A stretch of DNA of 64,000 nucleotides. It comes from Oscillospiraceae bacterium. Its GTDB lineage: Bacteria > Bacillota > Clostridia > Oscillospirales > Oscillospiraceae. Positions 1-64,000 of this stretch are shown here, piece by piece. The stretch spans positions 310,759-374,758 of the forward strand of contig CADCKQ010000001.1 of assembly GCA_902802045.1 (NCBI GenBank). The letters are read 5' to 3'. Both the position numbers and the translations under genes were made by a program. The first letter of the stretch is position 1, and each line of letters starts with the position of its first letter. A model generated the notes under the pieces. It did no database searches. It was not told the origin of the DNA and saw only the letters and a list, made by a program, of their open reading frames with translations.

Positions 1-216
1 TCCGGCAAGCCAGGCGGATAATCTTTCCGGACTCTCGGGCGGGATCGCATTCCAAGCGTGAAGCAAAGTGTCGTTTACGCATTCCATGCTGTCATCTCTG
101 TTATAGAGGATGTTTTCCGCAATTTGAAAGCACAGCTTTCCGTATTTGTTCTCCGTTTCGGTGATGGCAGAGCTGTTCCTCTCGTTGTAAAGCGCAAGTA
201 TTGCTTCGTCTTCCAT
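1..216 (-). CDS. RNA polymerase sigma-70 family (ECF-like) factor, N-terminal fragment running off the window edge
   Basis: Own translation from ATG at 216: MEDEAILALYNERNSSAITETENKYGKLCFQIAENILYNRDDSMECVNDTLLHAWNAIPPESPERLSAWLAG, a typical sigma region-2 start. GGAG lies 7 nt upstream. It is absent from the ORF track because there is no stop in the window. Confidence 0.6.
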   Translation of the reverse strand, partial: MEDEAILALYNERNSSAITETENKYGKLCFQIAENILYNRDDSMECVNDTLLHAWNAIPPESPERLSAWLAG

Positions 217-410
217 TGAAAATCTCCGTGTTAAGAACGTTCTCACCTATAAAGACGCAAATTCCTCGGAAAAGTTTCGGATAAATCAAAAAAGCCCGAT
301 TAACTGATATAATTCTGACAATTTTCTTGAAGTTGTACAATATTTGGATTAAAGTATTGCCACAGGTATTTTATCAATGCTAAAAAAATATGAAAAGGAG
401 GAAATGCATT

Positions 411-1952
411 ATGCCAAAATATGATGCTGTGGTCATCGGCGCCGGAAACGGCGGCCTGGCTGCAGCTTGCAGGATGGCGCTCGCAGGCAAGAAGACATTG
501 CTTATTGAACGTCACAATCTCCCGGGCGGCTGTGCTTCCAGCTTCAGGCGGGGGCGTTTCGAATTTGAGACGGCTCTCCATGAACTGTGTGAATGGGGCA
601 CAGCGGAGAAATTCGGCGCATGCCGTCAGACGGTCGTGGATGACTTTGGCGTGGATCTCAAGGGGCATATAGTCCCGGAGAACTTCCGCGTCATCACCAC
701 TGCCAGTGACGGAAAGACCAAGATCGACGCGACCCTTCCCTGCGGACAGCAGCCTTTCATCGACGCAATGGAAAAATATGTTCCCGGATGCCGCAAATCC
801 ATCGAGGATTTCTTTAAGATAGGCACCGAGTTCCATGAGGCGGGCGACTATTCGCTCTCCGTCAACGGAAAGACCGATCCGGCCTATATGCAGGAGCACT
901 ACCCGAATTTTCTGAGGCTCGGAAGCTATCCCATCGACAAGGTCTTCAATGCGATGAAGATGCCGAAACTTGCCCAGGATATCATGGGAACATACTGGGG
1001 CTATCTCGATGTCGCCGCAGACAAGCTGAGCTTTCTGCAGTATACCAACATGGTCTGGCTTTATGTCACATACGGGGCATGGATCCCCGATAAAACAAGC
1101 CATGAGCTCACTACGGGTATGCTGGAGAGCTTCAGAAAACACGGCGGAGAGACCTGGTTCAACTGTTCGGCAACAAAGATCCTCTTCGATGACGAGAAGG
1201 CAGTCTGCGGCGTTGAGACGACCTGCGGCACTGTCGAGACAAAACACATACTCTGCAACGCAAACCCGACCATGGTCTACGCCAACATGTGCCCGCCCGA
1301 GGTCGTTCCCGAGAGAATGGTCAAGCTCCACAACGCCAGGGAATACTCGGCAAGAATGTTTGTTGTCTACATCGGTCTCGACAAGAGCGCGGAGGAACTG
1401 GGGCTCCATGACTACTCTGTCTTCATGCCCGAATCCGCCGACTCTGTCAGGGAATACCAGTCCGGCAAGACAATAAAGGACAACTACAACATGGTCTCCG
1501 TCTGCTACAATACGGTCAATCCGGATTTCTCGCCTCCCGGCACATGTGTTGTTTCGCTTACCACTACCTTCAGCGGAGACGACTGGGCAAATGTTGATGA
1601 AGAAGACTACTTCAAGACCAAAAACATGATGGCAAACCGCCTTATCGACCGCTTTGAGGAAAAACTCGGCGTGACCATAAGGCCTTATATCGAAGAGATA
1701 GAAGTCGCGACGCCGTGGACGATGTGCAACTTTGTCAACACCCCGCAGGGGTCGGCCTACGGCTATGAACTGAGCGGCTGGGACAGCATGATGCCGAGAA
1801 TGATGATGATGGGTACGGAGTTCCCGGTCAAGGGACTAAAATTCGTGGGAGCATCCTCCATCAGAGGCGACGGTTACAACTCCGCGATCTTCTCCGGAAA
1901 CACGCTTGCCCGGAAGACTCTTTCGGAAATGAAAGAAGAAGAGGAGGGTTAA
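411..1952 (+). CDS. CrtI/phytoene-desaturase-family NAD(P)/FAD-dependent oxidoreductase (copy 1)
   Basis: N-terminal dinucleotide fold DAVVIGAGNGGLAAA...LLIERHNLPGGCASSF. Start moved to ATG 411 because AAAGGAGG (393-400) sits inside the longer ORF. Confidence 0.8.
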   Translation: MPKYDAVVIGAGNGGLAAACRMALAGKKTLLIERHNLPGGCASSFRRGRFEFETALHELCEWGTAEKFGACRQTVVDDFGVDLKGHIVPENFRVITTASDGKTKIDATLPCGQQPFIDAMEKYVPGCRKSIEDFFKIGTEFHEAGDYSLSVNGKTDPAYMQEHYPNFLRLGSYPIDKVFNAMKMPKLAQDIMGTYWGYLDVAADKLSFLQYTNMVWLYVTYGAWIPDKTSHELTTGMLESFRKHGGETWFNCSATKILFDDEKAVCGVETTCGTVETKHILCNANPTMVYANMCPPEVVPERMVKLHNAREYSARMFVVYIGLDKSAEELGLHDYSVFMPESADSVREYQSGKTIKDNYNMVSVCYNTVNPDFSPPGTCVVSLTTTFSGDDWANVDEEDYFKTKNMMANRLIDRFEEKLGVTIRPYIEEIEVATPWTMCNFVNTPQGSAYGYELSGWDSMMPRMMMMGTEFPVKGLKFVGASSIRGDGYNSAIFSGNTLARKTLSEMKEEEEG

Positions 1953-1955
1953 GAG

Positions 1956-3173
1956 ATGCCGGAAGTAAATTACAAAGTAGGTCTGATCGGAAAACTTGAC
2001 ATGCTCAAATTCAAGAACATGCCCAAAGTCCGGAATGCAGCCATTGACGCCTCTCCCTCTACTCCTTTGAAGGGTATTGAACCGACCAATGAAAAAGCAA
2101 AAGCCCATCACCCCAAGCAGATAGAATTCGTCATAGACGATATTCTACAGAACGGTCCCGACGCGAAAACCGTAATCCTGAAGAAAAAAGACGGGGAGAG
2201 ACTCCCGCTTTTCAGGGCAGGCCAGTATATAAGCGTTGACGTGCCCATAGGAACGACTCACACCACAAGATCATATTCCATATGTTCTTCTCCCGCTCTG
2301 GCCAAGGAAGGGATATATCACATAACCGTCAAGCGCGACGACGCGGGGTTTGTAAGCCCGTATATCCAGGACAACTGGAAAAAGGGAGATACCGTCATTG
2401 CCTCCGGCCCCCAGGGTCACCTGTACTACGAACCCATAAGAGATGCAAAGAAGGTTGTAGCCCTTGCGGGAGGCTCCGGTATCACGCCGTTTATGGGTAT
2501 GGCTTATGCCATTCGTGACAGCTATGAAGATTTCGACCTGACTGTCATATTCGGATCCAGGACCGAGGACGCCATAGTCTACAGAAAGGAACTCGACGAA
2601 GTCTGTGCGGCATGCGATAAGGTACATGTTGTCCATGTACTCTCCGATGAGGAAAAAGAGGGTTTTGAACACGGCTTCATAAGCGCGGATCTTATCAGAA
2701 AATATGGCGGAGACGGTGAATTTTCAATATTCATGTGCGGTCCGCAGGCTATGTACAACTTCCTTGACAGCGAGATCGCAAAACTCGGCTTAAGAAAGAA
2801 GTTTGTCCGCCGTGAGCTGTTCGGAGCGATCAAAGATCCCTGGAACCAGCCGGGATATCCCGAGGAGATCCGCGGAAGGACCTTCAATCTCCATGTCGTA
2901 CAATGCGGAAAAGAATACGACATTCCCGCGTCTGCCGACGAATCTCTTATGGTCGCATGTGAACGCGCCGGTCTTGTTGTACCCTCGAGGTGCAGAAGCG
3001 GCGAGTGCGGCTGGTGCCACAGCAAGCTGCTCTCCGGAGATGTCTTTATCCCGGAAAAGACGGACGGAAGAAGAGCTGCGGACCTTGATTACGGCTATAT
3101 CCACATCTGCTCAAGTTTCCCTGCAAGCGACGTTGCGATAGACGTCCCGGCAAAACCTGTTGATACGCAATAA
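1956..3173 (+). CDS. FNR-like flavin reductase with C-terminal plant-type [2Fe-2S] ferredoxin domain (copy 1)
   Basis: RSYSICS (RxYS FAD motif), GGSGITP (NAD(P) motif) and CRSGECGWC...IC (Cx4Cx2C...C). Starts 4 nt after the stop of the CrtI-like gene, behind GAGGAGG. Confidence 0.8.
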   Translation: MPEVNYKVGLIGKLDMLKFKNMPKVRNAAIDASPSTPLKGIEPTNEKAKAHHPKQIEFVIDDILQNGPDAKTVILKKKDGERLPLFRAGQYISVDVPIGTTHTTRSYSICSSPALAKEGIYHITVKRDDAGFVSPYIQDNWKKGDTVIASGPQGHLYYEPIRDAKKVVALAGGSGITPFMGMAYAIRDSYEDFDLTVIFGSRTEDAIVYRKELDEVCAACDKVHVVHVLSDEEKEGFEHGFISADLIRKYGGDGEFSIFMCGPQAMYNFLDSEIAKLGLRKKFVRRELFGAIKDPWNQPGYPEEIRGRTFNLHVVQCGKEYDIPASADESLMVACERAGLVVPSRCRSGECGWCHSKLLSGDVFIPEKTDGRRAADLDYGYIHICSSFPASDVAIDVPAKPVDTQ

Positions 3174-3189
3174 CATGCAATAACGAATT

Positions 3190-3226
3190 GCCGGCAGCGG
3201 TGGCTTGCCGCTGCCGGCTTCTTTGA
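3190..3226 (+). terminator. Hairpin GCCGGCAGCGG/CCGCTGCCGGC followed by TTCTTTG; weak or leaky intrinsic terminator
   Basis: 11-bp GC-rich stem (3190-3200 / 3208-3218) with an interrupted T tract. It ends 5 nt before ATG 3231. Confidence 0.5.
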
Positions 3227-3230
3227 AAGT

Positions 3231-4565
3231 ATGGGGCTTCAGACTGAAAGAACGGAAACAAAAAAAGAAGAACTGATCAATCAGCTTTCATCGGATATAA
3301 TAAAGCTCTCAGTAAGCAGGCTTGCCGTCGACCTGAGGTTTATTCAGCGCGCCGTTTTAAGACTGAAGCCTTTAGCTGTAAAGGAAGTCTCTCTTGCGAG
3401 CGACGGCAGAGTATTGTATTACGATCCGATGCATATCCTGAATATGTACAAATATGACGAGAATGCCGTAAACCGGGATATTCTCCACACGGTCCTGCAT
3501 CTGATCTTCCTTCACGGTTATGTCGGCAAAGATGTCAGGCGCGAGTATTGGGATCTTGCGACAGATATCTCCGTCGAAAACGTCATCAATTCTATGGATA
3601 TACCCTGCCTCAATTCCGGCAGGAAATATGCGCAGCTCGCCTATATAAAGCTTCTGGAAACAGAAGTCGGGGAACTCACTGCTGAGAAGATCTGCGCTTT
3701 TTTCAGAAAAAGCGGTATGTCCGTGCAGGAAGCTGAAGAAATACGAAGAAGTTTTCAGGCGGACTCGCACGGTTTCTGGTGGGGAAAATATGATAAAAAT
3801 GCCAGGAAGATCGAAGTCCCTGACAGCAGGGTCTGGGAAGAAGTATCCAGAAAAGTGCAGAAGGAGCTCGAATTTCTGAATAAAGACGAGGACAGCCCTC
3901 TTGTACAGAATCTCAGGGCTATCTCCCGCGCAAAATACAGCTATACCGATCTCTTAAGGCGTTTCAGCGTGTGGGGCGAGGCCCTGCATATTTCTGACGA
4001 GGAGTTCGACAACAACTATTATATGTTCGGGCTCGATACATACGGTAACATGCCTCTCATTGAGCCTCTGGAATACCGGGAACAGAAAAGGGTAAGAGAC
4101 TTTGTCATAGCTGTAGATACCTCAGGTTCAGTCAGAGGCGATATGGTTCAGAAGTTCATTCAGCATACACACGATATACTGGTCAAACAGGAAAACTTCT
4201 TTACAAAAGTCAATATACATATTTTCCAGTGCGACGACCGCATCAGGGATGAAAGTGTCATCAAAACACGCGAGGATTTCAGAAAATACATGGAAACTCT
4301 GGAGATCAAAGGCTTGGGCAGGACTGATTTCAGGCCTGTTTTCAACAGAGTCGACGAGCTGGTTTCAGAACATGAGTTTTCAGATCTCAAAGGTATTATC
4401 TATTTTACGGACGGCCTCGGAACTTTTCCCTCCAAAAAACCGGCTTATGAGACGGCATTCATTATAAGCAGTGAGAGCTCCGAAGTGCCTGATCTTCCGC
4501 CGTGGGCGATACATATGACGCTCAGCGAAAACCAGCTCGAACGGGAAATGAGAGCTGCTGTATGA
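3231..4565 (+). CDS. DUF2201-type protein: N-terminal putative metallopeptidase-like domain plus C-terminal VWA-like domain
   Basis: VIAVDTSGSVRG (MIDAS DxSGS), GRTDF and IYFTDG in the C-terminal half. The N-terminal half has DILHTVLHLIFLHGY...WDLATDISVEN, with HTVLH where this family normally shows HExxH. Confidence 0.7.
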   Translation: MGLQTERTETKKEELINQLSSDIIKLSVSRLAVDLRFIQRAVLRLKPLAVKEVSLASDGRVLYYDPMHILNMYKYDENAVNRDILHTVLHLIFLHGYVGKDVRREYWDLATDISVENVINSMDIPCLNSGRKYAQLAYIKLLETEVGELTAEKICAFFRKSGMSVQEAEEIRRSFQADSHGFWWGKYDKNARKIEVPDSRVWEEVSRKVQKELEFLNKDEDSPLVQNLRAISRAKYSYTDLLRRFSVWGEALHISDEEFDNNYYMFGLDTYGNMPLIEPLEYREQKRVRDFVIAVDTSGSVRGDMVQKFIQHTHDILVKQENFFTKVNIHIFQCDDRIRDESVIKTREDFRKYMETLEIKGLGRTDFRPVFNRVDELVSEHEFSDLKGIIYFTDGLGTFPSKKPAYETAFIISSESSEVPDLPPWAIHMTLSENQLEREMRAAV

Positions 4566-5383
4566 AAAAGATTATTCCGTACGGCACCGAAGCCATTGGG
4601 GACGGAGCTTTCTCCGACGACTCCGAAATAACGGAGGTCGAGATCCCTGATACCGTTTTTTCAATAGGCGAGGAAGCTTTTTACGGCTGTACTGCTTTAA
4701 GATCGGTAATTCTCCCGCGGAGTCTAACCGAGATATCTGCGGCAGTCTTTGCCGGCTGTGAATCTCTCAAGGAAATAACGCTTCCTGAAGCTCTTGTCAG
4801 GATAAGTGACGGAGCTTTTCTCGGGTGCAGTTCGCTCAGATCCGTTACTTTTCCTTCAGGCCTTAAGGAGCTCGGAGATATGGCATTCTGGGGTTCCGGG
4901 CTGATTTCCACTGATCTGCCGGAAAATGTATCATATATCGGTGAGCGCTGCTTCTGGGAGTGCAAGGATCTGAAAAGTGTTTTTATCCCAAATAAGGATA
5001 CAATTATAGGTGATGCAGCCTTCGGTGAATGTGAGAGCCTTATGTCGGGCTTTATTGCCCCGGGGTACTGCGGCAAAACCGACAATGCCTCACTTCTGCA
5101 ATATACTCTGCTCTGGTGCACGAGCATAGGGCTGCATGATGAAGCTGTATCCGTCAAAGCATCGGACTATATACGGGCCAATGAGTCGCTCGTTATGGAA
5201 CATATTCTGAAAAGAAATATTATACCCGCTATGACCGGCATCGCCAGGCTCGGACTGTTAAAGCCGGAGAATATCCGCAAATACGTCAGCGAGGCATCCG
5301 CAAAAAACGAGCGCGAGATCACCGCTCTGCTGCTCGGAATGCTTAAAGACACGAAATATACAGATACGGAGTTTGATCTATGA
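4562..5383 (+). CDS. Cytoplasmic BspA-type (LRR_5) leucine-rich-repeat protein with a ~90-aa helical tail
   Basis: About 7 repeats of roughly 23 aa of the form I..gAF.gC.sL.s..lP. There is no signal peptide. ATG 4562 overlaps the upstream TGA (ATGA). The 4502 start in the ORF track is an in-frame extension inside the VWA gene. Confidence 0.75.
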   Translation: MKKIIPYGTEAIGDGAFSDDSEITEVEIPDTVFSIGEEAFYGCTALRSVILPRSLTEISAAVFAGCESLKEITLPEALVRISDGAFLGCSSLRSVTFPSGLKELGDMAFWGSGLISTDLPENVSYIGERCFWECKDLKSVFIPNKDTIIGDAAFGECESLMSGFIAPGYCGKTDNASLLQYTLLWCTSIGLHDEAVSVKASDYIRANESLVMEHILKRNIIPAMTGIARLGLLKPENIRKYVSEASAKNEREITALLLGMLKDTKYTDTEFDL

Positions 5384-6837
5384 ATATCAGAGAAGCAAAG
5401 CAGCAGATAAAAAACACCATGCGCGCTTATTTCGCGAAGGATGAGTACGGCAATTTCCTTCTGCCGGTTGAGGAACAGCGCCCTATCTTTCTCATCGGGC
5501 CTCCCGGCATAGGCAAAACCGCAATTGTTGCCGAGGTCGCGTCCGAGCTCGGAGTGGGCATGCTCTCCTATTCCATGACCCATCATACGCGTCAGAGTGC
5601 GCTTGGCCTTCCCATGATCGAGACAAAGATATATGACGGGCGGGAGTACAAGGTTACGGAGTATACGATGTCCGAGATCATCGCATCGATCTATGACCTG
5701 ATGGAAGACAGCGGAGTGAAAGAGGGCATTCTCTTTCTGGATGAAATAAACTGCGTCTCGGAAACCCTGACCCCTGCCATGCTGCAGTTTTTACAGTTCA
5801 AGACTTTTGGGAAACACGCTGTACCGGGCGGATGGCTGGTCGTGACAGCCGGAAACCCGCCCGAATATAACAGAAACGTGCGTGAATTCGATACCGTGAC
5901 ATGGGACCGCCTCAAACGCATTGACGTGGAACCCGATTTCGGAGTCTGGAAGGATTATGCGCTTGAGATGGGAGTTCATCCGGCTGTGCTCAGCTATCTT
6001 GAGATCAGAAAAGAAAACTTCTTTAAAGTGGAAAACACTCCGGACGGCAGAGCTTTTGTAACAGCCCGGGCCTGGAAAGATCTCAGCGATATCATTAAGC
6101 TTTACGAGCGCTGCTCTGTTGAAACCGATCAGAATCTCTTCGGTCAATATCTTCAGGATAAGGAGATATCCGAGGATTTCGGCGATTATTTCGAACTCTG
6201 GTGCAGATACAGATCCGATTACAGAGTACCGGAGATTCTGGCAGGGAAAGCTTCTGAGGAGATAAAAAAACGGGCGTCCGATGCACCGTTCGACGAGCAG
6301 CTGAGTCTCCTCGGGCTTTTGAAGGACAATGTCTTCTCCGATATAAGGCAGGTAATCGAAACGGAGGATACTTTAAAAGAACTCCATGATATTCTTGCAG
6401 GCGTTCGTGACGGTGCTGCGCTGGGAGATGAATTGGTAGCTGAAAAGGAAAAATTATCAAAAGCCGAGAAGCGCGGCGCACTGCCTCCGAATCTGCACAG
6501 ACGCTTTGATTTTATTATCGGCTTCTTAACCGAAAGCCTTGACCGGCGTTTTGAAGATACGCGTTCCTCATTCGGCAAACAGGTCTCCGCAATGAAAGAG
6601 CGTGCCGCTGATGCAGGTGAAAAGCTTTCAAACCTTTTCAATTTCTGCGAAGAAGTCTGGCCTGAGGGGCAGGAACTTCTTATACTGGTGACTGATCTCA
6701 CTGCAACAGTGTATACGGCGCGATTCATTGCACGTTACGGAAGCCGGGAATACTACCGGCACAACGAGGAGCTCATGTTTTACGAGCGTCAGACCGAAAT
6801 AATAAAGGAACTGAAGCAGCTGGACATGGGTCTTTAA
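5380..6837 (+). CDS. MoxR-like AAA+ (AAA_5) ATPase with a long helical C-terminal extension
   Basis: Walker A GPPGIGKT and Walker B ILFLDEIN. The last ~250 aa are charged and helical. ATGA overlap with the LRR gene stop. Confidence 0.8.
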   Translation: MNIREAKQQIKNTMRAYFAKDEYGNFLLPVEEQRPIFLIGPPGIGKTAIVAEVASELGVGMLSYSMTHHTRQSALGLPMIETKIYDGREYKVTEYTMSEIIASIYDLMEDSGVKEGILFLDEINCVSETLTPAMLQFLQFKTFGKHAVPGGWLVVTAGNPPEYNRNVREFDTVTWDRLKRIDVEPDFGVWKDYALEMGVHPAVLSYLEIRKENFFKVENTPDGRAFVTARAWKDLSDIIKLYERCSVETDQNLFGQYLQDKEISEDFGDYFELWCRYRSDYRVPEILAGKASEEIKKRASDAPFDEQLSLLGLLKDNVFSDIRQVIETEDTLKELHDILAGVRDGAALGDELVAEKEKLSKAEKRGALPPNLHRRFDFIIGFLTESLDRRFEDTRSSFGKQVSAMKERAADAGEKLSNLFNFCEEVWPEGQELLILVTDLTATVYTARFIARYGSREYYRHNEELMFYERQTEIIKELKQLDMGL

Positions 6838-6851
6838 AATATAACAGAAAA

Positions 6852-6890
6852 GGGCTGATCCGGAATGAAAATTCGGATCAGCCCTGATTT
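6852..6890. terminator. Bidirectional intrinsic terminator between convergent genes
   Basis: GGGCTGATCCG (6852-6862) pairs with CGGATCAGCCC (6874-6884), flanked by A-rich and T-rich tracts. Confidence 0.6.
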
Positions 6891-6899
6891 ATTGCCGAT

Positions 6900-8720
6900 T
6901 TATCTGTTTTTCATTACAGCTTTCATTCTGAGGCTGTGGTCAAGGATGGATTTGCGGATCCTGAGGTTCTCGGGCGTTACTTCCAAAAGCTCGTCATCCG
7001 CAAGAAACTCGAGACACTGCTCAAGGCTGAGCTTTCTGGCCGGAACGAGCCTCAGCGCCTCATCGCTGCCGGAGGCTCTGGTGTTGGTCAGGTGCTTCGT
7101 GCGGCATACATTGACGGGCACATCGTCAGATTTGTTTGTGACTCCGACAACCATTCCGCCGTAGACCTTCGTTCCCGGTGTAATGAACATCGCGCCCCTC
7201 TCCTGAGCGTTCCATATACCGTAGGCCACCGCTTCTCCTGTCTCATGAGCTATCAGAGATCCTGTCGTCCGTCTCGCGATATCGCCTTTATAAGGCTCGT
7301 ATCTCTCAAATACAGAGGCCAGTATGCCCTCGCCCTTTGTATCTGTCAGAAATTCGTTTCTGTATCCGAAAAGTCCTCTCGACGGGACAAGAAACTCCAG
7401 CTTCATTCTGTTTCCGACAGGTGTCATCTCCACGAATTCGCCTTTTCTCTGCCCGAGCTTTTCCATGACGGAGCCCATAAATTCGGAAGGCACGTCGACG
7501 ACGACTCTTTCTATCGGCTCACAGGTCTTTCCGTCTATCTCTTTATACAGCACTCTGGGCGGGGAGACCTGGAATTCATAGCCCTCCCGGCGCATCGTCT
7601 CAATGAGTATTGAAAGGCTCATCTCGCCTCTGCCGGCTACATTGAAGCTGTCTGTGCTGTTTTCGACATCCGTTACTCTCAACGAGACATCTTTCAGAGT
7701 CTCTCTGTGAAGCCTGTCGGAGATCTGTCTCGAGGTAACGAATTTCCCTTCTTTTCCGGCAAAGGGACTGTCGTTGACAGAGAAGGTCATTTCCATGGTA
7801 GGCGCGCCAATCTTCACGAAGGGCAGCGGTTCCGCGTGGCCCCTCGCGCAGATCGTATCGCCGATAGTGACGTCTCCGATGCCGCTCATGGCAATAATAT
7901 TGCCTGCAGAGGCCTCTGTAACGGCTTCCCTTCCGAGTCCCTCGAACTGGTACAGCGATACCGCCTTGGCTTTTATCGAAGGGGCATCGGGGTCATGCCA
8001 GTTGCACAGCTCGATCTCTTCATTCTGACGGATGGTCCCGCGCTCTATTCTGCCGACAGCGATCCTTCCGACGTATTCGTTGTAATCGATATTGGAGACC
8101 AGCATCTGGAACGGTGCAGTCTCATCGCATTCGGGCTCGGGAATATACTCGAGGATAGTCTCAAAAAGAGGCTTGAGGTCGGTCCCGACGACATCCGGCG
8201 AATAAGAGGCGGTTCCGTTTCTTCCGGAGCAGAAGAGCATGGGGGAGTCGAGCTGTTCATCGGTCGCGTTCAGATCCATCAGAAGCTCGAGTATTTCATC
8301 GACTACCTCGTGTATCCTCTGGTCAGGTCTGTCTATCTTGTTGACGACGACAATGACCCTGTGTCCCATCTCCAGCGCTCTCGAGAGAACGAATCTCGTC
8401 TGGGGCATGGGACCTTCCGCGGCATCGACAAGCAGGATTACGCCGTTTACCATCTTAAGTATACGCTCGACCTCGCCTCCGAAATCGGCGTGGCCCGGAG
8501 TGTCGACTATGTTGATCTTTGTATCGCCGTAACGGACGGCCGTATTCTTGGCCATTATCGTTATCCCGCGTTCGCGCTCGAGATCGTTTGAGTCCATGAC
8601 TCTCTCGACGATCTCCTGGTTTTCCCTGTATATGCCCGACTGCTTGAGCATCTCGTCCACAAGCGTCGTCTTGCCGTGGTCGACGTGGGCTATGATCGCA
8701 ATATTTCTCAATTTATCCAT
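6900..8720 (-). CDS. typA: Translational GTPase TypA/BipA
   Basis: NIAIIAHVDHGKTTLVD, DTPGHADFGGEV, NKIDR; 606 aa. Confidence 0.95.
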   Translation of the reverse strand: MDKLRNIAIIAHVDHGKTTLVDEMLKQSGIYRENQEIVERVMDSNDLERERGITIMAKNTAVRYGDTKINIVDTPGHADFGGEVERILKMVNGVILLVDAAEGPMPQTRFVLSRALEMGHRVIVVVNKIDRPDQRIHEVVDEILELLMDLNATDEQLDSPMLFCSGRNGTASYSPDVVGTDLKPLFETILEYIPEPECDETAPFQMLVSNIDYNEYVGRIAVGRIERGTIRQNEEIELCNWHDPDAPSIKAKAVSLYQFEGLGREAVTEASAGNIIAMSGIGDVTIGDTICARGHAEPLPFVKIGAPTMEMTFSVNDSPFAGKEGKFVTSRQISDRLHRETLKDVSLRVTDVENSTDSFNVAGRGEMSLSILIETMRREGYEFQVSPPRVLYKEIDGKTCEPIERVVVDVPSEFMGSVMEKLGQRKGEFVEMTPVGNRMKLEFLVPSRGLFGYRNEFLTDTKGEGILASVFERYEPYKGDIARRTTGSLIAHETGEAVAYGIWNAQERGAMFITPGTKVYGGMVVGVTNKSDDVPVNVCRTKHLTNTRASGSDEALRLVPARKLSLEQCLEFLADDELLEVTPENLRIRKSILDHSLRMKAVMKNR

Positions 8721-8857
8721 CTGTTTGTCATCCTATCCGAAAATCTCAAAAAACAGCAGGATTTTACCACGACATGCGTGTGTTTGCAATAGTTTGAACC
8801 TGTTGTATTTCTTATATTTTTTTGTTATCATTGCGAAAAGGAAAGGATGTCTGAACC

Positions 8858-9439
8858 ATGAACAACTTTTTTGCATATGTATCGCGCATGAGATATATAA
8901 ACCGCTGGAGTCTGATGCGCAACTCTGAAAGTGAGAATATACAGGAGCACAGCCATATGGTGGCTGTTATCGCTCACGCCCTCGGAGTCATAAGAAGGGA
9001 TATATTTCACAAAGACTGTGATCCCGATGCAGCTGCAGTAGTCGCTCTTTACCACGACTGCTCCGAGATACTGACGGGAGATCTTCCGACTCCCATAAAA
9101 TATCACAGCAGGGAGATCAACAAAGCCTATAAGGAGATGGAGGAGCTCGCCTGTGAGAAGATTCTCTCAACTCTCCCAGAGGAGCTTCAGGGTTCTTTCA
9201 GGCCGGTCTTCAACGGTGAGATCTCCGATAAATACCGCGATCTGGTCAAAGCGGCCGACAAGCTTTCGGCGTACATCAAGTGCATAGAAGAGCGCCGGGC
9301 GGGAAATGATGAATTCATCTCGGCAGAGAAACAGACCCGGGCGATCCTGGATGAAAGCCCTCTGCCCGAAGTAAAGTACTTCCTCGAGCACTTCATCCCC
9401 GCCTTCGAACTGAACCTTGACCAGCTCGGAACAATGTGA
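8858..9439 (+). CDS. YfbR-like HD-domain 5'-deoxynucleotidase
   Basis: RMRYINRWSLMRNSESENIQEHSHMVA...LYHDCSEILTGDLPTP, the HD motif pattern of the YfbR family. Confidence 0.8.
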   Translation: MNNFFAYVSRMRYINRWSLMRNSESENIQEHSHMVAVIAHALGVIRRDIFHKDCDPDAAAVVALYHDCSEILTGDLPTPIKYHSREINKAYKEMEELACEKILSTLPEELQGSFRPVFNGEISDKYRDLVKAADKLSAYIKCIEERRAGNDEFISAEKQTRAILDESPLPEVKYFLEHFIPAFELNLDQLGTM

Positions 9440-9454
9440 AGTTCATATTTTCAG

Positions 9455-9489
9455 ACAGAGGCGGGAATTCCCGCCTCTGTTTCTTTTTA
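9455..9489 (+). terminator. Intrinsic terminator of the HD-domain gene
   Basis: Perfect palindrome ACAGAGGCGGGAATTCCCGCCTCTGT followed by TTCTTTTT. Confidence 0.7.
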
Positions 9490-9810
9490 TTATCGGTGTA
9501 AACATGTACATCAATAGTGGACGTTTATTCCTTGTAAAAACCCTCTAGTTTCAAGGCTTGTGCACGCAGTGAACGCTATTTTCAAAAATCCAAAAAAAAT
9601 ACATAATATACGTATATCTGCAGAAAAACAAAAAGTTTTAATGTCTGTGCACGCTTTCACTTAACGGCTGAGCCGTTGCATCACAGCACTTTCAGCTGTT
9701 CAGCGGATTGCACCGGGCGTTCACCCGTGTGCACCGTTCATTTCCCCTGTACAGTATTTCCCGCCGTAGGCATCCCTGTACTCCATTTTTTCGGGTGACG
9801 GATGATGAAA

Positions 9811-9847
9811 GGAACAGCTCCGTGGTCGGAGCTGTTCCTGTTTTTTG
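9811..9847. terminator. Strong hairpin terminator; better T tract on the + strand, A tract on the other side
   Basis: GGAACAGCTCC (9811-9821) pairs with GGAGCTGTTCC (9828-9838), then TGTTTTTT. It lies 30 nt beyond the stop of the minus-strand membrane gene. Confidence 0.65.
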
Positions 9848-9867
9848 AAGTATTCTTTTATCCGGCC

Positions 9868-10722
9868 TTAAGTCAGATGCTCGAATCCGTCGTCTTCGGA
9901 GATCTTCTTCTCTTCCTCTGTTCTGGAGGGTTTCTTTCTTAAATTGTTGACCAGGATCCAGACATTGAATATCTGCTGCGCAGCTGCTCCGAAGAAGACC
10001 AGATATTCTCCGATCAGGTGGGAGTCTGCCAGTGTCATTACACACAGGAGGCAGCCTATCATGTTCAGGAAAAGCGTTCTCCATACATTCCCGGAGGAGA
10101 AAAGAAATCCTGCAGTGGCAAAGTATGACAGGAGCGCAGCACACGCTGTGACAAGCTCTATAAGATATTCCCAGGTCTCAGGGTTTATATCATTGACTTT
10201 GTATGTCTTTATGACCCAGACTCCGAACAGCAGGACCGGAAGTATCGACAGAATGCTGAGAGGTCCTGTCTTGAACTCATCGTCATTCGCTGCCGACATA
10301 AGCAGCCCGTACGAGATGCCCGAAAGCACGGCAAGTATTCCGCACACAATATACAGGCCGGCATCTTTCTGGACCTCTGCCTGCCCTATTATCAGAAAGC
10401 CTCCTATCGCCATTATGGTTGCGAAAGTCCATCTTAAGAAAGCCGGCAGTTTGCCGTCAATCGAATAGGCTTTGAAGAAATTATCAGGCATATAGTATCT
10501 GATATCCTTCAGTTTTTTCAGAAACGAGGCAAAAAGCACTCCTGCGCCGATTATCGCGACTATGACGAGCACGTTCCAGAATCCGGGCGTGTTGAGCCCC
10601 AAGTCGTCAAAAGCTATCATGTTCTGCATCCATCTGAAGAACATGCAGAACGCTGAGGCGCCCAAAGTATATCCTATAATGGGAATTGCCTTCTTCTGCA
10701 GGATCTTTTTATCTTCTTTCAT
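9868..10722 (-). CDS. Uncharacterised polytopic membrane protein (about 7-8 predicted TM segments)
   Basis: Hydrophobic segments run throughout. Start set at MKEDKKILQ (ATG 10722) because the longer ORF runs into folA. It overlaps the folA stop by 14 nt. Confidence 0.6.
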   Translation of the reverse strand: MKEDKKILQKKAIPIIGYTLGASAFCMFFRWMQNMIAFDDLGLNTPGFWNVLVIVAIIGAGVLFASFLKKLKDIRYYMPDNFFKAYSIDGKLPAFLRWTFATIMAIGGFLIIGQAEVQKDAGLYIVCGILAVLSGISYGLLMSAANDDEFKTGPLSILSILPVLLFGVWVIKTYKVNDINPETWEYLIELVTACAALLSYFATAGFLFSSGNVWRTLFLNMIGCLLCVMTLADSHLIGEYLVFFGAAAQQIFNVWILVNNLRKKPSRTEEEKKISEDDGFEHLT

Positions 10723-11188
10723 ATGTGCAAAAACGGAATACCGTTCCGTCCTCCTCCATATCAGGGCTTTGCTCCGTACATTCCCAATCGGGGTCTTCAT
10801 CGAGATCGGGAAAATATGAATCCGATTCGGGCGCAAGGTTGATCTTTGTAATGTATATTTTATCGGTATATGGCAGGAACTGTCTGAAAATGCTGGCGCC
10901 GCCTATGCAGAGGCATCTGTCGTATTTAGAAGCTGCAAGCAGGGCCTCCTCCGTGCTGTGGACGACCTCGGCCCCTTCTATCTCGACATTCTGCCGTGTG
11001 ACGACAATATTGTTCCTGCCCTTCAGAGGCTTTCCGCCCGGAAAATCCCCCAGGGTCTTTCTGCCTACCAGAACGGCGGCACCTGATGTCAGTTCCCTGA
11101 AATGAGCTCTGTCCGCCTTAAGGACCACCTGCTGTGTACCCTTGCTTCCGATACCCCAGTCCGAGAACACCGCGACTATTGCTTCCAT
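10709..11188 (-). CDS. folA: Dihydrofolate reductase
   Basis: IVAVFSDWGIGSKG...LVGRKTLGDFPGGKPLKGRNNIVVTR; 159 aa. Confidence 0.9.
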   Translation of the reverse strand: MEAIVAVFSDWGIGSKGTQQVVLKADRAHFRELTSGAAVLVGRKTLGDFPGGKPLKGRNNIVVTRQNVEIEGAEVVHSTEEALLAASKYDRCLCIGGASIFRQFLPYTDKIYITKINLAPESDSYFPDLDEDPDWECTEQSPDMEEDGTVFRFCTYERR

Positions 11189-11199
11189 CTGTTTTCTCC

Positions 11200-12030
11200 T
11201 CAGACCGCCACAGGTATCTTATCGCTGAATTCGGAATACTCGTAGTTTTCCATGGTGAAGCTGTCTCTGCTGAATTTATAGAAATCATCTATGCTCTCAT
11301 CGACATGAAAGGCCGGAGCCGGATACTGCCTGTTTTTAAGGATCTTTTCGACCGATTCGATGTGTCTGTCGTAAATATGCGCATCCGCAATGACATGTAC
11401 AAGCTCACCCGCTTTCAGTCCGGAGATCTGCGCGAGCATGATCGTAAGCACGCTGTACTGGACTACATTCCAGTTGTTTGCTGCCAGCATATCCTGGGAA
11501 CGCTGGTTGAGTATGGCATTCAGCGTGTTTCCGCTGACGTTGAATGTCATTGAATACGCGCATGGGTAGAGCGCCATCTCGGAGAGGTCGGCAAAAGTAT
11601 ATATGTTCGTCATTATCCTGCGCGAGGCGGGATTGTGCTTCAAATCCCAGATAACTTTATCGACCTGATCCATATCACCTTCAGGATAGTGATGCTTGAC
11701 TCCGAGCTGATAGCCGTATGCTTTTCCGATCGAGCCGTTTTCATCCGCCCATGCATCCCAGACGCGGGTCCTCAGTTCCCTGACATTGTTGCTTTTGGCC
11801 TGCCAGATCCAGAGAAGCTCGTCTATGGCCGACTTCCAATATGTGCGGCGTATCGTCAGTATCGGGAATTCTTTGGAGAGATCGTATCTGTTGACTATTC
11901 CGAATTTCTTGACGGTATGCGCAGGAGTTCCGTCTTCCCAGCGGGGCCGCACTTCTCTGTCCGTGTCCCAGACTCCGTTGTCTATTATATCTCTGCAATT
12001 CGATATGAATATCTGATCGGCAAGGCTCAT
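11200..12030 (-). CDS. thyA: Thymidylate synthase (ThyA type)
   Basis: GTPAHTVKKFG, PILTIRRTYWKSAIDELLWIW and other ThyA blocks. ATG 12030 is preferred over GTG 12039 because AGAGGAG sits 8 nt upstream of it. Confidence 0.95.
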   Translation of the reverse strand: MSLADQIFISNCRDIIDNGVWDTDREVRPRWEDGTPAHTVKKFGIVNRYDLSKEFPILTIRRTYWKSAIDELLWIWQAKSNNVRELRTRVWDAWADENGSIGKAYGYQLGVKHHYPEGDMDQVDKVIWDLKHNPASRRIMTNIYTFADLSEMALYPCAYSMTFNVSGNTLNAILNQRSQDMLAANNWNVVQYSVLTIMLAQISGLKAGELVHVIADAHIYDRHIESVEKILKNRQYPAPAFHVDESIDDFYKFSRDSFTMENYEYSEFSDKIPVAV

Positions 12031-12058
12031 AGCATACACTCCTCTTTGATTTCGCGTA

Positions 12059-12087
12059 ATTATAGCATAACGGGAATCTTAAGACAA
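12059..12087 (-). promoter_or_regulatory. Putative sigma-70 promoter of thyA-folA
   Basis: Minus strand reads TTGTCT-17 nt-TATAAT. The -35 overlaps the stop codon of the upstream M32 gene. Confidence 0.5.
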
Positions 12088-13587
12088 CTGATACAGAGCG
12101 GTGAATTTTCCCTCAAGATAATCCAGTAAATAATCAGTATTCAGGCTCTCTCCGGTTATTGCGCGAATCCATTCGTCCGGTGTTGAAAGCGATGCGATCG
12201 AAAAGACGTTATCGATCAGCCAGCGGCTGACCTTTATCAGGTTGCCTTTTCTCACTTCTTCAAATACATCAAAGTCTTTTTCCATGCGCCGCAATATCTG
12301 TGCACCGTACGCAGAGCCCAGAGCATATGAGGGGAAATAACCGTAATCCCATCCGCTCCAGTGAACATCCTGGAGGCACCCTTCCGTATCGTTCGGGACC
12401 TCGACTCCGAGATATTCCCTGTATTTGGCATTCCATACATCCGGTATCTCATCCACCGTGATCTCTCCGTTAACAAATGCCTTTTCCATCTCATATCTTA
12501 TCAGCACATGCAGGCAATAGGTCAGCTCATCGGCTTCACAGCGATTCAGCCCCGGCTGAGCGATATTGACTGCTTCGTAAAGCTCTCTCGCACTGACATC
12601 GCTGAAGGTGTCGCCGGAGAGCTCTCTGAGCTTGGGATAAATAAATTCGATAAACGCCTCGCTCCTGCCGATTATGTTTTCGAAAAATCTGGATATACAC
12701 TCATGCATCCCATTGGTCATACGATCTGCCATGTGGTTCATGACGGTCTCATCGGGCTCGTTCTGCATAAACAGCGCATGCCCGCCCTCATGCAAGGTGG
12801 TAAAGACATTCGAAATGAAATTCTCCTCGTGATAATGGGTCGTAACCCGGACGTCCTCTCTGCCGAAGTTGGTCGTAAAGGGGTGCTCCGTGGTCATCAG
12901 CACAAGCGCGCTTTTCGTAAGGCCTTCCAGCTCCAGAAGATACCTTGAGAACTCCTCCTGTTTCGAGATGGAGACCGGTCTTGAGAGAAAATCAGAACGG
13001 ATCTCTTTGCCCTCTTTCTGTATCTTTCCGACAAGCGGGACTATCCTTTTCTTCAAGGCATCAAAAAATGCGTCCAGCTGTCTCTCGTTTCCGCCTTTTT
13101 CGTTGTCGTCCAGACAGGCGTCATAGATCGTCCGGTATTTCCTGTCTCTGGCTTCAACGGCAAATCTGGTATTTTTGATATTTTCGGAGAGCGCTCCTTT
13201 GAATATTTCCCAGTTTCCGGCTTTCTTGGCGGCAAGCCATTTTCCGTAAGCGTCATTTGATGCCAGATCTCTTTTATACAAAAACTCGGGACTCAGGTTT
13301 TTTTCTTTTTCATAGTCCTCCCAAAGCGTTTCGACAAGTTTCTTCTGCACCGGAGCAAGCCCCTCGCTGTTTTCATGCAGCTGTGTGATAAGGCCCGTAA
13401 ACTCTTCGCCGTGCGTTATATCCGTTATATGCATACCGACAAGAGCCATGTCCTTTCCGGCCTGTTCCATTCCGTCCTCAGGGGCGCAGCACTGCATATC
13501 AAAGTTGAGCTTTCCGAGCGTGCGGCCGTAGGCCTCTATCTCGTCAAGAAGCGCGTAAAGTCTTTCCGTCTTTTCCGTATTTGTCAT
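12079..13587 (-). CDS. M32 family carboxypeptidase (carboxypeptidase Taq-like)
   Basis: LHEGGHALF zinc motif and overall M32 layout. Start at MTNTEKTERLY (ATG 13587) with GGGAGG 7 nt upstream. Confidence 0.85.
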   Translation of the reverse strand: MTNTEKTERLYALLDEIEAYGRTLGKLNFDMQCCAPEDGMEQAGKDMALVGMHITDITHGEEFTGLITQLHENSEGLAPVQKKLVETLWEDYEKEKNLSPEFLYKRDLASNDAYGKWLAAKKAGNWEIFKGALSENIKNTRFAVEARDRKYRTIYDACLDDNEKGGNERQLDAFFDALKKRIVPLVGKIQKEGKEIRSDFLSRPVSISKQEEFSRYLLELEGLTKSALVLMTTEHPFTTNFGREDVRVTTHYHEENFISNVFTTLHEGGHALFMQNEPDETVMNHMADRMTNGMHECISRFFENIIGRSEAFIEFIYPKLRELSGDTFSDVSARELYEAVNIAQPGLNRCEADELTYCLHVLIRYEMEKAFVNGEITVDEIPDVWNAKYREYLGVEVPNDTEGCLQDVHWSGWDYGYFPSYALGSAYGAQILRRMEKDFDVFEEVRKGNLIKVSRWLIDNVFSIASLSTPDEWIRAITGESLNTDYLLDYLEGKFTALYQLS

Positions 13588-13681
13588 TTTATGCCTCCCA
13601 AATCTGCCTTGACTTTTCCGCCAAAGCATTTACAATATTACGGTATTTAAAATATCACATTTTCAGTCAGGAGAAAAGCAA

Positions 13682-14587
13682 ATGAATCAATATCTCGACA
13701 TATCGCCGGAAGTCAAAGAAGCGCTTGAGAGCGGGAGACCTGTTGTCGCGCTTGAAAGCACGATAATATCCCACGGAATGCCCTATCCCAGGAATGTTGA
13801 AACCGCACTGACCGTTGAACAGACGATCCGCGACAACGGAGCGGTCCCCGCAACAATTGCTGTTATCGGCGGGCGTCTGAAGGCCGGCCTTACACGTGAT
13901 GAAATAGAATATCTCGGCAAAACGGGAAGAGCGGTCGCCAAGGCCAGCCGCAGAGACCTTCCGGCACTTGTCGCCAGAGGTCTCGACGGCGCGACTACCG
14001 TTACCACCACCATGATCATAGCGAATCTGGCAGGAATCAGGATCTTCGCCACCGGCGGCATCGGGGGAGTCCACAGAGGCGCTGAGGTCACGATGGATAT
14101 CTCGGCCGATCTGGAGGAGCTTGCCCAGACCCCCGTTATGGTTATCTGCGCCGGTGCAAAATCTATCCTCGATCTCGGACTCACTCTTGAATATCTCGAG
14201 ACAAAGGGCGTTCCCGTCATCGGCTATGGAACAGACGAGCTGCCTGCTTTCTATACCCGCGAAAGCGGATTCAGCGTCGATTACAGAGCGGATTCCCCGG
14301 AGGAACTTGCAGCCATGTTCAAAGCTCAGAGAGCTCTCGGATACAAGGGCGGAATGCTTGTAACGAATCCGATTCCCGAAGAGTATTCCATGGACAAAGC
14401 TGTTATAGATAAAGCTATCGATGACGCAATAGCAGAGGCCGGTGCCCTCGGCATAAAAGGAAAAGAGACCACCCCGTTCCTGCTCGCCAAGATAGTCGAG
14501 CTCACGGGCGGAGACAGCCTCGAGAGCAACATAAAGCTGGTATTGAACAATGCGGCTCTCGCAGCAAAGACCGCTGCAAAGATCTGA
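13682..14587 (+). CDS. psuG: Pseudouridine-5'-phosphate glycosidase
   Basis: VVALESTIISHGMPYPRN...GGIGGVHRGA; 301 aa. Confidence 0.9.
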   Translation: MNQYLDISPEVKEALESGRPVVALESTIISHGMPYPRNVETALTVEQTIRDNGAVPATIAVIGGRLKAGLTRDEIEYLGKTGRAVAKASRRDLPALVARGLDGATTVTTTMIIANLAGIRIFATGGIGGVHRGAEVTMDISADLEELAQTPVMVICAGAKSILDLGLTLEYLETKGVPVIGYGTDELPAFYTRESGFSVDYRADSPEELAAMFKAQRALGYKGGMLVTNPIPEEYSMDKAVIDKAIDDAIAEAGALGIKGKETTPFLLAKIVELTGGDSLESNIKLVLNNAALAAKTAAKI

Positions 14588-14601
14588 AAGCGAATAATAT
14601 A

Positions 14602-14629
14602 AGCCCCGCCTTCCGGCGGGGCTTTTTTA
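14602..14629. terminator. Bidirectional intrinsic terminator
   Basis: AGCCCCGCC ttcc GGCGGGGCT followed by TTTTTT. Confidence 0.75.
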
Positions 14630-14633
14630 TGAC

Positions 14634-15206
14634 TTATTCTTCCGTATCTTCAAACTCGAGCAGTTCTCCGCAGCCCGGGCATTTTATGGATCCCTCTTTG
14701 CGGATATCCTCATCGATCGTTATCTCTTCCCCGCAGACAGGGCAGACCACATCGTAGATCGGTTCCGTGTACGGCTCGCTGTTTTTGAAGACTTTATACT
14801 CAGGAGCGTCATCGTCGTTCAGATCGTCCTCTTCTTCAGATGTCTCCGGATCGCTTTGAGAACCTTCGTCCTCCGGGACGGGAACGAGATCATCCACATC
14901 AAGGGTCTCGCATTCATCCTCATACTCGCAGCCTTCGCATTCCCCGTCACACATAAAATCGTCTTCAAAAGGAGGCTGAGGGCAGCAGGAATCGACCATA
15001 TCCTCAAGATAACTCAGGTCTTCGTTTATATCGTCCAGAGCTACCGCGAAATCTTCACTGCCTTTTTCCAGATCCTCGACTTTTCTCGCGAGATCGGAGA
15101 GAAGATCTGTCATGGAATTCCACAAAAGCCCGTCTTTTGATTCGGGCGTGATGCCTAGGCCGGCAACAAGACCCTTTATATAGGCAGCCTTTTCTGAAAC
15201 AGTCAT
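14634..15206 (-). CDS. Highly acidic Cys-rich protein with C-terminal CxxC...CxxC zinc ribbon
   Basis: Helical N-terminal domain, then central CCPQPP...CDGECEGCEYEDEC, an Asp/Glu-rich stretch, and C-terminal CPVCGEE...CPGCGE. Confidence 0.6.
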   Translation of the reverse strand: MTVSEKAAYIKGLVAGLGITPESKDGLLWNSMTDLLSDLARKVEDLEKGSEDFAVALDDINEDLSYLEDMVDSCCPQPPFEDDFMCDGECEGCEYEDECETLDVDDLVPVPEDEGSQSDPETSEEEDDLNDDDAPEYKVFKNSEPYTEPIYDVVCPVCGEEITIDEDIRKEGSIKCPGCGELLEFEDTEE

Positions 15207-15221
15207 ATTATCTCCCTTAAA

Positions 15222-15782
15222 TTACTTTGATCTTCCGAGATACTCGCCTGTGCGGGTGTCTATCTGTATTTTCTCGCCGGGCTCGATGAACAGAGGAACT
15301 TTGACCTCAGCGCCGGTCTCGAGCGTTGCAGGCTTGGTGGCGTTGGTGGCTGTATTGCCTGCGAAGCCGGGGTCTGTAGCTGTAACTTCCAGATCTACGA
15401 AGAACGGAGGCTCAACGTTGAACACCTTTCCTTTATATGAATATATGGTGCACAACATGTTTTCCTTGACGAACTTGAAGCTGTCGCCGAGAACAGAGGC
15501 GTCGACCGGCTCGAGCTCATAGGTCTCAGGGTTCATGAAATAGTAAAGATCTCCGTCGTTGTAGCTGTATTCCATGGTCATACGGTCAACTGTTGCATTC
15601 TCAAATTTTGCCGTCGGGTTGAAAGAAGTCTCAGTAACGGCACCGGTGATGACGTTCTTCATTTTTGTGCGGACGAATGCGGCGCCTTTGCCGGGTTTTA
15701 CATGCTGGAACTCAACGACCTGCATGACCTGTCCGTCCATCTCGAAAGTAACACCGTTTCTGAAATCTCCGGCTGTAATCAT
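15222..15782 (-). CDS. efp: Elongation factor P
   Basis: [18 protein letters not shown]...[22 protein letters not shown] lies 7 nt upstream of ATG 15782. Confidence 0.95.
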
Positions 15783-15886
15783 AAAAGAACCCTCCAATAA
15801 TTAAACTGTTATTATAGATAATAAATCAACTGATATATTTTATCTTATCATGTCTGCTTTTGCAAGCCTTTTGTGTGTACTCCCTG

Positions 15887-17284
15887 TCAGATGCCTGTAT
15901 CCTCCTGCCGGGCAGCAGGAAAGCTCACGATAAAGATAGAGCCCTGGGGCTTGTTCGCTCCGATGGTTATCGTACCGCCGTGGACATGAACGGCGTCATG
16001 TACGATGCTCAGTCCTAACCCGGTTCCTCCGGATGCTCTGGATCTGGCTTTGTCTACGCGGTAGAATCTGGTAAATACGTTGAGCCTGTCCTCCTCAGGA
16101 ATGCCTATTCCCGTATCGGCAACCGTGATCTCGACTGTCTCCCCTTTGTTTTCAATAATAAGGTCTACGCTTCCGCCGGGATTGTTGTATTTGACGGCGT
16201 TTTCCAGGAGATTGAAAATAATATGGTACATATCGTCTGCTGTAGCCATGACGACACATCCGTCCTGAAGATGGAGCTTTATACGGATGTTTTTGTCATC
16301 TGCCAAAGGCTTTGCAAGCGCATAAGCATCAAGCGCGACCTGCTTCACATCTACGGGTTCCGGCATCACCTGGATGTCGTCGTCAAGTCTTGAAAGATCG
16401 AGCAGTTCCTCCGTAGTCCTCTGAAGGCGCTCTGCCTCGTGACCTATGTCGGATACGAACTCCCTCATTACCGCGGGTTCTATATTCTCATTCTGAAGAA
16501 CGCTGTCACTCAGCAGCCTGATCGACGCCAGCGGAGTTTTAAGCTCGTGGGAGGCGTCGGATACGAAACGCCTTCTCTGCTTTTCCGTCTCGTCGAGCCT
16601 CTCAGTGAGCTTGTTGAATTCGTCCCCGAGCTCAGCTATCTCATCTTTCCCCCGCATCTTCAGTCTGTGTGCGTAGTCGCCTCCTGCAACTGTACGCATT
16701 GAGTCGACAAGAATTTTTATTCTGTCGGTAAGATTCAATACGAAAAACAGAGCGGCAGCAATTGCCAGTATCGCCACTATACCGGATATGACCCTGATCC
16801 TGCTCTGGACATCCAGTATTATCCCTGCCCGTTCGGTGTCTTCTTCGGAAATATACAGAGCCCCGGTTATTACTCCCTGACGGCTTATGGGCATGACACA
16901 CACGCTCCGGAACGCGTCATCTTTGAATGATGAGCGGAAGACCGTCTTGCCTCCAAGCGCTGTCATTATGTCCGGATCCTCTGCCATTACGCCGGCGGCT
17001 CCGCCGTCGTCATATATGACTCTGCCTTCTTCCGAGGCGACAACAGTCCTGTCGTAACCGCTGACTTCCAGGAATGAGAGCACTTCTCTCACTCCTCCGC
17101 TTGTCAGCCTGTCAAGGCCAGAGAGCGAAGAGGAGATGACCGAAGCCTGCGCGCTCATCGCATTTTCTTTTTCCGTAAAGACAAGGTCCCTTGCAGAAAC
17201 AAGAGGATACACGTTCAGAACGACCAGCAGTATGAGCAGAATGACTGCTATGAATCCAAGTACCTGGGTGCGGATGCTGTTCAT
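15887..17284 (-). CDS. Sensor histidine kinase (TM-sensor-TM, HAMP, HisKA, HATPase_c)
   Basis: H-box FVSDASHELKTPL, N-box LLENAVKYN, G-boxes DTGIGI and GGTGLGLSIV. Confidence 0.9.
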   Translation of the reverse strand: MNSIRTQVLGFIAVILLILLVVLNVYPLVSARDLVFTEKENAMSAQASVISSSLSGLDRLTSGGVREVLSFLEVSGYDRTVVASEEGRVIYDDGGAAGVMAEDPDIMTALGGKTVFRSSFKDDAFRSVCVMPISRQGVITGALYISEEDTERAGIILDVQSRIRVISGIVAILAIAAALFFVLNLTDRIKILVDSMRTVAGGDYAHRLKMRGKDEIAELGDEFNKLTERLDETEKQRRRFVSDASHELKTPLASIRLLSDSVLQNENIEPAVMREFVSDIGHEAERLQRTTEELLDLSRLDDDIQVMPEPVDVKQVALDAYALAKPLADDKNIRIKLHLQDGCVVMATADDMYHIIFNLLENAVKYNNPGGSVDLIIENKGETVEITVADTGIGIPEEDRLNVFTRFYRVDKARSRASGGTGLGLSIVHDAVHVHGGTITIGANKPQGSIFIVSFPAARQEDTGI

Positions 17285-17299
17285 CGGGCAAATGTTCCT

Positions 17300-17995
17300 T
17301 TAAAAATCAGCGAAATAGTAACCTACTCCCCATTTTGTGGCTATATAGACCGGTTCGGCCGGATGCGGCTCAAGCTTTTCGCGGAGCCTTCTGACATGCA
17401 CGTCCACAGTGCGTATATCTCCCTGGTAGTCATAGCCCCAGACAAGATCGAGAAGGTTTTCCCTTGTGTAAACTTTTCCGGGATTTTTCATGAAAAACTC
17501 GAGCAGATCGAACTCCTTCATCGTGAGTTCGACCGCTTTTCCGTCTTTATAGGCTGCCCGTCTTTCCGTATCCACAGAGAGATAGCCATTGGAAATAACG
17601 GCAGCTTTGGCTCCGGAAGCGGGCTGGGATGATGCGATGTTCGCGCGTCTCAAAAGCGCCCTGACCCTTGCTTTGAGTTCCATGATATTGAAAGGTTTTG
17701 TTATATAATCGTCCGCTCCGGATTCAAAGCCCATCAGTTTGTCCGAATCCTCACTTCTGGCAGTAAGGATAATGACGGGGACGGTAGAAAAGGTCCTGAT
17801 CTCCTGGCATGCAGTGAGTCCGTCCTTTTTCGGCATCATCAGATCCAGTATGATGAGATCGAAATTTCCGGAGGCAGCCTTGGATACGGCTTCCTCTCCG
17901 TCATAGCACGCCTCGACCTCATATCCCTCGTTCTCAAGATTGAATTTTATACCCTTGACGAGCAGTCTCTCGTCGTCTGCTACCAAAATCTTCAT
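17300..17995 (-). CDS. OmpR-family response regulator
   Basis: MKILVADDE...DLIILDLMMP receiver domain plus winged-helix RTVDVHVRRLREKL...GVGY. Confidence 0.9.
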   Translation of the reverse strand: MKILVADDERLLVKGIKFNLENEGYEVEACYDGEEAVSKAASGNFDLIILDLMMPKKDGLTACQEIRTFSTVPVIILTARSEDSDKLMGFESGADDYITKPFNIMELKARVRALLRRANIASSQPASGAKAAVISNGYLSVDTERRAAYKDGKAVELTMKEFDLLEFFMKNPGKVYTRENLLDLVWGYDYQGDIRTVDVHVRRLREKLEPHPAEPVYIATKWGVGYYFADF

Positions 17996-18075
17996 TGATT
18001 TTCCCCATAACAAACTATATAATTATTATAACTGACTTACAGTATACCATATCTTTGGCGTCATTGGTGACAAAA

Positions 18076-19605
18076 ATGAAAAAAAACGCGAAGTCCTTCA
18101 TAACTTTTCTTATTACAGCCTGCATACTGTTCTCGATCTTGTCGGTCCCTGCTTTTGCGGCCGCAGAAGTACCTTCCGTGACAGCAAAGCGCATTCTTAT
18201 GGCCGATCTCGACGCAGACTATATATTTTACTCTGTCAACGCCGATGAACTCGTGCACCCTGCAAGTCTCACAAAGATAATGACGCTCCTTCTGGCAGTG
18301 GAGGCGGTAGAGAACAGCACCGTTTCCCTCCAGGACAACGTAACGGCCTATGACGACTGCAGGCAGGGCCTTGAAGAAGACAGCAGCACCCAGAATATCG
18401 TTCCCGGGGAGATCATGTCCTTCCAGAACCTCATGTACTGCGCGATGCTCGGATCCGCGAACGAGGCCTGCAACATAATCGGTGAATACATTTCGGGCAG
18501 CATCTCCGGTTTTGTAGATCTGATGAACCAGAGAGCGGCCAGGCTCGGATGCGCCAATACACATTTTGCAAATACAAACGGTCTTACGGACCCGGCTCAT
18601 TACACGACCGCTTCCGATCTCTATATTATAACCAAAGAAGCCTTAAGGCACGATCTTTTCGTTGAAATGTGCAATAAAAAGACCCTTATCGTACCCGCGA
18701 CAAATGTCTCCGGCGAGAGGTCGCTCGCGAATTCCAACGCGCTCATCAACCCGTCCGGTATCTACGGTCCGGACTATATCTATGAGCCCGCCAAAGGAGT
18801 CAAGACCGGATATACATATGCTGCGGGCTACTGTCTGGTCTCCACTGCCGAAAAAGGCGGGAACAGAGTCTGCTGTATAGTTCTCGGATGTGACGGACCG
18901 CTGAATGTCGGCGCAGAGGAATACAACAACTTTGTCGATTCGATAGCCCTTTACAAATGGGTTTTTTCCAATTTTTCAAAGCAGACCGTAATCTCGGCTG
19001 CAGATACCCTGGCTGTGAGCCAGGCAGCGCTCGCCTCCGGTACGGGCACGGTAACTCTCAAAACGGGGAAGGACATAAAGCTTCTCCTGCCGAATGATAC
19101 CGAAAACCTTCCCGATCATGTAACAGTCACGACCCGTGTGTATGAGGATATGATGACTGCGCCCATTTCTTCAGGAACCGTCCTGGGAGAGGCCGACATC
19201 TATATAGACGGGAGCTACTGCGGGACAGTGGACCTTGTCACCCCGGTATCGATCGAGCTTTCAAAGAGCGCTTTCATAAAACAGAAGCTCTCCGAGACCA
19301 TGAGCAGGACATGGGTAAAGGCCGTTATCGTCATAATCGTCATATTATTTGTCCTGTATCTCTTCCTGGTCGCCCGTTACAGGACATTAAGGCGCCGCCA
19401 TCTGCGCGAAAAGGCTGCAGCAGAAGAGAAGCGCAGAGCGGCATTTGAGGAGCGTGCCAGGGCCGCCCGGGAGCAGGCGAGGCAGCGCGTCACCGTTTCT
19501 GATGAGACCCGGCGCATCTCCAGCGAAAAGACTCCGCGCGTTCCGCGCGCCCAGAGCTTTGAAGAGATCATGAAGGAGTTTAAGGACTACTCCGATGAAA
19601 AATGA
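18076..19605 (+). CDS. D-alanyl-D-alanine carboxypeptidase (S11, PBP5-like) with C-terminal TM anchor and charged cytoplasmic tail
   Basis: SLTK (SxxK), SAN (SxN) and KTG motifs. Signal peptide starts at MKKNAKSF (ATG 18076). TM VIVIIVILFVLYLFLV is followed by ~85 charged residues. Confidence 0.85.
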   Translation: MKKNAKSFITFLITACILFSILSVPAFAAAEVPSVTAKRILMADLDADYIFYSVNADELVHPASLTKIMTLLLAVEAVENSTVSLQDNVTAYDDCRQGLEEDSSTQNIVPGEIMSFQNLMYCAMLGSANEACNIIGEYISGSISGFVDLMNQRAARLGCANTHFANTNGLTDPAHYTTASDLYIITKEALRHDLFVEMCNKKTLIVPATNVSGERSLANSNALINPSGIYGPDYIYEPAKGVKTGYTYAAGYCLVSTAEKGGNRVCCIVLGCDGPLNVGAEEYNNFVDSIALYKWVFSNFSKQTVISAADTLAVSQAALASGTGTVTLKTGKDIKLLLPNDTENLPDHVTVTTRVYEDMMTAPISSGTVLGEADIYIDGSYCGTVDLVTPVSIELSKSAFIKQKLSETMSRTWVKAVIVIIVILFVLYLFLVARYRTLRRRHLREKAAAEEKRRAAFEERARAAREQARQRVTVSDETRRISSEKTPRVPRAQSFEEIMKEFKDYSDEK

Positions 19606-20497
19606 CGCGCGCACAATCCGCCGCTGCACACTTTCCGTCCTTGCCGCCGGCTGCCTTTGGGGCACCATGGGCTTCTGGAGACGCGGAATGGAGACAATGG
19701 GTCTCTCGACTGTTGACTGTCTCGGCATCAGAGTCGGTGTCGCTGCGCTGCTATACGCGATCACCATTCTGATCATTGAGCCTTCCTCCTTTAAAATAAA
19801 GCTGAAGGATCTGTGGTGTTTTCTGGGAAGCGGAATCGTCTCCCTGCTGTTCTTCGGGCTCTGCTATTTCAGGGCAATGCAGCTTATGAGCCTCTCGACA
19901 GCTGCTATTCTCCTGTATACCGCGCCTGTTTTTGTGATCCTGCTCTCAGTCCCCCTCTTCGGGGAAAGGCTGAGTCTGTTAAAGCTTTCTGCTATGGCTA
20001 TGGCCTTTCTGGGCTGCTGTCTGGTATGCGGACTTGGAGGCGGGGACAAAATCACGCTTCCCGGACTGATGCTCGGGCTCGGATCGGGGTTTTGCTACGC
20101 GCTCTACAGTATCTTCAGCCGCTTCGCGCTCAATAAAGGCTACTCCTCTCTGAGCATCACGTTCTACTCCTCGCTCTTTGCATTCCTCGGGGCATTAGCG
20201 ATAAGCGGGGGCAAGACATATCCCTCCATGTTTTCGAGCTTTCACAATGTGTTCTTCTGCGTGATGACAGGTTTTGTTTCGGCGTATCTCGCCTATATGT
20301 TATACACATACGGGCTTGAGGGCCTTGAAAACGGCAGGGCAAGCATAATGGCGAGCATAGAGCCGGTCGTGGCGACTTTGGTCGGCGTTTTCGTCTACGA
20401 GGAAGCCCTGAGCCTTACCGGAATTGCAGGCATAGTTCTGGTGCTTGCGGCAATCGTGCTCCTGAACATAAAACAACCCGAAAGGGTAAAAACATAG
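19595..20497 (+). CDS. EamA/DMT-family transporter
   Basis: Ten hydrophobic segments in two EamA-like halves. Overlaps the PBP gene by 11 nt. Confidence 0.8.
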   Translation: MKNDARTIRRCTLSVLAAGCLWGTMGFWRRGMETMGLSTVDCLGIRVGVAALLYAITILIIEPSSFKIKLKDLWCFLGSGIVSLLFFGLCYFRAMQLMSLSTAAILLYTAPVFVILLSVPLFGERLSLLKLSAMAMAFLGCCLVCGLGGGDKITLPGLMLGLGSGFCYALYSIFSRFALNKGYSSLSITFYSSLFAFLGALAISGGKTYPSMFSSFHNVFFCVMTGFVSAYLAYMLYTYGLEGLENGRASIMASIEPVVATLVGVFVYEEALSLTGIAGIVLVLAAIVLLNIKQPERVKT

Positions 20498-20514
20498 AAT
20501 AAGGAACCGGAAAA

Positions 20515-22269
20515 ATGGGATTATCCAACATTCTCGCGCTCCTCTCGGGAGTTGCGCTCTTCCTTTTCGGCATGTCGCTCATGGGCGACGGTCTCAAAAG
20601 AGTGGCCGGCAACAAGCTTGAGATCATACTTTACAGGCTTTCCGGGACCACGCTTAAAGGCGTGCTTCTCGGAACCGGAGTCACGGCCGTCATACAGTCG
20701 TCCTCCGCCACATCGGTCATGGCCGTAGGTTTCGTAAACTCAGAGCTCATGAACCTGAATCAGGCCGTTGCCGTCATCCAGGGAAGCCTTCTCGGTACAA
20801 GCATTACCGGCTGGGTAGTCTGTCTCTCCGCTCTTGAGGGAAGCGGCTGGGTCTCCATACTGTCCACCGCGACCATCACCGCCGTTGTCGCTATCGTAGG
20901 GATCATTCTCCGCATGTTTTCAAAAACCGCGTCGTCAAAGCATGTCGGAGATATACTTATGGGCTTTGCGGTCTTAATGTTCGGAATGATGTATATGAGC
21001 AGCGCTGTTGCCCCGTTGAGAGATAACGCGGCTTTCATAAAGATACTGACATCGTTTTCAAATCCCCTGCTCGGTGTCCTTGCCGGCGCTGCCTTCACTG
21101 CGATCCTTCAGAGCGCCTCCGCGGCAGTCGGTATCCTGCAGGCGCTTTCTTTCACCGGAATCATAACTTTCGCGACTGCATTTCCCCTCATACTCGGTAT
21201 CGCAGTCGGCGCTTCGATACCGGTCCTGATCTCTTCAGTCGGAGCCAATGCGGACGGGCGCAGGGCAGCCTGGTCATATCTGTTCATCGAAGCGATCTCC
21301 GCTGCAGTCATAGGAGGCCTTTTCTATGCTTTCAACGCTGCAAAGCATTTCGGGATCATGTCGCTTACAATGACCACTTTTTCGATTGCGCTTCTCAACA
21401 CGGTCTTCAGGGCGATCGGCACCGTGACCTTTGCTCCGTTTACGGACAGGCTCTGCGATCTTCTCAGGCGAATCATAAAGCCAAGCCCCGGAGAGCAGGC
21501 TATGACCGCAGACTTCGACAGACTTGAAGAGAGGTTCCTCGACCACCCGGCTCTTGCGGTCGAACAGTGCAGGCTCACAGTTAACGCCATGGCGGAAAAA
21601 ACACACGAAAATCTCACCGATTCGTTCATGCTTCTATGGAATTACTCCGATGCAGGTTACGATAAGGTGGAACAGGTCGAAAATGCTATAGACAGCTACG
21701 AGGACAAGCTCGGGACTTATCTCATGAAGGTCACGGCCTGCGATCTTACAAAATCCCAGACTGAGGATATCAGCAAATATCTGCACACCATTAACGACTT
21801 TGAGCGCATGAGCGACCATGCGATGAATATAGCCGAGTGCGCAAGGACCAAGGCAGAGAAAAACATGGAATTCTCGCCGGCGGGCAATGCGGAGCTCAAT
21901 GTCCTGATCTCTGCCGTCGCGGAGGTGATCAATCTCGCGCTTAACGCCTTCCTGTACAATGACGTGGGGACAGCTTACCGGGTCGAGCCTTTGGAGTCGG
22001 TGGTGGACAATCTCTGCGATGAGATTAAGCTACACCATATACAGCGCCTCAAGGACGGCAAATGTACGTACGAGCACGGACTTGTTTTCAACGATCTGCT
22101 CACGAACTTCGAGCGTCTCTCGGACCACTGCTCGAATGTTGCCCTCGCGCTCATAGAACTGCAGTCCGATACCTTCGACGCACACGAGTATATAAACAAT
22201 CTCACGGTGCAGCACACCACAGTTTTTGACGAGTATTTCAGCGAATACAGTGAAAAATACAAAGTATAA
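20515..22269 (+). CDS. Na/Pi-cotransporter family protein with PhoU-like C-terminal domains
   Basis: N-terminal NptA-like membrane repeats (LLGTGVTAVIQSSSATS and a second repeat ILQSASAAVGI), then a soluble helical PhoU-like half. Confidence 0.85.
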   Translation: MGLSNILALLSGVALFLFGMSLMGDGLKRVAGNKLEIILYRLSGTTLKGVLLGTGVTAVIQSSSATSVMAVGFVNSELMNLNQAVAVIQGSLLGTSITGWVVCLSALEGSGWVSILSTATITAVVAIVGIILRMFSKTASSKHVGDILMGFAVLMFGMMYMSSAVAPLRDNAAFIKILTSFSNPLLGVLAGAAFTAILQSASAAVGILQALSFTGIITFATAFPLILGIAVGASIPVLISSVGANADGRRAAWSYLFIEAISAAVIGGLFYAFNAAKHFGIMSLTMTTFSIALLNTVFRAIGTVTFAPFTDRLCDLLRRIIKPSPGEQAMTADFDRLEERFLDHPALAVEQCRLTVNAMAEKTHENLTDSFMLLWNYSDAGYDKVEQVENAIDSYEDKLGTYLMKVTACDLTKSQTEDISKYLHTINDFERMSDHAMNIAECARTKAEKNMEFSPAGNAELNVLISAVAEVINLALNAFLYNDVGTAYRVEPLESVVDNLCDEIKLHHIQRLKDGKCTYEHGLVFNDLLTNFERLSDHCSNVALALIELQSDTFDAHEYINNLTVQHTTVFDEYFSEYSEKYKV

Positions 22270-22281
22270 GGAGAATTCCGT

Positions 22282-23526
22282 ATGATATTTGATTGCGAAC
22301 AGTATGCGGGCCTTTGCGAATGCGGCAGAGACCATGAGCTCGAAACGAAGAAAGTCGTCGTCGAGTACGGCGCGCTCGACCATTTCGAGAAGTACATGCA
22401 GGATGTAGGCCTCGGTTCAGCCAGAAGAGCTGTCGTATACGATACTTTCGTATACAATCTTCCCGGGGTAAAGCACCTCAAGGCAGACCAGGAGATAGTT
22501 CTCGAGAGCAAGGGCCTGAGGGCAGAAGATGTTCTCATCGAGGACATGATGGCAAAATTGGACTCTCCGGAGGTCATCGTCGCTTTCGGCGCCGGGACCA
22601 TTATGGACTTCGGGCGTTATCCGGCGTATAAGCTCGGCATACCGTTTGTCGCTGTGCCTACGCTCGCCTCCTCCGACGGATTCACGGCCTCCATCTGCTC
22701 CGCAATAATCAAGGGGCAGAAAAAATCCACCCGCATGAAAGCTCCGGCGCTGGTCGTAGCGGACCTCGACATAATAAAAGGCGCTCCGATGCGTCTCGTC
22801 TCAAGCGGCATAAACGATATTCTGGCAAAATACGTCTCTCTGGCCGACTGGAAGATAGCCACCCTCGTTTCCGGAGAGGATTACTGTGAAAAGATAGCAG
22901 GTCTCGCCGAGGACGCGCTCGTCACCATGCGCGAGGCAGCAGATAAGATGGCTGCAACAGGCGAGATCGACCACGAGGCCATGACGATGGCCCAGATGAA
23001 GTCCGGCCTAACGATGCAGCTCTGGGACAATTCGAGAGCCGCCTCCGGCGCAGAGCACCTTATGGCGCACCTGGTCGAGATGCACCCGCCGCGCTTCGAA
23101 AACGCCGAGGGCATACACGGAGAATGCGTAGGCGTCGGGACTTTCGCAGCAGTCAAAGAATACAAGCGCCTTAGAAAGCTCACACCGAAAGCGAAGAAAT
23201 TCGAGCCTCTGACCGGCGAATGGGTGATGGAGAAGTTCGGCGAGCGCCTTTATGACGGCATCATGAAGGAAAACTCAAATGATATCCTTGCGACCTTCGA
23301 TCCGCAGAATATAATCGACAACTGGGACAAGATCTGCGCCATCATCGACGAGATCCCCGAGCCGGAGGAGCTCGAGGCGCTGTACAGGGCCTGCTCCTGC
23401 AAGTATCTGCCCGAGCACATCGGTATAGACCCCGAGCTCGGCAATGAAGCCCTCTATATCTCTGCCGCCATCAGAAACCGCCTCACCCTTATAAGGATGA
23501 CGAGAGTCCTTGATTTCGGAGAGTGA
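22282..23526 (+). CDS. Iron-dependent ADH superfamily protein, AraM/EgsA-like (sn-glycerol-1-phosphate dehydrogenase-like)
   Basis: AFGAGTIMDFGRY...PFVAVPTLASSDGFTAS resembles the G1PDH/AraM PT.AS.DG motif; 414 aa. Confidence 0.65.
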   Translation: MIFDCEQYAGLCECGRDHELETKKVVVEYGALDHFEKYMQDVGLGSARRAVVYDTFVYNLPGVKHLKADQEIVLESKGLRAEDVLIEDMMAKLDSPEVIVAFGAGTIMDFGRYPAYKLGIPFVAVPTLASSDGFTASICSAIIKGQKKSTRMKAPALVVADLDIIKGAPMRLVSSGINDILAKYVSLADWKIATLVSGEDYCEKIAGLAEDALVTMREAADKMAATGEIDHEAMTMAQMKSGLTMQLWDNSRAASGAEHLMAHLVEMHPPRFENAEGIHGECVGVGTFAAVKEYKRLRKLTPKAKKFEPLTGEWVMEKFGERLYDGIMKENSNDILATFDPQNIIDNWDKICAIIDEIPEPEELEALYRACSCKYLPEHIGIDPELGNEALYISAAIRNRLTLIRMTRVLDFGE

Positions 23527-24143
23527 CCGTATTTCTTCTCAAAACAGAAGAGATTGAAGCTCTGCCCCGGGAGTTTTGCGAAAGAAACTTTCCGGGGCGG
23601 CTTAAAGGCTCCGTAAGGACCACGGCGATCGGCGCCGGTGCGATGATACGCTATCTGACCGGCCTTCCCGAAACGGATATCCGGTATAACGAAAACGGAA
23701 AGCCGTACACGGAGAACGGCCCGCATTTCAACATATCCCACAGCAAAAATCTGGTCGCAGGCGTATCGTCGGAAGCTCCTGTCGGGATCGATCTGGAGCA
23801 TACCGGCCGAAAGCACGAAGGCGTTGAGAAGCGCGTTTTTTCACCGGAAGAGAGAAACCTGATAAACAGCGGAGAAGACGACAGGCTCTTTTTCACCGCG
23901 TGGACCCTGAAGGAGGCATGCGTAAAGCTCTTCGGAAAGAGCCTCGCGGAAGAGCTCACTTCGTTTTCGGTCCTTCCTCTCATACAGTCGGGCAAAACGG
24001 AGATCTCCGGCCGGACGGTCTTTTCAAAAACCGCAGTTATCGGAGATTATGTGCTTTCCGTCTGTTCGGAAAAGGAACTGTCAGATCTGATTCCCGTTTT
24101 CCTCACGTCAGAGGATATTGCAAAAGAAGAAAATGACGTATAA
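23523..24143 (+). CDS. Sfp-type 4'-phosphopantetheinyl transferase
   Basis: GIDLE and WTLKEACVK motifs. GTG start overlaps the upstream TGA (GTGA). Confidence 0.8.
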   Translation: MTVFLLKTEEIEALPREFCERNFPGRLKGSVRTTAIGAGAMIRYLTGLPETDIRYNENGKPYTENGPHFNISHSKNLVAGVSSEAPVGIDLEHTGRKHEGVEKRVFSPEERNLINSGEDDRLFFTAWTLKEACVKLFGKSLAEELTSFSVLPLIQSGKTEISGRTVFSKTAVIGDYVLSVCSEKELSDLIPVFLTSEDIAKEENDV

Positions 24144-25401
24144 AGAAGCATTAAACTATATTAACGGCACCTTGTGGCTCGGCTCGAAACCGGGCCTTGA
24201 ACGCATCAGGGAGCTCTGTTCCTCTCTGGGCGATCCGCAGGACTCGCTTAAGTTCATACACATAGCGGGCACCAACGGCAAAGGCAGCGCGGCTGCAATG
24301 ACCGCTTCCGTCCTTAAGGCGGCGGGATACAGAACAGGGCTTTTCACCTCACCCTATCTCTACCGCTTCAACGAGAGGATGCAGATAAACGGAGAACAGA
24401 TCCCGGACGAGGTCCTCGCGGACATAGTCGCCCGGATAAAGCCCGCAGCCGAAAAAATGGAGGATCATCCGACGGAGTTTGAGATGATGACTGCTGCAGC
24501 ATTTCTGTGGTTCAGGCAGGAGCGCTGCGACATCGTCGTTCTCGAGGTCGGACTCGGGGGAAGACTGGACTCCACCAATATAATTGCCTTTCCCGAATGC
24601 GCGATAATAATGAACATCGGGCTTGACCATACCAAGATACTCGGAGATACGGTCGAATCCATTGCCCGCGAGAAGGCAGGCATAATAAAACCCGGCTGCG
24701 ACGTGTGCCTCTATGAACAGGAGAAGTCCGTTGAGGAGATCATATCCTCGATCTGCAAAGAAAAAGGTGCGAAGCTTTCAGTCGCAGATTTCTCCTCCAT
24801 AAAGAGCGAATTCGATTCGACCGAGGGCCAGGCATTCTTCTACAAGGGAAGGGAATACTCTCTTCCGCTTTTGGGTGCCCATCAGCTCAAAAACGCCGCA
24901 GTTGTTATTGAAACCGTCAGCGTTCTCAGAAAACGCGGTTTTGATATATCGGACCAGGCTCTGGAGCACGGGCTGTACAGCGTTTCCTGGCCTGCGCGAT
25001 TCGAGATAGTCTCGGATGACCCTTATTTTGTCGTCGACGGAGGGCACAATCCCCAGTGCGCGGAAACTGTGCGTGAAAACACGCTCGCCTATTTCCCCGG
25101 AATGAAGCACATATTTCTCGCCGGAGTCATGGCGGACAAGGACTATCCTGCTCTCTTCGATATTCTCAATGAAGCTGCTGACGAATTCGTCTGTGTGACC
25201 CCGTCCAATCCGCGCGCTCTGAGAGCTGGGGAGCTGGCTGCTTTCCTTAGAAAATACCAGAAGCCTGTTTCTGTCTGCGATACCGTGCAGGACGGAGTCG
25301 AGAAAGCAAAAGAGCTTGCCCTTGAATCAAACGGGGCAGTTATCGCCACGGGCTCGCTTTACATGAGCGGCGATATCCGGGCCTGTTTCGGGTTGTATTA
25401 G
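24133..25401 (+). CDS. folC: Folylpolyglutamate synthase / dihydrofolate synthase
   Basis: HIAGTNGKGS P-loop and Mur-ligase layout. ATG 24133 is preferred over the TTG at 24118. Confidence 0.9.
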   Translation: MTYKEALNYINGTLWLGSKPGLERIRELCSSLGDPQDSLKFIHIAGTNGKGSAAAMTASVLKAAGYRTGLFTSPYLYRFNERMQINGEQIPDEVLADIVARIKPAAEKMEDHPTEFEMMTAAAFLWFRQERCDIVVLEVGLGGRLDSTNIIAFPECAIIMNIGLDHTKILGDTVESIAREKAGIIKPGCDVCLYEQEKSVEEIISSICKEKGAKLSVADFSSIKSEFDSTEGQAFFYKGREYSLPLLGAHQLKNAAVVIETVSVLRKRGFDISDQALEHGLYSVSWPARFEIVSDDPYFVVDGGHNPQCAETVRENTLAYFPGMKHIFLAGVMADKDYPALFDILNEAADEFVCVTPSNPRALRAGELAAFLRKYQKPVSVCDTVQDGVEKAKELALESNGAVIATGSLYMSGDIRACFGLY

Positions 25402-25410
25402 GAGGTCTTC

Positions 25411-25836
25411 ATGCGTATAATGGCAATAGATTACGGTGATGTTAGAACAGGTATTGCCGTTTCGGACCTCACTCAGAGCATCACCGGGGACGCGTTCGTG
25501 ATCCGCGAGAAAGATCCGGAAAAGCTCGCAGAGAGGCTGTGCGTTGAGGCGGGGCAGCGCGATGTTGAGAAATTTATACTCGGCCTTCCCAGAAACATGG
25601 ACGGAACGGAGAGCTTTAGAGCCGAAAAAAGCAGGGCTTTCAAAAGCATCCTTGAGGAAAAGAGCGGTCTTCCCGTTGTTCTCTGGGACGAGAGGCGCTC
25701 CTCAATCGAAGCACACGCGATACTTCACGCCTCCGGCAAAAAGGAGAAGGAGCACAAAAAGAGCGTTGACGCCGTAGCGGCTAGCCTGCTCCTGGAGTCA
25801 TATCTCGACAGCATAAAAGTTAAAAAAACATATTGA
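25411..25836 (+). CDS. ruvX: Holliday-junction resolvase-like RuvX/YqgF
   Basis: MRIMAIDYGDVRTGIAVSD...LGLPRNMDGTE...DERRSS. Confidence 0.9.
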   Translation: MRIMAIDYGDVRTGIAVSDLTQSITGDAFVIREKDPEKLAERLCVEAGQRDVEKFILGLPRNMDGTESFRAEKSRAFKSILEEKSGLPVVLWDERRSSIEAHAILHASGKKEKEHKKSVDAVAASLLLESYLDSIKVKKTY

Positions 25837-25861
25837 CAATCAGGTTTTGATTTGATATATT
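25833..25861 (+). promoter_or_regulatory. Near-consensus sigma-70 promoter for the tRNA pair
   Basis: TTGACA (25833-25838), 17 nt, TATATT (25856-25861). tRNA-Asp begins 12 nt downstream. Confidence 0.6.
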
Positions 25862-25872
25862 ATTTCAGCCGT

Positions 25873-25949
25873 GGCCGTGTAGTTCAGCTGGTTAGAACGC
25901 CGGCCTGTCACGCCGGAGGTCGAGGGTTCAAGTCCCTTCGCGGTCGCCA
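25873..25949 (+). tRNA. tRNA-Asp (anticodon GTC), CCA encoded
   Basis: Hand-folded cloverleaf: acceptor GGCCGTG/CGCGGTC, anticodon arm CCGGC-CTGTCAC-GCCGG, T arm GAGGG-TTCAAGT-CCCTT. Confidence 0.9.
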
Positions 25950-25953
25950 CGCA

Positions 25954-25984
25954 ATATGCCCCTTAATCAGGGGCATATGTTTTC
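25954..25984 (+). terminator. Terminator-like hairpin between the two tRNAs
   Basis: ATATGCCCC ttaatca GGGGCATAT followed by GTTTTC. It ends exactly at the 5' end of tRNA-Thr. Confidence 0.4.
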
Positions 25985-26060
<76 letters not shown>

Positions 26061-26064
26061 AAAA

Positions 26065-26097
26065 AGCCTTGTACCAATTGAGGTACAAGGCTTTTTG
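26065..26097. terminator. Bidirectional intrinsic terminator
   Basis: AGCCTTGTACC (26065-26075) pairs with GGTACAAGGCT (26082-26092), flanked by AAAAA and TTTTT. Confidence 0.7.
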
Positions 26098-26115
26098 CTG
26101 TCTTTATGATCTTTT

Positions 26116-27324
26116 TCAGTTTCTGCGGTTGGGCATCTCTATGTATATATTTCCGGTTGCGAAGCTTGCGCACGGATGGATATATCCGAGTTCCTTATCC
26201 TTTGCCCGGCGTCCGTCCGTCTCTTCGGGAATAAATACAGTCCCTTCCAGAAGTCTGGACCTGCACCATCCGCAGATCCCGCCTCTGCAGCGGTTCGGTC
26301 CCGCAATGCCCGCGCGTTCGAGAGCTACCATAATGTTCTCGTTTGCGGCACAGGGTATATCGAAGACCTTATCGCACATTTTGATTTTAAGATTGAAAGT
26401 CTTATCCTTCGCTTCCATCGGATAGCCTTCATACTCCCAGGGCCTGCTGACATTGTCGTAAAGCTCCTTGCGATAGTACTTCTTCTTGAGCCCCAGTTTT
26501 TCCGCTTCACCGTCAAGAAAATCATACATGCCTTTCGAGCCTGCCGCGAAGACGCTGAATGTGCCTTCTCCGGCGTACTTTCTGATGAGGTCTGCCGTGA
26601 TAAAGCCGTGCTCGCAGCCTTCGGCCTCTTCCTCGCTCAGCACATTGATTACTCTGACCTTACCGGTCTTCTTCATTATTTCGGCAAACTCTTCTTCAAA
26701 CAGAACATCGTCCCTTGTTCTACTGCCGTAAAGAACCGTGAGATCGAAATCTTCATCGCCGTCGGCTATAGCACAGGCCATCGAAAACACAGGCGTGATC
26801 CCGCTTCCACCCGCTACGGCTATGACCTTTTCTGCGTCTCTGATGCCTTCATAATAGAAGGTTCCCTGAGGCCCCGAGGTCTCTATGGTATCTCCTATCT
26901 TCCAGTTGTCGTGTATGTATCCGCTAAGGAAGCCGTCCGGCTCGACTCTCTTTACGGTCACCATGCACTTTCCCTCCAGCGTCATGGAAGGCCCGCAGGA
27001 GAGAGTAACGGGTCTGCATATGAGCTTGCCGTCTATCATCTGGCGAAGCACAACGAACTGGCCGGCTCTGAAAAACGCGGGGTTCGTTCCGTCTTTCTTT
27101 CTGAGCACATACGATCTGACATCGCCTCTTCCTCTGATGATGATGTCTTCGATCACGAACTCCTGATTGCCCGGATGCCTTTCATGCGCTTTTATATTGG
27201 ATTCATAATCTGCCTTCAGCTCTTTCACCGCAGTGGCATCTATAATACTGTCGCGTTTGACCTTCTTGCTTTTGAAATACAGCATGTCCAGAAGGCCTAT
27301 CGGCTTGATATGTACATTAGCCAT
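26116..27324 (-). CDS. FNR-like flavin reductase with C-terminal [2Fe-2S] domain (copy 2)
   Basis: RPVTLSC, GGSGITP and CRGGICGWC...PC. About half of the positions are identical by eye to the 1956-3173 product. Confidence 0.8.
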   Translation of the reverse strand: MANVHIKPIGLLDMLYFKSKKVKRDSIIDATAVKELKADYESNIKAHERHPGNQEFVIEDIIIRGRGDVRSYVLRKKDGTNPAFFRAGQFVVLRQMIDGKLICRPVTLSCGPSMTLEGKCMVTVKRVEPDGFLSGYIHDNWKIGDTIETSGPQGTFYYEGIRDAEKVIAVAGGSGITPVFSMACAIADGDEDFDLTVLYGSRTRDDVLFEEEFAEIMKKTGKVRVINVLSEEEAEGCEHGFITADLIRKYAGEGTFSVFAAGSKGMYDFLDGEAEKLGLKKKYYRKELYDNVSRPWEYEGYPMEAKDKTFNLKIKMCDKVFDIPCAANENIMVALERAGIAGPNRCRGGICGWCRSRLLEGTVFIPEETDGRRAKDKELGYIHPCASFATGNIYIEMPNRRN

Positions 27325-28899
27325 TTACTTTGCCTCCTTTTCATCTTCCGCCATATCCATAAGGATAAGGGTGGCCATATCATCACCATTCAGATAGGTC
27401 TGGTTGAAACCGTCGCCTCTGGCGCCCGACGCGCCGCAGGTCTTGAAGCCGTGTATGGGCTGATCCTTTTTGAGCGACATAAGCCTCGATACCATGGTAT
27501 CCCACTCGGATGTCTCAAAGCCGTAGACAGTGCCCTGGGGCGTTCCGAGGAAGTTGCAGAAGGTCCATGGTGTGGCTATCTCGATTTCCTCTATGCAGTC
27601 ATGGATAATGATCCCTGTCGCATCCTCAAAATTCTTGAGCACCGCTCTGAAGGTCTCCTGTTTGCGTTTCACATACTCCTTCTGGCTGAATCCGCCCCAG
27701 ACATCTTCGGTGTATGCGCAGGTGAATGTGAGAACGGTCGTCCCGGGAGGCGAAGCTTCCGGATTGACTATGTTGTATATGACTATGGTGCCGTAGGGGT
27801 TGCCCTCATATTTTTTGGAGCAGGCATAGTTTACATTCGTGTCGAAGGATCCAGGCATAAATATCGTGTAATCCTTGATGCCGAGCTCTTCACAGCTCTT
27901 GTTCAGGCCTACGTAAGCATTGAAGAAACGCACCCCGTGTTTTTCAGCAGAGACTCTCTTGAGTTCGCGTTCGGGAACTTTGATATTCTTGCTGAGAAGT
28001 TTCGTATAGGCCGTCTGGGGATTGACATTTGCAATGACATAATTGGTCTCCACGAATCCCGCCGTAGTTTCAACGCCCGTTATCTTTCCGCTCTCGTCTG
28101 CAGTGACCTCAAGAGCCTTCGTATTTAGCCAAAGCTCACCTCCGAGTTCCCTGAATCTCTCGACAAACGACATCGTGAGTCCGTGCGCCGTCTTTTTGCA
28201 GATCGCGGGATGGTACTTGATGTACATGAGCAGCATCCACGCCTGGTGCACAAAGCTCAGACGCTCATAGTCCGTGCCTATGTAGGTCCAGTAGATGTTG
28301 AGCAGGTCGATGGCATCGTCGGGCATTCCGATCTTTCTCAGAACGACGTTGAACGGATACTCGGCAACCTTTAGGAAGTTCGGATACTTCTTCATGAAGA
28401 GGCCTTCATCGACATAAGTGTAGCCTTTCTTGTCAAGGCCCTCGAAGAGATGCTCGTTGAAGTAGTTGTAGGCTGCGTCACATTCCTCGGCAAGCTCGAA
28501 GAAAGTCTCCATAGGTCCTCTGGAACCTGGAACGATCTCCTCCATCTTGTCAATGAAATTCTGCTTTCCGCAGGGCATCGTGACATCCATATGCCTCCCG
28601 CTTCTTGTCGTCCCGATACAGCGGAACAGGTCGGGGACCAAGATCCACTCCGCGTTCAGTTTGTATTTCTCTTCAAGCAGCTTGCCGGTAAGTCCCCACT
28701 CGGCAGGTGATCCGAGCGAGCAGAATTCATGCAGGGAAGCATCGAATTCGAATCTGCCTCTCACAAAACTGGAGGCACAACCGCCTGGAAGATTGTGCTG
28801 TTCGAGCAGAAGCACTTTTTTCCCTGCCGTGGCAAGGCTTAAGGCGGCTGACAGACCGCCTGTACCCGCGCCGATGACCACGGCATCAAATTTGGACAT
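27325..28899 (-). CDS. CrtI/phytoene-desaturase-family NAD(P)/FAD-dependent oxidoreductase (copy 2)
   Basis: MSKFDAVVIGAGTGGLSAA...LLLEQHNLPGGCASSF. AAAGGAGG precedes ATG 28899. Its stop directly abuts the start of the reductase gene. Confidence 0.8.
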   Translation of the reverse strand: MSKFDAVVIGAGTGGLSAALSLATAGKKVLLLEQHNLPGGCASSFVRGRFEFDASLHEFCSLGSPAEWGLTGKLLEEKYKLNAEWILVPDLFRCIGTTRSGRHMDVTMPCGKQNFIDKMEEIVPGSRGPMETFFELAEECDAAYNYFNEHLFEGLDKKGYTYVDEGLFMKKYPNFLKVAEYPFNVVLRKIGMPDDAIDLLNIYWTYIGTDYERLSFVHQAWMLLMYIKYHPAICKKTAHGLTMSFVERFRELGGELWLNTKALEVTADESGKITGVETTAGFVETNYVIANVNPQTAYTKLLSKNIKVPERELKRVSAEKHGVRFFNAYVGLNKSCEELGIKDYTIFMPGSFDTNVNYACSKKYEGNPYGTIVIYNIVNPEASPPGTTVLTFTCAYTEDVWGGFSQKEYVKRKQETFRAVLKNFEDATGIIIHDCIEEIEIATPWTFCNFLGTPQGTVYGFETSEWDTMVSRLMSLKKDQPIHGFKTCGASGARGDGFNQTYLNGDDMATLILMDMAEDEKEAK

Positions 28900-28950
28900 A
28901 TTTTTTCCTCCTTTTCTGATTATTATCCGGATATTCATTCGTTATAATCA

Positions 28951-28979
28951 ATTTTATATAAATTGCATCATGTTGTAAA
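28951..28979 (-). promoter_or_regulatory. Putative sigma-70 promoter of copy-2 module
   Basis: Minus strand reads TTTACA-17 nt-TAAAAT, about 50 nt upstream of ATG 28899. Confidence 0.45.
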
Positions 28980-29004
28980 TACAATATTTATGATCAAATA
29001 TAAA

Positions 29005-29031
29005 AGCCCTGTACCTGAGCGGCACAAGGCT
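29005..29031 (-). terminator. Imperfect hairpin terminator after the ATP-grasp gene
   Basis: GCCCTGTACC / GGCACAAGGC (8 of 10 pairs), followed on the minus strand by TTTTATATTT. Confidence 0.45.
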
Positions 29032-29047
29032 TTTTAATGTTATTGTT

Positions 29048-30247
29048 TCAGACTCGTTTTGTACAGTCTTCGAAAAATCCGTTTACTTCCTCAAGCGTAT
29101 CGAAGACTGCGAGAAAAGCTCTGTTTCCCATATCGTCCGAGAGTGCGTCGGGCATGCGCTGCATGAGCCTTATCTGTTCAGAATATTTCCCGATTATATC
29201 ATCATCGGAATACAGATAATCGCGCCCGTCCCTGCGCCCGAGGAATGCGCAGAAGGCATGTTTGCCGGGCTTTATTCCCGTGCGTCCGAAGCTCACCATA
29301 TCCGCCCAGATCTTATAAACATCCGTGCTGTGGGCGAAGTTCATCATGTCCGTCGAGAACCCGCCGCTCGGTCTCATGTTGGCCTCGAGCGCGACTACAT
29401 CGCCTTTCCTGCCGAGATGCCCTTGGTCCTTTGTGAGGCAGAAAAACTCGAAGTGGATGAACCTGCTTTTCACTCCGAAACTCTTTACCGCAGCTCTTCC
29501 GGCTGCTCTGACGTTCTCGGGGAGCTCTTTTCTTATATAGTAAGCCGTCTCCTTCTGCTCGTTGACTATGTCCATGATGGAGCCCAGAGTCACGTTGCCC
29601 GTCTCGAAGATGACATCTCCGCTGCTGCCGATTATCGCGTCGTAGGAGATTATATCCCCATAGACATACTCTTCCATGATGAAGGTGATGCCTGAAGGCT
29701 TGTTCTTCCAGAAATCTTCAAGCTCTTTTTCGTTCTTAAGCCGGAATGTGTGCGATGCCCCGACGCCCCTGTCCGGTTTTACGACGACGGGAAATCCGAC
29801 CTCTTCCGTGAAAGAGAGCGCATCTTCAAGGCTCTCGGGAAGGCAGAAGCGGGCAGCCGGAATGCCTGCCTTTTCATAGCTTTGCTTCATGAGCGACTTC
29901 CTGGTGAAATACGGCAGCTCATCAAGCTTAAAGCCCGTAGTTACATTGAAATCCGTCCTGAGCTTTGCGTCATTCTCCAGCCAGTACTCGTTGTTGGATT
30001 CTATCCAGTCGATACGGCCGTATTTGAACGCGAAAAACGCCACAGCCCTGTAGACCTGGTCATAATCCTCGAGCGACCCGACCTTGTAGTATTCGCGAAG
30101 AGCTTCCTTGAGATCAAAAGACAGCTCGTCATAGGGCTGGTCGCCTATCCCGAGGACGTTCATGCCGTTTTCGTTAAGTTCCCGGCAGAAATATCTGTAG
30201 TTTTCCGGAAAATTCGGTGAAATAAACACAAAATTGTTCATCGTCAT
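29048..30247 (-). CDS. ATP-grasp domain protein (carboxylate-amine ligase-like), substrate unknown
   Basis: FPVVVKPDRGVGASHTF...IMEEYVYGD...LEANMRPSGG layout typical of ATP-grasp enzymes. Confidence 0.75.
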   Translation of the reverse strand: MTMNNFVFISPNFPENYRYFCRELNENGMNVLGIGDQPYDELSFDLKEALREYYKVGSLEDYDQVYRAVAFFAFKYGRIDWIESNNEYWLENDAKLRTDFNVTTGFKLDELPYFTRKSLMKQSYEKAGIPAARFCLPESLEDALSFTEEVGFPVVVKPDRGVGASHTFRLKNEKELEDFWKNKPSGITFIMEEYVYGDIISYDAIIGSSGDVIFETGNVTLGSIMDIVNEQKETAYYIRKELPENVRAAGRAAVKSFGVKSRFIHFEFFCLTKDQGHLGRKGDVVALEANMRPSGGFSTDMMNFAHSTDVYKIWADMVSFGRTGIKPGKHAFCAFLGRRDGRDYLYSDDDIIGKYSEQIRLMQRMPDALSDDMGNRAFLAVFDTLEEVNGFFEDCTKRV

Positions 30248-30276
30248 ATACCTGCTTTCTGAAGTATCCTGCTTTT

Positions 30277-31053
30277 TTATTCCTTATTAAGCCAGAAAGA
30301 TACGGCTGTGTCAATCCAGCCCTCCGCGCTTGTGCCTGTTCCGGGGCCGACCCCGTGCCCGACTCCGGGGAAGACATCGCACAAGTTCCTGACGCCTGTC
30401 TTTTCGAGCTGCTTTGCCATTATCCCCGTGTTTTCGGGAGGAACCGTTTCATCACAGTCACCGCACCACACGTAGGTCGGAGGATAGTTTTTCGTCACAT
30501 GCTTTTCGATGCTCGAAAACTCCTCCATTTCCCGGGTCGCGTCCCTTCCAAGGAGATTGTCGTGCGTTACTCCATGGGTAAGGCCGGGCATCATGGAAAT
30601 GACTGGGTACTCCAGAATCAGCGCCGAGGGCTTCGGCAGGCCGTATTTAATGTATCCCATATTCTCCGTCCCGAAGCTGCCCGCGAGATGTCCTCCCGCG
30701 GAGGCTCCCCAGACGGAATAACTGTCCATATCCAGCCCGAGCTCATCCGCCTTTTCGAGGCATTCCCTTACCGCTCGCGCGAGGTCGTCCATCGGTGCAG
30801 GATAAGCAGCCTTTCTCCTTACTCGGTAGTACAGAATAATGGCTGATATGCCCTTTTCGTTCAGCTTCCTCGCGATCGGCACGCCCTCTATAAAGCTGCA
30901 GACTGCTCTGTATGCCCCGCCCGGAATCAGGATCGCAGCAGGGTGCTTCTTTCCGTCCCTGAGCACAAAGCGCAGATCGAGCGCGTATCTGTTCCGCGCC
31001 AGGAAGTTATCCCGGATCTGCTGTTTTTTGTCGTTATCCGGCTGCCTGCCCAT
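30277..31053 (-). CDS. Alpha/beta hydrolase (esterase/lipase-like)
   Basis: Nucleophile elbow GASAGGH and a late catalytic His (GVGHGVG). Start at MGRQPDN (ATG 31053) behind AGAGGAGAAGAGG. Confidence 0.75.
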   Translation of the reverse strand: MGRQPDNDKKQQIRDNFLARNRYALDLRFVLRDGKKHPAAILIPGGAYRAVCSFIEGVPIARKLNEKGISAIILYYRVRRKAAYPAPMDDLARAVRECLEKADELGLDMDSYSVWGASAGGHLAGSFGTENMGYIKYGLPKPSALILEYPVISMMPGLTHGVTHDNLLGRDATREMEEFSSIEKHVTKNYPPTYVWCGDCDETVPPENTGIMAKQLEKTGVRNLCDVFPGVGHGVGPGTGTSAEGWIDTAVSFWLNKE

Positions 31054-31229
31054 GACCTCTTCTCCTCTTTTACTTTTTATGCGGAAAGTATACCACGAGC
31101 TCCGGCAGATGACAAACACAAAAGCCACCCGAGAATTGCCCAAATATTATATCATTAACAGGCTTATATGTGATACAAATCCAGGGAAATGTGTGGTATA
31201 GTTTTATCTGATTTATAAAGGAGGCTTGT

Positions 31230-33218
31230 ATGGAATCCGTTAAAATAAATGACATTCTAACCTACAGATCTTTGTCCGGGATCAGATATTCGCCCGACGG
31301 AAAGCGGGCTGCTTTTGTCGTGTCGAACGCCAATGAAGAGGAGAACAGCTACGAGTCCAGGCTCTGGCTGTATGAAAACGGCTCTCTGAAGAAGCTCACC
31401 GATTTGGGAAAGGAACGAAGCTTTACCTGGCTGGACGACACTCATATCATTTTCCCTGCCGCGCGCTCGGACGCGGAGAAAAAGCGCACCGAGGCCGGGG
31501 AGGAATTCACCTCGTATTATGTACTTGACATAAACGGCGGAGAGGCCTCCTGCCTGTTCACGGTGCCTTTTGTCTCGGAAGATGTAAAGGTGCTCGGCGG
31601 CGGGCGTTTCGCGCTTATCGCTTCCGCCGACAAGAAGTATCCGGAGCTTTGGAAGGGGGACCGGGAATATACCGAAACTGCCGGCAAAGAGCGCAAAGAG
31701 AATAAGGATTATGAAGTACTGGATGAGCTTCCCTACACATCCAACGGACAGGGCTTTATCAGCGGAAGGCGCAGGATGCTCTTTCTTGCGGAGGCAGAAC
31801 CGTATTCCCTCAGTCCCGTGACGGAGATATCCGAAAATGTATCCGGCTTCACCGTGCTCGGAGATGAAGTGTTCTACAGCGTCGAAAAAGCTGCTCCAAA
31901 ACGGAGCATCCGGGGCTTTGAAGTAAGAGCTGTAAACTTTAAGACCGGAGAAAAACGCGTCATCCTGAAAAATGAGTCCCATTTGCTCGGCGGTCTTGAG
32001 GCAGCAGGGGAGACGCTTTTTCTCTTTGCTTCCGAGGGCAAGCGCTACGGTTTAAACGAAAACAGCTGGGTCTATACAGTAGACGCACGCACGGGCGAAA
32101 TGAAGCTGCTGCGCCGGGAAGAATACAGCATGTACAACAGCGTGGGCAGCGATGTCCGTTACGGCGGCGGAAGATACTATGTCCCCGCGGACGGGAAGCT
32201 TTACCATCTGACGACCAGAGAAGGAAACAGTTATCTTTACTGTCTCGGCCCCGACGGAAAGGATGAGCCTGTCCTGGAGGCTGAGGGCTCCGCCGAGTGC
32301 TTCGACATCTCCGGAGATACCGTTTTGCTCTCGGGACTCTACGGCATGCTCCCGCAGGAGCTTTATACTTACGGTCTGAAGACAAAAGCTCTGTATAAGA
32401 TCAGCTCATTCAATGAAAAAGCAACAGAAGGACGATATATCGCAAAGCCCGAGCCGCTGACCGTAAGAAGCGGGGAGCTTGAGATCGGCGGCTGGGTGCT
32501 TCTGCCGAAGGATTATGACCCGGAGAAGAGATACCCCGCCGTTTTCGACATCCACGGCGGCCCGAAGACGGTATACGGCCCGGTGTTTTACCATGAGATG
32601 CAGGTCTGGGCGGGAAAAGGATATTTCGTGTTTTTCTGCAATCCGAAGGGCAGCGACGGAAGAGACAATGAATTCTCGGATATCTTCGGCGATTACGGCG
32701 GCACGGATTACAGAAACCTGATGGATTTCACGGACGCGGTACTGGAGAAGTACCCCCAGATAGATAAAAAGCGCGTATGCGAGACGGGCGGAAGCTACGG
32801 CGGATTCATGACGAACTGGATCATCGGCCACACTGACAGGTTCTGCTGCGCCGCATCTCAGCGCTCCATCTCCAACTGGCTCAGTTTTTGCGGCACAAGC
32901 GATATCGGCGTCTGGTTTGCTCCGGACCAGACACGCGGGGATCTGTACACCGACCCAGGGAAGCTCTGGGAGCAGTCTCCTCTCAAATATGCAGGAAACG
33001 TCAAAACTCCTACCCTGTTCATCCATTCTGACGAGGACTGGCGCTGCCCGCTCGAGCAGGGGCTTCAGATGTATGCGGCGCTGCTGGACAGGGGAGTCGA
33101 AGCGAGGATGTGCCTGTTTCACGGGGAAAACCATGAGCTCAGCCGCTCGGGTAAGCCGAAACACCGCATAAGACGGCTTGAGGAAATCACTTCCTGGTTC
33201 GACCGGTTTTCATCTTGA
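31230..33218 (+). CDS. S9 family serine peptidase (prolyl oligopeptidase / acylaminoacyl-peptidase-like)
   Basis: N-terminal beta-propeller-like half, C-terminal GGSYGGFM nucleophile motif, later D and H (HGENHEL). Confidence 0.85.
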   Translation: MESVKINDILTYRSLSGIRYSPDGKRAAFVVSNANEEENSYESRLWLYENGSLKKLTDLGKERSFTWLDDTHIIFPAARSDAEKKRTEAGEEFTSYYVLDINGGEASCLFTVPFVSEDVKVLGGGRFALIASADKKYPELWKGDREYTETAGKERKENKDYEVLDELPYTSNGQGFISGRRRMLFLAEAEPYSLSPVTEISENVSGFTVLGDEVFYSVEKAAPKRSIRGFEVRAVNFKTGEKRVILKNESHLLGGLEAAGETLFLFASEGKRYGLNENSWVYTVDARTGEMKLLRREEYSMYNSVGSDVRYGGGRYYVPADGKLYHLTTREGNSYLYCLGPDGKDEPVLEAEGSAECFDISGDTVLLSGLYGMLPQELYTYGLKTKALYKISSFNEKATEGRYIAKPEPLTVRSGELEIGGWVLLPKDYDPEKRYPAVFDIHGGPKTVYGPVFYHEMQVWAGKGYFVFFCNPKGSDGRDNEFSDIFGDYGGTDYRNLMDFTDAVLEKYPQIDKKRVCETGGSYGGFMTNWIIGHTDRFCCAASQRSISNWLSFCGTSDIGVWFAPDQTRGDLYTDPGKLWEQSPLKYAGNVKTPTLFIHSDEDWRCPLEQGLQMYAALLDRGVEARMCLFHGENHELSRSGKPKHRIRRLEEITSWFDRFSS

Positions 33219-33261
33219 CTTCACCTTCACGCATCTGTATGATTTCTCCGGAAAGAAGGTG

Positions 33262-33906
33262 ATGAAGCTGGCCGAGTGTATTTTATTCGACTTTGACGGG
33301 ACGGTCTATGATACGGTCGAAGGAATTACAAGATCCGTGCGCTACGCGATAAACAAACACGGTCTTGACGCGGAGCTTGAGGATCTTCGCTGTTTCGCGG
33401 GGCCCCCTCTCGACGATATGTTTATGGAAAAATTCGGGTTCACCAGAGAAGAGGCCGTGCTTGCCACCATGGAGTTTCGCGAACGCTACAAGCCAGTCGG
33501 GGTCTATGAGAGCACGCCGTTTCCCGGGATCCGGGAGCTGCTGGAGCACCTGAGGGCTTCCGGGAAGGTCGTCGGCATCGCCACTTCCAAACCTCAGGAG
33601 CTCGCGGAGCTGCTGCTGGAGCGCTCCGGTATGACTGAGCTTTTCGATGTGGTCTCGGGCTCCAATGTCGGCGCGGGGAATAACGCCAAATGGGAGGTGC
33701 TCGCCGCCGCCATAGAAAAAAGCGGGGTCCCCAAAGAGGAGACCGTCCTCATCGGAGACACGAAGTACGACGTGGCGGGAGCAAAAAAGGTCGGCATTCC
33801 CTGCATCGGCGTGCGCTGGGGCTATGCAGTCCCCGGAGAGCTTGAAGCCGCGGGAGCGGACGCGATCGCAGAGGACATTGAAGAGCTCGAAAAGATGCTG
33901 ATCTGA
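33262..33906 (+). CDS. HAD-IA hydrolase (phosphoglycolate-phosphatase-like)
   Basis: Motif I FDFDGTVYDT, TSK motif and GDTKYD. The longer ORF start overlaps the S9 gene. Confidence 0.85.
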   Translation: MKLAECILFDFDGTVYDTVEGITRSVRYAINKHGLDAELEDLRCFAGPPLDDMFMEKFGFTREEAVLATMEFRERYKPVGVYESTPFPGIRELLEHLRASGKVVGIATSKPQELAELLLERSGMTELFDVVSGSNVGAGNNAKWEVLAAAIEKSGVPKEETVLIGDTKYDVAGAKKVGIPCIGVRWGYAVPGELEAAGADAIAEDIEELEKMLI

Positions 33907-33929
33907 AAAACGGAATTAAAGACACAAAA

Positions 33930-33964
33930 ACACACCCCGTAAGTCATTACGGGGTGTGTTTATC
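33930..33964. terminator. Bidirectional intrinsic terminator
   Basis: ACACACCCCGTAA gtca TTACGGGGTGTGT, flanked by AAAAA and TTTA. Confidence 0.7.
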
Positions 33965-33971
33965 AAAACGG

Positions 33972-35030
33972 TCAAGCGAGAAGGTCTGCGAGCGCTCCGT
34001 CCTTGCCGAGGGCGCCGCTCTGGCGGGCAAGATCCTCAAGCTCTGCTACCAGCGCGTCTGAGAAATCAAGGCCTTTGATCTTATTCTCCTCAAAGAGACG
34101 GGCTTCGATCTCGCCGGGCAGGTAGATCTCCTTTACGCCTGTAGCCGTTCTGCTGTTCTTGAGCATCTCGGCATAGGCAGCGGCATGCTCCTTAAAACGC
34201 TCGACGTTCAGGAAGTGCGCGATATCAAGAAGGATGACCGCAAAGCCCGTTCTCTCGGGCTCCATATCCTCGACGAAGGGGATCTCAGCGCTCGTGAGAG
34301 CATCAGCCAGAACGCCTCCGAACATGTCGACGAACACGGCAAGTCCGTAGCCCTTGTGGCCTCCCGCGGGACGTACACAGTAGGCGACGTGCGGATCCGT
34401 AGTCGGGTTGCCGTCATAATCGTTGGCCCAGCCTTCAGGCATCTCCTTATCTTCACGGCGGTAGGCAAAGACCTTGCCTATGGCCACTCCGCTTGTGGAG
34501 ATGTCAAGTACTATAGGCCGGTCGGGATTTGTCGTCGGGCAGCCGAGAATGATCGGGTTCGTGCCGATCAGACGGTCTGCGCCTCCGAAGGGGGCCATGC
34601 AGGGATAGGTATTGCTCACAACTATACCGATCATATTGTCCTTCGCCATACGGAAGCCGTAATAACCTCCGCAGCCGATATTCGCGCTGTTGCGGGCAAC
34701 GCCTGCCGCGATCCCGTATTTACGGGCACGCTCGAGCACCGCGTCGTATACACGGTTGACGGCCACGATGCCTGAGCCGCCGCCGCACTCGAAGGCGAGG
34801 GAAGCGTCCGTATCCTTCACGCAGTGAAAGTCAGGCCTTGCTATCAGCGCGCCTGCCATATACTGTCTGAGATAGATGCAGAGGCGGGAAAGTCCGTGGG
34901 AATAGGTGCCTGTAAAATCAGAGTGGGTGACGACGGCTGCCAGTGAGGCGGCATCGTCCTCGGGGACATCCAGCGCAGTGAGAAGGCGCTCGATCAGGGC
35001 GAGTTCCTGGGCATATGAAAGATGAATCAT
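33972..35030 (-). CDS. Ldh_2 family (malate/L-lactate/sulfolactate dehydrogenase type 2) oxidoreductase
   Basis: THSDFTGTYSHGLSRL...GHKGYGLA blocks typical of Ldh_2 family. Confidence 0.8.
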   Translation of the reverse strand: MIHLSYAQELALIERLLTALDVPEDDAASLAAVVTHSDFTGTYSHGLSRLCIYLRQYMAGALIARPDFHCVKDTDASLAFECGGGSGIVAVNRVYDAVLERARKYGIAAGVARNSANIGCGGYYGFRMAKDNMIGIVVSNTYPCMAPFGGADRLIGTNPIILGCPTTNPDRPIVLDISTSGVAIGKVFAYRREDKEMPEGWANDYDGNPTTDPHVAYCVRPAGGHKGYGLAVFVDMFGGVLADALTSAEIPFVEDMEPERTGFAVILLDIAHFLNVERFKEHAAAYAEMLKNSRTATGVKEIYLPGEIEARLFEENKIKGLDFSDALVAELEDLARQSGALGKDGALADLLA

Positions 35031-35125
35031 ATCAGCTCCTCCTGTATAAACATATTATTGTTATTTATGCATACGCGGTTTTGGTTCAGTATTGTCAGAA
35101 TACCATAAAACAGCAGATTCATCAA

Positions 35126-36307
35126 TTAATTGTGTTTTCGTTTTCTGCTCAGAACCAGGAGCCCCGCAACCATTATGACCGGAAAAATACACCCCAGCAG
35201 AATGCCGGTCTTCAGATCCCCTCCGGCCTGCTCCGAGGCTACACCTACAAGACCGGGGCCGAGCGCCCCTCCCAGATCTCCCGCCAGTGCAAGCAGCGCG
35301 AACATGGCAGTCCCGCCTCTGGTCAGCGTGTGCGCGGATATGCTTATCGTTCCCGGCCACATGATACCGACCGAAAAGCCGCAGAGCGCGCATCCGATCA
35401 GGCCGAAAACAGGTCTTGCAGAGAGCGCCGCAAGAAAATAGCAGGCGACACAGAGGATCCCGGAAAGGATCATGAATTTTACAATATTCATGTTTTCGCC
35501 GTACTTTCCGTAGAAGACCCGGCTCAAGCCCATCAGAACCGCAAACAGACAGGGTCCCGCCAGGTCTCCGACCGTTTTGGAGACGCCGAGCGCGGACTCC
35601 GTAAACGCGGAGGCCCACTGCGCCATTGCAAGTTCAGATGCGCCGGAACAGACCATAAGCAGGACCAGCAGCCAGAACAGCGGTGTTTTTATCAGCTGAG
35701 TGCCTGTCATGCTCTTTCCATCTTCTACGAGATGCTCGATAGGGCAGACAGCAAAGTTTCGTATATTCACCAGTGGTATGAGCGCCCAGAGGCAGGACAG
35801 GATCCTCCAGCTTCCGGTGCCGAAGACAGAGAAAAACACCGTTGAGAGAAGTATCGTTCCCACCGCGCCCCAGCAGTAAAAAGAGTGAAGCAGGCTCATG
35901 ACCGATTCCTTGTTTTCGAAAGGGCAGGCCTCCACGATCGGGCTGCAGAGGACCTCGATCAGTCCGCTGCCTACTGCATACACTGCCACGCAGACCAGGA
36001 TTCCCGCGAAAGGATCCGGAAACAGGTCAGGAAGAAACGCGAGCCCCAAAAGCCCGAGGGCAGAGAGAACTTCTGAGGCCACGATACAGGGACGGTATCC
36101 GATCCTGTCAACAAGACCTGCAGACAGAAGATCTGTAACCAACTGTGTGAGGAAGAATACCGAGGAGATCAGGGCGATCTTAGCCAGCGAGATACCGTAG
36201 GTCTCATGAAAGGTCAGGAAAAGAAGCGGCGCGAAATTTGCCGCGACAGCCTGCGTAATAAAGCCCATATAGCAGGCGACCAGTGTCTGGCGATAGTTTT
36301 TGGTCAT
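35126..36307 (-). CDS. MFS transporter
   Basis: 12 hydrophobic segments. Start at MTKNYRQ (ATG 36307), 4 nt after the stop of the upstream AKR gene. Confidence 0.8.
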   Translation of the reverse strand: MTKNYRQTLVACYMGFITQAVAANFAPLLFLTFHETYGISLAKIALISSVFFLTQLVTDLLSAGLVDRIGYRPCIVASEVLSALGLLGLAFLPDLFPDPFAGILVCVAVYAVGSGLIEVLCSPIVEACPFENKESVMSLLHSFYCWGAVGTILLSTVFFSVFGTGSWRILSCLWALIPLVNIRNFAVCPIEHLVEDGKSMTGTQLIKTPLFWLLVLLMVCSGASELAMAQWASAFTESALGVSKTVGDLAGPCLFAVLMGLSRVFYGKYGENMNIVKFMILSGILCVACYFLAALSARPVFGLIGCALCGFSVGIMWPGTISISAHTLTRGGTAMFALLALAGDLGGALGPGLVGVASEQAGGDLKTGILLGCIFPVIMVAGLLVLSRKRKHN

Positions 36308-36311
36308 ATCC

Positions 36312-37319
36312 TCAGCTCTCCAGGATCCGATCGATAGCGGAGAGTTCTTCATCGGCAAGAGCGGGGAAAGCAAGTGCTTTCATGTTCTCCACGATCTGTC
36401 CGGGGCGGCTTGCTCCGATCAGAGCTGAAGTAATACGGCTGTCGCGCAAGACCCATTGCAGCGCCATCTGCGCGAGAGTCTCGCCTCTGCCGAGCGCGAG
36501 CTCATTCAGCTTCGCGATCTTTATGAGCTTATCCTGGGTGATCATATCCGGCTTCAGATACCTCGGGTCGCTGCCGGCGCGGGAATCCTTCGGAATATCA
36601 TGAAGATATTTGTTCGTGAGCATTCCCCCCGCCAAAGGCTGGAAGACAATGCATCCCATGCCTGCCGCATCAAGGGTGTCCAGAAGGCCCTTTTCAATTG
36701 ATCTTTCAAACATGTTGTAGCGTGACTGGCAGATCAGCAGCGGCACTCCCCATCCCTGCATGATCTGAGACGCCTTTGCCGCCATATCCGCAGGATAATT
36801 GGATATTCCGACGTACAGCGCCCTGCCGCTGTCAACAAGGAATCGGAGGGCGGCCATTGTCTCTTCCAGAGGAGTCTCCGGATCGGGACGGTGATGATAA
36901 AAAATATCCACATAGTCCAGATGCATTCGTTTCAGGCTCTGGTCCGCGCTCGCGATCAGATATTTCCGGCTCCCGTGATTCCCGTAAGGCCCCGCCCACA
37001 TATCGTAGCCGGCCTTGGTAGATACGACCAGTTCATCCCTGAAGGGTCGGAAATCCCGGTCCATATGGATTCCAAAGTTTAGTTCTGCTTCTCCGTACGG
37101 TGGCCCGTAGTTGTTTGCAAGATCAAAGTGTGTGATCCCTGCGTCAAAGGCTGCACAGAGGATCTGTCTTTGTGTATCAAAAGGCGTGATATTCCCGAAA
37201 TTATGCCAGAGACCGAGAGACAGTCTCGGCAGCATCAGCCCGCTCCTCCCGCAGCGACAATAGAATTCCATGTTGTCATAGCGCCCTTCATGCGGGTGAT
37301 AAGCTTCGAATATCTGCAT
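36312..37319 (-). CDS. Aldo/keto reductase, YghZ (L-glyceraldehyde-3-phosphate reductase)-like
   Basis: CGRSGLMLPRLSLGLWHNFG...ITHFDLANNYGPPYG closely parallels E. coli YghZ. Confidence 0.85.
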   Translation of the reverse strand: MQIFEAYHPHEGRYDNMEFYCRCGRSGLMLPRLSLGLWHNFGNITPFDTQRQILCAAFDAGITHFDLANNYGPPYGEAELNFGIHMDRDFRPFRDELVVSTKAGYDMWAGPYGNHGSRKYLIASADQSLKRMHLDYVDIFYHHRPDPETPLEETMAALRFLVDSGRALYVGISNYPADMAAKASQIMQGWGVPLLICQSRYNMFERSIEKGLLDTLDAAGMGCIVFQPLAGGMLTNKYLHDIPKDSRAGSDPRYLKPDMITQDKLIKIAKLNELALGRGETLAQMALQWVLRDSRITSALIGASRPGQIVENMKALAFPALADEELSAIDRILES

Positions 37320-37343
37320 GGTTATCCTCCTTTTGTTTAAATA

Positions 37344-37375
37344 AAGAAACGCTTCCGGATGAGAAAGCGTTTCTT
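37344..37375 (-). terminator. Intrinsic terminator of the mgl operon
   Basis: AAGAAACGCTT / AAGCGTTTCTT stem, followed on the minus strand by TTTATTTAAA. Confidence 0.6.
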
Positions 37376-37401
37376 ATGGTTTATTGTTCCTGCAATTTCT
37401 T

Positions 37402-38487
37402 TTACTTCTTTACAAGATACTTTCTCATATCCAGTGAGCATGCAGCCAGGATTATGGCACCTTTGATGATATACTGGAGGTTCGGGTTAATTCCGAGCAT
37501 GTTCAATGCGACGAAGATGATCCTCAGAACAAAAACGCCGAGGACTATTCCTCCGATATTACCGGTGCCTCCGACGAAGGATACGCCGCCGATAACACAG
37601 GCTGCAATAGCGTCACATTCGTTGTTGAGTCCCGTTGCCGCTGTAACCGAACCGAGACGCGCCGCTTCAACAAAACCCGCAAAGCCGTACATCGCACCCG
37701 CAAGAGTGTGTACGAGCATCGTCGTCATAAACACATTGACGCCCGAGACCTTTGCCGCTTCCATATTGGAACCGACTGCAAACATGTTCTTGCCGAAGCG
37801 CGTCTTGTTCCAGATGAACCACATCACGATAACCAGTATTACCGCAAAAAGCACATACCAGGGAATGGAGACGTTCCACGCCGCGATCTTAAATGCAGGG
37901 CCGGCTATCGCGTTTTTAAACTCGGAAGCTATGTTGCTGATTGGGCCGCCGCCGTTTCCGTTTATCTGGAAGAACATAAGGATGATGCCGTATGTGATAA
38001 GCTGGGTCGCAAGAGTGACTATGAAGGGATGAAGGCTGAATTTGGCGACAAAGAAGCCGTTTACAAGTCCTATTACCGCTCCTGCCACCATAACCATCAG
38101 CATCACAGCGATGATCCATCCTCCGGTCGTTGACGGAAGGTGTTCAAATATCAGTTTGGTTGCCGCTCTGTTCTGCAGAAAAGCAGCAGACATACCGGCT
38201 GCCAAACCAAATACGCGTCCGGCTGAAAGGTCTGTACCGGTGAGAACGATACAACCGCCGATTCCAAGCGCCATAGGCAGAGAAACCGCAGCGAGCATCA
38301 GCATATTTGCAATAGAACTGGGGCTGAGGAAGTTCTTGTTTCTGATGGCAGTGTATATAATGAATATGACCATCAGGATATAAAGAGCGTTATTCAGGAT
38401 CCCGTCCGTAACATAACGTTTTCTGTCAAGCCTGTCCAGCGCCAGATATTCATCTCTTTTTCTTTTGAAAAATCCTTTCTTTTCCAT
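37402..38487 (-). CDS. mglC: Galactose/methyl-galactoside-type sugar ABC permease
   Basis: Polytopic BPD_transp_2-type permease. GAGGAG lies 7 nt upstream of ATG 38487. Confidence 0.8.
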   Translation of the reverse strand: MEKKGFFKRKRDEYLALDRLDRKRYVTDGILNNALYILMVIFIIYTAIRNKNFLSPSSIANMLMLAAVSLPMALGIGGCIVLTGTDLSAGRVFGLAAGMSAAFLQNRAATKLIFEHLPSTTGGWIIAVMLMVMVAGAVIGLVNGFFVAKFSLHPFIVTLATQLITYGIILMFFQINGNGGGPISNIASEFKNAIAGPAFKIAAWNVSIPWYVLFAVILVIVMWFIWNKTRFGKNMFAVGSNMEAAKVSGVNVFMTTMLVHTLAGAMYGFAGFVEAARLGSVTAATGLNNECDAIAACVIGGVSFVGGTGNIGGIVLGVFVLRIIFVALNMLGINPNLQYIIKGAIILAACSLDMRKYLVKK

Positions 38488-38498
38488 GACCGTTCTCC

Positions 38499-39995
38499 TC
38501 AAACATATTTTGCTGCCAGAGTCATGATCTCTTCCTGTGTAGTCGTCTTGGCATCGACTTCACCTGCAAGTCTGCCTCCGGACATGACAAGTATCCGGTC
38601 GCATATACCCAGAAGCTCGGGCATTTCTGAAGAAACGACCAGAACTGTCTTATCACGGTTTGCAAGATCAAGGATCAGCTGGTAAATTTCATATTTTGCA
38701 CCTACGTCTATTCCTCTTGTAGGCTCATCGAGCAGAAGGACTTCCGGATTAGTAAGCAGCCATCTGCCTATGATGACCTTCTGCTGGTTACCGCCCGAAA
38801 GACTTCTTATCTTGGTCTCCTGAGAGGGAGTTTTGGTATGCATTGCGTCTATGGACCATTTGGTATCCTCTCTCATGGATCTCTCATTCAGGAAACCGAA
38901 TCTGAGATGTTTCTTAAGGCTTGAAATTACTGTATTCTCACGGATATTTTCAATCGCGAAGATACCCGTCGCGCGTCTTTCTTCAGTCAGAAGAGCGAAA
39001 CCGTTTTTAATGGATTCGCGCGGATTTCTGTTTTTGCATTCTTTGCCGTTGAGCTTAATGGTTCCTGTCTTACGGGTTGCGTTTCCGAAAATGTTTTCAA
39101 GCGTCTCGGTCCTTCCGCTTCCGTCAAGCCCTGCAAGCCCGAGTATTTCTCCTTTATGTGCCTTGAAGCTCACATCTTTAAGGAGACTGTACTGTGCGGT
39201 GAGGTTTTCCACCTCGAGAGAAACATCCCCGATCTTGTTTGTTTTTGGCGGGAACTGATTTGTCAGTTCTCTGCCGACCATCAGCTTGATAATGTCGTTT
39301 ACTTCAAGCTCAGCCGCGGGTTTTGTAGCTACATGGGTCCCGTCCCTCATGACGGTAATGGTATCGGAGATTCTTTTTATTTCGCCCATTTTATGTGAAA
39401 TATAAATAATTCCGACTCCCCTGTCTCTGAGCATATTGATAATTTTGAAAAGGTGCTCGACCTCCTCCTCTGTCAGGGAAGATGTCGGCTCATCAAAAAC
39501 TATAACTTTCGAATTATATGAAACTGCCTTGGCTATTTCGACCATCTGCCTCTGTGAGACCGGCATTGTGCTCATTACCCTCTTGGGGTCAACGCTGATG
39601 CCGAGCTCTTCGAATACTGCGACGGTGTCCTTATACATTTTTTTCTCGTCGACCATTATGCCGCCGACCATGGGATAGCGGCCAAGCCAGAGGTTATCCA
39701 TAACATTGCGTTTGAGAGCCTGGTTCAGTTCCTGATGCACCATGGCGACCCCGTTCTGGAGTGCTTCCTTGCTGCTCTTGAAATCGACTTCTCTGCCCTC
39801 AAGATATATATGTCCTTCGTCTTTTTCGTAAATCCCGAATAGACACTTCATCAATGTCGACTTGCCGGCACCGTTCTCTCCCATAAGGGCATGCACTTTG
39901 CCGGCCTCTACATCCAGAGATACGTGATCCAGGGCCTTAACGCCCGGAAATGTCTTTGTGATATCCGTCATTCTCAGGAGGATATCTTCTGCCAT
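38499..39995 (-). CDS. mglA: Sugar ABC transporter ATP-binding protein (two fused ABC cassettes)
   Basis: [17 protein letters not shown] and the second cassette. AAGGAGG precedes ATG 39995. Confidence 0.85.
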
Positions 39996-40072
39996 AACTG
40001 TTCCTCCTTGTCCTGTTTCAGGTTTTAAGAGACGGGGCAGCCGCAAGGGCTGCCCCTGAAATTAAGGTCGAA

Positions 40073-41239
40073 TTATTCGCCGGTGTAAGGTGCGTATGCG
40101 ACGAAAACTTTGTTTGTAAAGCCTTCAGCCATGGAGTAGATATCAGCAGAATCTGCAACTGCTGCAGCTGCTGCAGCTGCGGTCTGGCCTCCGGCAATAC
40201 CCTGAACTGCTGCGCAAATAGCAGCTGCCATGCCTTCCGCATCCTGTTTAACTGTTCCGGTCATTCCGCCTGCTGCGATGGAGTCTTTTGCTGCCTGAGT
40301 GGCGTCAACACCAAATACGGGGATCTGAGTCGAATCGCCGCCAAGGTTATAGCCTGCATTCTGAAGTGCTGCAACTGCACCGAGAGCCATATCGTCATTG
40401 TTGGCGATAACGAGCTCGATCATGTTGCCGTTTGCCTCGGAGTACTCTGCGAGGTTCGTTGTCATGAATTCATTGCCGGCTGCAGAGGACCATGCGCCGT
40501 TCGGGTCAAGCTGGTACTTGTCGGAATTATTTGCGTTGAAGTAAACGATCTCGGGCTTTCCTGCTTCTGCAAGAACTGCGTTAGCATCCTCAACACCAAA
40601 CTGTGTACGGTAGATGGACTCCGGGTTTGCAAGGTCACCCATCAGCATTGCATAAGAGATCTGGCCGTCTCCGTTGAGGTCGACTGCATCATAGTTTGCT
40701 ACAAGGTACTCACCGATCATCTGGCCTTCCATGTGGCCTGCTTCAGGTGCATCTGTTCCGATGAAGCAGATGTTGTCGTTTCCGCCGAGAACTGCGCCAT
40801 CTTCTCCGTCGCCTTCAACCGCACGGTTGAAGAACACAACGGGAAGATCGCCTGCAGCCGCGAGAATCTGCTGTGCCGCGTCAGCGGATGCAGATGTTAC
40901 GAGGTTGACAACAAGAACATTGAAGCCGTTGGTAACAGCGGTCTGTACCTGTTCAAGCTGAGTGCCCTGGTTGTTGTTGCCGTCAAAATCCTGATACTCT
41001 ATTCCTGCTGCATCAAGCTGTGCATCGAGCGCAGCTCTGACTGTGGAAAGATATGCATCACTGAATACGTACCAGAAAACTGCGACTTTCGGAGCGGCGG
41101 CTGCTTCTGCCGCGGGAGCTGCTTCCTCTGCCGCGGGAGCTGCTTCCTGCGCTGCAGGTGCCGGTGCCGCTGCCTGGCCGCACGCTGCCAGAGCGAAGAC
41201 CATGCAGAGTGCGAGGAGAAGTGCTAAGAATTTTTTCAT
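40073..41239 (-). CDS. mglB: Galactose/glucose-binding lipoprotein (MglB-like) with Ala/Pro/Glu-rich tether
   Basis: Lipobox LAACG, AAPAPAAQEAAPAAEEAAPAAEAAAAP linker, then an MglB-like fold (VVFFNR, DLNGDGQISY). Confidence 0.8.
   Translation of the reverse strand: MKKFLALLLALCMVFALAACGQAAAPAPAAQEAAPAAEEAAPAAEAAAAPKVAVFWYVFSDAYLSTVRAALDAQLDAAGIEYQDFDGNNNQGTQLEQVQTAVTNGFNVLVVNLVTSASADAAQQILAAAGDLPVVFFNRAVEGDGEDGAVLGGNDNICFIGTDAPEAGHMEGQMIGEYLVANYDAVDLNGDGQISYAMLMGDLANPESIYRTQFGVEDANAVLAEAGKPEIVYFNANNSDKYQLDPNGAWSSAAGNEFMTTNLAEYSEANGNMIELVIANNDDMALGAVAALQNAGYNLGGDSTQIPVFGVDATQAAKDSIAAGGMTGTVKQDAEGMAAAICAAVQGIAGGQTAAAAAAAVADSADIYSMAEGFTNKVFVAYAPYTGE
41094..41148. repeat. About 2.6 copies of a 21-bp tandem repeat inside the mglB linker
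   Basis: ctgccgcgggagctgcttcct at 41107-41127 and 41128-41148, with a partial copy upstream. It encodes the EAAPAAE repeats. Confidence 0.6.
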
Positions 41240-41450
41240 TATTTTTCCTCCTAATATAATCTGTTATCGGATGCACTTCATCCGTAAACTTATTGAATTT
41301 TAACGCTTTTACACGCTAAAGTCAATTCCGCTATTTTTTTTTAGCATTTTGCACAAATTTCACTGCCGTTTTTGTGCACATTTGCTAAGGCTGAATTTGT
41401 CTTGCGCAAAACAGAAGAACCGGTTAATATATATCTGTAAAGGAGGGCTT

Positions 41451-41882
41451 ATGAAACTCACAGACCTTGTTATTGCGGCTATACCATATCTATCTGAATT
41501 CAACTATGACTGCTATCCGGATAATTACAGAAAATATTCAGAGGAAATTGTTCCAGTGCTTTCAAATGCTCTGCTTCCGGGAGTAAATACAGCGGTTCAG
41601 GATCTGATAGACGGCTTTGATCTTTATTGCTCTTCACTTTCAAAAAAAGAAATAAAAGATATGCCTTTTAAATTCAAACAAGTCCTTGCCCTTTTCCTCT
41701 CTCCGTTCTGTCTTAAGAAAGGCGGAGAATTTGAGTTTTTTGCAAGAGAGCTTAACGAAGCATGGAATAAAAAGTTCCCGAAAAATGTCTATTATCTGAC
41801 TGATTTCGATTCTATTCTAAAAGGCTTTGACGCAAATCTTTTGGGATTGCCTTTAAGAAAATCCAACAAATATGCCAAATAA
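41451..41882 (+). CDS. Hypothetical protein, 143 aa, no recognisable motif
   Basis: ATG 41451 is preceded by AAAGGAGGG. AT-richer than its neighbours. A strong terminator lies downstream. Confidence 0.5.
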   Translation: MKLTDLVIAAIPYLSEFNYDCYPDNYRKYSEEIVPVLSNALLPGVNTAVQDLIDGFDLYCSSLSKKEIKDMPFKFKQVLALFLSPFCLKKGGEFEFFARELNEAWNKKFPKNVYYLTDFDSILKGFDANLLGLPLRKSNKYAK

Positions 41883-41944
41883 GCAGTTGTTTCATTTCTG
41901 ATATCAGAAGCAGCCCGGCACCGCGCGCTTGTCTTTACCCGTAC

Positions 41945-41990
41945 AAGAAGCATCAGGCACCCCTTTTGAGGGTGCCTGATGCTTCTTTCA
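41945..41990. terminator. Bidirectional terminator with 18-bp stem
   Basis: AAGAAGCATCAGGCACCC (41945-41962) pairs with GGGTGCCTGATGCTTCTT (41970-41987). Confidence 0.75.
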
Positions 41991-42009
41991 ATGATCTAAT
42001 CTGCTGTTA

Positions 42010-43320
42010 TTATCCGAAAAGTATCTGATTTACTATGCTCTCGAGCTGTTCCTGTTTTCCGCTGCCCGGAAGTTCGGGGGCTCCGAGGGAGTCCGCATAT
42101 TCCGCCAGTTCCTTCAAATCGGTTTCTCCGCTGCGGATCTTTGCGCCGATGCCGCTCTCATAGCTTGAATAGCGTTCTTTGACGAAGGCGTCAAGCCTTC
42201 CGTCTTCGATAAGCTCGGCCGCTTTCAGAAGGCCGAGGGCAAAGGTGTCCATACCGAGGATATAGCTTGTAAACATATCCTCGACCGTATAGCTCGGGCG
42301 GCGTGATTTGGAGTCGAAGTTGAATCCGCCGGTGAGCCCGTCTGACTTGAGCACCTCATACATGCACATGGTTGCATCATACACATTGAACGGGAACTCG
42401 TCGGTATCCCATCCGAGGAGCATATCGCCCTGGTTGGCGTCAATGCTGCCCAGCATTCCGTTTATTGCGGAAACCCGGAGATCGTGCTGGAATGTATGGC
42501 CTGCCAGTGTGGCGTGGTTTGCCTCGATGTTGAGCTTGAAGTCCTTATCGAGTCCGTACTGGCGGAGGAAGCCTATCGCAGTGGCTGCGTCAAAATCATA
42601 CTGGTGTTTCATCGGCTCTTTCGGTTTGGGCTCAATATAGAAATCACCGGTAAAGCCTATGCTGCGCCCGTAATCGATGGCCATATGCATGAGCTTCGCG
42701 ATATTCTCCTGCTCGAATTTCATGTCGGTATTGAGCAGCGTCTCATAGCCCTCACGACCGCCCCAGAAGACATAGCCGCGCCCGCCGAGTTTGACGGTCA
42801 GATCCAAGGCCTTCTTAGCCTGTGCTGCCGCAAAAGCGAATACATCGGCAGAATTGGAGGAGCCTGCGCCGTTCATAAAGCGCGGATTTGAGAACATATT
42901 GGCCGTGCCCCAAAGGCACTTGATATCGGTGCCCTTCATCTTTTCAAGGATGTAATCGCTGATCTCGTCCAGACGGCGGTTGGTCTCCTTTATATCATCC
43001 GCCTCCGGAACAAGATCCACATCATGGAAGCAGAAATAGCGGATCCCCAGCTTCTGCATGAATTCAAAGCCGGCATCGACTTTCGCTTTGGCATGCTCCA
43101 TTGTGCCTTTTACCGCACCGAAGGATTTGTCGGCGGTATCGCGCCCGAACATATCGGTTCCAGCCGCGCCAAGGTTGTGCCACCAGGCCATTGCAAAGGG
43201 CAGATGCTCCTTCATGGGCTTTCCCATAACGATCTTGTCCGGATCATAGAATTTAAACGCCAGCGGATTTGTGCTCTTCGGACCCTCATAAGGAATTGCG
43301 GGAATATTTTCAAATATCAT
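42010..43320 (-). CDS. xylA: Xylose isomerase (class II)
   Basis: [26 protein letters not shown]; 436 aa. Confidence 0.95.
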
Positions 43321-44813
43321 AATGCTTCCTCCTTGATTTCTTTAAACAGTGTTTTCATGGCAGGGTATATTTTTTTGAATTTCAGGTATTGGGTTTCATA
43401 GCGCGCGGCTGCTGCAGGATCCGGCTCTATGGTCTCGCTGACGGAAGTCAGGACTCCGGCACACTCTTCAACGCTTTTGTACTCGCCGCATCCGACCATC
43501 GCCAGCATGGCAGCGCCATAACCGCCTTCCTCTGTCTGCGGGATCTCCAGACGGATATTCAGAATATCGGCAAGGATCTTCCTCCACAGAGGAGATTTCG
43601 CGCCGCCGCCGCACAGTCTGGAGGAAACGATCGGAATTCCAAGACTCTTCGCGATCTCAAAGGAATCGCGGATAGCGAAAGCAACGCCCTCCAATACAGC
43701 CTGTACCATATCGGAACGCCCGGTATCCATCGACATTCCCACAAATGTCCCGCGGGCATCAATGTCGTTGATCGGGCTGCGCTCACCCATCAGATACGGA
43801 AGGAAAAATACGCGGTTGCGACCCAGATCTTCTTCCTTTACAGCTGCCTGTTCTGCGGCATAATCGCCTGTGTGAAGGATATCTTTGCATATCCATTTAT
43901 TGCAGCTGGCAGCCGAAAGCATGCAGCCCATCAGATGCCATCCTCCATCTGCGTGGGCAAAGGCATGCAGGGCATTGTTCGGGTCGACGCCGAATTTCTT
44001 CGACGAGATGAAGATAGTGCCTGACGTACCTAGAGAAATATTGCAGCCGCCTTCTCCTACCACTCCGGTCCCAACAGCTGCAGCCGCGTTATCTCCGGCT
44101 CCTGCCACGACCCTGCAGTCACGCGGAAGTCCCAGCGATCCGGACACAAAACCCCGGAGCGTGCCTGTGACCTCGTAGCTTTCAAAGAGCTTCGGCATCT
44201 GCTCTTCTGAAATACCGCAAATCTCCAGCATTTCCTTTGACCAGCATCTGTGTGCCACATCAAGAAGCAGCATGCCGCTGGCATCGGAATAATCACATGA
44301 GTGAACTCCGGTAAGCCGATAGTTTAAATAATCCTTTGGCAGCATGATCTTTTTGATCCGGGCAAAATTCTCCGGCTCATGCCTTTTCATCCAAAGCAAT
44401 TTAGGCGCCGTAAATCCCGCAAACGCGATATTTGCGGTGAGCTCGGAGAGCTTCTCTTTTCCTATCACGGTATTGAGCCACTCCGTCTCCTCTGCCGTAC
44501 GTCCGTCATTCCAAAGGATGGCCGGCCGGATCACGCAATCGTCTTCATCGAGCGCCACCAGACCGTGCATCTGCCCTCCGCAGCCTATTCCCCGGACCTG
44601 ATCCTTGTTGAAATTCTCGGTCAGCTCCAGAATTCCATGCTGAACGGCTTTCCACCAGTCTCTGGGATCCTGTTCCGACCACCCGGGTTTCGGAAATGAA
44701 AGGGGGTATTCTTTGGTAACACTGTTTAATATCTCTCCGCTCTCGTTTGTCAGCAGCAGCTTCACCGCTGAAGTGCCGAGGTCGATTCCAATATATAGGC
44801 TGATAGCGCCCAC
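43317..44813 (-). CDS. xylB: Xylulokinase (FGGY family)
   Basis: [11 protein letters not shown]...GWSEQDP. Four-nt overlap with xylA. Confidence 0.9.
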
Positions 44814-44831
44814 CTCCCGATTTATTTGTAT

Positions 44832-45131
44832 TTATTCTGTCTGTTCATCTTTTCCGCTGCTCAGATTCTCATTTGTTTCAGGCTTTTCCTGCCCGGTTGA
44901 GAATCGGCGCCAGCGGCGCAAAGTATATACAGCAAAAAGCAAGCCTGCAACGATGAACAGAAGCGAGAAAAACCACTTGAGACGAAGAGGCATTGCTGTC
45001 CCTCCGTCCATAGTGCCGCGCAACAGAGAGAAACCGAGATAGACGAGATAGCCTGCTACAACCGCCCGTACAACAGTAAAGCTGCTTTCCCGGGCACGAA
45101 TTGATTCTGACTGTTTTTTTCTGTCGTCCAT
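44832..45131 (-). CDS. Small two-TM membrane protein of unknown function
   Basis: 99 aa with two hydrophobic helices (VVRAVVAGYLVYLGFSLL, WFFSLLFIVAGLLFAVY). Sits between xylH and xylB. Confidence 0.45.
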   Translation of the reverse strand: MDDRKKQSESIRARESSFTVVRAVVAGYLVYLGFSLLRGTMDGGTAMPLRLKWFFSLLFIVAGLLFAVYTLRRWRRFSTGQEKPETNENLSSGKDEQTE

Positions 45132-45172
45132 TATCGGTTTTCTCTCTCTTCTGACGGTGCGCGGATCTTCGC

Positions 45173-46345
45173 TCAGCTGTTCTTTTTCTTGGATACCACG
45201 TCGAAGATGACTGCGGCCAGCAGGACCAGTCCTTTGACCACCTTCTGGTAGTTGGCGTCAACGCCCATTATGCTCATGCCGATATTGATGACACCCATGA
45301 GAAGAGCACCTATAATAACGCCGGGAACAGTGCCGACTCCGCCGTAAGCGGAAGCTCCTCCGATAAAGCAGGAGCCGATGGCGTCCATCTCATAGTTCTG
45401 TCCGTAAGTCGGCTGGGCGGAGGTGAGACGCGCGATCGTCAGAATGCCGGCCAGACCGGCCAGCAGGCCCATATTTGTATAGGCAAAGAAGTATATTTTT
45501 CTGGTGTCGATTCCCGAGAGCTTGGTTGCCGTTTCGTTGCCGCCCACTGCGTACAGATAACGGCCGACTGTGGTCTTGGATGTAATATACGAGTAGATCA
45601 TGATCACCGCTACCACCCATATCAGCGCCATGGGCAGGCCCTTATATTGGGCAAGCCGCAGTGTGAAGAAAATGACTACCGCCACGATGATCACTGCCTT
45701 GATGACAGTTGCGGCAAGCGATCCTGATTCAAGGTTGGCTTTCCGGCGGGTTATCTGATTGCGGGTCGTAATAACAAGATATATTATGCAGGCCAGAATA
45801 CCCACTACAAGACAGAGAATGTTGATATTCTCACCGCCGAAGAAATCGGGAACATAACAGTTGGCACCGCCGCCAAAGATCTGAACGAATTTCTCGTTGG
45901 TCACGGCCATTGTCTTCCCCTGAAGCACCACGTTGGACAGTCCTCTGAAAATCAGCATGCCGGCAAGCGTAGTAATGAAAGGAGGAACCTTGACATAGGC
46001 GATCCAGAATGCCTGCCAGGCGCCTATCAGCAGTCCGACAACGAGCATCAGCAGGACAGCCAGCCACATATTCAGGTCCCGGTCCATCATTACAGCGCCG
46101 ACAGTGCCTACAAAGCAGACCACCGAGCCTACAGACAGGTCGATATTGCCTCCGGTGAGGATGCACATCAGCATACCTGTCGCCAATACGAAAACGTAGG
46201 CGTTCTGGGAAATAATATTAGTGATGTTCTGCGGCATCAGTATCTTGCCGTTGGTTCTCCAGGCAAAAAAAGCCGTTACCAGCACCAGGGCAATGATCAT
46301 CGTATATTTCTGAACAAAATTCAGTACTTTTGTCTTTGACGTCAT
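45173..46345 (-). CDS. xylH: Xylose / multiple-monosaccharide ABC permease (XylH/GguB-like)
   Basis: BPD_transp_2 permease, 390 aa. Four-nt overlap with xylG. Confidence 0.85.
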
Positions 46346-47901
46346 ATCTCTTTCTCCTTTTCTGCCAAATCTACTGATAGAATGCTTGCCATTATCTTCT
46401 CCTGGCTGGCCTCTTCCCTGCCGAATTCACCGACGATGCGCCCTTCAGCGAGCACGTAGATCCTGTCGCACATTCCCAGGACTTCAGGCATTTCGGAAGA
46501 GATCATGATGACTGATTTCCCCTCTGCAACCAGGTCATTGATAATGCAGTAGATTTCATATTTTGCGCCGACGTCGATACCGCGGGTCGGCTCGTCCAGA
46601 ATCAGAATGTCCGGATCTGCATACATCCACTTTGACAGCAGAACCTTCTGCTGGTTTCCGCCGGAGAGTTTCCCTACATTCTGCCGGACTGAAGGTGTTT
46701 TCGTATTGAGCTTCTGGCGGTATTTTTCTGCGACAGAAAGCTCCTTGTCTCTATCGATAACACCGCGATTGGATACACCCTTCATATTTGCAAGAGTCGT
46801 GTTGATTGTAATGGGGTTGGTCAGGATCAGTCCGCTGCCTTTGCGGTCTTCGGTAACATACGCAAGACCTGCATCGATCGCCTGACGCGGAGAGTGCAGT
46901 GTGACCTCTTTGCCATGGATCCTGATCTTACCGCTGATGTCTCTGCCATAGCTGCGGCCAAAGATTGACATGGCAAGCTCGGTACGCCCTGCTCCCATAA
47001 GGCCTGCAAAACCGACCACCTCGCCCTTATTGACATGGAATGAGACGTGGTCGATCACCTTCTTTTCCGCATAGATCGGATGGTATACATTCCAGTCTTC
47101 CACCTCCAGCGCAGGTTCTCCGATGCTTACTCCGTAGCGTTTGGGGAAGCGGTCCTCGATCTCGCGACCGACCATTCCGCGGATTATGCGCTCCTCACTC
47201 AGATCATCGACACCTTTGACCAGTGTTTCAATTGTCTTTCCGTCGCGGATTATCGTTATATCATCCGCTACATAGGATACTTCATTGATCTTGTGTGAGA
47301 TGATTATGGAAGTCAGTCCCTGCTTCTTGAATTCAAGCAGCAGATCCAGCAAAGCCTTGGAGTCCGCCTCGTTGAGAGACGAAGTAGGTTCATCCAGGAT
47401 AAGCAGGCGTGCATTTTTGGCTAGAGCTTTGGCGATCTCAACCATTTGCTGTTTGCCTACGCCGATATCCTTGATCAGAGTTTTGGAGGAATCGGTCAGT
47501 CCGACTATCTTCAGATATTTTGTTGCCTCGGCATGGGTCTTGTCCCAGTCGATGGCAAATTTTTTCCCTCGCTCGTTGCCCAGGAACATATTCTCGCCGA
47601 TGGTCATATACGGCACCAGCGCAAGTTCCTGGTGGATGATTACGATGCCCTTTTCCTCACTGTCCTTGATCTTGAAAAACTTGCAGACCTCGCCTTCATA
47701 AACGATATCCCCGGTATAACTGCCATAGGGATACAGTCCGCTGAGCACGTTCATCAGTGTTGATTTTCCTGCGCCGTTCTCGCCGACCAGCGCATGAATG
47801 CTGCCCCGCCTGACAACGAAGTTAACATTGTCCAGGGCTTTGACACCGGGGAATTCCTTGGTAATTCCCCGCATTTCCAGAATATTGTCCGATTCTGACA
47901 A
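46342..47901 (-). CDS. xylG: Xylose / multiple-monosaccharide ABC ATP-binding protein (XylG/GguA-like)
   Basis: [27 protein letters not shown] parallels E. coli XylG (YPHGSYEGEI). TTG start lies 7 nt after AGGAGG. Confidence 0.85.
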
Positions 47902-47933
47902 ATTACCGCCTCCTAACTGAATGAGTATATCGG

Positions 47934-47945
47934 TTTATCGATAAA
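47934..47945. promoter_or_regulatory. Perfect 12-bp palindrome TTTATCGATAAA at the predicted xylG transcription start; candidate operator
   Basis: Lies 4-15 nt downstream of the predicted -10 box. Confidence 0.35.
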
Positions 47946-47948
47946 ATG

Positions 47949-47977
47949 ATTCTATAAATAACCTTTTACTCTGTCAA
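47949..47977 (-). promoter_or_regulatory. Near-consensus sigma-70 promoter for xylGH-xylBA
   Basis: Minus strand reads TTGACA (47977-47972), 17 nt, TAGAAT (47954-47949), in the 99-nt AT-rich gap. Confidence 0.6.
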
Positions 47978-48000
47978 AATTTATCAAATCAATTTGTATA

Positions 48001-49086
48001 TCAATGCTTATTCCTATGCCTGCGCATCAATATCACGCTCTGGAGCAGAATAAACAGGCAGAGCATCGCGCCGGTAGTAATACTTTGCCACCACGGATCA
48101 CGAAGACCCGATGTGGTAACGATTGCCTTTATTGTGCTCAGTGTCAGCACACCAAAGAAAGTGCCGATCACATTACCCACTCCGCCAGTAAGCAAGGTGC
48201 CGCCGATGATCGAAGAAGCAATTGCGTTCATTTCTCCAGCAGTAGCATTTGTGGCGTTGCCAGCACCTGTATGCATCATGAACACGAAACCTGCAATCCC
48301 GCTAAGAATACCGCAGAACAAATGCGCCATGAAACGAGTTTTACGAACATTCAAACCCAGCATTAGCGCGCTTTGCCGGTTTCCTCCTACTGCATAAAAG
48401 CTTCTGCCAATCCGCATTTTTCGAAGCATGCAGAACACCAGAATTACAATCAAAATGGCAATCACTACTCCAACTTCCATCCGAGCCGGAATAATTACAC
48501 CATTTTTATTAGGAGACCCAAGCCAATTAATCTCGATTCGCTTTTGAAGGATATCCAACAAAGCCTGAGGTGCTTTCTGCGGATCGACGCTGAGAATCGT
48601 AATCATTCCGCGTGCAAAAAACATACCTGCAAGCGTAATGATAAAGGGCTGGATTTCAAGGTATGCGATCAAATAGCCTTGAACGAGTCCGAAGAGCAGA
48701 CCAATCAGCAGTGCCATTAGAGCGGCGAATACTATTCGCGAGCTGTCTGCAAGGCCGAGAGATGCCTGAAGAACACTGAAAAAGGGCATACTTCCGTTAA
48801 GAATCATGACACCAGTCATCGCAACCAATGCTGTAACGCCTGCAACCGAGATATCAATGCTTCCGGTAATCATAACAATTGTCAACCCGCAGGAGATGAT
48901 AACAAGATAGGCATTGTCATTAAGAATATCAAAGAGCATTTGCGGCTTTTTGAAGCCGCCGCCCCAAATCAATATGGCGGCCACATACATACACACAAAG
49001 ATACAGATCGTGATGGTCAGAAGCAGTTGTGTGTCTGTGATGGGCTCTCTGTGACGACGAGAAATATCTAAACCCTTTTCGTCCAT
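48001..49086 (-). CDS. Sugar ABC permease, YjfF-like
   Basis: BPD_transp_2 permease and second TMD of a YtfQRT-YjfF-type system. Visibly lower GC than the xyl genes. Confidence 0.8.
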   Translation of the reverse strand: MDEKGLDISRRHREPITDTQLLLTITICIFVCMYVAAILIWGGGFKKPQMLFDILNDNAYLVIISCGLTIVMITGSIDISVAGVTALVAMTGVMILNGSMPFFSVLQASLGLADSSRIVFAALMALLIGLLFGLVQGYLIAYLEIQPFIITLAGMFFARGMITILSVDPQKAPQALLDILQKRIEINWLGSPNKNGVIIPARMEVGVVIAILIVILVFCMLRKMRIGRSFYAVGGNRQSALMLGLNVRKTRFMAHLFCGILSGIAGFVFMMHTGAGNATNATAGEMNAIASSIIGGTLLTGGVGNVIGTFFGVLTLSTIKAIVTTSGLRDPWWQSITTGAMLCLFILLQSVILMRRHRNKH

Positions 49087-49087
49087 T

Positions 49088-50167
49088 TCATACCTCCTTT
49101 GCCAAAGCGGTTGACCGCCTGCCGCGGAGTTTTCTGCGTATACGAGCCATAGCTTCCTTCACCACGGGAGAACCCAGTACAACCAACAACACGATTACAA
49201 TTGCTTTATAAGCTTTGACATCCGTAGACGGAACCTTCATTGCATATAGTGTTATGGTCAATGCTTGAATTGCATAGGCACCCAAGACCGAACCAAGCAT
49301 TTTAAATTTCCCACCGCCCAAATTGTTTCCTCCAATGGCCACAGCCAAGATGGCATCCATTTCAATATTTAGCAGTATCGTCTCATGATTTATCAGACTC
49401 AGCCTGCTCACACCGATGACTCCTGCCACCGCACAGCACAGGCCCAGCAGTATAAATGCCAAGAGCTTTATTCCTGCAACATGGATGCCATTGAGTCTGG
49501 ATGCATTTTGGTTGATACCCACTGTCTGAATGTACAGATTCAGAGTCGTGAAACGGAACAATAATCCAAAGAAAATCGCCATCAGAATCACTATTAGAAT
49601 AGGTGTAGGCACAGGGACACCAGGAATAAAACTGCCGACGGCAGTGATAATGGGACTTGAGACAGTAGGTGTAGCACCTCCGTTAATCCAATAAGCAATA
49701 CTGCGTCCACAGGTAAACAGAATCAGAGTTGCAATCATGGGCTGGATACCAAAGGCTGACACCAGCATACCGTTAAAACATCCAAAAATCATGGCCACCA
49801 ATGAGCACAGCAGAAATGCGCCAAGTACCAGCGCCGGCGAGATCGTTCCTCCACTCTTAATAACCTTGACAAACACACTGCCGGCAATAGCAGCCAATGC
49901 GCCAACAGAAATATCCTGCCCACCAGATGCTGCGGTTACCAAAGTCATACCCATTGAAATGACGACCAATTCGGACGCACCATTTAGAATAGATATTAGG
50001 TTCCCCTGAAGAACGGGGTCTCCGTTATTATTCGTTGCAACACCTATAGAGAAAAAGCTTGGATCTCGAATTAAGTTGAAAATAAGGAGCAAAAGGATAG
50101 CAATCAGCGGTACAAGCAGTTGGGAATTATTGGTGAAAAAATTCTTCGTCGTTATTTTTTTATTCAT
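49088..50167 (-). CDS. Sugar ABC permease, YtfT-like
   Basis: BPD_transp_2 permease. Start at MNKKITT (ATG 50167), 8 nt after GAGG. Confidence 0.8.
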   Translation of the reverse strand: MNKKITTKNFFTNNSQLLVPLIAILLLLIFNLIRDPSFFSIGVATNNNGDPVLQGNLISILNGASELVVISMGMTLVTAASGGQDISVGALAAIAGSVFVKVIKSGGTISPALVLGAFLLCSLVAMIFGCFNGMLVSAFGIQPMIATLILFTCGRSIAYWINGGATPTVSSPIITAVGSFIPGVPVPTPILIVILMAIFFGLLFRFTTLNLYIQTVGINQNASRLNGIHVAGIKLLAFILLGLCCAVAGVIGVSRLSLINHETILLNIEMDAILAVAIGGNNLGGGKFKMLGSVLGAYAIQALTITLYAMKVPSTDVKAYKAIVIVLLVVLGSPVVKEAMARIRRKLRGRRSTALAKEV

Positions 50168-51671
50168 GGTCATCACCTCTCCCCACAATGGTGCTCATGA
50201 CCCGTTCCTGAGTCAAATCGGCTCCTGTGAGTTCACCAACAATATTCCTGTCTCTCATAACAATAAGTCGTGAACATGTTCGAAGCATCTCTTCAATCTC
50301 GGAAGAGATGAAAGTGACGCTCACTCCTTCTTCGGCGAGCTTCAAAACCAGACGCTGTATCTCTGCCTTAGTGCCAACATCGATTCCGCGTGTAGGTTCG
50401 TCCAAAATCAAATATTCAGGATGCGTTAGCAGCCAGCGGGCCAAGATCACCTTCTGCTGATTACCGCCGGATAAGCTCCCGACAGGAGTCTCTCTGCTTG
50501 CAGTTTTAATATTCAATGCTTTAATATACTCGTCGGCAAAAGCATCTGCGTTTTGTCGGGATATCGGGTGACCCATACCGCGCAGCACCTGCAGAGCAAG
50601 AATGATATTATCCCTAACCGAAAGATCTGCAATTATCCCGTCGCGTTTTCGATCTTCCGGTAAATACCCAATGCCATTCTTCATTGCATCGATAGGCTTT
50701 GTGATTTGAACCTTTTTCCCATGTATTCTTATGATTCCACCGGTGACTTGATCCGCTCCAAATATAGCGCGTACGCTCTCGCTGCGCCCCGAGCCAAGCA
50801 GACCGGTAAATCCGTTGACTTCCCCTTTATCAATATGAAAATCAAATTTTTTGCTCTCTGTACTGGAAAGTTCCTCAGCCTCATAAAGAACTTCAGCCTC
50901 TCCAGAAGGAGCTTTTTTGTTTTTTATTGTAGACAGTTCATCCAAGGTCTTTCCAATCATCTTGGATACCAATTCAACTTGAGGCAGCTTATCAACCTCG
51001 TATTCACCAACAAGCTCGCCGTTACGCAAAACGGTGATCTGGTCACTGACTTCGTAGACCTGCTCCAGGAAGTGAGTTACGAAGACGATGCCCACGCCAC
51101 GGGTTTTCAGATCCCGCATCAGGCGGAAAAGCATTTCCACTTCATTGTCATCCAGCGAGGAGGTCGGTTCATCGAGTATAAGCACCTTGCAGTCCGTATC
51201 CACGGCTCTTGCAATGGCAACCATCTGTTGCACTGCTAATGAGATACTGCCAAGTTGCTGCCGTGGACGAGCGGGGATGCCAAGGCCTTCCAACAGTTCA
51301 CCCGCTTTTTTCTCACGTGTTTTCCAGTCCACCGTACTACTCGTATCACGGCCGATGTACAAGTTTTCAGCAACGGTCAAATTGGGACAAAGAGAGATTT
51401 CCTGGTAGACTGTACTTATACCGTAGTTCTGGGCTTCCTGCGGAGAGCGGATGATGATCGGACTGTCATGTCCTTCAATGCGGATCTCTCCCCCATCCAT
51501 CGAATAAACACCGGTGAGCACTTTGATCAAAGTGGATTTGCCGGCACCGTTTTCACCCATCAGCGCATGGATCTTACCCCGGCGCAGTGTGAAGTCAACA
51601 TTATTTAACGCTCTTACCCCAGGAAAGGATTTGCAGATGCCACGCATAGTCAGTATGATATCGTCTTTCAC
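50160..51671 (-). CDS. Sugar ABC ATP-binding protein, YtfR-like (two cassettes)
   Basis: [20 protein letters not shown] 51671 is preferred (AAGGAG 8 nt upstream) over the longer ATG ORF. Confidence 0.85.
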   Translation of the reverse strand: MKDDIILTMRGICKSFPGVRALNNVDFTLRRGKIHALMGENGAGKSTLIKVLTGVYSMDGGEIRIEGHDSPIIIRSPQEAQNYGISTVYQEISLCPNLTVAENLYIGRDTSSTVDWKTREKKAGELLEGLGIPARPRQQLGSISLAVQQMVAIARAVDTDCKVLILDEPTSSLDDNEVEMLFRLMRDLKTRGVGIVFVTHFLEQVYEVSDQITVLRNGELVGEYEVDKLPQVELVSKMIGKTLDELSTIKNKKAPSGEAEVLYEAEELSSTESKKFDFHIDKGEVNGFTGLLGSGRSESVRAIFGADQVTGGIIRIHGKKVQITKPIDAMKNGIGYLPEDRKRDGIIADLSVRDNIILALQVLRGMGHPISRQNADAFADEYIKALNIKTASRETPVGSLSGGNQQKVILARWLLTHPEYLILDEPTRGIDVGTKAEIQRLVLKLAEEGVSVTFISSEIEEMLRTCSRLIVMRDRNIVGELTGADLTQERVMSTIVGRGDDHE

Positions 51672-51696
51672 CCACTCAACTCCTTTATAATATAAT

Positions 51697-51747
51697 CTGA
51701 AAAACGCGGTATGGACCGCGGATCTCTCCACTTGGCACCATACCGCG
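51697..51747 (-). terminator. Intercistronic hairpin plus U5; candidate partial terminator between the SBP and ATPase genes
   Basis: CGCGGTATGG (51705-51714) pairs with CCATACCGCG (51738-51747) with a 23-nt loop, followed on the minus strand by TTTTT. Confidence 0.4.
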
Positions 51748-51789
51748 CTGTATGATTAATGTCGCTGGAATAATCAGCTATTCAAGCTA

Positions 51790-53799
51790 TTATTCACCCA
51801 AGCCATAGGTATCGATGTCTTCCTGAGTTATTTCTTTTGCATCGAAGCCTTTTTCTACAGATATAATCTGCTTCATATCATTAAGCCCTTGGATTGATCC
51901 ACCGGACTCTAGAGTCTTGATCATATCACTGATGACTTGTGCCTGGAACGGGCTGCACTGTCCGTCATAGTTCCAGTTACCCGCAAGCAGCTCGCGGAGA
52001 GCCCATTTGTTGCAGTCAAAGCCCATAACGACAACCTTGCCGTCAACACCGTGAGTGATACCGTTTTCGTCAAGTGCAGCAACCGCGCCCTTGGCCATTC
52101 CGTCGTTCTCAGCATAGATAACATTAAAGTCATCTCCCGAGTTGATAACAGACTCAACAATCTTCTTGGCCTCTGCCTCATCCCATGTAGCAGTCTGCTG
52201 AGCAACTTTCTTCATTGTACCTGCTTCAAACTGTGCGTCAAGTGCACCAGTACGTCCGATCTGAGCATCGCTGCCCATAGCACCCTGGATGTGGATGACA
52301 TTGTACTCAGGCAAATTCTGAGCAAGCAACCAATTAACGGCGGTATCACCTTCGGAAGCCATGTCAGATACAACTGCAGCCTCGAAAAGGGAAGGATCGC
52401 AGTCGATCATACGGTCAAAGAGGAACACTTTGATTCCCTGATCCTGAGCATCTTTCAGAACAGCATCCCAACCTGTGGTCTCTGCAGCAGAAATCAACAA
52501 ATAATCAACTCCGTCGGTGATAAACTGACGGGCAGCGCTAAGCTGTTCATCGTTTTTAATGTTATAGAAGAACGAAGCGTCATAGCCGTTCTCTTCAGTA
52601 AATACATTCTGGAAGTCATTAACATTAGCTTCACGGTATCCGGATTCGGAAGGCGGATTGTTTACAACGCCGACCTTGATCAGTTCGCCTGCAGGAGCAG
52701 CGGGAGCAGCCGCAACTTCGCCGCCGTCTTCAACGCCGAGCTGTTCAAGCGTGTAGTAGCCGGAATCTATCAGCAGTTCTTTGTAGTTGTCTACTGTGCA
52801 GGCAACAGGCTCGCACAGGAAGCTGGGGATGATACCTGTGCCGTTGTCGTAGGTCTCGGTGTCATTTACAGGGGGTTCGGAACCCTTCATAAGTGCATCG
52901 ACCATCTCAACGACCTTGGCAGCGAGAGTACGCGTGTCTTTAAAGACGGACATGGCCTGCTTGCCCTCAATGAGGTTCTTCATAATGGCTATGTCGCAGT
53001 CCTGACCCGTGATGACCGGGTAACTGCCGGTGTAGGAAGAAGCAAGTGCGTTCTCAACGCCCAGAGCTGTTGAGTCGTTGGAAGCAAGTACTGCGTCAAG
53101 CTGCTTTCCGTCAGCATAATTGCTGGAGAGAATGTTCTCAAAACGCGCCTGAGCAGCATCTGTTGCCCAGTTGGCGGTTGCAACAACAGCCTTCTCGGTC
53201 TGGCCTGACGGGCATACAAGCTGTCCGTTGTCCAGATAGGGCTGAAGAATACTCATGGCGCCATCAAAGAAGAAGTTGATGTTGTTGTCGCCGGGGTCGC
53301 CGGTGATGAACTCGATGTTGAAGGGGCCTTTGCCTTCCTTCAGTCCGAGCGCTTCCTCAATATACTCGCCCTGCTTGGTACCGACAAGCCAGTTATCAAA
53401 GGTGGCATAGTAGGAAACGGCATCGGAGTTCATGATCAGACGGTCATAAGCGATAACGGGAATGCCGGCTTCCTTAGCCTGCGCCAAAACCGTGCCGAGC
53501 GAGTCACCGTCTATGGAGGCGATAACAAGCACTTTGCATCCGTTTGCTATCATGTTCTCGATCTGGGAGACCTGTGTGGCGATGTCATTTGCGCCAAACT
53601 GCAGGTCAACAGAATAGCCCTTTGCTTCGAGCTGAGCCTTCAGGTTTTCTCCGTCCTGATTCCAGCGCTGCAGATCCTTGGTCGGCATCGCAACACCGAC
53701 CAGATTGCCGCTGCTGGCAGGTGCAGCCTGGCTGCCGCAGGCGGCAAGCGCAAAGACCATTGCGAGAGCAAGAAGCAAAGCAAAAATCTTTTTCTTCAT
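51790..53799 (-). CDS. Two-domain sugar-binding lipoprotein: XylF/ChvE-like domain fused to a YtfQ-like domain
   Basis: Lipobox LAACG. Residues ~33-355 resemble XylF/ChvE (DLQRWNQDG..., QIENMI, VIAYDRLI, ASND). Linker is GGEVAAAPAAPAGE (about 52684-52734). Residues ~373-669 resemble YtfQ (SESGYREANV, TTGWDAVLKDAQDQGIKVFLFDR, AENDGMA). Confidence 0.85.
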   Translation of the reverse strand: MKKKIFALLLALAMVFALAACGSQAAPASSGNLVGVAMPTKDLQRWNQDGENLKAQLEAKGYSVDLQFGANDIATQVSQIENMIANGCKVLVIASIDGDSLGTVLAQAKEAGIPVIAYDRLIMNSDAVSYYATFDNWLVGTKQGEYIEEALGLKEGKGPFNIEFITGDPGDNNINFFFDGAMSILQPYLDNGQLVCPSGQTEKAVVATANWATDAAQARFENILSSNYADGKQLDAVLASNDSTALGVENALASSYTGSYPVITGQDCDIAIMKNLIEGKQAMSVFKDTRTLAAKVVEMVDALMKGSEPPVNDTETYDNGTGIIPSFLCEPVACTVDNYKELLIDSGYYTLEQLGVEDGGEVAAAPAAPAGELIKVGVVNNPPSESGYREANVNDFQNVFTEENGYDASFFYNIKNDEQLSAARQFITDGVDYLLISAAETTGWDAVLKDAQDQGIKVFLFDRMIDCDPSLFEAAVVSDMASEGDTAVNWLLAQNLPEYNVIHIQGAMGSDAQIGRTGALDAQFEAGTMKKVAQQTATWDEAEAKKIVESVINSGDDFNVIYAENDGMAKGAVAALDENGITHGVDGKVVVMGFDCNKWALRELLAGNWNYDGQCSPFQAQVISDMIKTLESGGSIQGLNDMKQIISVEKGFDAKEITQEDIDTYGLGE

Positions 53800-53837
53800 T
53801 GTGTTTTTCCTTTCCTTTCAGTTCTTTTTGATTGTTT

Positions 53838-53858
53838 TCAGCTAAATTATTTAGCTGA
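53838..53858. promoter_or_regulatory. Perfect 21-nt palindrome TCAGCTAAAT-T-ATTTAGCTGA in the predicted 5' leader of the SBP gene; candidate operator or leader hairpin
   Basis: Lies about 5-25 nt downstream of the predicted transcription start. A second palindrome, CTAATATATTAG (53865-53876), overlaps the -10 box. Confidence 0.4.
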
Positions 53859-53869
53859 TCTATGCTAAT

Positions 53870-53898
53870 ATATTAGACCACAGTTGATATGAAGTCAA
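53870..53898 (-). promoter_or_regulatory. Near-consensus sigma-70 promoter of the fused-SBP operon
   Basis: Minus strand reads TTGACT (53898-53893), 17 nt, TAATAT (53875-53870). Confidence 0.6.
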
Positions 53899-54063
53899 GT
53901 ATTATTAAGAATAATTGCCAAAATAATTGTCTGACTGACGAAAAACTGGCACTAAAATTATATAATCTGCCAAACAACAAATAATATATCGTCAAATTTA
54001 CTAAATTCTTTATCTGTTTTTTGTGCGAAATGACGATTTTTTTCAGACGAGGGAGATTGTATT

Positions 54064-54092
54064 TGCAATTGCTTACAGGCGAAGTTAAGATG
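54064..54092 (+). promoter_or_regulatory. Putative promoter of the LacI-family regulator
   Basis: TTGCAA-17 nt-TAAGAT, 24 nt upstream of ATG 54116. Confidence 0.45.
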
Positions 54093-54115
54093 ATAAATGA
54101 AAGGATGAGAATACT

Positions 54116-55147
54116 ATGGCAAATATTACAGCAAAGGAAATAGCCAAAATACTGGGGCTTTCCCAGGCTGCCGTCTCCCTTGCCCTGAGGGATAAACCCG
54201 GTGTCAGTGAGGAGACGCGAAAGCTGGTTCGTGAAACGGCTGCGCGAATGGGAAAACCTGTTTCGATCGCAATGCAACAGGCTTTGACCAGCAGACGTAT
54301 CAGTTTTGTGATCTTTATGGATCATCTGGTCAGCATTGCAGAAAATACGACCTTCTCCTCCTTTTTACTCAAAGGCGCCGCGGATCGGGCTTCTTCCCTC
54401 GGTCACAGCATATCGGTCTGTTATATCAACGCGGGGGAGGCAGCTCTGCGGGACCAGCTTGAAAAAGTTCTGCCTGATACCGATGGCATTTTGTTTTTAG
54501 GCACCGACATTACCGAAAAGAGCAGAACCGAGATCAATGCGGTTTTCGCTGAGCATCCGGAAATCCCGTTAATAGTTTTGGACAGTGTGGAACCTATAGC
54601 CGGAGCAGACTATGTCTGCAATGACAATTTCGGCGGCGCGCGTATGGCAACAGAACATCTTATACAGCGCGGATGCCGAAAGATCGGTTATTTTCGCTCA
54701 AGCTTCCGAAATCAGAATTATATTGACAGACAGGAAGGTGTTGCCTGCGCTCTTCAGGACGCGGGGCTTGGCCTGTTTTGCATGATGAACACAGACGTGT
54801 CATTTGACGGAGCCTATAAAAGTACAGTTGATTTTCTGAATAACACATCTGAATTGCCGGACGGAGTATTCGCGGAAAACGACGTGGTAGCCGCTGCAGC
54901 CATCAGAGCCTGTAACTCATTTGGAATCAAGGTTCCGGAACAATTGTCTGTTATCGGTTTTGACGATACTCCAATCTGCGAGCTGTGTTCTCCTGCCTTG
55001 AGTACGGTTACCTCCCACAAGGAGCAGCTGGGAAAGATTGCAGTCGACATTCTGCTCAGACGTATGGATGATCCTGCCTCTGAGGAGAGAGCTTCAATGA
55101 AGATCTATCTGTCAACCTCTCTGCATATCCGGGACAGTGTTAAGTAG
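54116..55147 (+). CDS. LacI/GalR-family transcriptional regulator
   Basis: HTH ITAKEIAKILGLSQAAVSLALR plus a periplasmic-binding-fold effector domain. Confidence 0.9.
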   Translation: MANITAKEIAKILGLSQAAVSLALRDKPGVSEETRKLVRETAARMGKPVSIAMQQALTSRRISFVIFMDHLVSIAENTTFSSFLLKGAADRASSLGHSISVCYINAGEAALRDQLEKVLPDTDGILFLGTDITEKSRTEINAVFAEHPEIPLIVLDSVEPIAGADYVCNDNFGGARMATEHLIQRGCRKIGYFRSSFRNQNYIDRQEGVACALQDAGLGLFCMMNTDVSFDGAYKSTVDFLNNTSELPDGVFAENDVVAAAAIRACNSFGIKVPEQLSVIGFDDTPICELCSPALSTVTSHKEQLGKIAVDILLRRMDDPASEERASMKIYLSTSLHIRDSVK

Positions 55148-55223
55148 TTTTCCGTTAAGACAGACCGTATTACTCATTTTATTCTAATCTCATTTCATCG
55201 GACCAGTTTATCTTATATAAAAT

Positions 55224-55258
55224 GCGGGCTGTGACTACTCATGTCACAGCCCGCTTAT
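55224..55258. terminator. Bidirectional intrinsic terminator
   Basis: GCGGGCTGTGAC (55224-55235) pairs with GTCACAGCCCGC (55243-55254), flanked by AAAA and TTATT. Confidence 0.7.
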
Positions 55259-55268
55259 TGAATACCGG

Positions 55269-55904
55269 TCAGATATCCTTTGCTATGTCGATATTCTCGC
55301 CACTGATGCCTATCCGGGCACCTTTTGCCGCCTGCTTGGAATCCTTGTGGGCGAGAAGCCACTTGTTTCTTGCCCAGAGCAGTTTATCCTCAAGGTTGAG
55401 CTCTGTTATCTCCGGTTTTTCCGTATTTGTGCCTTCGGGAAGAACAACAAGCACATGGAAGCCCTTCTCCGGGTCTGCATGACAGGGAGCAAAGTGCAGA
55501 GTGGTCGCATAGATCTCCACCATCGTTCCCGCCGGGATCCTGAAAGCGACTGTTTTGGAAGAATCTATAATACCTTTTCTGATCTGCGACCTTTTCGCGA
55601 GAAGAAGTATAAAATCCTCTGTTCCGAGGTTTATCTCGCTGTCTCTGTGGTATTCGAAGCAGTTGAGCTTCGTATTGTGCCCGTTGCACCATCCGAGCTG
55701 AACGGGCATGCCGCCATAAAGATTTTTGGAAAACAGGTCCTTTACCGGCAGTGCTTCGAAAGACGGCTCGGAAGCGACATAGGCTGTCCCTTCTTCGGGA
55801 AGCGGGGTGGCTGCAAGCGCCTTCATAAGCTCCTGCAGATCGTAGCCCTTTACTATCCGCCCGTACTTTCTGAATTCTTTGTCATGTACGGATAAAATTT
55901 CCAT
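55269..55904 (-). CDS. DUF4867-like protein (cupin-like, function unknown)
   Basis: 211 aa. The DUF4867 assignment is from memory of MEILSVHDKEFRKYGRIV-type N-termini and is not verified. Confidence 0.5.
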   Translation of the reverse strand: MEILSVHDKEFRKYGRIVKGYDLQELMKALAATPLPEEGTAYVASEPSFEALPVKDLFSKNLYGGMPVQLGWCNGHNTKLNCFEYHRDSEINLGTEDFILLLAKRSQIRKGIIDSSKTVAFRIPAGTMVEIYATTLHFAPCHADPEKGFHVLVVLPEGTNTEKPEITELNLEDKLLWARNKWLLAHKDSKQAAKGARIGISGENIDIAKDI

Positions 55905-55906
55905 TA

Positions 55907-56434
55907 TCAGATTTCCTTTCCTGTTTGAAGTCTTTTCTCGATATTCTCCAAAAGCTTAGCTAGTGGGATTATCAGAGCGCCTGTGACAAGGTTTCCCGCC
56001 GCGTGAATAGCATCCCAGGGAAGCCCGGCAACTATCCAGGCTATCATCCCCTTGAAGCTCAGCCCATAGAAAAGCGCCTGAAAGGGAGCATAAAGGGTTC
56101 CGTAAAGCAGCCCATGCAGAGCACAGATGCCCATATAGACAAAAGGTTTTATCTTATTCGGAATACTTTTCGGCAAAAGCATAAGTGCGCCCCAGAGGAC
56201 AGCCCATATATACAGATAAGGGATCCACCAAGTGTTGAATCCGTTCATGAGCCCTGTCAGAAACACGAACACATAGATGGGGAAAAGCGCTTTTGCGCGG
56301 TATACGATAGTAAAGACCGCAATGAATGCCGCTATAAGATGCACATTGGGGAGAAACTCCATTACTGCCTTAGAGATATACATAAGAGTTCCCATCATGG
56401 AAAATTTGCATATCTCCCGGACGCTCAGTTTCAC
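55907..56434 (-). CDS. Putative ECF-transporter S component (substrate unknown)
   Basis: 175 aa with ~6 TM helices, in the size and topology range of S components. No EcfA/A'/T genes in the window. Confidence 0.5.
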   Translation of the reverse strand: MKLSVREICKFSMMGTLMYISKAVMEFLPNVHLIAAFIAVFTIVYRAKALFPIYVFVFLTGLMNGFNTWWIPYLYIWAVLWGALMLLPKSIPNKIKPFVYMGICALHGLLYGTLYAPFQALFYGLSFKGMIAWIVAGLPWDAIHAAGNLVTGALIIPLAKLLENIEKRLQTGKEI

Positions 56435-56877
56435 TTCTCGACCTGCAGAGTGTATGTGCTGCCTTCCGTTATTTCCGTTTGATCTACGCCCGTCATGGCA
56501 TATTCGCCGTCAATGTAGAAGGCCCAGTATGTGCCGTCCGTATCGTAATCCGCGACGAAGCCGTTTACTTCCTTGACATAAAGACCGAATTCCGTCTCAT
56601 CTCCGGCAATAAGACCGAGTTCCAGAAGTGCTTCGCCGACTGTTTCTGCATCTGTATTGACCGTGTAATCGTATTGGTTCCCGTCTCCGTCAGTCACTGT
56701 CAGATAAAACTGTTTGCTTCCTTCCCCGATCTCACCGGATTCAAGAACCGCTGTCGCCGTTTCCGCAGTCTGTGCGGAAGGTGAGGCGCCGCAGCCTGCA
56801 AGGCCTGCGGTCATGCTCGCGACTAAAGCGATGACCAAAAGAAGGATTATGGATTTCGAACGGTCTGTTTTTTTCAT
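56431..56877 (-). CDS. DUF4430-like lipoprotein (transcobalamin/intrinsic-factor C-domain-like fold)
   Basis: Lipobox LAGCG, then YLTVTDGDGNQYDY...GLYVKEVNGF...YWAFYIDGEY typical of DUF4430. Four-nt overlap with the S-component gene. Confidence 0.6.
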   Translation of the reverse strand: MKKTDRSKSIILLLVIALVASMTAGLAGCGASPSAQTAETATAVLESGEIGEGSKQFYLTVTDGDGNQYDYTVNTDAETVGEALLELGLIAGDETEFGLYVKEVNGFVADYDTDGTYWAFYIDGEYAMTGVDQTEITEGSTYTLQVEK

Positions 56878-57045
56878 TTTCTTTTCTCCTGAAATACTCT
56901 GTTATTTCCGTTTAACCGGAGTTTTAATTATATCGCAAAAGATCCCCATTCTCAAGCAGTCTTTCAGCTTTATGTTTTATCTTCATTGAAAATTTCAATG
57001 CGCTGTGATATCATTTTTTTGTTAATCTATCAGCTGGAGCGAAAA

Positions 57046-57513
57046 ATGCCGGAATCGGTTTTTCTCAAGTGCATAATGGAATTTCTTATGAGCATGGTTC
57101 CGGTCGCGGAACTCAGATTTGCTCTGCCATGGGCAGTGCATAACGATATCGAACCGGTCCTTGCCTATGTTATCGCCGTTATCGGAAATATGACTCCCGT
57201 TCCGTTTATCCTGTTTCTTGTCGAGCAGATATTTGACCGGCTTAAAAAACACAAGTGGTGGCAGGGAAAGATAGCGTGGCTTGAAAAAAGGGCAGACTCA
57301 AAGGGCGAGATGGTTAGAAGATACAGCCTTATTGGTCTCTGCCTTCTGGTGGCTGTTCCGCTCCCCGGAACCGGCGCATGGACCGGCTCTCTGGTTGCTG
57401 CTCTGATGAAAATAAAAAGGCGCCTGGCAGTTCCCGTGATATTTGCCGGCGTCATGATCGCAGGGCTTATCGTTTTATTCTTTTACAGCGGAATTACCTT
57501 TATTCTTTCCTGA
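57046..57513 (+). CDS. COG2426-type small multidrug-export-like membrane protein
   Basis: VPVAELRFALPWAV...PLPGTGAWTG motif pattern. Start at MPESVF. Confidence 0.65.
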   Translation: MPESVFLKCIMEFLMSMVPVAELRFALPWAVHNDIEPVLAYVIAVIGNMTPVPFILFLVEQIFDRLKKHKWWQGKIAWLEKRADSKGEMVRRYSLIGLCLLVAVPLPGTGAWTGSLVAALMKIKRRLAVPVIFAGVMIAGLIVLFFYSGITFILS

Positions 57514-57527
57514 CATTAAAGGAGTAT

Positions 57528-57992
57528 ATGATGTTAAATAACGAATACTTCAGCGCTTTGGGATTAAGTCTGAAAAAAAGAAAATACTATCTTGCATCTG
57601 AGGTGGATGAGATCCTCTCGGATATACGCTCTCAAGCTGAGGCTTTAATAAACGAAAATGCCAGGCTGAAGGGTCAGCTTGACATTTTAAACATGAATAA
57701 GGATGAAATCGTTGAAACATTGAACTCCGCAAAAAACAAAGCCAAAGAGATAACCGACGGAGCAAGATCCGAGGCTGAGGAGATGATAGCAAATGCAGAA
57801 GCCAAAAGGGATACTATCCTGAAAGATGCTGAGCTTGCGCAGAACGAACTCGTTCAAAGAGCAGAAAAGAGTCTTTCCTCTCTGCGTGAAAAACACACCG
57901 AAGCTATTGAAGGCTTGAACTCCGACTTTCAGGCTTTTCTCCTGAGCCTGTACCCCGAAAATAAAGAAGACGGACAGGGATCACTATTTTAA
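57528..57992 (+). CDS. DivIVA-domain protein
   Basis: MMLNNEYFSALGLSLKKRKYYLASEVDEILSDI, followed by a coiled coil. AAAGGAG RBS. Confidence 0.7.
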   Translation: MMLNNEYFSALGLSLKKRKYYLASEVDEILSDIRSQAEALINENARLKGQLDILNMNKDEIVETLNSAKNKAKEITDGARSEAEEMIANAEAKRDTILKDAELAQNELVQRAEKSLSSLREKHTEAIEGLNSDFQAFLLSLYPENKEDGQGSLF

Positions 57993-58987
57993 GGGCAGAT
58001 AAACCCGCCTCCAAGAAGCCTTTCCCCGTCATACAACACTGCAGACTGTCCTGCTGCCGGAGCCCTTACGGGTTCCCGGCAGTTTATTATTACCATATCT
58101 CCTTCTGCTCTTGCCTCACAATCGGGATTTTCCCATTTTGTGTGCCGCACCCTGACCTGTGCCTTCAGCGGAGCATCGGGCCTGGTGATAAGCCAGTTGA
58201 AATCCCTGGCTCTGACTTCATACTTAAAAAGCTCTTCCCAGAGTGCAAGTTCAACGGTATTCCTGACAGCATCGATCTTCGATATATATACTTTTCTCTC
58301 ATTTAAAAGGCCAGGCATTCTCTGACCGACTGTATATGCGCATATCCCTTTATGCTTTCCGACAACGTCTCCGTGAAATATAAGATCTCCTTTGCCCGGG
58401 AGGCTTCTTCTTTTTCCTATCCATCCCAGGTAGTCCTTATCGGGAATAAAACAGATCTCCATGCTGTCAGGCTTTTCAGCAGCAGGAAGGGAAAGCTCTC
58501 TCGCCATTGCTCTGACATCAGTTTTTCTGTAAGGACCGAGCGGAAGTACAAGCCTCTCGACCTGCTCTTTTTTCAGCCTGCAGAGCATATAACTCTGGTC
58601 ATTTTCAGGTCTTCCTTTATAGAGGGCTCCGTTTTCAGATCTGGCATAATGACCTGTGGCAACAAGCTCCGCTCCTTCTTTATCCGCCTCCCCGATAAGA
58701 GTTTTAAACTTCACCGAGGGATTGCAGAGTATGCACGGATTCGGAGTCTCGCCTTTCAGGTAGCTTTCGCAAAAAGGCACGCATACCTTGTTTTCAAGCT
58801 CATCTTTAATATCTTTGACCTTTAAAGGCAGCTTCATAATATCCGCTGCTTTTTCGGCATACTCTCTTTCGGCAGCTGAGGCATTGTCCAGATATACTCC
58901 GATGACCTCGTATCCTTCCTTTTTCAGCAATACGGAAGAAACGGCAGAATCAACTCCTCCGGAAAAACCGAGAACGACTCTTTTCAT
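57989..58987 (-). CDS. mnmA: tRNA 2-thiouridine(34) synthase
   Basis: PP-loop [10 protein letters not shown] and catalytic Cys context (NPCILCN). Confidence 0.9.
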
Positions 58988-60855
58988 CGTTTTGTCTCCG
59001 TATATATCATCAGCACACTTATGTCTGCCGGGCTTACTCCGGAAATACGGCTCGCCCTGCCGAAGTTCTCCGGACGTATCCTTTTGAGTTTCTCCCTTGC
59101 TTCAAGTCTCAGCCCGATTATGCTGTCGTAATCTATGTCCTCAGGCAAGGGCTTCGATTCCATTTTCGTGAACTCTTCCACCTGCTTGAGCTGTCTTTTT
59201 ATATAACCCTCGTATTTTATCTCGATCTCTGCTTCGCGTGTGATCTCTGTGTCAAGCAAAGGTCTTTTATTGTCAAAAGGCGCAAGATCTTCATATGTGA
59301 CCCTCGGTCTTCTAAGAAGATCCGCAAGACTTGCCCCGCTCACGACGGCAGAGGTATCTCTCTTCTCAAGGAGACAGTTCAGATCATCGCTCGGCGGAAT
59401 ATGGGTGCTTTCAAGCCTTTTGATCTCTGCATCCACTTTATTGTATTTATCGCATACTTCCGCATATCTCTCTTCGCTAATAAGACCAAGCCTCAGACCC
59501 ACAGCGCTTAATCGCAGATCTGCATTGTCCTGCCTGTGAAGAAGTCTGTACTCGCTTCTGGACGTCATCATCCTGTAAGGCTCATTTGTGCCCTTTGTGA
59601 CAAGATCGTCTATCAGAGTCCCGATATATCCGTCACTTCTTTTCAGAATGAAAGGCTCTTTCCCTTTTATCTTCCGGGCAGCATTGACTCCTGCAACAAA
59701 TCCCTGTACTGCAGCTTCTTCATAGCCTGAAGATCCGTTGAACTGCCCGGCACCGTACAGGCCCGAAACAGCTTTATGCTCCAGTGTTGCCTTAAGCTCT
59801 GTCGGATCAATGCAATCATACTCGATCGCATATGCACATCTTGTCATTTCGGCTTTTTCGAGTCCGGGAACAGTATGCAGCATCTGTATCTGGATCTCCT
59901 CTGGCAAAGAGGAAGAAAAACCCTGTATATACAACTCTTCGGTATTGAGTCCCATAGGCTCAACAAAGAGCTGGTGACGGGACTTATCCCTGAAAGTCAT
60001 GACTTTTGTCTCTATGCTCGGACAGTACCTGGGCCCTGTCCCCTCAATGACTCCGTTATAGATGGGGCTCCTGTCCAGATTTGCCCTTATGATCTCATGA
60101 GTTTTTTCGTTCGTATACGTCAGATAGCATACTGCCCTGTTAACAGGCTTTTCTTTTGTACGGAAAGAGAAAGGCTCGATATCCTCGTCGCCTTTCTGTA
60201 TTTCCATTTTAGAAAAATCAACTGTCCGCGCGTTTACTCTCGGAGGAGTGCCGGTCTTGAATCTTCGGATCCCAAGCCCGATTTCCTGCAGTCTTTGTGT
60301 CAGGGCTGCTGCAGCAGCAAGTCCGTCCGGTCCTGAAGTCTTTACCGCCTCGCCTGTTATTGTTCTGCCTCCCAGATAGGTCCCGGAAGCAATAACGACT
60401 GCGCTGCAGGAGTATACCGCACCTTTATCGGTCATAACAGAAACGACTTTCCCGTCTTTGACACCTATATCTGTTATTTCGGCCTGTTTGAGTCTCAGAT
60501 TCTCCTGTTTCTCCAGAGTCTGCTTCATTACCTCCTGGTAACGCCTTCTGTCTGCCTGAGCTCTCAGGGAATGTACAGCGGGCCCTTTGCCGAGATTAAG
60601 CATCCTGTACTGGATACATGCCTTGTCTGCAGCAATTCCCATCTCTCCGCCGAGAGCATCGAGCTCTCTCACCAGATGCCCTTTGCCTGTCCCTCCGATA
60701 GCGGGGTTGCAAGGCATATTCCCGATGCTGTCCAGATTTATCGTAAAACACACGGTGTCTGCTCCAAGGCGGGCTGCCGCAAGAGCAGCTTCTATCCCCG
60801 CGTGACCCGCTCCTATTACTGCTATATCACATTTTCCTGCATCATATGTTTTCAT
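58984..60855 (-). CDS. mnmG: tRNA uridine-5-carboxymethylaminomethyl(34) synthesis enzyme MnmG/GidA
   Basis: [30 protein letters not shown]. Four-nt overlap with mnmA. Confidence 0.95.
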
Positions 60856-60927
60856 GGTTACTGAATTATAGCATACCCGCGAAAAAAAACAATGTCAGAC
60901 AAAACTCATATAAACAGAAAATATTTC

Positions 60928-60955
60928 TTGCTTTATTTATGCAATGTGTTATTAT
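60928..60955 (+). promoter_or_regulatory. Putative promoter with extended -10 for the amino-acid ABC operon, followed by a ~110-nt leader
   Basis: TTGCTT-16 nt-(TGt)TATTAT. The leader contains a hairpin, GGCTATGG (61018-61025) / CCATGGCC (61037-61044). Confidence 0.4.
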
Positions 60956-61071
60956 GCTACCATATTAAAAAATTGCTGAAACAGTAGTCTAATTCATTTT
61001 CCCATATGTTTTGAAACGGCTATGGGCTGCCCCGGTCCATGGCCGATTCCCGTTTTAAGGAGGCCTTTTCC

Positions 61072-61719
61072 ATGACTCTCTCCACCATGCTGACTACAAT
61101 GGGTGCAGGTATGCTCCGTACCTGTGCGATCTTCTTTCTCACGCTTTTAGGGGCACTTCCTCTGGGTTTTGTCATATATTTTGCGAGAAAATCTAAGATA
61201 AAGGTTCTCAGCTCATTTACAAAGATCTACATCTCAATTATGAGAGGGACTCCCCTCATGCTCCAACTCCTGGTCTGGTATTTCGGACCTTATTATCTTT
61301 TCCGCTGGTCCATTAGAGGCTACCGTTTCACGGCTATAATTCTTGGCTTCGTCTTAAACTACGCCGCCTATTTTGCAGAGATCTACAGAGGCGGTATAGA
61401 GTCTATGCCTGCCGGGCAGTATGAGGCGGCAGAAGTTCTCGGATATACAAAAACACAGACTTTTTTTAAAATAATCCTTCCTCAGGTCATAAAAAGGATA
61501 CTTCCGTCGGTAACGAACGAAGTGATAACGCTGGTAAAAGATACGTCTCTTGCTTTTACTCTGGCCTACCAGGAAGTTTTCTCTCTTGCAAAGCAGATCT
61601 CAGCCTCTCAGACAAGTTTTATGCCTTTTCTTATCGCAGGCATTTTCTATTATATAGCCAATTACGCCGTAGCTTTTGCGATGGAGCGCTTTGAGAAGGC
61701 TCTTGATTATTATAAATAA
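61072..61719 (+). CDS. Polar amino-acid ABC transporter permease
   Basis: HisM/GlnP-type permease (GTPLMLQLLV, EAAEVLGYTK EAA loop). ATG 61072 lies 8 nt after AAGGAGG. Confidence 0.85.
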   Translation: MTLSTMLTTMGAGMLRTCAIFFLTLLGALPLGFVIYFARKSKIKVLSSFTKIYISIMRGTPLMLQLLVWYFGPYYLFRWSIRGYRFTAIILGFVLNYAAYFAEIYRGGIESMPAGQYEAAEVLGYTKTQTFFKIILPQVIKRILPSVTNEVITLVKDTSLAFTLAYQEVFSLAKQISASQTSFMPFLIAGIFYYIANYAVAFAMERFEKALDYYK

Positions 61720-61749
61720 TAATGTATAAAATATAGGGAGGTGAACACT

Positions 61750-62508
61750 ATGATCCTCGAGATGAACGATATTAAAAAATCTTTCGGTAATCTTAATGTG
61801 CTTCGCGGGATATCCCTAAATGTAGATAAGGGAGAAGTTGTCAGCATAATCGGGCCATCAGGCGGCGGAAAATCCACATTCTTGCGCTGTGCGACCTTTT
61901 TAGAGAACATAGATTCCGGAGAGATCAAATATTTGGGGAAGACTGCAGCCTCCACAGATGAGTACGGCAACTGCCATTATGTGTCCGCTCAGGAGCTCAG
62001 AGAGTTTAAAAGCTGTTATGGCCTGGTCTTCCAGCAGTTCAATCTTTTTCCTCATTATACCGTGCTTAAAAATGTCATGGATGCCCCTGTTACCGTACAA
62101 AAACGCGAGAAATCGGAAGCTGCCGAAACAGCTATGGAGATGCTCAGGAAAATGGGCCTTGAAAGCAAAGCTGATTCCTATCCATGCCAGCTCTCCGGAG
62201 GGCAACAGCAAAGGGTCGCAATTGCAAGAGCTCTTGCCATGCGACCGGAGATCCTGTTTTTTGATGAACCGACTTCAGCCCTTGACCCGGAGCTCACGGG
62301 CGAAGTGCTCAGGGTAATAAAACAGCTCGCAGAAGAAAATATGACCATGGTCATAGTCACGCATGAAATGCCCTTTGCCAAAGCTGTTTCTAACCATGTG
62401 ATATTCATGGACGGTGGTGTAATCGTCGAACAGGGCGCTCCGGAACAGGTCCTCGGAGATCCCAACGAGGAACGTACAAAAGCATTTCTCCGTAACTACA
62501 GCCAATAG
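61750..62508 (+). CDS. Polar amino-acid ABC transporter ATP-binding protein
   Basis: [36 protein letters not shown]. Confidence 0.9.
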
Positions 62509-62533
62509 AAAACAGGCAGGACTTTGTATCTTA

Positions 62534-63295
62534 ATGAATTATATTAAAGCAGACCCTCAGGGAAACATCACAGCTATCGTTACGGATCCCTCAGATCCGA
62601 AAGACCGGATCCGGATCGCTTCCGGGATAATGGGAAAAGACAGGACCGTTGAACAGGTTGCATTTGTAACTGACCCTGAGAACGGTTCCGATATATCAAT
62701 AGAAATGGCAGGCGGAGAATTCTGCGGAAACGCGGCACTCTCTGCTGCCGCTTTATTTTTTCTGAGAAAAGGTGCAAAAAAAGGCACCTGTATGGTTTCT
62801 GTCTCCGGTACAAACAGAAGCATTCCGGTTTCCGTTGAAAGAACAGATCCTGAAAAACCTACTTTCAGAGGAGCTGTTTCCATGCCTCTGCCGAAAAAAA
62901 TTGCTCCTTTTGAATTCAATACTGATCTGGGCCGTCTGACTTTGAACGTCGTCGATTTTGGCGGGATAAGCCATGCAGTGACCGACAGAGCTACAGACAG
63001 AGAATTCGCCGAGCGAAACATTGCTGCGATGTGTTTTCAGTATGGCTCAGAAGCTTTCGGCCTCATGCTCTTTGACCGCGAGGCCTGTATTCTTGACCCT
63101 CTTGTATATGTCCCCGCCCTCGACAGCATGTTCTGGGAGAAGACCTGCGCCAGCGGGACCGCCGCCATAGGCGCCTGCTTTGCTCCGGCAGATCTGAAAA
63201 TAAAAGAACCGGGCGGGGTTCTCGGGATAAGCTCCCGTGAAAATTATCTGTTGCTTGAAAACCAGGTCACTTTATATCCGGGTCCTGCCTGTTAA
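62534..63295 (+). CDS. DapF-fold (PLP-independent) epimerase/racemase-like protein
   Basis: 253 aa with DPQGNITAIV near the N-terminus and two Cys motifs in DapF-like positions (GGEFCGNAALSAA and EKTCASGTAAIG). Confidence 0.55.
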   Translation: MNYIKADPQGNITAIVTDPSDPKDRIRIASGIMGKDRTVEQVAFVTDPENGSDISIEMAGGEFCGNAALSAAALFFLRKGAKKGTCMVSVSGTNRSIPVSVERTDPEKPTFRGAVSMPLPKKIAPFEFNTDLGRLTLNVVDFGGISHAVTDRATDREFAERNIAAMCFQYGSEAFGLMLFDREACILDPLVYVPALDSMFWEKTCASGTAAIGACFAPADLKIKEPGGVLGISSRENYLLLENQVTLYPGPAC

Positions 63296-63411
63296 AAGCT
63301 TTTATTATAACGCTTCGTCTTGACACGAAACTCCAAATTGATTATCATTCTCTCCGCGGAGAGGAGGCGAGTGCCGTTAAAAGGATCATATGTATAATTC
63401 TCGCTGTTGCC

Positions 63412-64000
63412 ATGCTGTTTTCTCTGGCCGGCTGCGGTGCTTCGGGTTATAAAGTCAATATCCTCAAAGTTCTGAAAGAACAGCATTATTACATATCATT
63501 CAGAAATGACGATCCCCTGGCGGATTGTGTTATGGGGGCCATTGAGGTTTTATCATCACAAGGTGTGTCTGATTCTCTGTCTTCCAAATGGTTCGGCTCC
63601 GGTGTCGTAAAGTTCGACAAGAACGAAAAAGCCCTGGACAACATTCAGATACCTGAAGAGCGAACGCTTATTATCGGAGTGGATACCAACGCTTTTCCGT
63701 TCGCCTATGAGACCGATGTCGGCATCTGGGGCTTTGATATTGAATTTGCCACCGCTGTCTGCGATTATCTCGGCTGGAAAATACAGATCATGCCAATAGA
63801 ACCTGCTGATGTCTATATACAGCTGTACTCGGGAAATATAGACTGCGCGTGGGGCGGAGTTGCCTTGAGCGACGAGGAATCTGAATCCGACTCCTTTGTT
63901 TCATACGGGCCCTATGCCGATAATGACATCGTCATAGCCACAAGAAGCGGTTCAACGGTATGGAACACTTGGAAGCTCAACAACAAGAACATGGCCATCT
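63412..64000 (+). CDS. Family-3 (polar amino acid) substrate-binding lipoprotein, 3'-truncated by the window; start uncertain
   Basis: Own translation: (M)LFSLAGCGASGYKV...ERTLIIGVDTNAFPFAYETDVGIWGFDIEFATAVCDYLGWKIQIMP...SGNIDCAWGG. The only in-frame ATG (63412) leaves almost no signal-peptide n-region; see findings. Confidence 0.65.
   Translation, partial: MLFSLAGCGASGYKVNILKVLKEQHYYISFRNDDPLADCVMGAIEVLSSQGVSDSLSSKWFGSGVVKFDKNEKALDNIQIPEERTLIIGVDTNAFPFAYETDVGIWGFDIEFATAVCDYLGWKIQIMPIEPADVYIQLYSGNIDCAWGGVALSDEESESDSFVSYGPYADNDIVIATRSGSTVWNTWKLNNKNMAI

Follow-up and report, generated by a model that had tools for sequence, protein, structure and literature searches.

An AAA-VWA-LRR gene triad of gut and rumen Clostridia as a candidate three-subunit chaperone of the MoxR type

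The MoxR/VWA chaperones, whose binding modes have been described (PMC3893208; PMC9976466; PMC13036017), include NorQ/NorD, CbbQ/CbbO, CoxD/CoxE and RavA/ViaA. In NorQD, partner segments are found in the pore and one C-terminus contacts the ring (PMC13036017). In CobS/CobT/CobN, a VWA/MIDAS adaptor inserts into the ring of a MoxR-related AAA+ motor, and the substrate is held by a third subunit that binds the adaptor on its far side (bioRxiv 10.64898/2026.07.21.739949). In the vWA-MoxR ternary conflict systems, the third component is a VMAP/beta-propeller protein with effectors such as caspase, trypsin or TIR (PMC7159879). Here, a previously undescribed module is reported, the AAA-VWA-LRR triad, which is held together in many gut and rumen Clostridia.

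The window, that is the whole stretch of 64,000 nt from an Oscillospiraceae bacterium that was analysed, carries the three genes next to a pair of oxidoreductase genes. According to the ORF coordinates, the VWA and LRR genes share an ATGA overlap at 4562-4565 and the LRR and AAA genes another at 5380-5383. Both overlaps, the motifs DTSGS, HTVLH, GPPGIGKT and LFLDEIN, and a hairpin before the first gene had been pointed out in an earlier sequence-only reading of this DNA, and all were found where it had placed them. The features are as follows.

390-1952, plus strand: CrtI/carotenoid-isomerase-family FAD enzyme (Pfam, NCBIfam)
1956-3173, plus strand: FNR-type FAD/NAD reductase with a C-terminal 2Fe-2S ferredoxin domain (Pfam, NCBIfam)
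3190-3226, plus strand: terminator-like hairpin (stem 3190-3218, 13 bp, 10 G-C pairs)
3231-4565, plus strand: VWA gene, 444-aa ORF, candidate VWA/MIDAS adaptor subunit (Pfam, 25-homologue alignment, Foldseek)
3486-3515, plus strand: HTVLHLIFLH (HxxxHxxxxH), residues 86-95
4116-4130, plus strand: MIDAS motif DTSGS (DxSxS), residues 296-300
4562-5383, plus strand: LRR-tail gene, 273 aa counted from ATG 4562
4562-5071, plus strand: BspA-type LRR domain, about residues 1-170 (Pfam LRR_5, 156 bits)
5072-5383, plus strand: helical tail domain, about residues 171-273 (tail HMM, conserved signature)
5380-6837, plus strand: AAA gene, 485-aa ORF, MoxR-like AAA+ motor with a core at about residues 30-250 and a helical C-terminal extension at about 250-485
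5497-5520, plus strand: Walker A GPPGIGKT, residues 40-47
5572-5613, plus strand: invariant insert SMTHHTRQSALGLP (homologue alignments)
5731-5751, plus strand: Walker B LFLDEIN, residues 118-124
5845-5913, plus strand: NPPEY...WDRL, the MoxR-like NP.E...DRL segment

The triad was found again in dozens of distinct genomes. Far from the LRR gene being missing from nearly all AAA-VWA pairs, a third gene coding for LRRs and/or a helical tail of ~100 aa adjoins the pair on the same strand at 65 of the 67 related loci with complete context, which bears out the proposal that the three products belong together. In nearly all loci the AAA gene directly follows the VWA gene, and the third gene comes before the pair in 41 of the 65 loci, after it in 18 and between its members in 5, while one locus has both. 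The suggestion that an LRR gene had been inserted between two canonical partners is thus not upheld for the family, where the gene stands mostly upstream or downstream of the pair. The between-the-pair position is the usual order of the window's clade (10 of 10 distinct relatives, 9 of which also keep the 4-nt LRR/AAA overlap) and marks no special event. The AAA/VWA core is conserved across Lachnospiraceae and Oscillospiraceae; identity across the family is 43-70% for the AAA protein and 30-57% for the VWA protein, and ~20% for the third subunit apart from its tail.

Like NorQ/NorD, CbbQ/CbbO, CoxD/CoxE and RavA/ViaA, the triad has an AAA_5/MoxR-like ATPase gene that adjoins a VWA gene with an intact MIDAS, the partner expected of a MoxR-type ATPase. 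Its VWA protein shares with NorD an N-terminal domain, a disordered linker and then a VWA domain, and its genes in the window's clade show linkage, as in MoxR/VWA pairs, to a cofactor-requiring redox enzyme. Unlike these pairs, the triad has a nearly universal third subunit (LRR plus tail), its VWA protein starts with a zincin-like pseudo-peptidase domain (DUF2201_N), its ATPase is longer by a helical extension of ~235 aa and also bears the invariant insert MTHHTRQSALGLP, and a conserved client gene is missing from the neighbourhood in most of the family. The same three-part logic is seen in CobS/CobT/CobN and ChlI/ChlD/ChlH, the putative assembly of the triad being read from gene neighbourhood. 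CobN and ChlH are tetrapyrrole-binding proteins of about 140 kDa, whereas the third subunit of the triad is a small LRR-plus-tail protein; furthermore, unlike the chelatases, the triad has no link to tetrapyrrole genes and its VWA protein lacks an AAA-like N domain.

The ATPase had been called MoxR-like, and this description stands: AAA_5 scores 32.4 bits (cut-off 22), AAA 34.9 bits and bpMoxR 27.1 bits (cut-off 27) in Pfam, and Walker A, Walker B and sensor 1 are intact, with G40, P42, G43, G45, K46, T47, D121, E122 and N159 invariant in 39 homologues. Homologues form 795 clusters at 50% identity (E<=1e-30). In the AlphaFold model, strands at 80-85 and 88-93 make up a hairpin ahead of helix 2 (96-111), short strands (a small hairpin) precede strand 4 at 152-157, and residues ~250-485 are all-helical with pLDDT near 90; the two hairpins are candidates for the helix-2 insert and the pre-sensor-1 hairpin of MoxR-type ATPases, in a model whose pLDDT is <50 at 68-78 and 161-182. 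Foldseek matched the model to dynein, HslU, NorQ and Vps4, with NorQ and dynein among the top matches, all of them generic AAA+ similarities (E 1e-4 to 1e-3, low TM-scores), and a sequence search of the PDB returned P-loop regions only, Midasin being the best. The scores for a MoxR-type assignment (AAA_5 at 32 bits, bpMoxR at threshold, Foldseek) are modest and would place the protein in that clade with corresponding caution; among the seven MoxR subfamilies (MRP, RavA, CGN, APE2220, APE0892, PA2707 and YehL), it seems to have no clear fit.

The third subunit resembles BspA-type surface proteins in its strong LRR_5 repeats (156 bits in the window). Unlike in those proteins, a signal peptide, an anchor and a transmembrane segment are absent from all 70 family members, the repeats continue into a cytoplasmic helical tail, and the gene shares an operon with that of an ATPase. 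The claim of a cytoplasmic LRR protein agrees with a hydropathy scan, in which none of the 70 third-gene products, the window's included, showed a hydrophobic N-terminal or transmembrane-like stretch. The LRR domain is the variable part of the family: total length ranges from 133 to 1290 aa, and the N-terminal domain is occasionally of another kind. The helical tail, also predicted earlier, proved to be a conserved domain of ~100 aa. Its HMM matches genes adjoining nearly all loci, and no Pfam family matches it. Among 92 distinct sequences, its signature A...g.TE..AlL shows the Glu in 82% and the Leu in 93%. The conserved end is F-x-L-COOH, read as F-D-L-COOH in the window (nt 5372-5380), and Phi-x-Phi stands at the extreme C-terminus of 80 of 85 sequences.

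The best reading of these data, by analogy with NorQD and CobSTN, is a MoxR-type chaperone of three subunits, in which the LRR protein is exchangeable and confers specificity. The triad would be a self-contained machine of the MoxR-AAA+/VWA type that uses ATP to remodel proteins, the likely client being the oxidoreductase pair, and we put the probability of this whole reading at roughly one half. In such a machine, the AAA protein would form a hexameric ring, as judged from NorQ/NorD, CbbQ/CbbO and CobS/CobT/CobN, and a single VWA protein would dock onto it. The third subunit may be held through its conserved tail and C-terminus by the VWA MIDAS and/or the dead zincin groove, or by the AAA ring, leaving the LRR surface to choose the client protein. 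ATP hydrolysis would then remodel the client, for example for cofactor insertion or complex assembly.

The LRR-tail protein could instead be the substrate itself, with the F-x-L C-terminus acting as a tag for the AAA pore and the ATPase unfolding or extracting the protein; a sequestered partner would be released and the module would be a regulatory switch. The near-constant Phi-x-Phi end fits this idea, as do the position of the invariant insert, at the helix-2 site that lines the pore in related ATPases, and the partner segments of NorQD, which enter the pore while a C-terminus touches the ring (PMC13036017). However, no protease partner is encoded, and the terminal motif is equally consistent with a static docking peptide. 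Nor are MoxR-type ATPases known as substrate threaders. We regard this alternative as improbable, yet the strongest of those considered.

Slightly less probable still is an NTP-dependent conflict or immune system, in which the LRR protein would sense an invader molecule, the MoxR-like ATPase would serve as the switch and the VWA protein as the adaptor or effector platform, much as the sequence-only reading had proposed with its sensor, switch and adaptor machine. The triad does share with the vWA-MoxR ternary systems (PMC7159879) a layout of three components, two of them a vWA protein and a MoxR-like ATPase, and bpMoxR, a model built from those systems, matches at threshold, i.e., as a borderline hit. 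The fast-diverging LRR subunit comes in different sizes and architectures beside a conserved core, phages commonly carry distant AAA relatives (649 records, among them N4 gp24-like proteins and the rV5 'MoxR ATPase'), and canonical DUF2201 proteins occur on conjugative plasmids. Against this, the search with PADLOC gave no significant match, the best being IetA (E = 3e-4, P-loop only), and Pfam found no effector domain (peptidase, TIR, nuclease etc.) in the three products, whose sole enzyme-like domain lacks the catalytic Glu in 65 of 66 proteins. The triad has no VMAP/beta-propeller component either, and it differs from the ternary systems in its phyletic range (gut Clostridia) and its housekeeping context: its flanks hold metabolic and housekeeping genes of 118 families, with occasional recombinases only and no defence genes. 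A core that is 43-70% identical across Lachnospiraceae and Oscillospiraceae is unlike typical defence genes, and Kaur et al. (2020) report no LRR partner (PMC7159879). The conflict machine as proposed is therefore not supported, and the triad most likely aids the maturation of the redox pair rather than immune sensing. The 'phage' contigs with the full triad turned out to be bacterial fragments. An NLR/STAND sensor was also rejected: the ATPase is of the AAA/AAA_5 kind, not NACHT/NB-ARC, and the LRRs are on a separate polypeptide.

From its N- to its C-terminus, the VWA protein consists of a zincin-like pseudo-peptidase domain, a linker modelled with low confidence and a VWA domain of the DUF2201 type. 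The last of these scores above the Pfam cut-off (47.9 bits versus 26.4), its VWA fold is confirmed by Foldseek matches to integrin I and other VWA domains (E about 1e-5), and DxSxS is intact in 68 of 68 distinct homologues. DUF2201_N reaches 20.5 bits in the window protein (cut-off 23.2); most close homologues carry a precomputed PF13203 match. The three-His motif aligns with that of canonical proteobacterial DUF2201_N/DUF2201 proteins, also found on plasmids and in phages, which share the two-domain architecture, the HxxxHxxxxH spacing, W...D and DxSxS. Those canonical proteins differ in having HExxH (HEVWHVAGGH and HEVLHCGNGH, i.e., HExxHxxxxH), in scoring 166-176 bits on DUF2201_N, and in lying in conjugative-plasmid regions near type IV secretion genes, where no adjoining LRR-tail gene was seen. 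They confirm that HExxH is the canonical motif from which the Glu is missing here, the window protein reading HTVLH. The change is not a local one: throughout the clostridial clade, position 87 is taken by M, T, V, I, L, S, A or G, and Glu stands there in just one of 66 locus proteins and in none of 120 database homologues. The objection raised in advance, that HTVLH might be the normal family motif, thus holds in part, for a motif without Glu and for this clade. Because the Glu-less motif is the clostridial norm and proteobacteria have HExxH, the domain is seen as an old pseudo-peptidase with three His. H86, H90 and H95 are invariant in the alignment of 25 homologues, as are W107 and D112, even against proteobacterial members, and therefore a metal site has probably been retained.

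The same invariant residues, together with the full HExxH of the canonical relatives, could be taken for an ATP-coupled metallopeptidase, in which the zincin-like domain would be catalytic through another general base and the LRR protein would deliver substrates. In zincins, however, the loss of the Glu of HExxH normally abolishes hydrolysis. Moreover, position 87 is not conserved, no other acidic residue was identified beside the motif, and the window protein stays under the DUF2201_N cut-off, so that a peptidase seems very unlikely. As for unrelated neighbours with a chance overlap, compact bacterial genomes often contain short overlaps, but the neighbourhood survey refutes this explanation: the same-strand adjacency is seen at 65 of the 67 loci with complete context and in each of the ten distinct clade relatives, and it persists despite three gene orders and unrelated flanks.

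For the chaperone reading, the neighbouring genes point to a client. A maturation factor for the upstream oxidoreductase pair had been offered as the second choice of the sequence-only reading, and in the window's clade it is the better supported one: 9 of 11 relatives have CrtI/FNR orthologues (40-54% identity) beside the triad, in four different arrangements and with other flanks that differ. In locus L092, the CrtI gene starts just 20 nt after the AAA stop codon. The link could be partly inherited synteny. Neither the pair nor any other recurrent neighbour was found in 80 more distant loci, so the client proposal is confined to the window's clade. In this lineage, the adjoining CrtI-family flavoenzyme and FNR-type 2Fe-2S reductase would most likely be the client.

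Between the pair and the triad, the hairpin stem is followed by TTCTTTGAAA, an interrupted U-tract, and its fold energy is -31.9 kcal/mol (z = -3.3). The hairpin probably ends or attenuates the CrtI-FNR transcript, and a terminator at this place, just ahead of the VWA gene, would hold chaperone levels below those of the CrtI/FNR enzymes. The ATG of the VWA gene (3231) lies 12 nt past the stem, and equivalent hairpins directly before the VWA ATG occur in loci L098 and L093, making three lineages with the window.

The triad lies on the forward strand of the window, behind a pair of oxidoreductase genes and facing a TypA/BipA gene, as listed here with the Pfam matches of its products.

390-1952, forward strand, CrtI-like FAD oxidoreductase
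1956-3173, forward strand, FNR-type reductase with a 2Fe-2S domain
3231-4565, forward strand, gene 1, VWA protein of 444 aa (DUF2201, VWA-like, 47.9 bits)
4562-5383, forward strand, gene 2, LRR protein of 273 aa (LRR_5, 156 bits)
5380-6837, forward strand, gene 3, AAA protein of 485 aa (AAA; AAA_5, 32.4 bits; bpMoxR, 27.1 bits against a cut-off of 27)
6900-8720, convergent with the triad, TypA/BipA gene

The three genes are linked through ATGA overlaps, and the triad and the hairpin in front of it were confirmed as the sequence-only reading had described them, every motif that it quoted being found in its place. In the hairpin (3190-3218), 10 of the 13 stem pairs are G-C and the fold energy is -31.9 kcal/mol (z = -3.3); TTCTTTGAAA comes next, ahead of the ATG at 3231.

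Homologues of the AAA protein number in the thousands; they are about 485-510 aa long, come from Clostridiales, Lachnospiraceae and Oscillospiraceae and are named merely 'AAA family ATPase'. The profile of the protein matched 795 clusters (50% identity) at E<=1e-30 among 1.84 billion representatives searched. The survey sample comprised 80 metagenome loci drawn with the AAA profile and 5 genome loci, all ORFs of which were searched with the window proteins; a single-sequence scan of genome contigs yielded 6 loci, with which named genomes are thinly covered. At almost all surveyed loci the AAA gene has a VWA gene directly upstream, and at most of them an LRR_5 protein of about 300-400 aa adjoins the pair on the same strand. 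Where VWA and AAA genes were both present (74 loci), the arrangements were counted: the order is third gene-VWA-AAA in 41, VWA-AAA-third gene in 18 and VWA-third gene-AAA in 5, one locus has two third genes, the context is truncated in 7, and 2 with complete context (L058 and L002) have no third gene on the same strand. Of these two, L058 carries an 801-aa gene, positive for both the tail and the LRR, directly upstream on the opposite strand. In L002, a Blautia MAG, a sodium:neurotransmitter-symporter-like transporter gene (6489-7904) sits between VWA and AAA, and the sole candidate for a third gene, a divergent opposite-strand ORF of 467 aa, matched neither Pfam nor the tail HMM. Because a third gene adjoins the VWA-AAA pair at nearly all surveyed loci with complete context, the LRR gene is an integral third component, and adjacency of the triad by chance is excluded. 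The sequence-only reading had seen in the window an LRR inserted between two canonical partners. This event dissolves in the survey, the order being a trait of the window's clade: VWA-LRR-AAA is found in 10/10 further distinct relatives (AAA 58-68% identical), nine of which keep the 4-nt LRR/AAA overlap.

The third subunit is a cytoplasmic protein, in which a variable LRR part is joined to a conserved tail with a terminal motif. Signal-peptide-like or transmembrane-like stretches were found in 0/70 members. They vary in size between 133 and 1290 aa, and from lineage to lineage their LRR parts share only about 20% identity. Alignment of 21 third-gene proteins revealed a common C-terminal helical domain of about 100 aa, for which a Pfam scan of 21 family members matched no family, and its HMM also picked up the adjacent gene at loci missed by the LRR search. 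Thus at L008 and L009, two of the compared loci, a 308-aa protein positive with the tail HMM and carrying no LRR by Pfam lies between VWA and AAA. The tail has the signature A...g.TE..AlL, with the Glu in 82% and the Leu in 93% of 92 distinct sequences, and 80 of 85 third-subunit sequences end in Phi-x-Phi, usually F-x-L-COOH (5372-5383 in the window). The charge class of the stretch before F-x-L follows gene order: it is acidic (EEEF.L) in the window's clade and polybasic (KKKK.F.L) in most third gene-VWA-AAA loci, while the terminus reads D.F..F.L in VWA-AAA-third gene loci. In a search for the docking site, charge covariation of this stretch with columns of the partner proteins was compensatory at VWA 289 and 312 and at AAA 406 and 452, about as many columns shifting in the non-compensatory direction in a test that is confounded by phylogeny.

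By Pfam, the AAA protein belongs to the AAA_5/MoxR-like class. Walker A, Walker B, the sensor-1 Asn and the MoxR-like NPPEY...WDRL are conserved in 39 homologues, throughout which the unusual insert SMTHHTRQSALGLP is invariant, and from these motifs the protein looks to be a catalytically competent AAA+. Its AlphaFold model (mean pLDDT 77.9) has an AAA+ fold, with a core bearing a hairpin ahead of helix 2 and short strands ahead of strand 4, followed by a confident all-helical extension at about residues 250-485. Since the Foldseek matches to this model (dynein, HslU, NorQ, Vps4 and ClpX) are generic AAA+ proteins with weak scores and low TM-scores, structure does not fix the clade; a PDB sequence search with the AAA profile matched P-loops only.

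The VWA protein falls into the DUF2201 VWA class by Pfam, and the DxSxS MIDAS motif is present in 68/68 distinct homologues. Foldseek confirmed the VWA fold, and this domain dominated the search so that the N domain had no match; a PDB sequence search with the VWA profile gave zero matches. The N domain scores 20.5 bits with DUF2201_N, under the cut-off of 23.2, and lacks the HExxH feature of that family. At its position the clostridial proteins have HxxxHxxxxH, of which the three His are invariant and position 2 is M, T, V, I, L, S, A or G, with Glu in 1/66 locus proteins and 0/120 database homologues. The proteobacterial plasmid DUF2201 proteins, which reach 166-176 bits with DUF2201_N, have HEVWHVAGGH and HEVLHCGNGH, in which the spacing is unchanged, and W107 and D112 are common to both groups. 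Measured against the canonical family, the loss of the catalytic Glu that had been noticed in the window is therefore real; it is old, however, and shared by the whole clade rather than local. Judged from these residues, the zincin-like domain is best called a pseudo-zincin with its metal site retained. An active peptidase would fit the retained ligands and is unlikely, because the residue at the Glu position varies.

Proteins with the canonical HExxH were seen on conjugative plasmids, namely L088 (Burkholderia gladioli bgla_4p) and L089 (a Simplicispira suum plasmid). In L088, type IV secretion genes lie just downstream of the DUF2201 gene and a weak AAA_5-like ATP-binding protein is encoded about 1.9 kb upstream; in both plasmids the gene immediately upstream of the DUF2201 gene (286-309 aa) had no Pfam match. 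In some VWA homologues (L004, 6172-8001, and L027, 180-2042) the zincin-VWA linker is lengthened by at least about 170 aa of highly acidic, low-complexity sequence, and it is the same linker (residues 179-285) that has low confidence in the model of the window protein.

Another trait of most of the window's clade is the oxidoreductase pair. Orthologues of CrtI/FNR (40-54% identity) adjoin the triad in 9/11 distinct clade relatives, the window counted. The pair lies upstream on the same strand in the window, L093 and L098, and downstream on the same strand in L092, where 20 nt separate the AAA stop from the CrtI start. It is downstream and convergent in L094, L095, L099 and L100, upstream and divergent in L097, and absent in L090 and L096. 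The genes on the triad's other side differ in every case, and a GntR/FCD regulator often stands beside the pair (FadR_C match in two cases). The linkage of the triad to this flavoenzyme/reductase pair is clade-specific. That the pair is an incidental neighbour had been concluded from the 80 distant loci and was overturned by the sampling of the window's clade. Among those distant loci no recurrent neighbour was found: BLAST clustering of flanks gave at most 9/87 loci sharing a family, all such families being paralogue-rich (histidine kinases, GTPases, ABC transporters), and in the 73 immediate flanks scanned with Pfam there were 118 families, each in <=3 proteins.

The CrtI/carotenoid-isomerase-family FAD enzyme has about 515 aa, scores far under every NCBIfam equivalog cut-off, and is invariably partnered by a PaaE-like FNR reductase with a C-terminal 2Fe-2S domain (window, L092-L100). 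Together they form a two-enzyme unit conserved in Clostridia of rumen and gut, which might be a C=C bond reductase that brings its own electron donor; a literature search on the pair returned nothing relevant. In 3/3 cases with the pair upstream on the same strand, a strong terminator hairpin directly precedes the VWA start, 6-12 nt before the ATG (window, 3190-3226; L098, 3812-3846; L093, 1815-1850). The gap between hairpin and ATG is too short for a promoter or any clear Shine-Dalgarno sequence, which suggests that the VWA gene is expressed by read-through. If the triad is a chaperone for the pair, the terminator would keep its level below that of the enzymes.

MoxR proteins with VWA cofactors are chaperone-like maturation factors (PMC3893208). 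In NorQ/NorD, the VWA finger of NorD plugs the NorQ ring, which the C-terminus of NorD touches, and the client is bound through acidic residues at the MIDAS site (PMC9976466; PMC13036017). In CobSTN, the VWA adaptor has the motor ring on one face and the third subunit on the opposite one (bioRxiv 10.64898/2026.07.21.739949). From what is established for MoxR/VWA systems we infer how the triad may be assembled and act: with the AAA ring as the motor of the VWA adaptor, the third subunit would be held by the adaptor, or by the ring, via its tail and F-x-L terminus, and its LRR would choose the client. The conserved tail Glu, E252 within REITALLL in the window protein, is, speculatively, a candidate ligand of the MIDAS. 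The triad would work like the MoxR/VWA chaperones, and its three-part logic would resemble that of CobSTN and Mg-chelatase. The client in the window's lineage is most likely the adjacent CrtI-like/FNR pair.

Of the alternatives to an LRR adaptor, one makes the LRR protein a tagged substrate, which the present data fit equally well. Another is a split cytoplasmic recognition system, an NLR-like sensor of foreign or damaged proteins made of three polypeptides and wide in gut Clostridia, in which a diversifying LRR receptor is coupled by the tail and F-x-L to a MoxR/VWA switch; the CrtI/FNR linkage would then be secondary. We consider this improbable, and the triad lacks the defining features of NLR/STAND proteins, as it does those of surface BspA proteins. 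A conflict or immune system in general draws on the fast evolution of the LRR, but it is left with no effector, defence-model match or island context: the flanks of the distant loci are ordinary metabolic and housekeeping genes, a PADLOC scan returned nothing significant beyond weak P-loop-level IetA matches, and the defining features of vWA-MoxR ternary conflict systems, for which Kaur et al. (2020; PMC7159879) mention no LRR partner, are missing.

The searchable literature yielded no paper describing the VWA-LRR-AAA triad and nothing relevant on an LRR in an AAA/VWA operon; DUF2201 turned up in only four papers, of which none deals with its function. MoxR/VWA chaperones are widespread, and clients, with the way in which they are chosen, are known for only a minority. 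The triad family comprises hundreds of clusters, from Clostridia that abound in gut and rumen. Its specificity appears to reside on an LRR subunit that is separate and exchangeable and docks by a conserved tail, so that client selection can be tested directly. Furthermore, the triad is a clear example of defined partners for a cytoplasmic bacterial LRR protein, and its VWA N domain is an ancient pseudo-zincin that has kept the metal ligands. In the window's clade there is, in addition, a concrete candidate for the client: the CrtI/RetSat-like flavoenzyme together with the FNR-type reductase of its own, a pair of possible metabolic interest in rumen and gut.

A phage origin of the triad was considered and rejected. 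Seven unverified 'Bacteriophage sp.' records from human faeces carry the AAA gene, and the one examined, MT835935.1 (L101), is a bacterial chromosomal fragment with a full LRR-VWA-AAA triad among genes for a Mur ligase, DegV, an M18 aminopeptidase and an ABC exporter. True phage matches are distant and confined to the AAA core, 649 phage records encoding relatives with 18-28% identity over about residues 30-300. These are annotated as ATPase, MoxR ATPase or N4 gp24-like, and include LR694611.1 (L087), N4-like, rV5 and PA5oct-like jumbo phages and Bacillus phage G; in rV5, no VWA gene is annotated beside the AAA relative.

The window proteins are 96-100% identical to those of a goat-omasum Oscillospiraceae MAG (L001, L006). 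Just upstream of the point corresponding to the window start, L001 encodes at 1411-2867 a 195-aa ECF-type sigma-factor-like ORF and another of 291 aa that has a single hydrophobic segment and may be an anti-sigma factor. Both are divergent from the CrtI-like gene, and unlike in several relatives this region has no GntR regulator. At the other end of the triad, a 14-bp hairpin (6851-6885) between the convergent AAA and TypA/BipA genes (stops at 6837 and 6900) is probably a shared bidirectional terminator. The sole Rfam/ARAGORN matches in the 64-kb window are a tandem tRNA-Asp(GTC) and tRNA-Thr(GGT) at 25873-26060.

What the first reader, a model, noticed from the sequence alone, without database searches (positions are those of the whole stretch)
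51790..53799. Single lipoprotein fusing two different sugar-binding proteins (XylF/ChvE-like plus YtfQ-like)
Seen in the sequence: one 669-aa ORF carries one lipobox (LAACG). It contains a complete XylF/ChvE-like type-I periplasmic binding fold (about aa 33-355), an Ala/Pro linker GGEVAAAPAAPAGE (nt ~52684-52734), and a complete YtfQ-like fold (about aa 373-669) that has no signal peptide of its own.

Established knowledge: ABC importers normally use one single-fold SBP per translocator. Tandem or fused SBPs are known but uncommon, and they are usually fused to the permease.

Inference: the protein tethers two receptors of different specificity to the membrane through one lipid anchor. It may serve the two different translocators encoded downstream.
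Basis: partly seen in the sequence, partly recalled or inferred. Interest (0 to 1): 0.62.

Follow-up and report, generated by a model that had tools for sequence, protein, structure and literature searches.

The report
One lipoprotein carrying two sugar receptors
A rumen Oscillospiraceae bacterium makes one membrane-anchored protein from two different, complete sugar-capture proteins, each followed by its own ABC transporter genes, and this is a real, selected gene whose second half and transporter are swapped as a unit between close relatives.

Summary
ORF 51790..53799(-) encodes a 669-aa lipoprotein: lipobox LAAC21, a ChvE-type module (aa 33-355), a 17-aa Ala/Pro linker, and a YtfQ/GafA-like module (aa 373-669) with no signal peptide.

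It is not an artefact. The identical protein occurs in at least three independent assemblies, and at least 14 clusters at 72-86% identity keep the fusion with linkers of different length. Both halves are under strong purifying selection (dN/dS 0.03-0.16).

Downstream lie two translocators, YtfR/YtfT/YjfF-like and then GguA/GguB. The genome holds no other candidate receptor for either.

Sister species carry the two operons separately. The fused locus looks like a ytfQRT-yjfF-type cassette placed between chvE and gguA.

A near-conspecific MAG is 99-100% identical in the flanks. It diverges from the first codons after the linker to the gguA promoter, so the C-module and its translocator are exchanged as one unit.

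The same ChvE head is also fused to a second ChvE, to CUT1, amino-acid and other binding proteins, and to a non-SBP module.

I found no paper describing free SBP-SBP lipoprotein fusions. I rate it a new variant of a known kind, of moderate to high interest. Ligands and docking remain inferred.

The parts
51790..53799 (-). Fused SBP gene (669 aa plus stop): lipoprotein with two binding modules
   Evidence: ORF and translation; Pfam and NCBIfam domain hits; the identical protein occurs in at least 3 independent assemblies.
53737..53799 (-). Signal peptide with lipobox LAAC (Cys21)
   Evidence: The sequence MKKKIFALLLALAMVFALAAC. The same signal-peptide type is conserved in fused and unfused ChvE homologues.
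52735..53703 (-). N-module, ChvE-type multiple-monosaccharide binding fold (aa 33-355)
   Evidence: NF040907 scores 513.9 bits against a cutoff of 460. It is 70% identical to 4YS6 and 52% to ChvE 3URM. dN/dS is 0.03-0.10.
52684..52734 (-). Interdomain Ala/Pro linker VEDGGEVAAAPAAPAGE (aa 356-372)
   Evidence: Sequence. pLDDT is below 50 for aa 358-370. Homologues have linkers of variable length and sequence. The crossover with the sister MAG lies directly 3' of the linker.
51793..52683 (-). C-module, YtfQ/GafA-like binding fold (aa 373-669), no signal peptide
   Evidence: NF041827 scores 151.8 bits, below the cutoff of 510. PDB hits are 6HBD, 2VK2 and 5OCP. It is 86-91% identical to abundant standalone SBPs. 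dN/dS is 0.03-0.16 or lower.
51705..51720 (-). GC-rich stem-loop followed by a T-run just after the SBP stop; possible attenuating terminator
   Evidence: Consensus scan only. It lies inside the longest ytfR-like ORF, which argues for the later start at 51671 that gene callers used on one of the identical contigs (L058; L059 was called from 51731).
50160..51731 (-). YtfR-like double-NBD ATPase (start at 51731 or 51671)
   Evidence: NF041861 is the best hit at 637.4 bits, below the cutoff of 850.
49088..50188 (-). YtfT-like permease
   Evidence: NF041862 is the best hit at 176.8 bits, below its cutoff; Pfam BPD_transp_2.
48001..49086 (-). YjfF-like permease
   Evidence: NF008630 is the best hit at 224.2 bits, below its cutoff; Pfam BPD_transp_2.
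47949..47977 (-). Promoter-like TTGACA-17-TAGAAT in front of gguA; right edge of the exchanged cassette
   Evidence: The scan gives 11 of 12 matches. DNA identity to L061 returns to 96-100% from about 47966.
46342..47901 (-). GguA ATPase
   Evidence: NF040905 scores 836.9 bits against a cutoff of 810.
45173..46345 (-). GguB permease
   Evidence: NF040906 scores 491 bits against a cutoff of 450.
42010..44813 (-). FGGY kinase (xylB-like) and xylose isomerase (xylA-like) downstream of gguAB
   Evidence: The gene names are my reading of the ORF translations; no family scan was run on the window's own copies. xylB/xylA-like genes at 59-97% identity follow gguAB in many related loci.
54116..55147 (+). 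Divergent LacI-family regulator
   Evidence: Pfam LacI plus Peripla_BP_3; NCBIfam RbsR-like, below cutoff.
53870..53898 (-). Promoter-like TTGACT-17-TAATAT upstream of the fused gene
   Evidence: Consensus scan, 9 of 12 matches; not evidence of function.

Best explanation
The gene encodes a genuine two-receptor lipoprotein.

How it most likely works (inferred): after Sec export and lipidation at Cys21, the ChvE-type module hangs on a short tether of about 11 residues. The YtfQ/GafA-like module hangs from the C-terminus of the first on a flexible 17-residue Ala/Pro linker. Each module closes on its own monosaccharide and docks on its own translocator. The ChvE module docks on GguB2-GguA. The YtfQ-like module docks on the YtfT/YjfF-like heterodimer with the YtfR-like ATPase.

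Likely ligands (inferred): pyranose pentoses and hexoses such as xylose for the N-module, and L-arabinose or a related sugar, possibly in the furanose form, for the C-module.

Origin (shown by comparison): a ytfQ'-ytfR'-ytfT'-yjfF' cassette sits between chvE and gguA. The signal peptide of the second SBP is replaced by a linker of the kind that normally follows the lipobox Cys.

Dynamics (shown): the C-module and its translocator are exchanged as one unit by recombination, with one crossover at the linker/module boundary and the other in front of gguA.

Benefit (inferred): the fusion gives the second receptor a lipid anchor and fixed 1:1 co-expression and co-localisation with the first. Many of its standalone orthologues carry only a signal-peptidase-I type signal.
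For: Anatomy:
- One ORF, one lipobox and two complete folds.
- AF2 gives two confident domains joined by a disordered linker. Foldseek matches each half to single SBPs.

The fusion is real:
- The identical protein occurs in at least 3 independent assemblies.
- ChvE-YtfQ' fusions occur in at least 14 clusters at 90% identity (72-86% identical to the query), one with 146 members, with linkers of differing length.
- dN/dS is 0.03-0.06 for the N-half and 0.13-0.16 for the C-half against other fusions. Against standalone orthologues it is 0.06-0.10 for the N-half and 0.03 or lower for the C-half.

Pairing of modules and translocators:
- Sister species have separate ytfQ'RT-yjfF' operons and separate chvE-gguAB-xylB operons at 80-89% identity.
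- GguA and GguB pass their NCBIfam equivalog cutoffs, and so does the ChvE module.
- The genome has only four Peripla_BP_4 SBP modules. Apart from the two fused modules, one is the MglB-like SBP of the neighbouring mglAC-like operon and the fourth lies outside the window and was not characterised. A search with the whole fused protein found no second ChvE-like or YtfQ-like copy at E <= 1e-20.

The cassette is one unit:
- Window versus MAG RGIG2615 is 99-100% identical in DNA across the N-half and linker. Identity then falls to 63-66% in the C-half and to 70% or lower or unalignable in the permeases. It returns to 96-100% at the gguA promoter.
- The crossover lies right after ...GELIKVG.

Ligand-site motifs:
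- The N-half keeps the ChvE motifs.
- The C-half keeps SESGxR, DR, GR, ND and D.

Ligand hint: standalone orthologues 87-88% identical to the C-half are followed by araA, an FGGY kinase and transketolase. This matches the arabinose-linked GafA clade described in PMC10191376.

Anchor logic: of the 92 standalone orthologues where the mature N-terminus could be located, 54 have AXA-type signals and 31 have a lipobox plus a long Ala/Pro linker.
Against:
- The C-half, YtfR, YtfT and YjfF all score below their NCBIfam equivalog cutoffs.
- Three positions that I infer to line the GafA sugar pocket differ: W to Y, F to W and E to Q. The ligand is therefore uncertain.
- This genome (95.75% complete) shows no AraA, no GH51 and no convincing GH43, which weakens the arabinofuranose idea for this strain.
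- Related fusions do not all have two translocators. ChvE-ChvE and MglB'-YtfQ' fusions are followed by one. A fused module could therefore in principle share a translocator.
- The same ChvE head is fused to unrelated partners, including a non-SBP module. Any adaptive story specific to this sugar pair may be over-read.
Confidence: 0.72

Rival explanations
1. The fusion is real but selectively neutral. It would be a by-product of frequent recombination at Ala/Pro linker-coding DNA among lipoprotein genes of this genus. Each module would work exactly as its unfused orthologue does, and the covalent link would bring no benefit.
For: - The ChvE head with the tail ...SGYYTFEQLGIDxxAAPA is joined to many unrelated partners: a second ChvE, two YtfQ' types, CUT1, SBP_bac_3, SBP_bac_8, SBP_bac_11, and a module without a Pfam hit that sits next to apbE-rnf.
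- Fused and unfused forms are interleaved on the ChvE tree.
- Signal peptides and post-lipobox linkers are near-identical among non-homologous lipoproteins here.
Against: - The fused state persists across species at 72-86% identity with strong purifying selection on both halves.
- The same pair, ChvE plus YtfQ', is joined in both orders in other lineages, and MglB' plus YtfQ' also occurs. This suggests selection for the pairing.
- In the fused form the second module has no other route to the membrane surface.
Confidence: 0.3
2. Only one module is a transport receptor. The other would act as a sensor or regulator, or both modules would feed the same translocator, as in tandem-SBD importers.
For: - ChvE of Agrobacterium doubles as a sensor partner (established knowledge; review PMC8050422 listed).
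- ChvE-ChvE and MglB'-YtfQ' fusions are followed by a single translocator.
- LRR_5-headed double-SBP proteins lie away from any transporter genes.
Against: - Two complete translocators follow this gene, and neither has another cognate SBP in the genome.
- The C-module co-varies and co-transfers with ytfR/ytfT/yjfF, not with gguAB.
- No sensor kinase is adjacent in the window. The standalone operon in L047 has its own separate SBP-like sensor next to a kinase.
Confidence: 0.1
3. The protein is made as a fusion but is cut in the linker after export, which releases a free YtfQ-like SBP.
For: The linker is disordered and exposed. Many standalone orthologues appear to be secreted through a signal-peptidase-I site rather than lipid-anchored.
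Against: - No signal-peptidase context (hydrophobic h-region) precedes the linker.
- Ala/Pro-rich linkers are typically protease-resistant (established knowledge).
- Linker sequences vary freely among homologues and show no conserved cleavage motif.
- A free SBP would be lost from a monoderm cell.
Confidence: 0.06
4. The fusion is an assembly or sequencing artefact. In that case a lost stop codon or a chimeric join has merged two separate genes.
For: The genome is a metagenome-assembled genome, and read-level evidence could not be obtained.
Against: - The same 669-aa product comes from at least 3 independent assemblies made with different assemblers.
- A further MAG shares the linker nucleotide for nucleotide except one base.
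- Dozens of homologous in-frame fusions exist.
- The second half lacks any start codon with a signal peptide, and the standalone form begins exactly where the linker ends.
Confidence: 0.02

Closest known systems
ChvE-GguAB multiple-monosaccharide ABC importer (Agrobacterium ChvE, PDB 3URM; Clostridium phytofermentans Cphy_1585, PDB 4YS6)
   Same: The N-module passes the ChvE equivalog model. It is 52% identical to 3URM and 70% to 4YS6, with TMt 0.91. GguA and GguB pass their equivalog models and lie in the same locus.
   Different: Here ChvE is not a stand-alone protein. Its C-terminus carries a second complete SBP, and a foreign translocator is encoded between chvE and gguA.
YtfQRT-YjfF / GafABCD furanose ABC importer (E. 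coli YtfQ 2VK2; Shewanella GafA 5OCP; M. smegmatis MSMEG_1712 6HBD)
   Same: The fold matches (TMt 0.77-0.81). The gene order is the same: SBP, double-NBD ATPase, two different permeases. Orthologues of the C-module sit next to araA, like the arabinose-linked GafA clade (PMC10191376).
   Different: Identity is only 26-28%, and all four components score below the NCBIfam cutoffs. Three positions that I infer to line the sugar pocket differ from the residues that are identical in the three solved GafA proteins. The module has no signal peptide of its own.
Tandem substrate-binding domains of GlnPQ-type importers, and the single fused SBD of OpuA
   Same: As in GlnPQ, two binding domains of different specificity sit in tandem in one polypeptide, joined by flexible linkers outside the membrane (PMC8025302, listed).
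   Different: In GlnPQ and OpuA the SBDs are fused to the permease and feed that one translocator. Here the two modules form a free lipoprotein, belong to different SBP subfamilies, and are each followed by a separate translocator.
Homotandem ChvE/XylF-type lipoproteins (earlier scan note e1-2305861 on Anaerolineae; P0002-P0028 and P0056-P0059 here)
   Same: Both have a lipobox, a ChvE module, an Ala/Pro linker and a second cluster-B module. In this genus the linker prefix (...EQLGIDGEAAPA) is shared with the ChvE-YtfQ' fusions.
   Different: The homotandems repeat the same receptor and are followed by one GguAB. The window's protein joins two different receptor types and is followed by two translocators.

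Membership tests
ChvE (NF040907, multiple monosaccharide ABC transporter SBP) | Score above the curated equivalog cutoff over the full model | tested here: met
   513.9 bits against a cutoff of 460; aa 34-354 cover model positions 1-324.
ChvE (NF040907, multiple monosaccharide ABC transporter SBP) | Cognate GguA ATPase and GguB permease encoded with it | tested here: met
   GguA scores 836.9 (cutoff 810) and GguB 491 (cutoff 450) at 45173..47901. They are separated from chvE by the inserted cassette. Unfused relatives have chvE-gguA-gguB contiguous.
ChvE (NF040907, multiple monosaccharide ABC transporter SBP) | Cluster-B type-I periplasmic binding fold like 3URM | tested here: met
   The AF2 model against 3URM and 4YS6 gives TMt 0.91 and rmsd 2.3-2.4 A.
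ChvE (NF040907, multiple monosaccharide ABC transporter SBP) | Binds several monosaccharides (xylose, arabinose, glucose, galactose) | not testable with these tools
   Only motif conservation against 3URM and 4YS6 could be seen.
XylF (TIGR02634 / NF007680, D-xylose SBP) | Score above the curated cutoff | tested here: not met
   TIGR02634 scores 274.9 against 389.55, and NF007680 scores 238.6 against 504. The module is ChvE-type, not XylF.
YtfQ/GafA furanose-binding protein (NF041827) | Score above the curated equivalog cutoff | tested here: not met
   151.8 bits against a cutoff of 510. It is the best-scoring family for the C-half, so the module is 'YtfQ-like' only.
YtfQ/GafA furanose-binding protein (NF041827) | Partner genes in the order ATPase, YtfT-type permease, YjfF-type permease | tested here: inconclusive
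   The order and the best hits agree, but the scores are below the cutoffs (637 against 850, 177 against 535, 224 against 363).
YtfQ/GafA furanose-binding protein (NF041827) | Binding-site residues identical to those of the solved GafA proteins (stated in PMC10191376) | tested here: not met
   In the alignment to 6HBD, 2VK2 and 5OCP, SESGWR becomes SESGYR, GDF becomes ATW, and VE(L/C) becomes GQC, while DR, R, ND and D are kept. Which columns contact the sugar is my inference from the ribose-binding-protein family.
YtfQ/GafA furanose-binding protein (NF041827) | Genetic linkage to L-arabinose or galactose catabolism | tested here: inconclusive
   Standalone orthologues (87-88% identical) are followed by araA, an FGGY kinase and transketolase in L047 and L055. 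The window's own genome shows no AraA.
Tandem-SBD ABC importers (GlnPQ type) | Binding domains covalently fused to the transmembrane domain | tested here: not met
   The 669-aa protein has no membrane segment beyond its signal peptide. The permeases are separate ORFs.
Tandem-SBD ABC importers (GlnPQ type) | Two binding domains in tandem in one chain, joined by flexible linkers | tested here: met
Bacterial lipoprotein (Lgt/Lsp substrate) | Positively charged n-region, hydrophobic h-region and lipobox [LVI][ASTVI][GAS]C | tested here: met
   MKKK-IFALLLALAMVFA-LAAC21. Lipidation itself is not testable here.

The most novel reading that the evidence does not exclude
In rumen Oscillospiraceae of this genus, the ChvE lipoprotein may serve as a general plug-in anchor. 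Diverse extracytoplasmic modules would be attached to its C-terminal Ala/Pro linker and exchanged by recombination together with their downstream genes. These modules include other sugar receptors, oligosaccharide, amino-acid and other SBP_bac_8/SBP_bac_11-type binding proteins (ligands unassigned), and even a non-SBP module encoded next to apbE-rnf. In the window's case the covalent link would physically couple two ABC importers at one site. Occupancy or docking of one receptor could then influence delivery by the other. That would be a heterologous, free-lipoprotein counterpart of the cooperative tandem domains of GlnPQ.
Probability: 0.2. Interest if true: 0.78.

Novelty: new variant of a known kind. 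Interest (0 to 1): 0.6.

Why it matters
ABC importers are usually described as one free receptor per translocator. The known exceptions have the binding domains fused to the permease.

This locus differs from those exceptions in four ways.
- It is a free lipoprotein that joins two receptor types.
- Each receptor has its own translocator encoded behind it.
- It is conserved under selection.
- It shows a clear natural history: separate operons in sister species, then a nested fused locus, then exchange of the second receptor with its translocator as a unit.

It offers natural constructs (fused, unfused, and two alternative C-cassettes in near-identical backgrounds). These could be used to ask whether tethering receptors together changes uptake kinetics, stoichiometry or substrate co-utilisation of plant-derived pentoses in the rumen. 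It also shows how modular extracellular receptors evolve. The same ChvE head on many partners hints at a wider, undescribed class of chimeric surface lipoproteins.

Tried and rejected
I substituted independent assemblies and a nucleotide alignment to another MAG.
- Literature: four full-text searches for free SBP-SBP or tandem SBP lipoproteins returned only permease-fused tandem domains (GlnPQ, OpuA) or irrelevant hits. Two 'fusion of two' hits referred to the double NBD of CUT2 ATPases. Absence from this library does not prove absence from the literature.
- The ChvE structure paper, requested under the PMC id I recalled, was not held. ChvE contact residues were therefore not taken from a paper.
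- XylF membership was rejected on score.
- The arabinofuranose-scavenging idea for this particular strain was weakened: no AraA, no GH51 and no convincing GH43 in the genome.
- I asked whether all fused ChvE heads form one clade. The FastTree tree is poorly resolved at this depth and interleaves fused and single forms. A single origin is neither shown nor excluded.
- Pfam found nothing for the roughly 300-aa 'YKLGMG...' partner module.
Full report
**1. What is in the sequence**

The minus-strand ORF 51790..53799 is open for 669 codons. It starts with a classical Gram-positive lipoprotein signal, MKKKIFALLLALAMVFALAAC21G.

- NCBIfam places aa 34-354 in ChvE, the multiple-monosaccharide ABC-transporter binding protein (513.9 bits, cutoff 460).
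- It does not place them in XylF (274.9 bits, cutoff 389.55).
- Aa 383-612 score best with YtfQ, but well below the cutoff (151.8 bits, cutoff 510).
- Pfam finds two Peripla_BP_4 stretches.
- Between the modules lies VEDGGEVAAAPAAPAGE (aa 356-372, nt 52684-52734).

AlphaFold2, run on a 36-sequence alignment, gives two confident bodies (mean pLDDT 84.4). Only the post-lipobox tether (aa 22-29) and the linker (aa 358-370) fall below pLDDT 50. The pTM of 0.51 is what two independently oriented domains give.

Foldseek against the PDB matches each half to single-domain binding proteins only:
- N-half: 4YS6 (70% identity, TMt 0.91) and ChvE 3URM (52%, TMt 0.91).
- C-half: the furanose binders 6HBD/6HBM, 5OCP and 2VK2 (26-28% identity, TMt 0.77-0.81).

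No chain among the top 50 covers both halves.

**2. Surroundings**

The genes downstream on the same strand, in order:
- a YtfR-like double-NBD ATPase (50160..51731)
- a YtfT-like permease (49088..50188)
- a YjfF-like permease (48001..49086)
- GguA (46342..47901; 836.9 bits, cutoff 810)
- GguB (45173..46345; 491 bits, cutoff 450)
- xylB-like and xylA-like genes (named from the ORF translations, not from a family scan)

A LacI-family regulator is divergent upstream. The layout is therefore chvE::ytfQ' - ytfR' - ytfT' - yjfF' - gguA - gguB. The receptor of the outer system is fused to the receptor of the inner one.

A stem-loop with a T-run follows the SBP stop codon. A near-consensus promoter-like site (TTGACA-17-TAGAAT, 47977..47949) precedes gguA. 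Both come from consensus scans only.

The whole genome is 2.03 Mb and 95.75% complete. It holds only four Peripla_BP_4 SBP modules plus the LacI regulator. Two are the fused modules. One is the MglB-like SBP of the neighbouring mglAC-like operon. The fourth lies outside the window and was not characterised. A search with the whole fused protein found no second ChvE-like or YtfQ-like copy at E <= 1e-20. So neither GguAB nor the YtfRT/YjfF-like translocator has another evident cognate receptor.

**3. Is the fusion real?**

Other evidence points the same way.

- The identical 669-aa product is encoded on 4 contigs from at least 3 separate ENA assemblies made with different assemblers.
- A further goat-omasum MAG shares the linker nucleotide for nucleotide except one base.
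- A search of 5.8 billion proteins finds the same ChvE-YtfQ' architecture in at least 14 clusters at 90% identity (72-86% identical to the query). One cluster has 146 members. Their linkers differ in length and sequence but all stay in frame.
- Both halves are under strong purifying selection. Against other fusions, dN/dS is 0.03-0.06 for the N-half and 0.13-0.16 for the C-half. Against standalone orthologues it is 0.06-0.10 for the N-half and 0.03 or lower for the C-half.

An artefact is very unlikely.

**4. Where it came from**

Record titles place the organism among rumen Oscillospiraceae MAGs; several close relatives are labelled Candidatus Limivicinus.

In 101 genomes of the same genus:
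- Most species carry the two systems as separate operons.
- The operon ytfQ'-ytfR'-ytfT'-yjfF' has an SBP 87-90% identical to the C-half.
- The operon chvE-gguA-gguB-xylB has a ChvE 85-89% identical to the N-half. That ChvE ends at ...SGYYTMEQIEG-stop and is followed by a terminator-like hairpin.
- In one species the two operons are divergent neighbours (L069).

The standalone form of the C-module is the common state, with more than 100 clusters at 86-91% identity. Its mature part begins ...(A)DD-LIKVGVV, exactly where the linker ends in the fusion.

The N-terminal targeting segment of that SBP is itself variable. Of the 92 orthologues where the mature N-terminus could be located:
- 54 have a signal-peptidase-I type signal (AFA|ADD).
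- 31 have a lipobox followed by a long Ala/Pro tract that looks just like the interdomain linker.

My inference is that the linker is a relic of such a post-lipobox tether.

**5. The second module and its translocator move as one unit**

I compared the window with MAG RGIG2615 (L061) at the DNA level.

| Region | DNA identity to L061 |
|---|---|
| Upstream genes, N-half and linker | 99-100% |
| C-half | 63-66% |
| ytfR' | 60-93% |
| Permeases | 70% or lower, or unalignable |
| From about 47966, at the gguA promoter | 96-100% |

- At base level the two are identical up to ...GGCGAACTGATCAAGGTCGG (GELIKVG) and diverge from the next codon.
- dS is 0.05 for the N-half and 1.7 for the C-half.
- L061 and G351/RUG608 carry a second cassette type ('B', IKVGIINLDPSESGYRQ..., about 65% identical to the window's C-half). 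The window carries type 'A'.

The receptor module and its translocator are therefore inherited and exchanged together, while the ChvE module stays with gguAB. This is the pattern expected if each module works with its own translocator.

**6. A wider pattern**

The same ChvE head, with the tail ...SGYYTFEQLGIDxxAAPA..., is fused to many partners in this genus:
- a second ChvE, followed by a single GguAB
- a CUT1-type oligosaccharide SBP, followed by two BPD_transp_1 permeases and a GH3, with gguAB divergent
- an amino-acid SBP (SBP_bac_3)
- SBP_bac_8 and SBP_bac_11 types
- an internally duplicated module of about 300 aa with no Pfam hit, lying just upstream of apbE-rnfCDGEA

Among the 80 best GTDB loci, 11 are fused. 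Their ChvE heads are 85-99% identical to the window's N-half in the BLAST census, and all 49 loci below 80% identity are unfused.

Other observations:
- In the same family, one genome (G131) anchors ChvE through three SLH domains. In metagenome proteins of unknown lineage, ChvE and YtfQ' modules follow an LRR_5 head, in both orders (ChvE-YtfQ' and YtfQ'-ChvE).
- MglB-like-YtfQ' fusions also exist.
- A search of 1.84 billion cluster representatives shows many ChvE-like or YtfQ-like modules at the C-terminal end of proteins of 500-1700 aa.
- The ChvE tree interleaves fused and single forms and is poorly resolved, so the number of origins is open.
I saw near-identical internal copies here too (P0002, P0007, P0055, P0056).

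**7. Likely function**

Shown:
- The anatomy and the conservation of the fusion.
- The pairing of modules with translocators by synteny and co-transfer.

Inferred:
- Lipidation at Cys21.
- Independent Venus-flytrap closure of each module.
- Docking of ChvE on GguB2-GguA and of the YtfQ-like module on YtfT/YjfF-YtfR.

For ligands, the N-half keeps the ChvE and Cphy_1585 motifs, and xylB/xylA-like genes follow. Xylose and related pyranoses are therefore the best guess.

The C-half keeps the core motifs SESGxR, DR, GR, ND and D. It differs from the three solved GafA proteins at three positions that I infer to be pocket positions (W to Y, F to W, E to Q). Drousiotis et al. state that the binding sites of those three proteins are identical (PMC10191376).

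Its standalone orthologues (87-88% identical) are followed by araA, an FGGY kinase and transketolase. In L047 the operon is preceded by an AraC-type response regulator, a histidine kinase and an SBP-like sensor. L-arabinose, possibly the furanose form as in the arabinose-linked GafA clade, is the best guess.

This genome shows no AraA, no GH51 and no convincing GH43, so the ligand guess is weak for this strain.

Possible benefits of the tether are a lipid anchor for a receptor that is often not lipid-anchored, fixed 1:1 co-expression, and co-localisation of two importers. All of these are inferences. A neutral origin through linker-mediated recombination remains a serious alternative.

**8. 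Comparison with what is known, and novelty**

Tandem binding domains are well studied where they are fused to the permease and feed that one translocator, as in GlnPQ (OpuA carries a single fused domain) (PMC8025302). Here no membrane domain is attached, the two modules belong to different SBP subfamilies, and two translocators follow.

Four full-text searches found no description of free heterologous SBP-SBP lipoproteins. Such domain architectures do exist unannotated in databases. I therefore rate this a new variant of a known kind.

Interest is moderate to high. It is a clean natural case, with informative sister genomes, of receptor fusion and cassette exchange, and it points to a broader family of ChvE-headed chimeras.

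Noticed in passing
Proteins P0064, P0066, P0069, P0075, P0076, P0081, P0082; locus L143:1648-3702: The ChvE head is fused to an internally duplicated module of about 300 aa ('YKLGMGVSL...AGNAQVDAT...') that has no Pfam hit. In L143 this gene lies directly upstream of apbE and rnfCDGEA. The partner may therefore be an extracytoplasmic protein linked to the Rnf complex rather than a transport receptor.
   Followed up: partly
Proteins P0077, P0072 (also L062), P0080, P0068/P0073 (L004): The same ChvE head is fused to an amino-acid SBP (SBP_bac_3), to SBP_bac_8 and SBP_bac_11 types, and to a CUT1 oligosaccharide SBP. In L004 the CUT1 partner is followed by two BPD_transp_1 permeases and a GH3, while gguAB lies divergently upstream.
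   Followed up: partly
L053:10457-12832(-) and L054:5644-8124(+) (genome G131, same family): ChvE-type modules sit at the C-terminus of 791-aa and 826-aa proteins behind three S-layer homology (SLH) domains. This is a cell-wall anchor in place of a lipid anchor.
   Followed up: no
P0074 (L145) and P0086/P0087 (L144): BspA-type LRR_5 heads carry ChvE plus YtfQ-like modules in both orders. Neither gene is next to ABC translocator genes; L144 has GGDEF/EAL and thioredoxin neighbours. These may be surface sugar-binding proteins with a non-transport role.
   Followed up: partly
window 55269-55904(-); loci L050, L052, L069, L073, L081, L082 and many more: DUF4867 follows the FGGY kinase in most chvE-gguAB loci that lack xylA. 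In the window it lies upstream, in an operon with a DUF4430 lipoprotein and a small membrane protein. It is a candidate pentose isomerase or epimerase, but this is untested.
   Followed up: no
Standalone orthologues of the C-half, P0123-P0241; L046, L047, L055: Mature parts are 86-91% identical, but the N-terminal targeting segments are swapped. About 54 have a signal-peptidase-I type signal (AFA|ADD) and about 31 have a lipobox plus a long Ala/Pro tract. This is odd for a receptor of a monoderm cell.
   Followed up: partly
window 50160-51731(-): The start of the YtfR-like ATPase is ambiguous. The longest ORF starts at 51731 and overlaps a stem-loop with a T-run at 51720..51705. One gene call on an identical contig starts at the equivalent of 51671 (503 aa).
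   Followed up: partly
Whole genome G000: There is no AraA_N, no GH51 C-domain and no convincing GH43 hit, although the closest standalone orthologues of the C-module are embedded in araA clusters. Either the gene lies in the missing 4% of the genome or arabinose is not the ligand or use in this strain.
   Followed up: partly
P0002, P0007, P0009, P0036, P0055, P0056 (ChvE-ChvE tandems): The two ChvE copies inside one protein are each other's nearest relatives, with branch lengths of 0.00-0.06. This fits repeated recent duplication or gene conversion, as an earlier scan note reported for Anaerolineae.
   Followed up: partly
L141:29-1960: An MglB-like plus YtfQ-like fused lipoprotein (643 aa) is followed by one ATPase and only one permease. 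It recalls the co-regulated galactopyranose (Mgl) and galactofuranose (Ytf) pair of E. coli.
   Followed up: no
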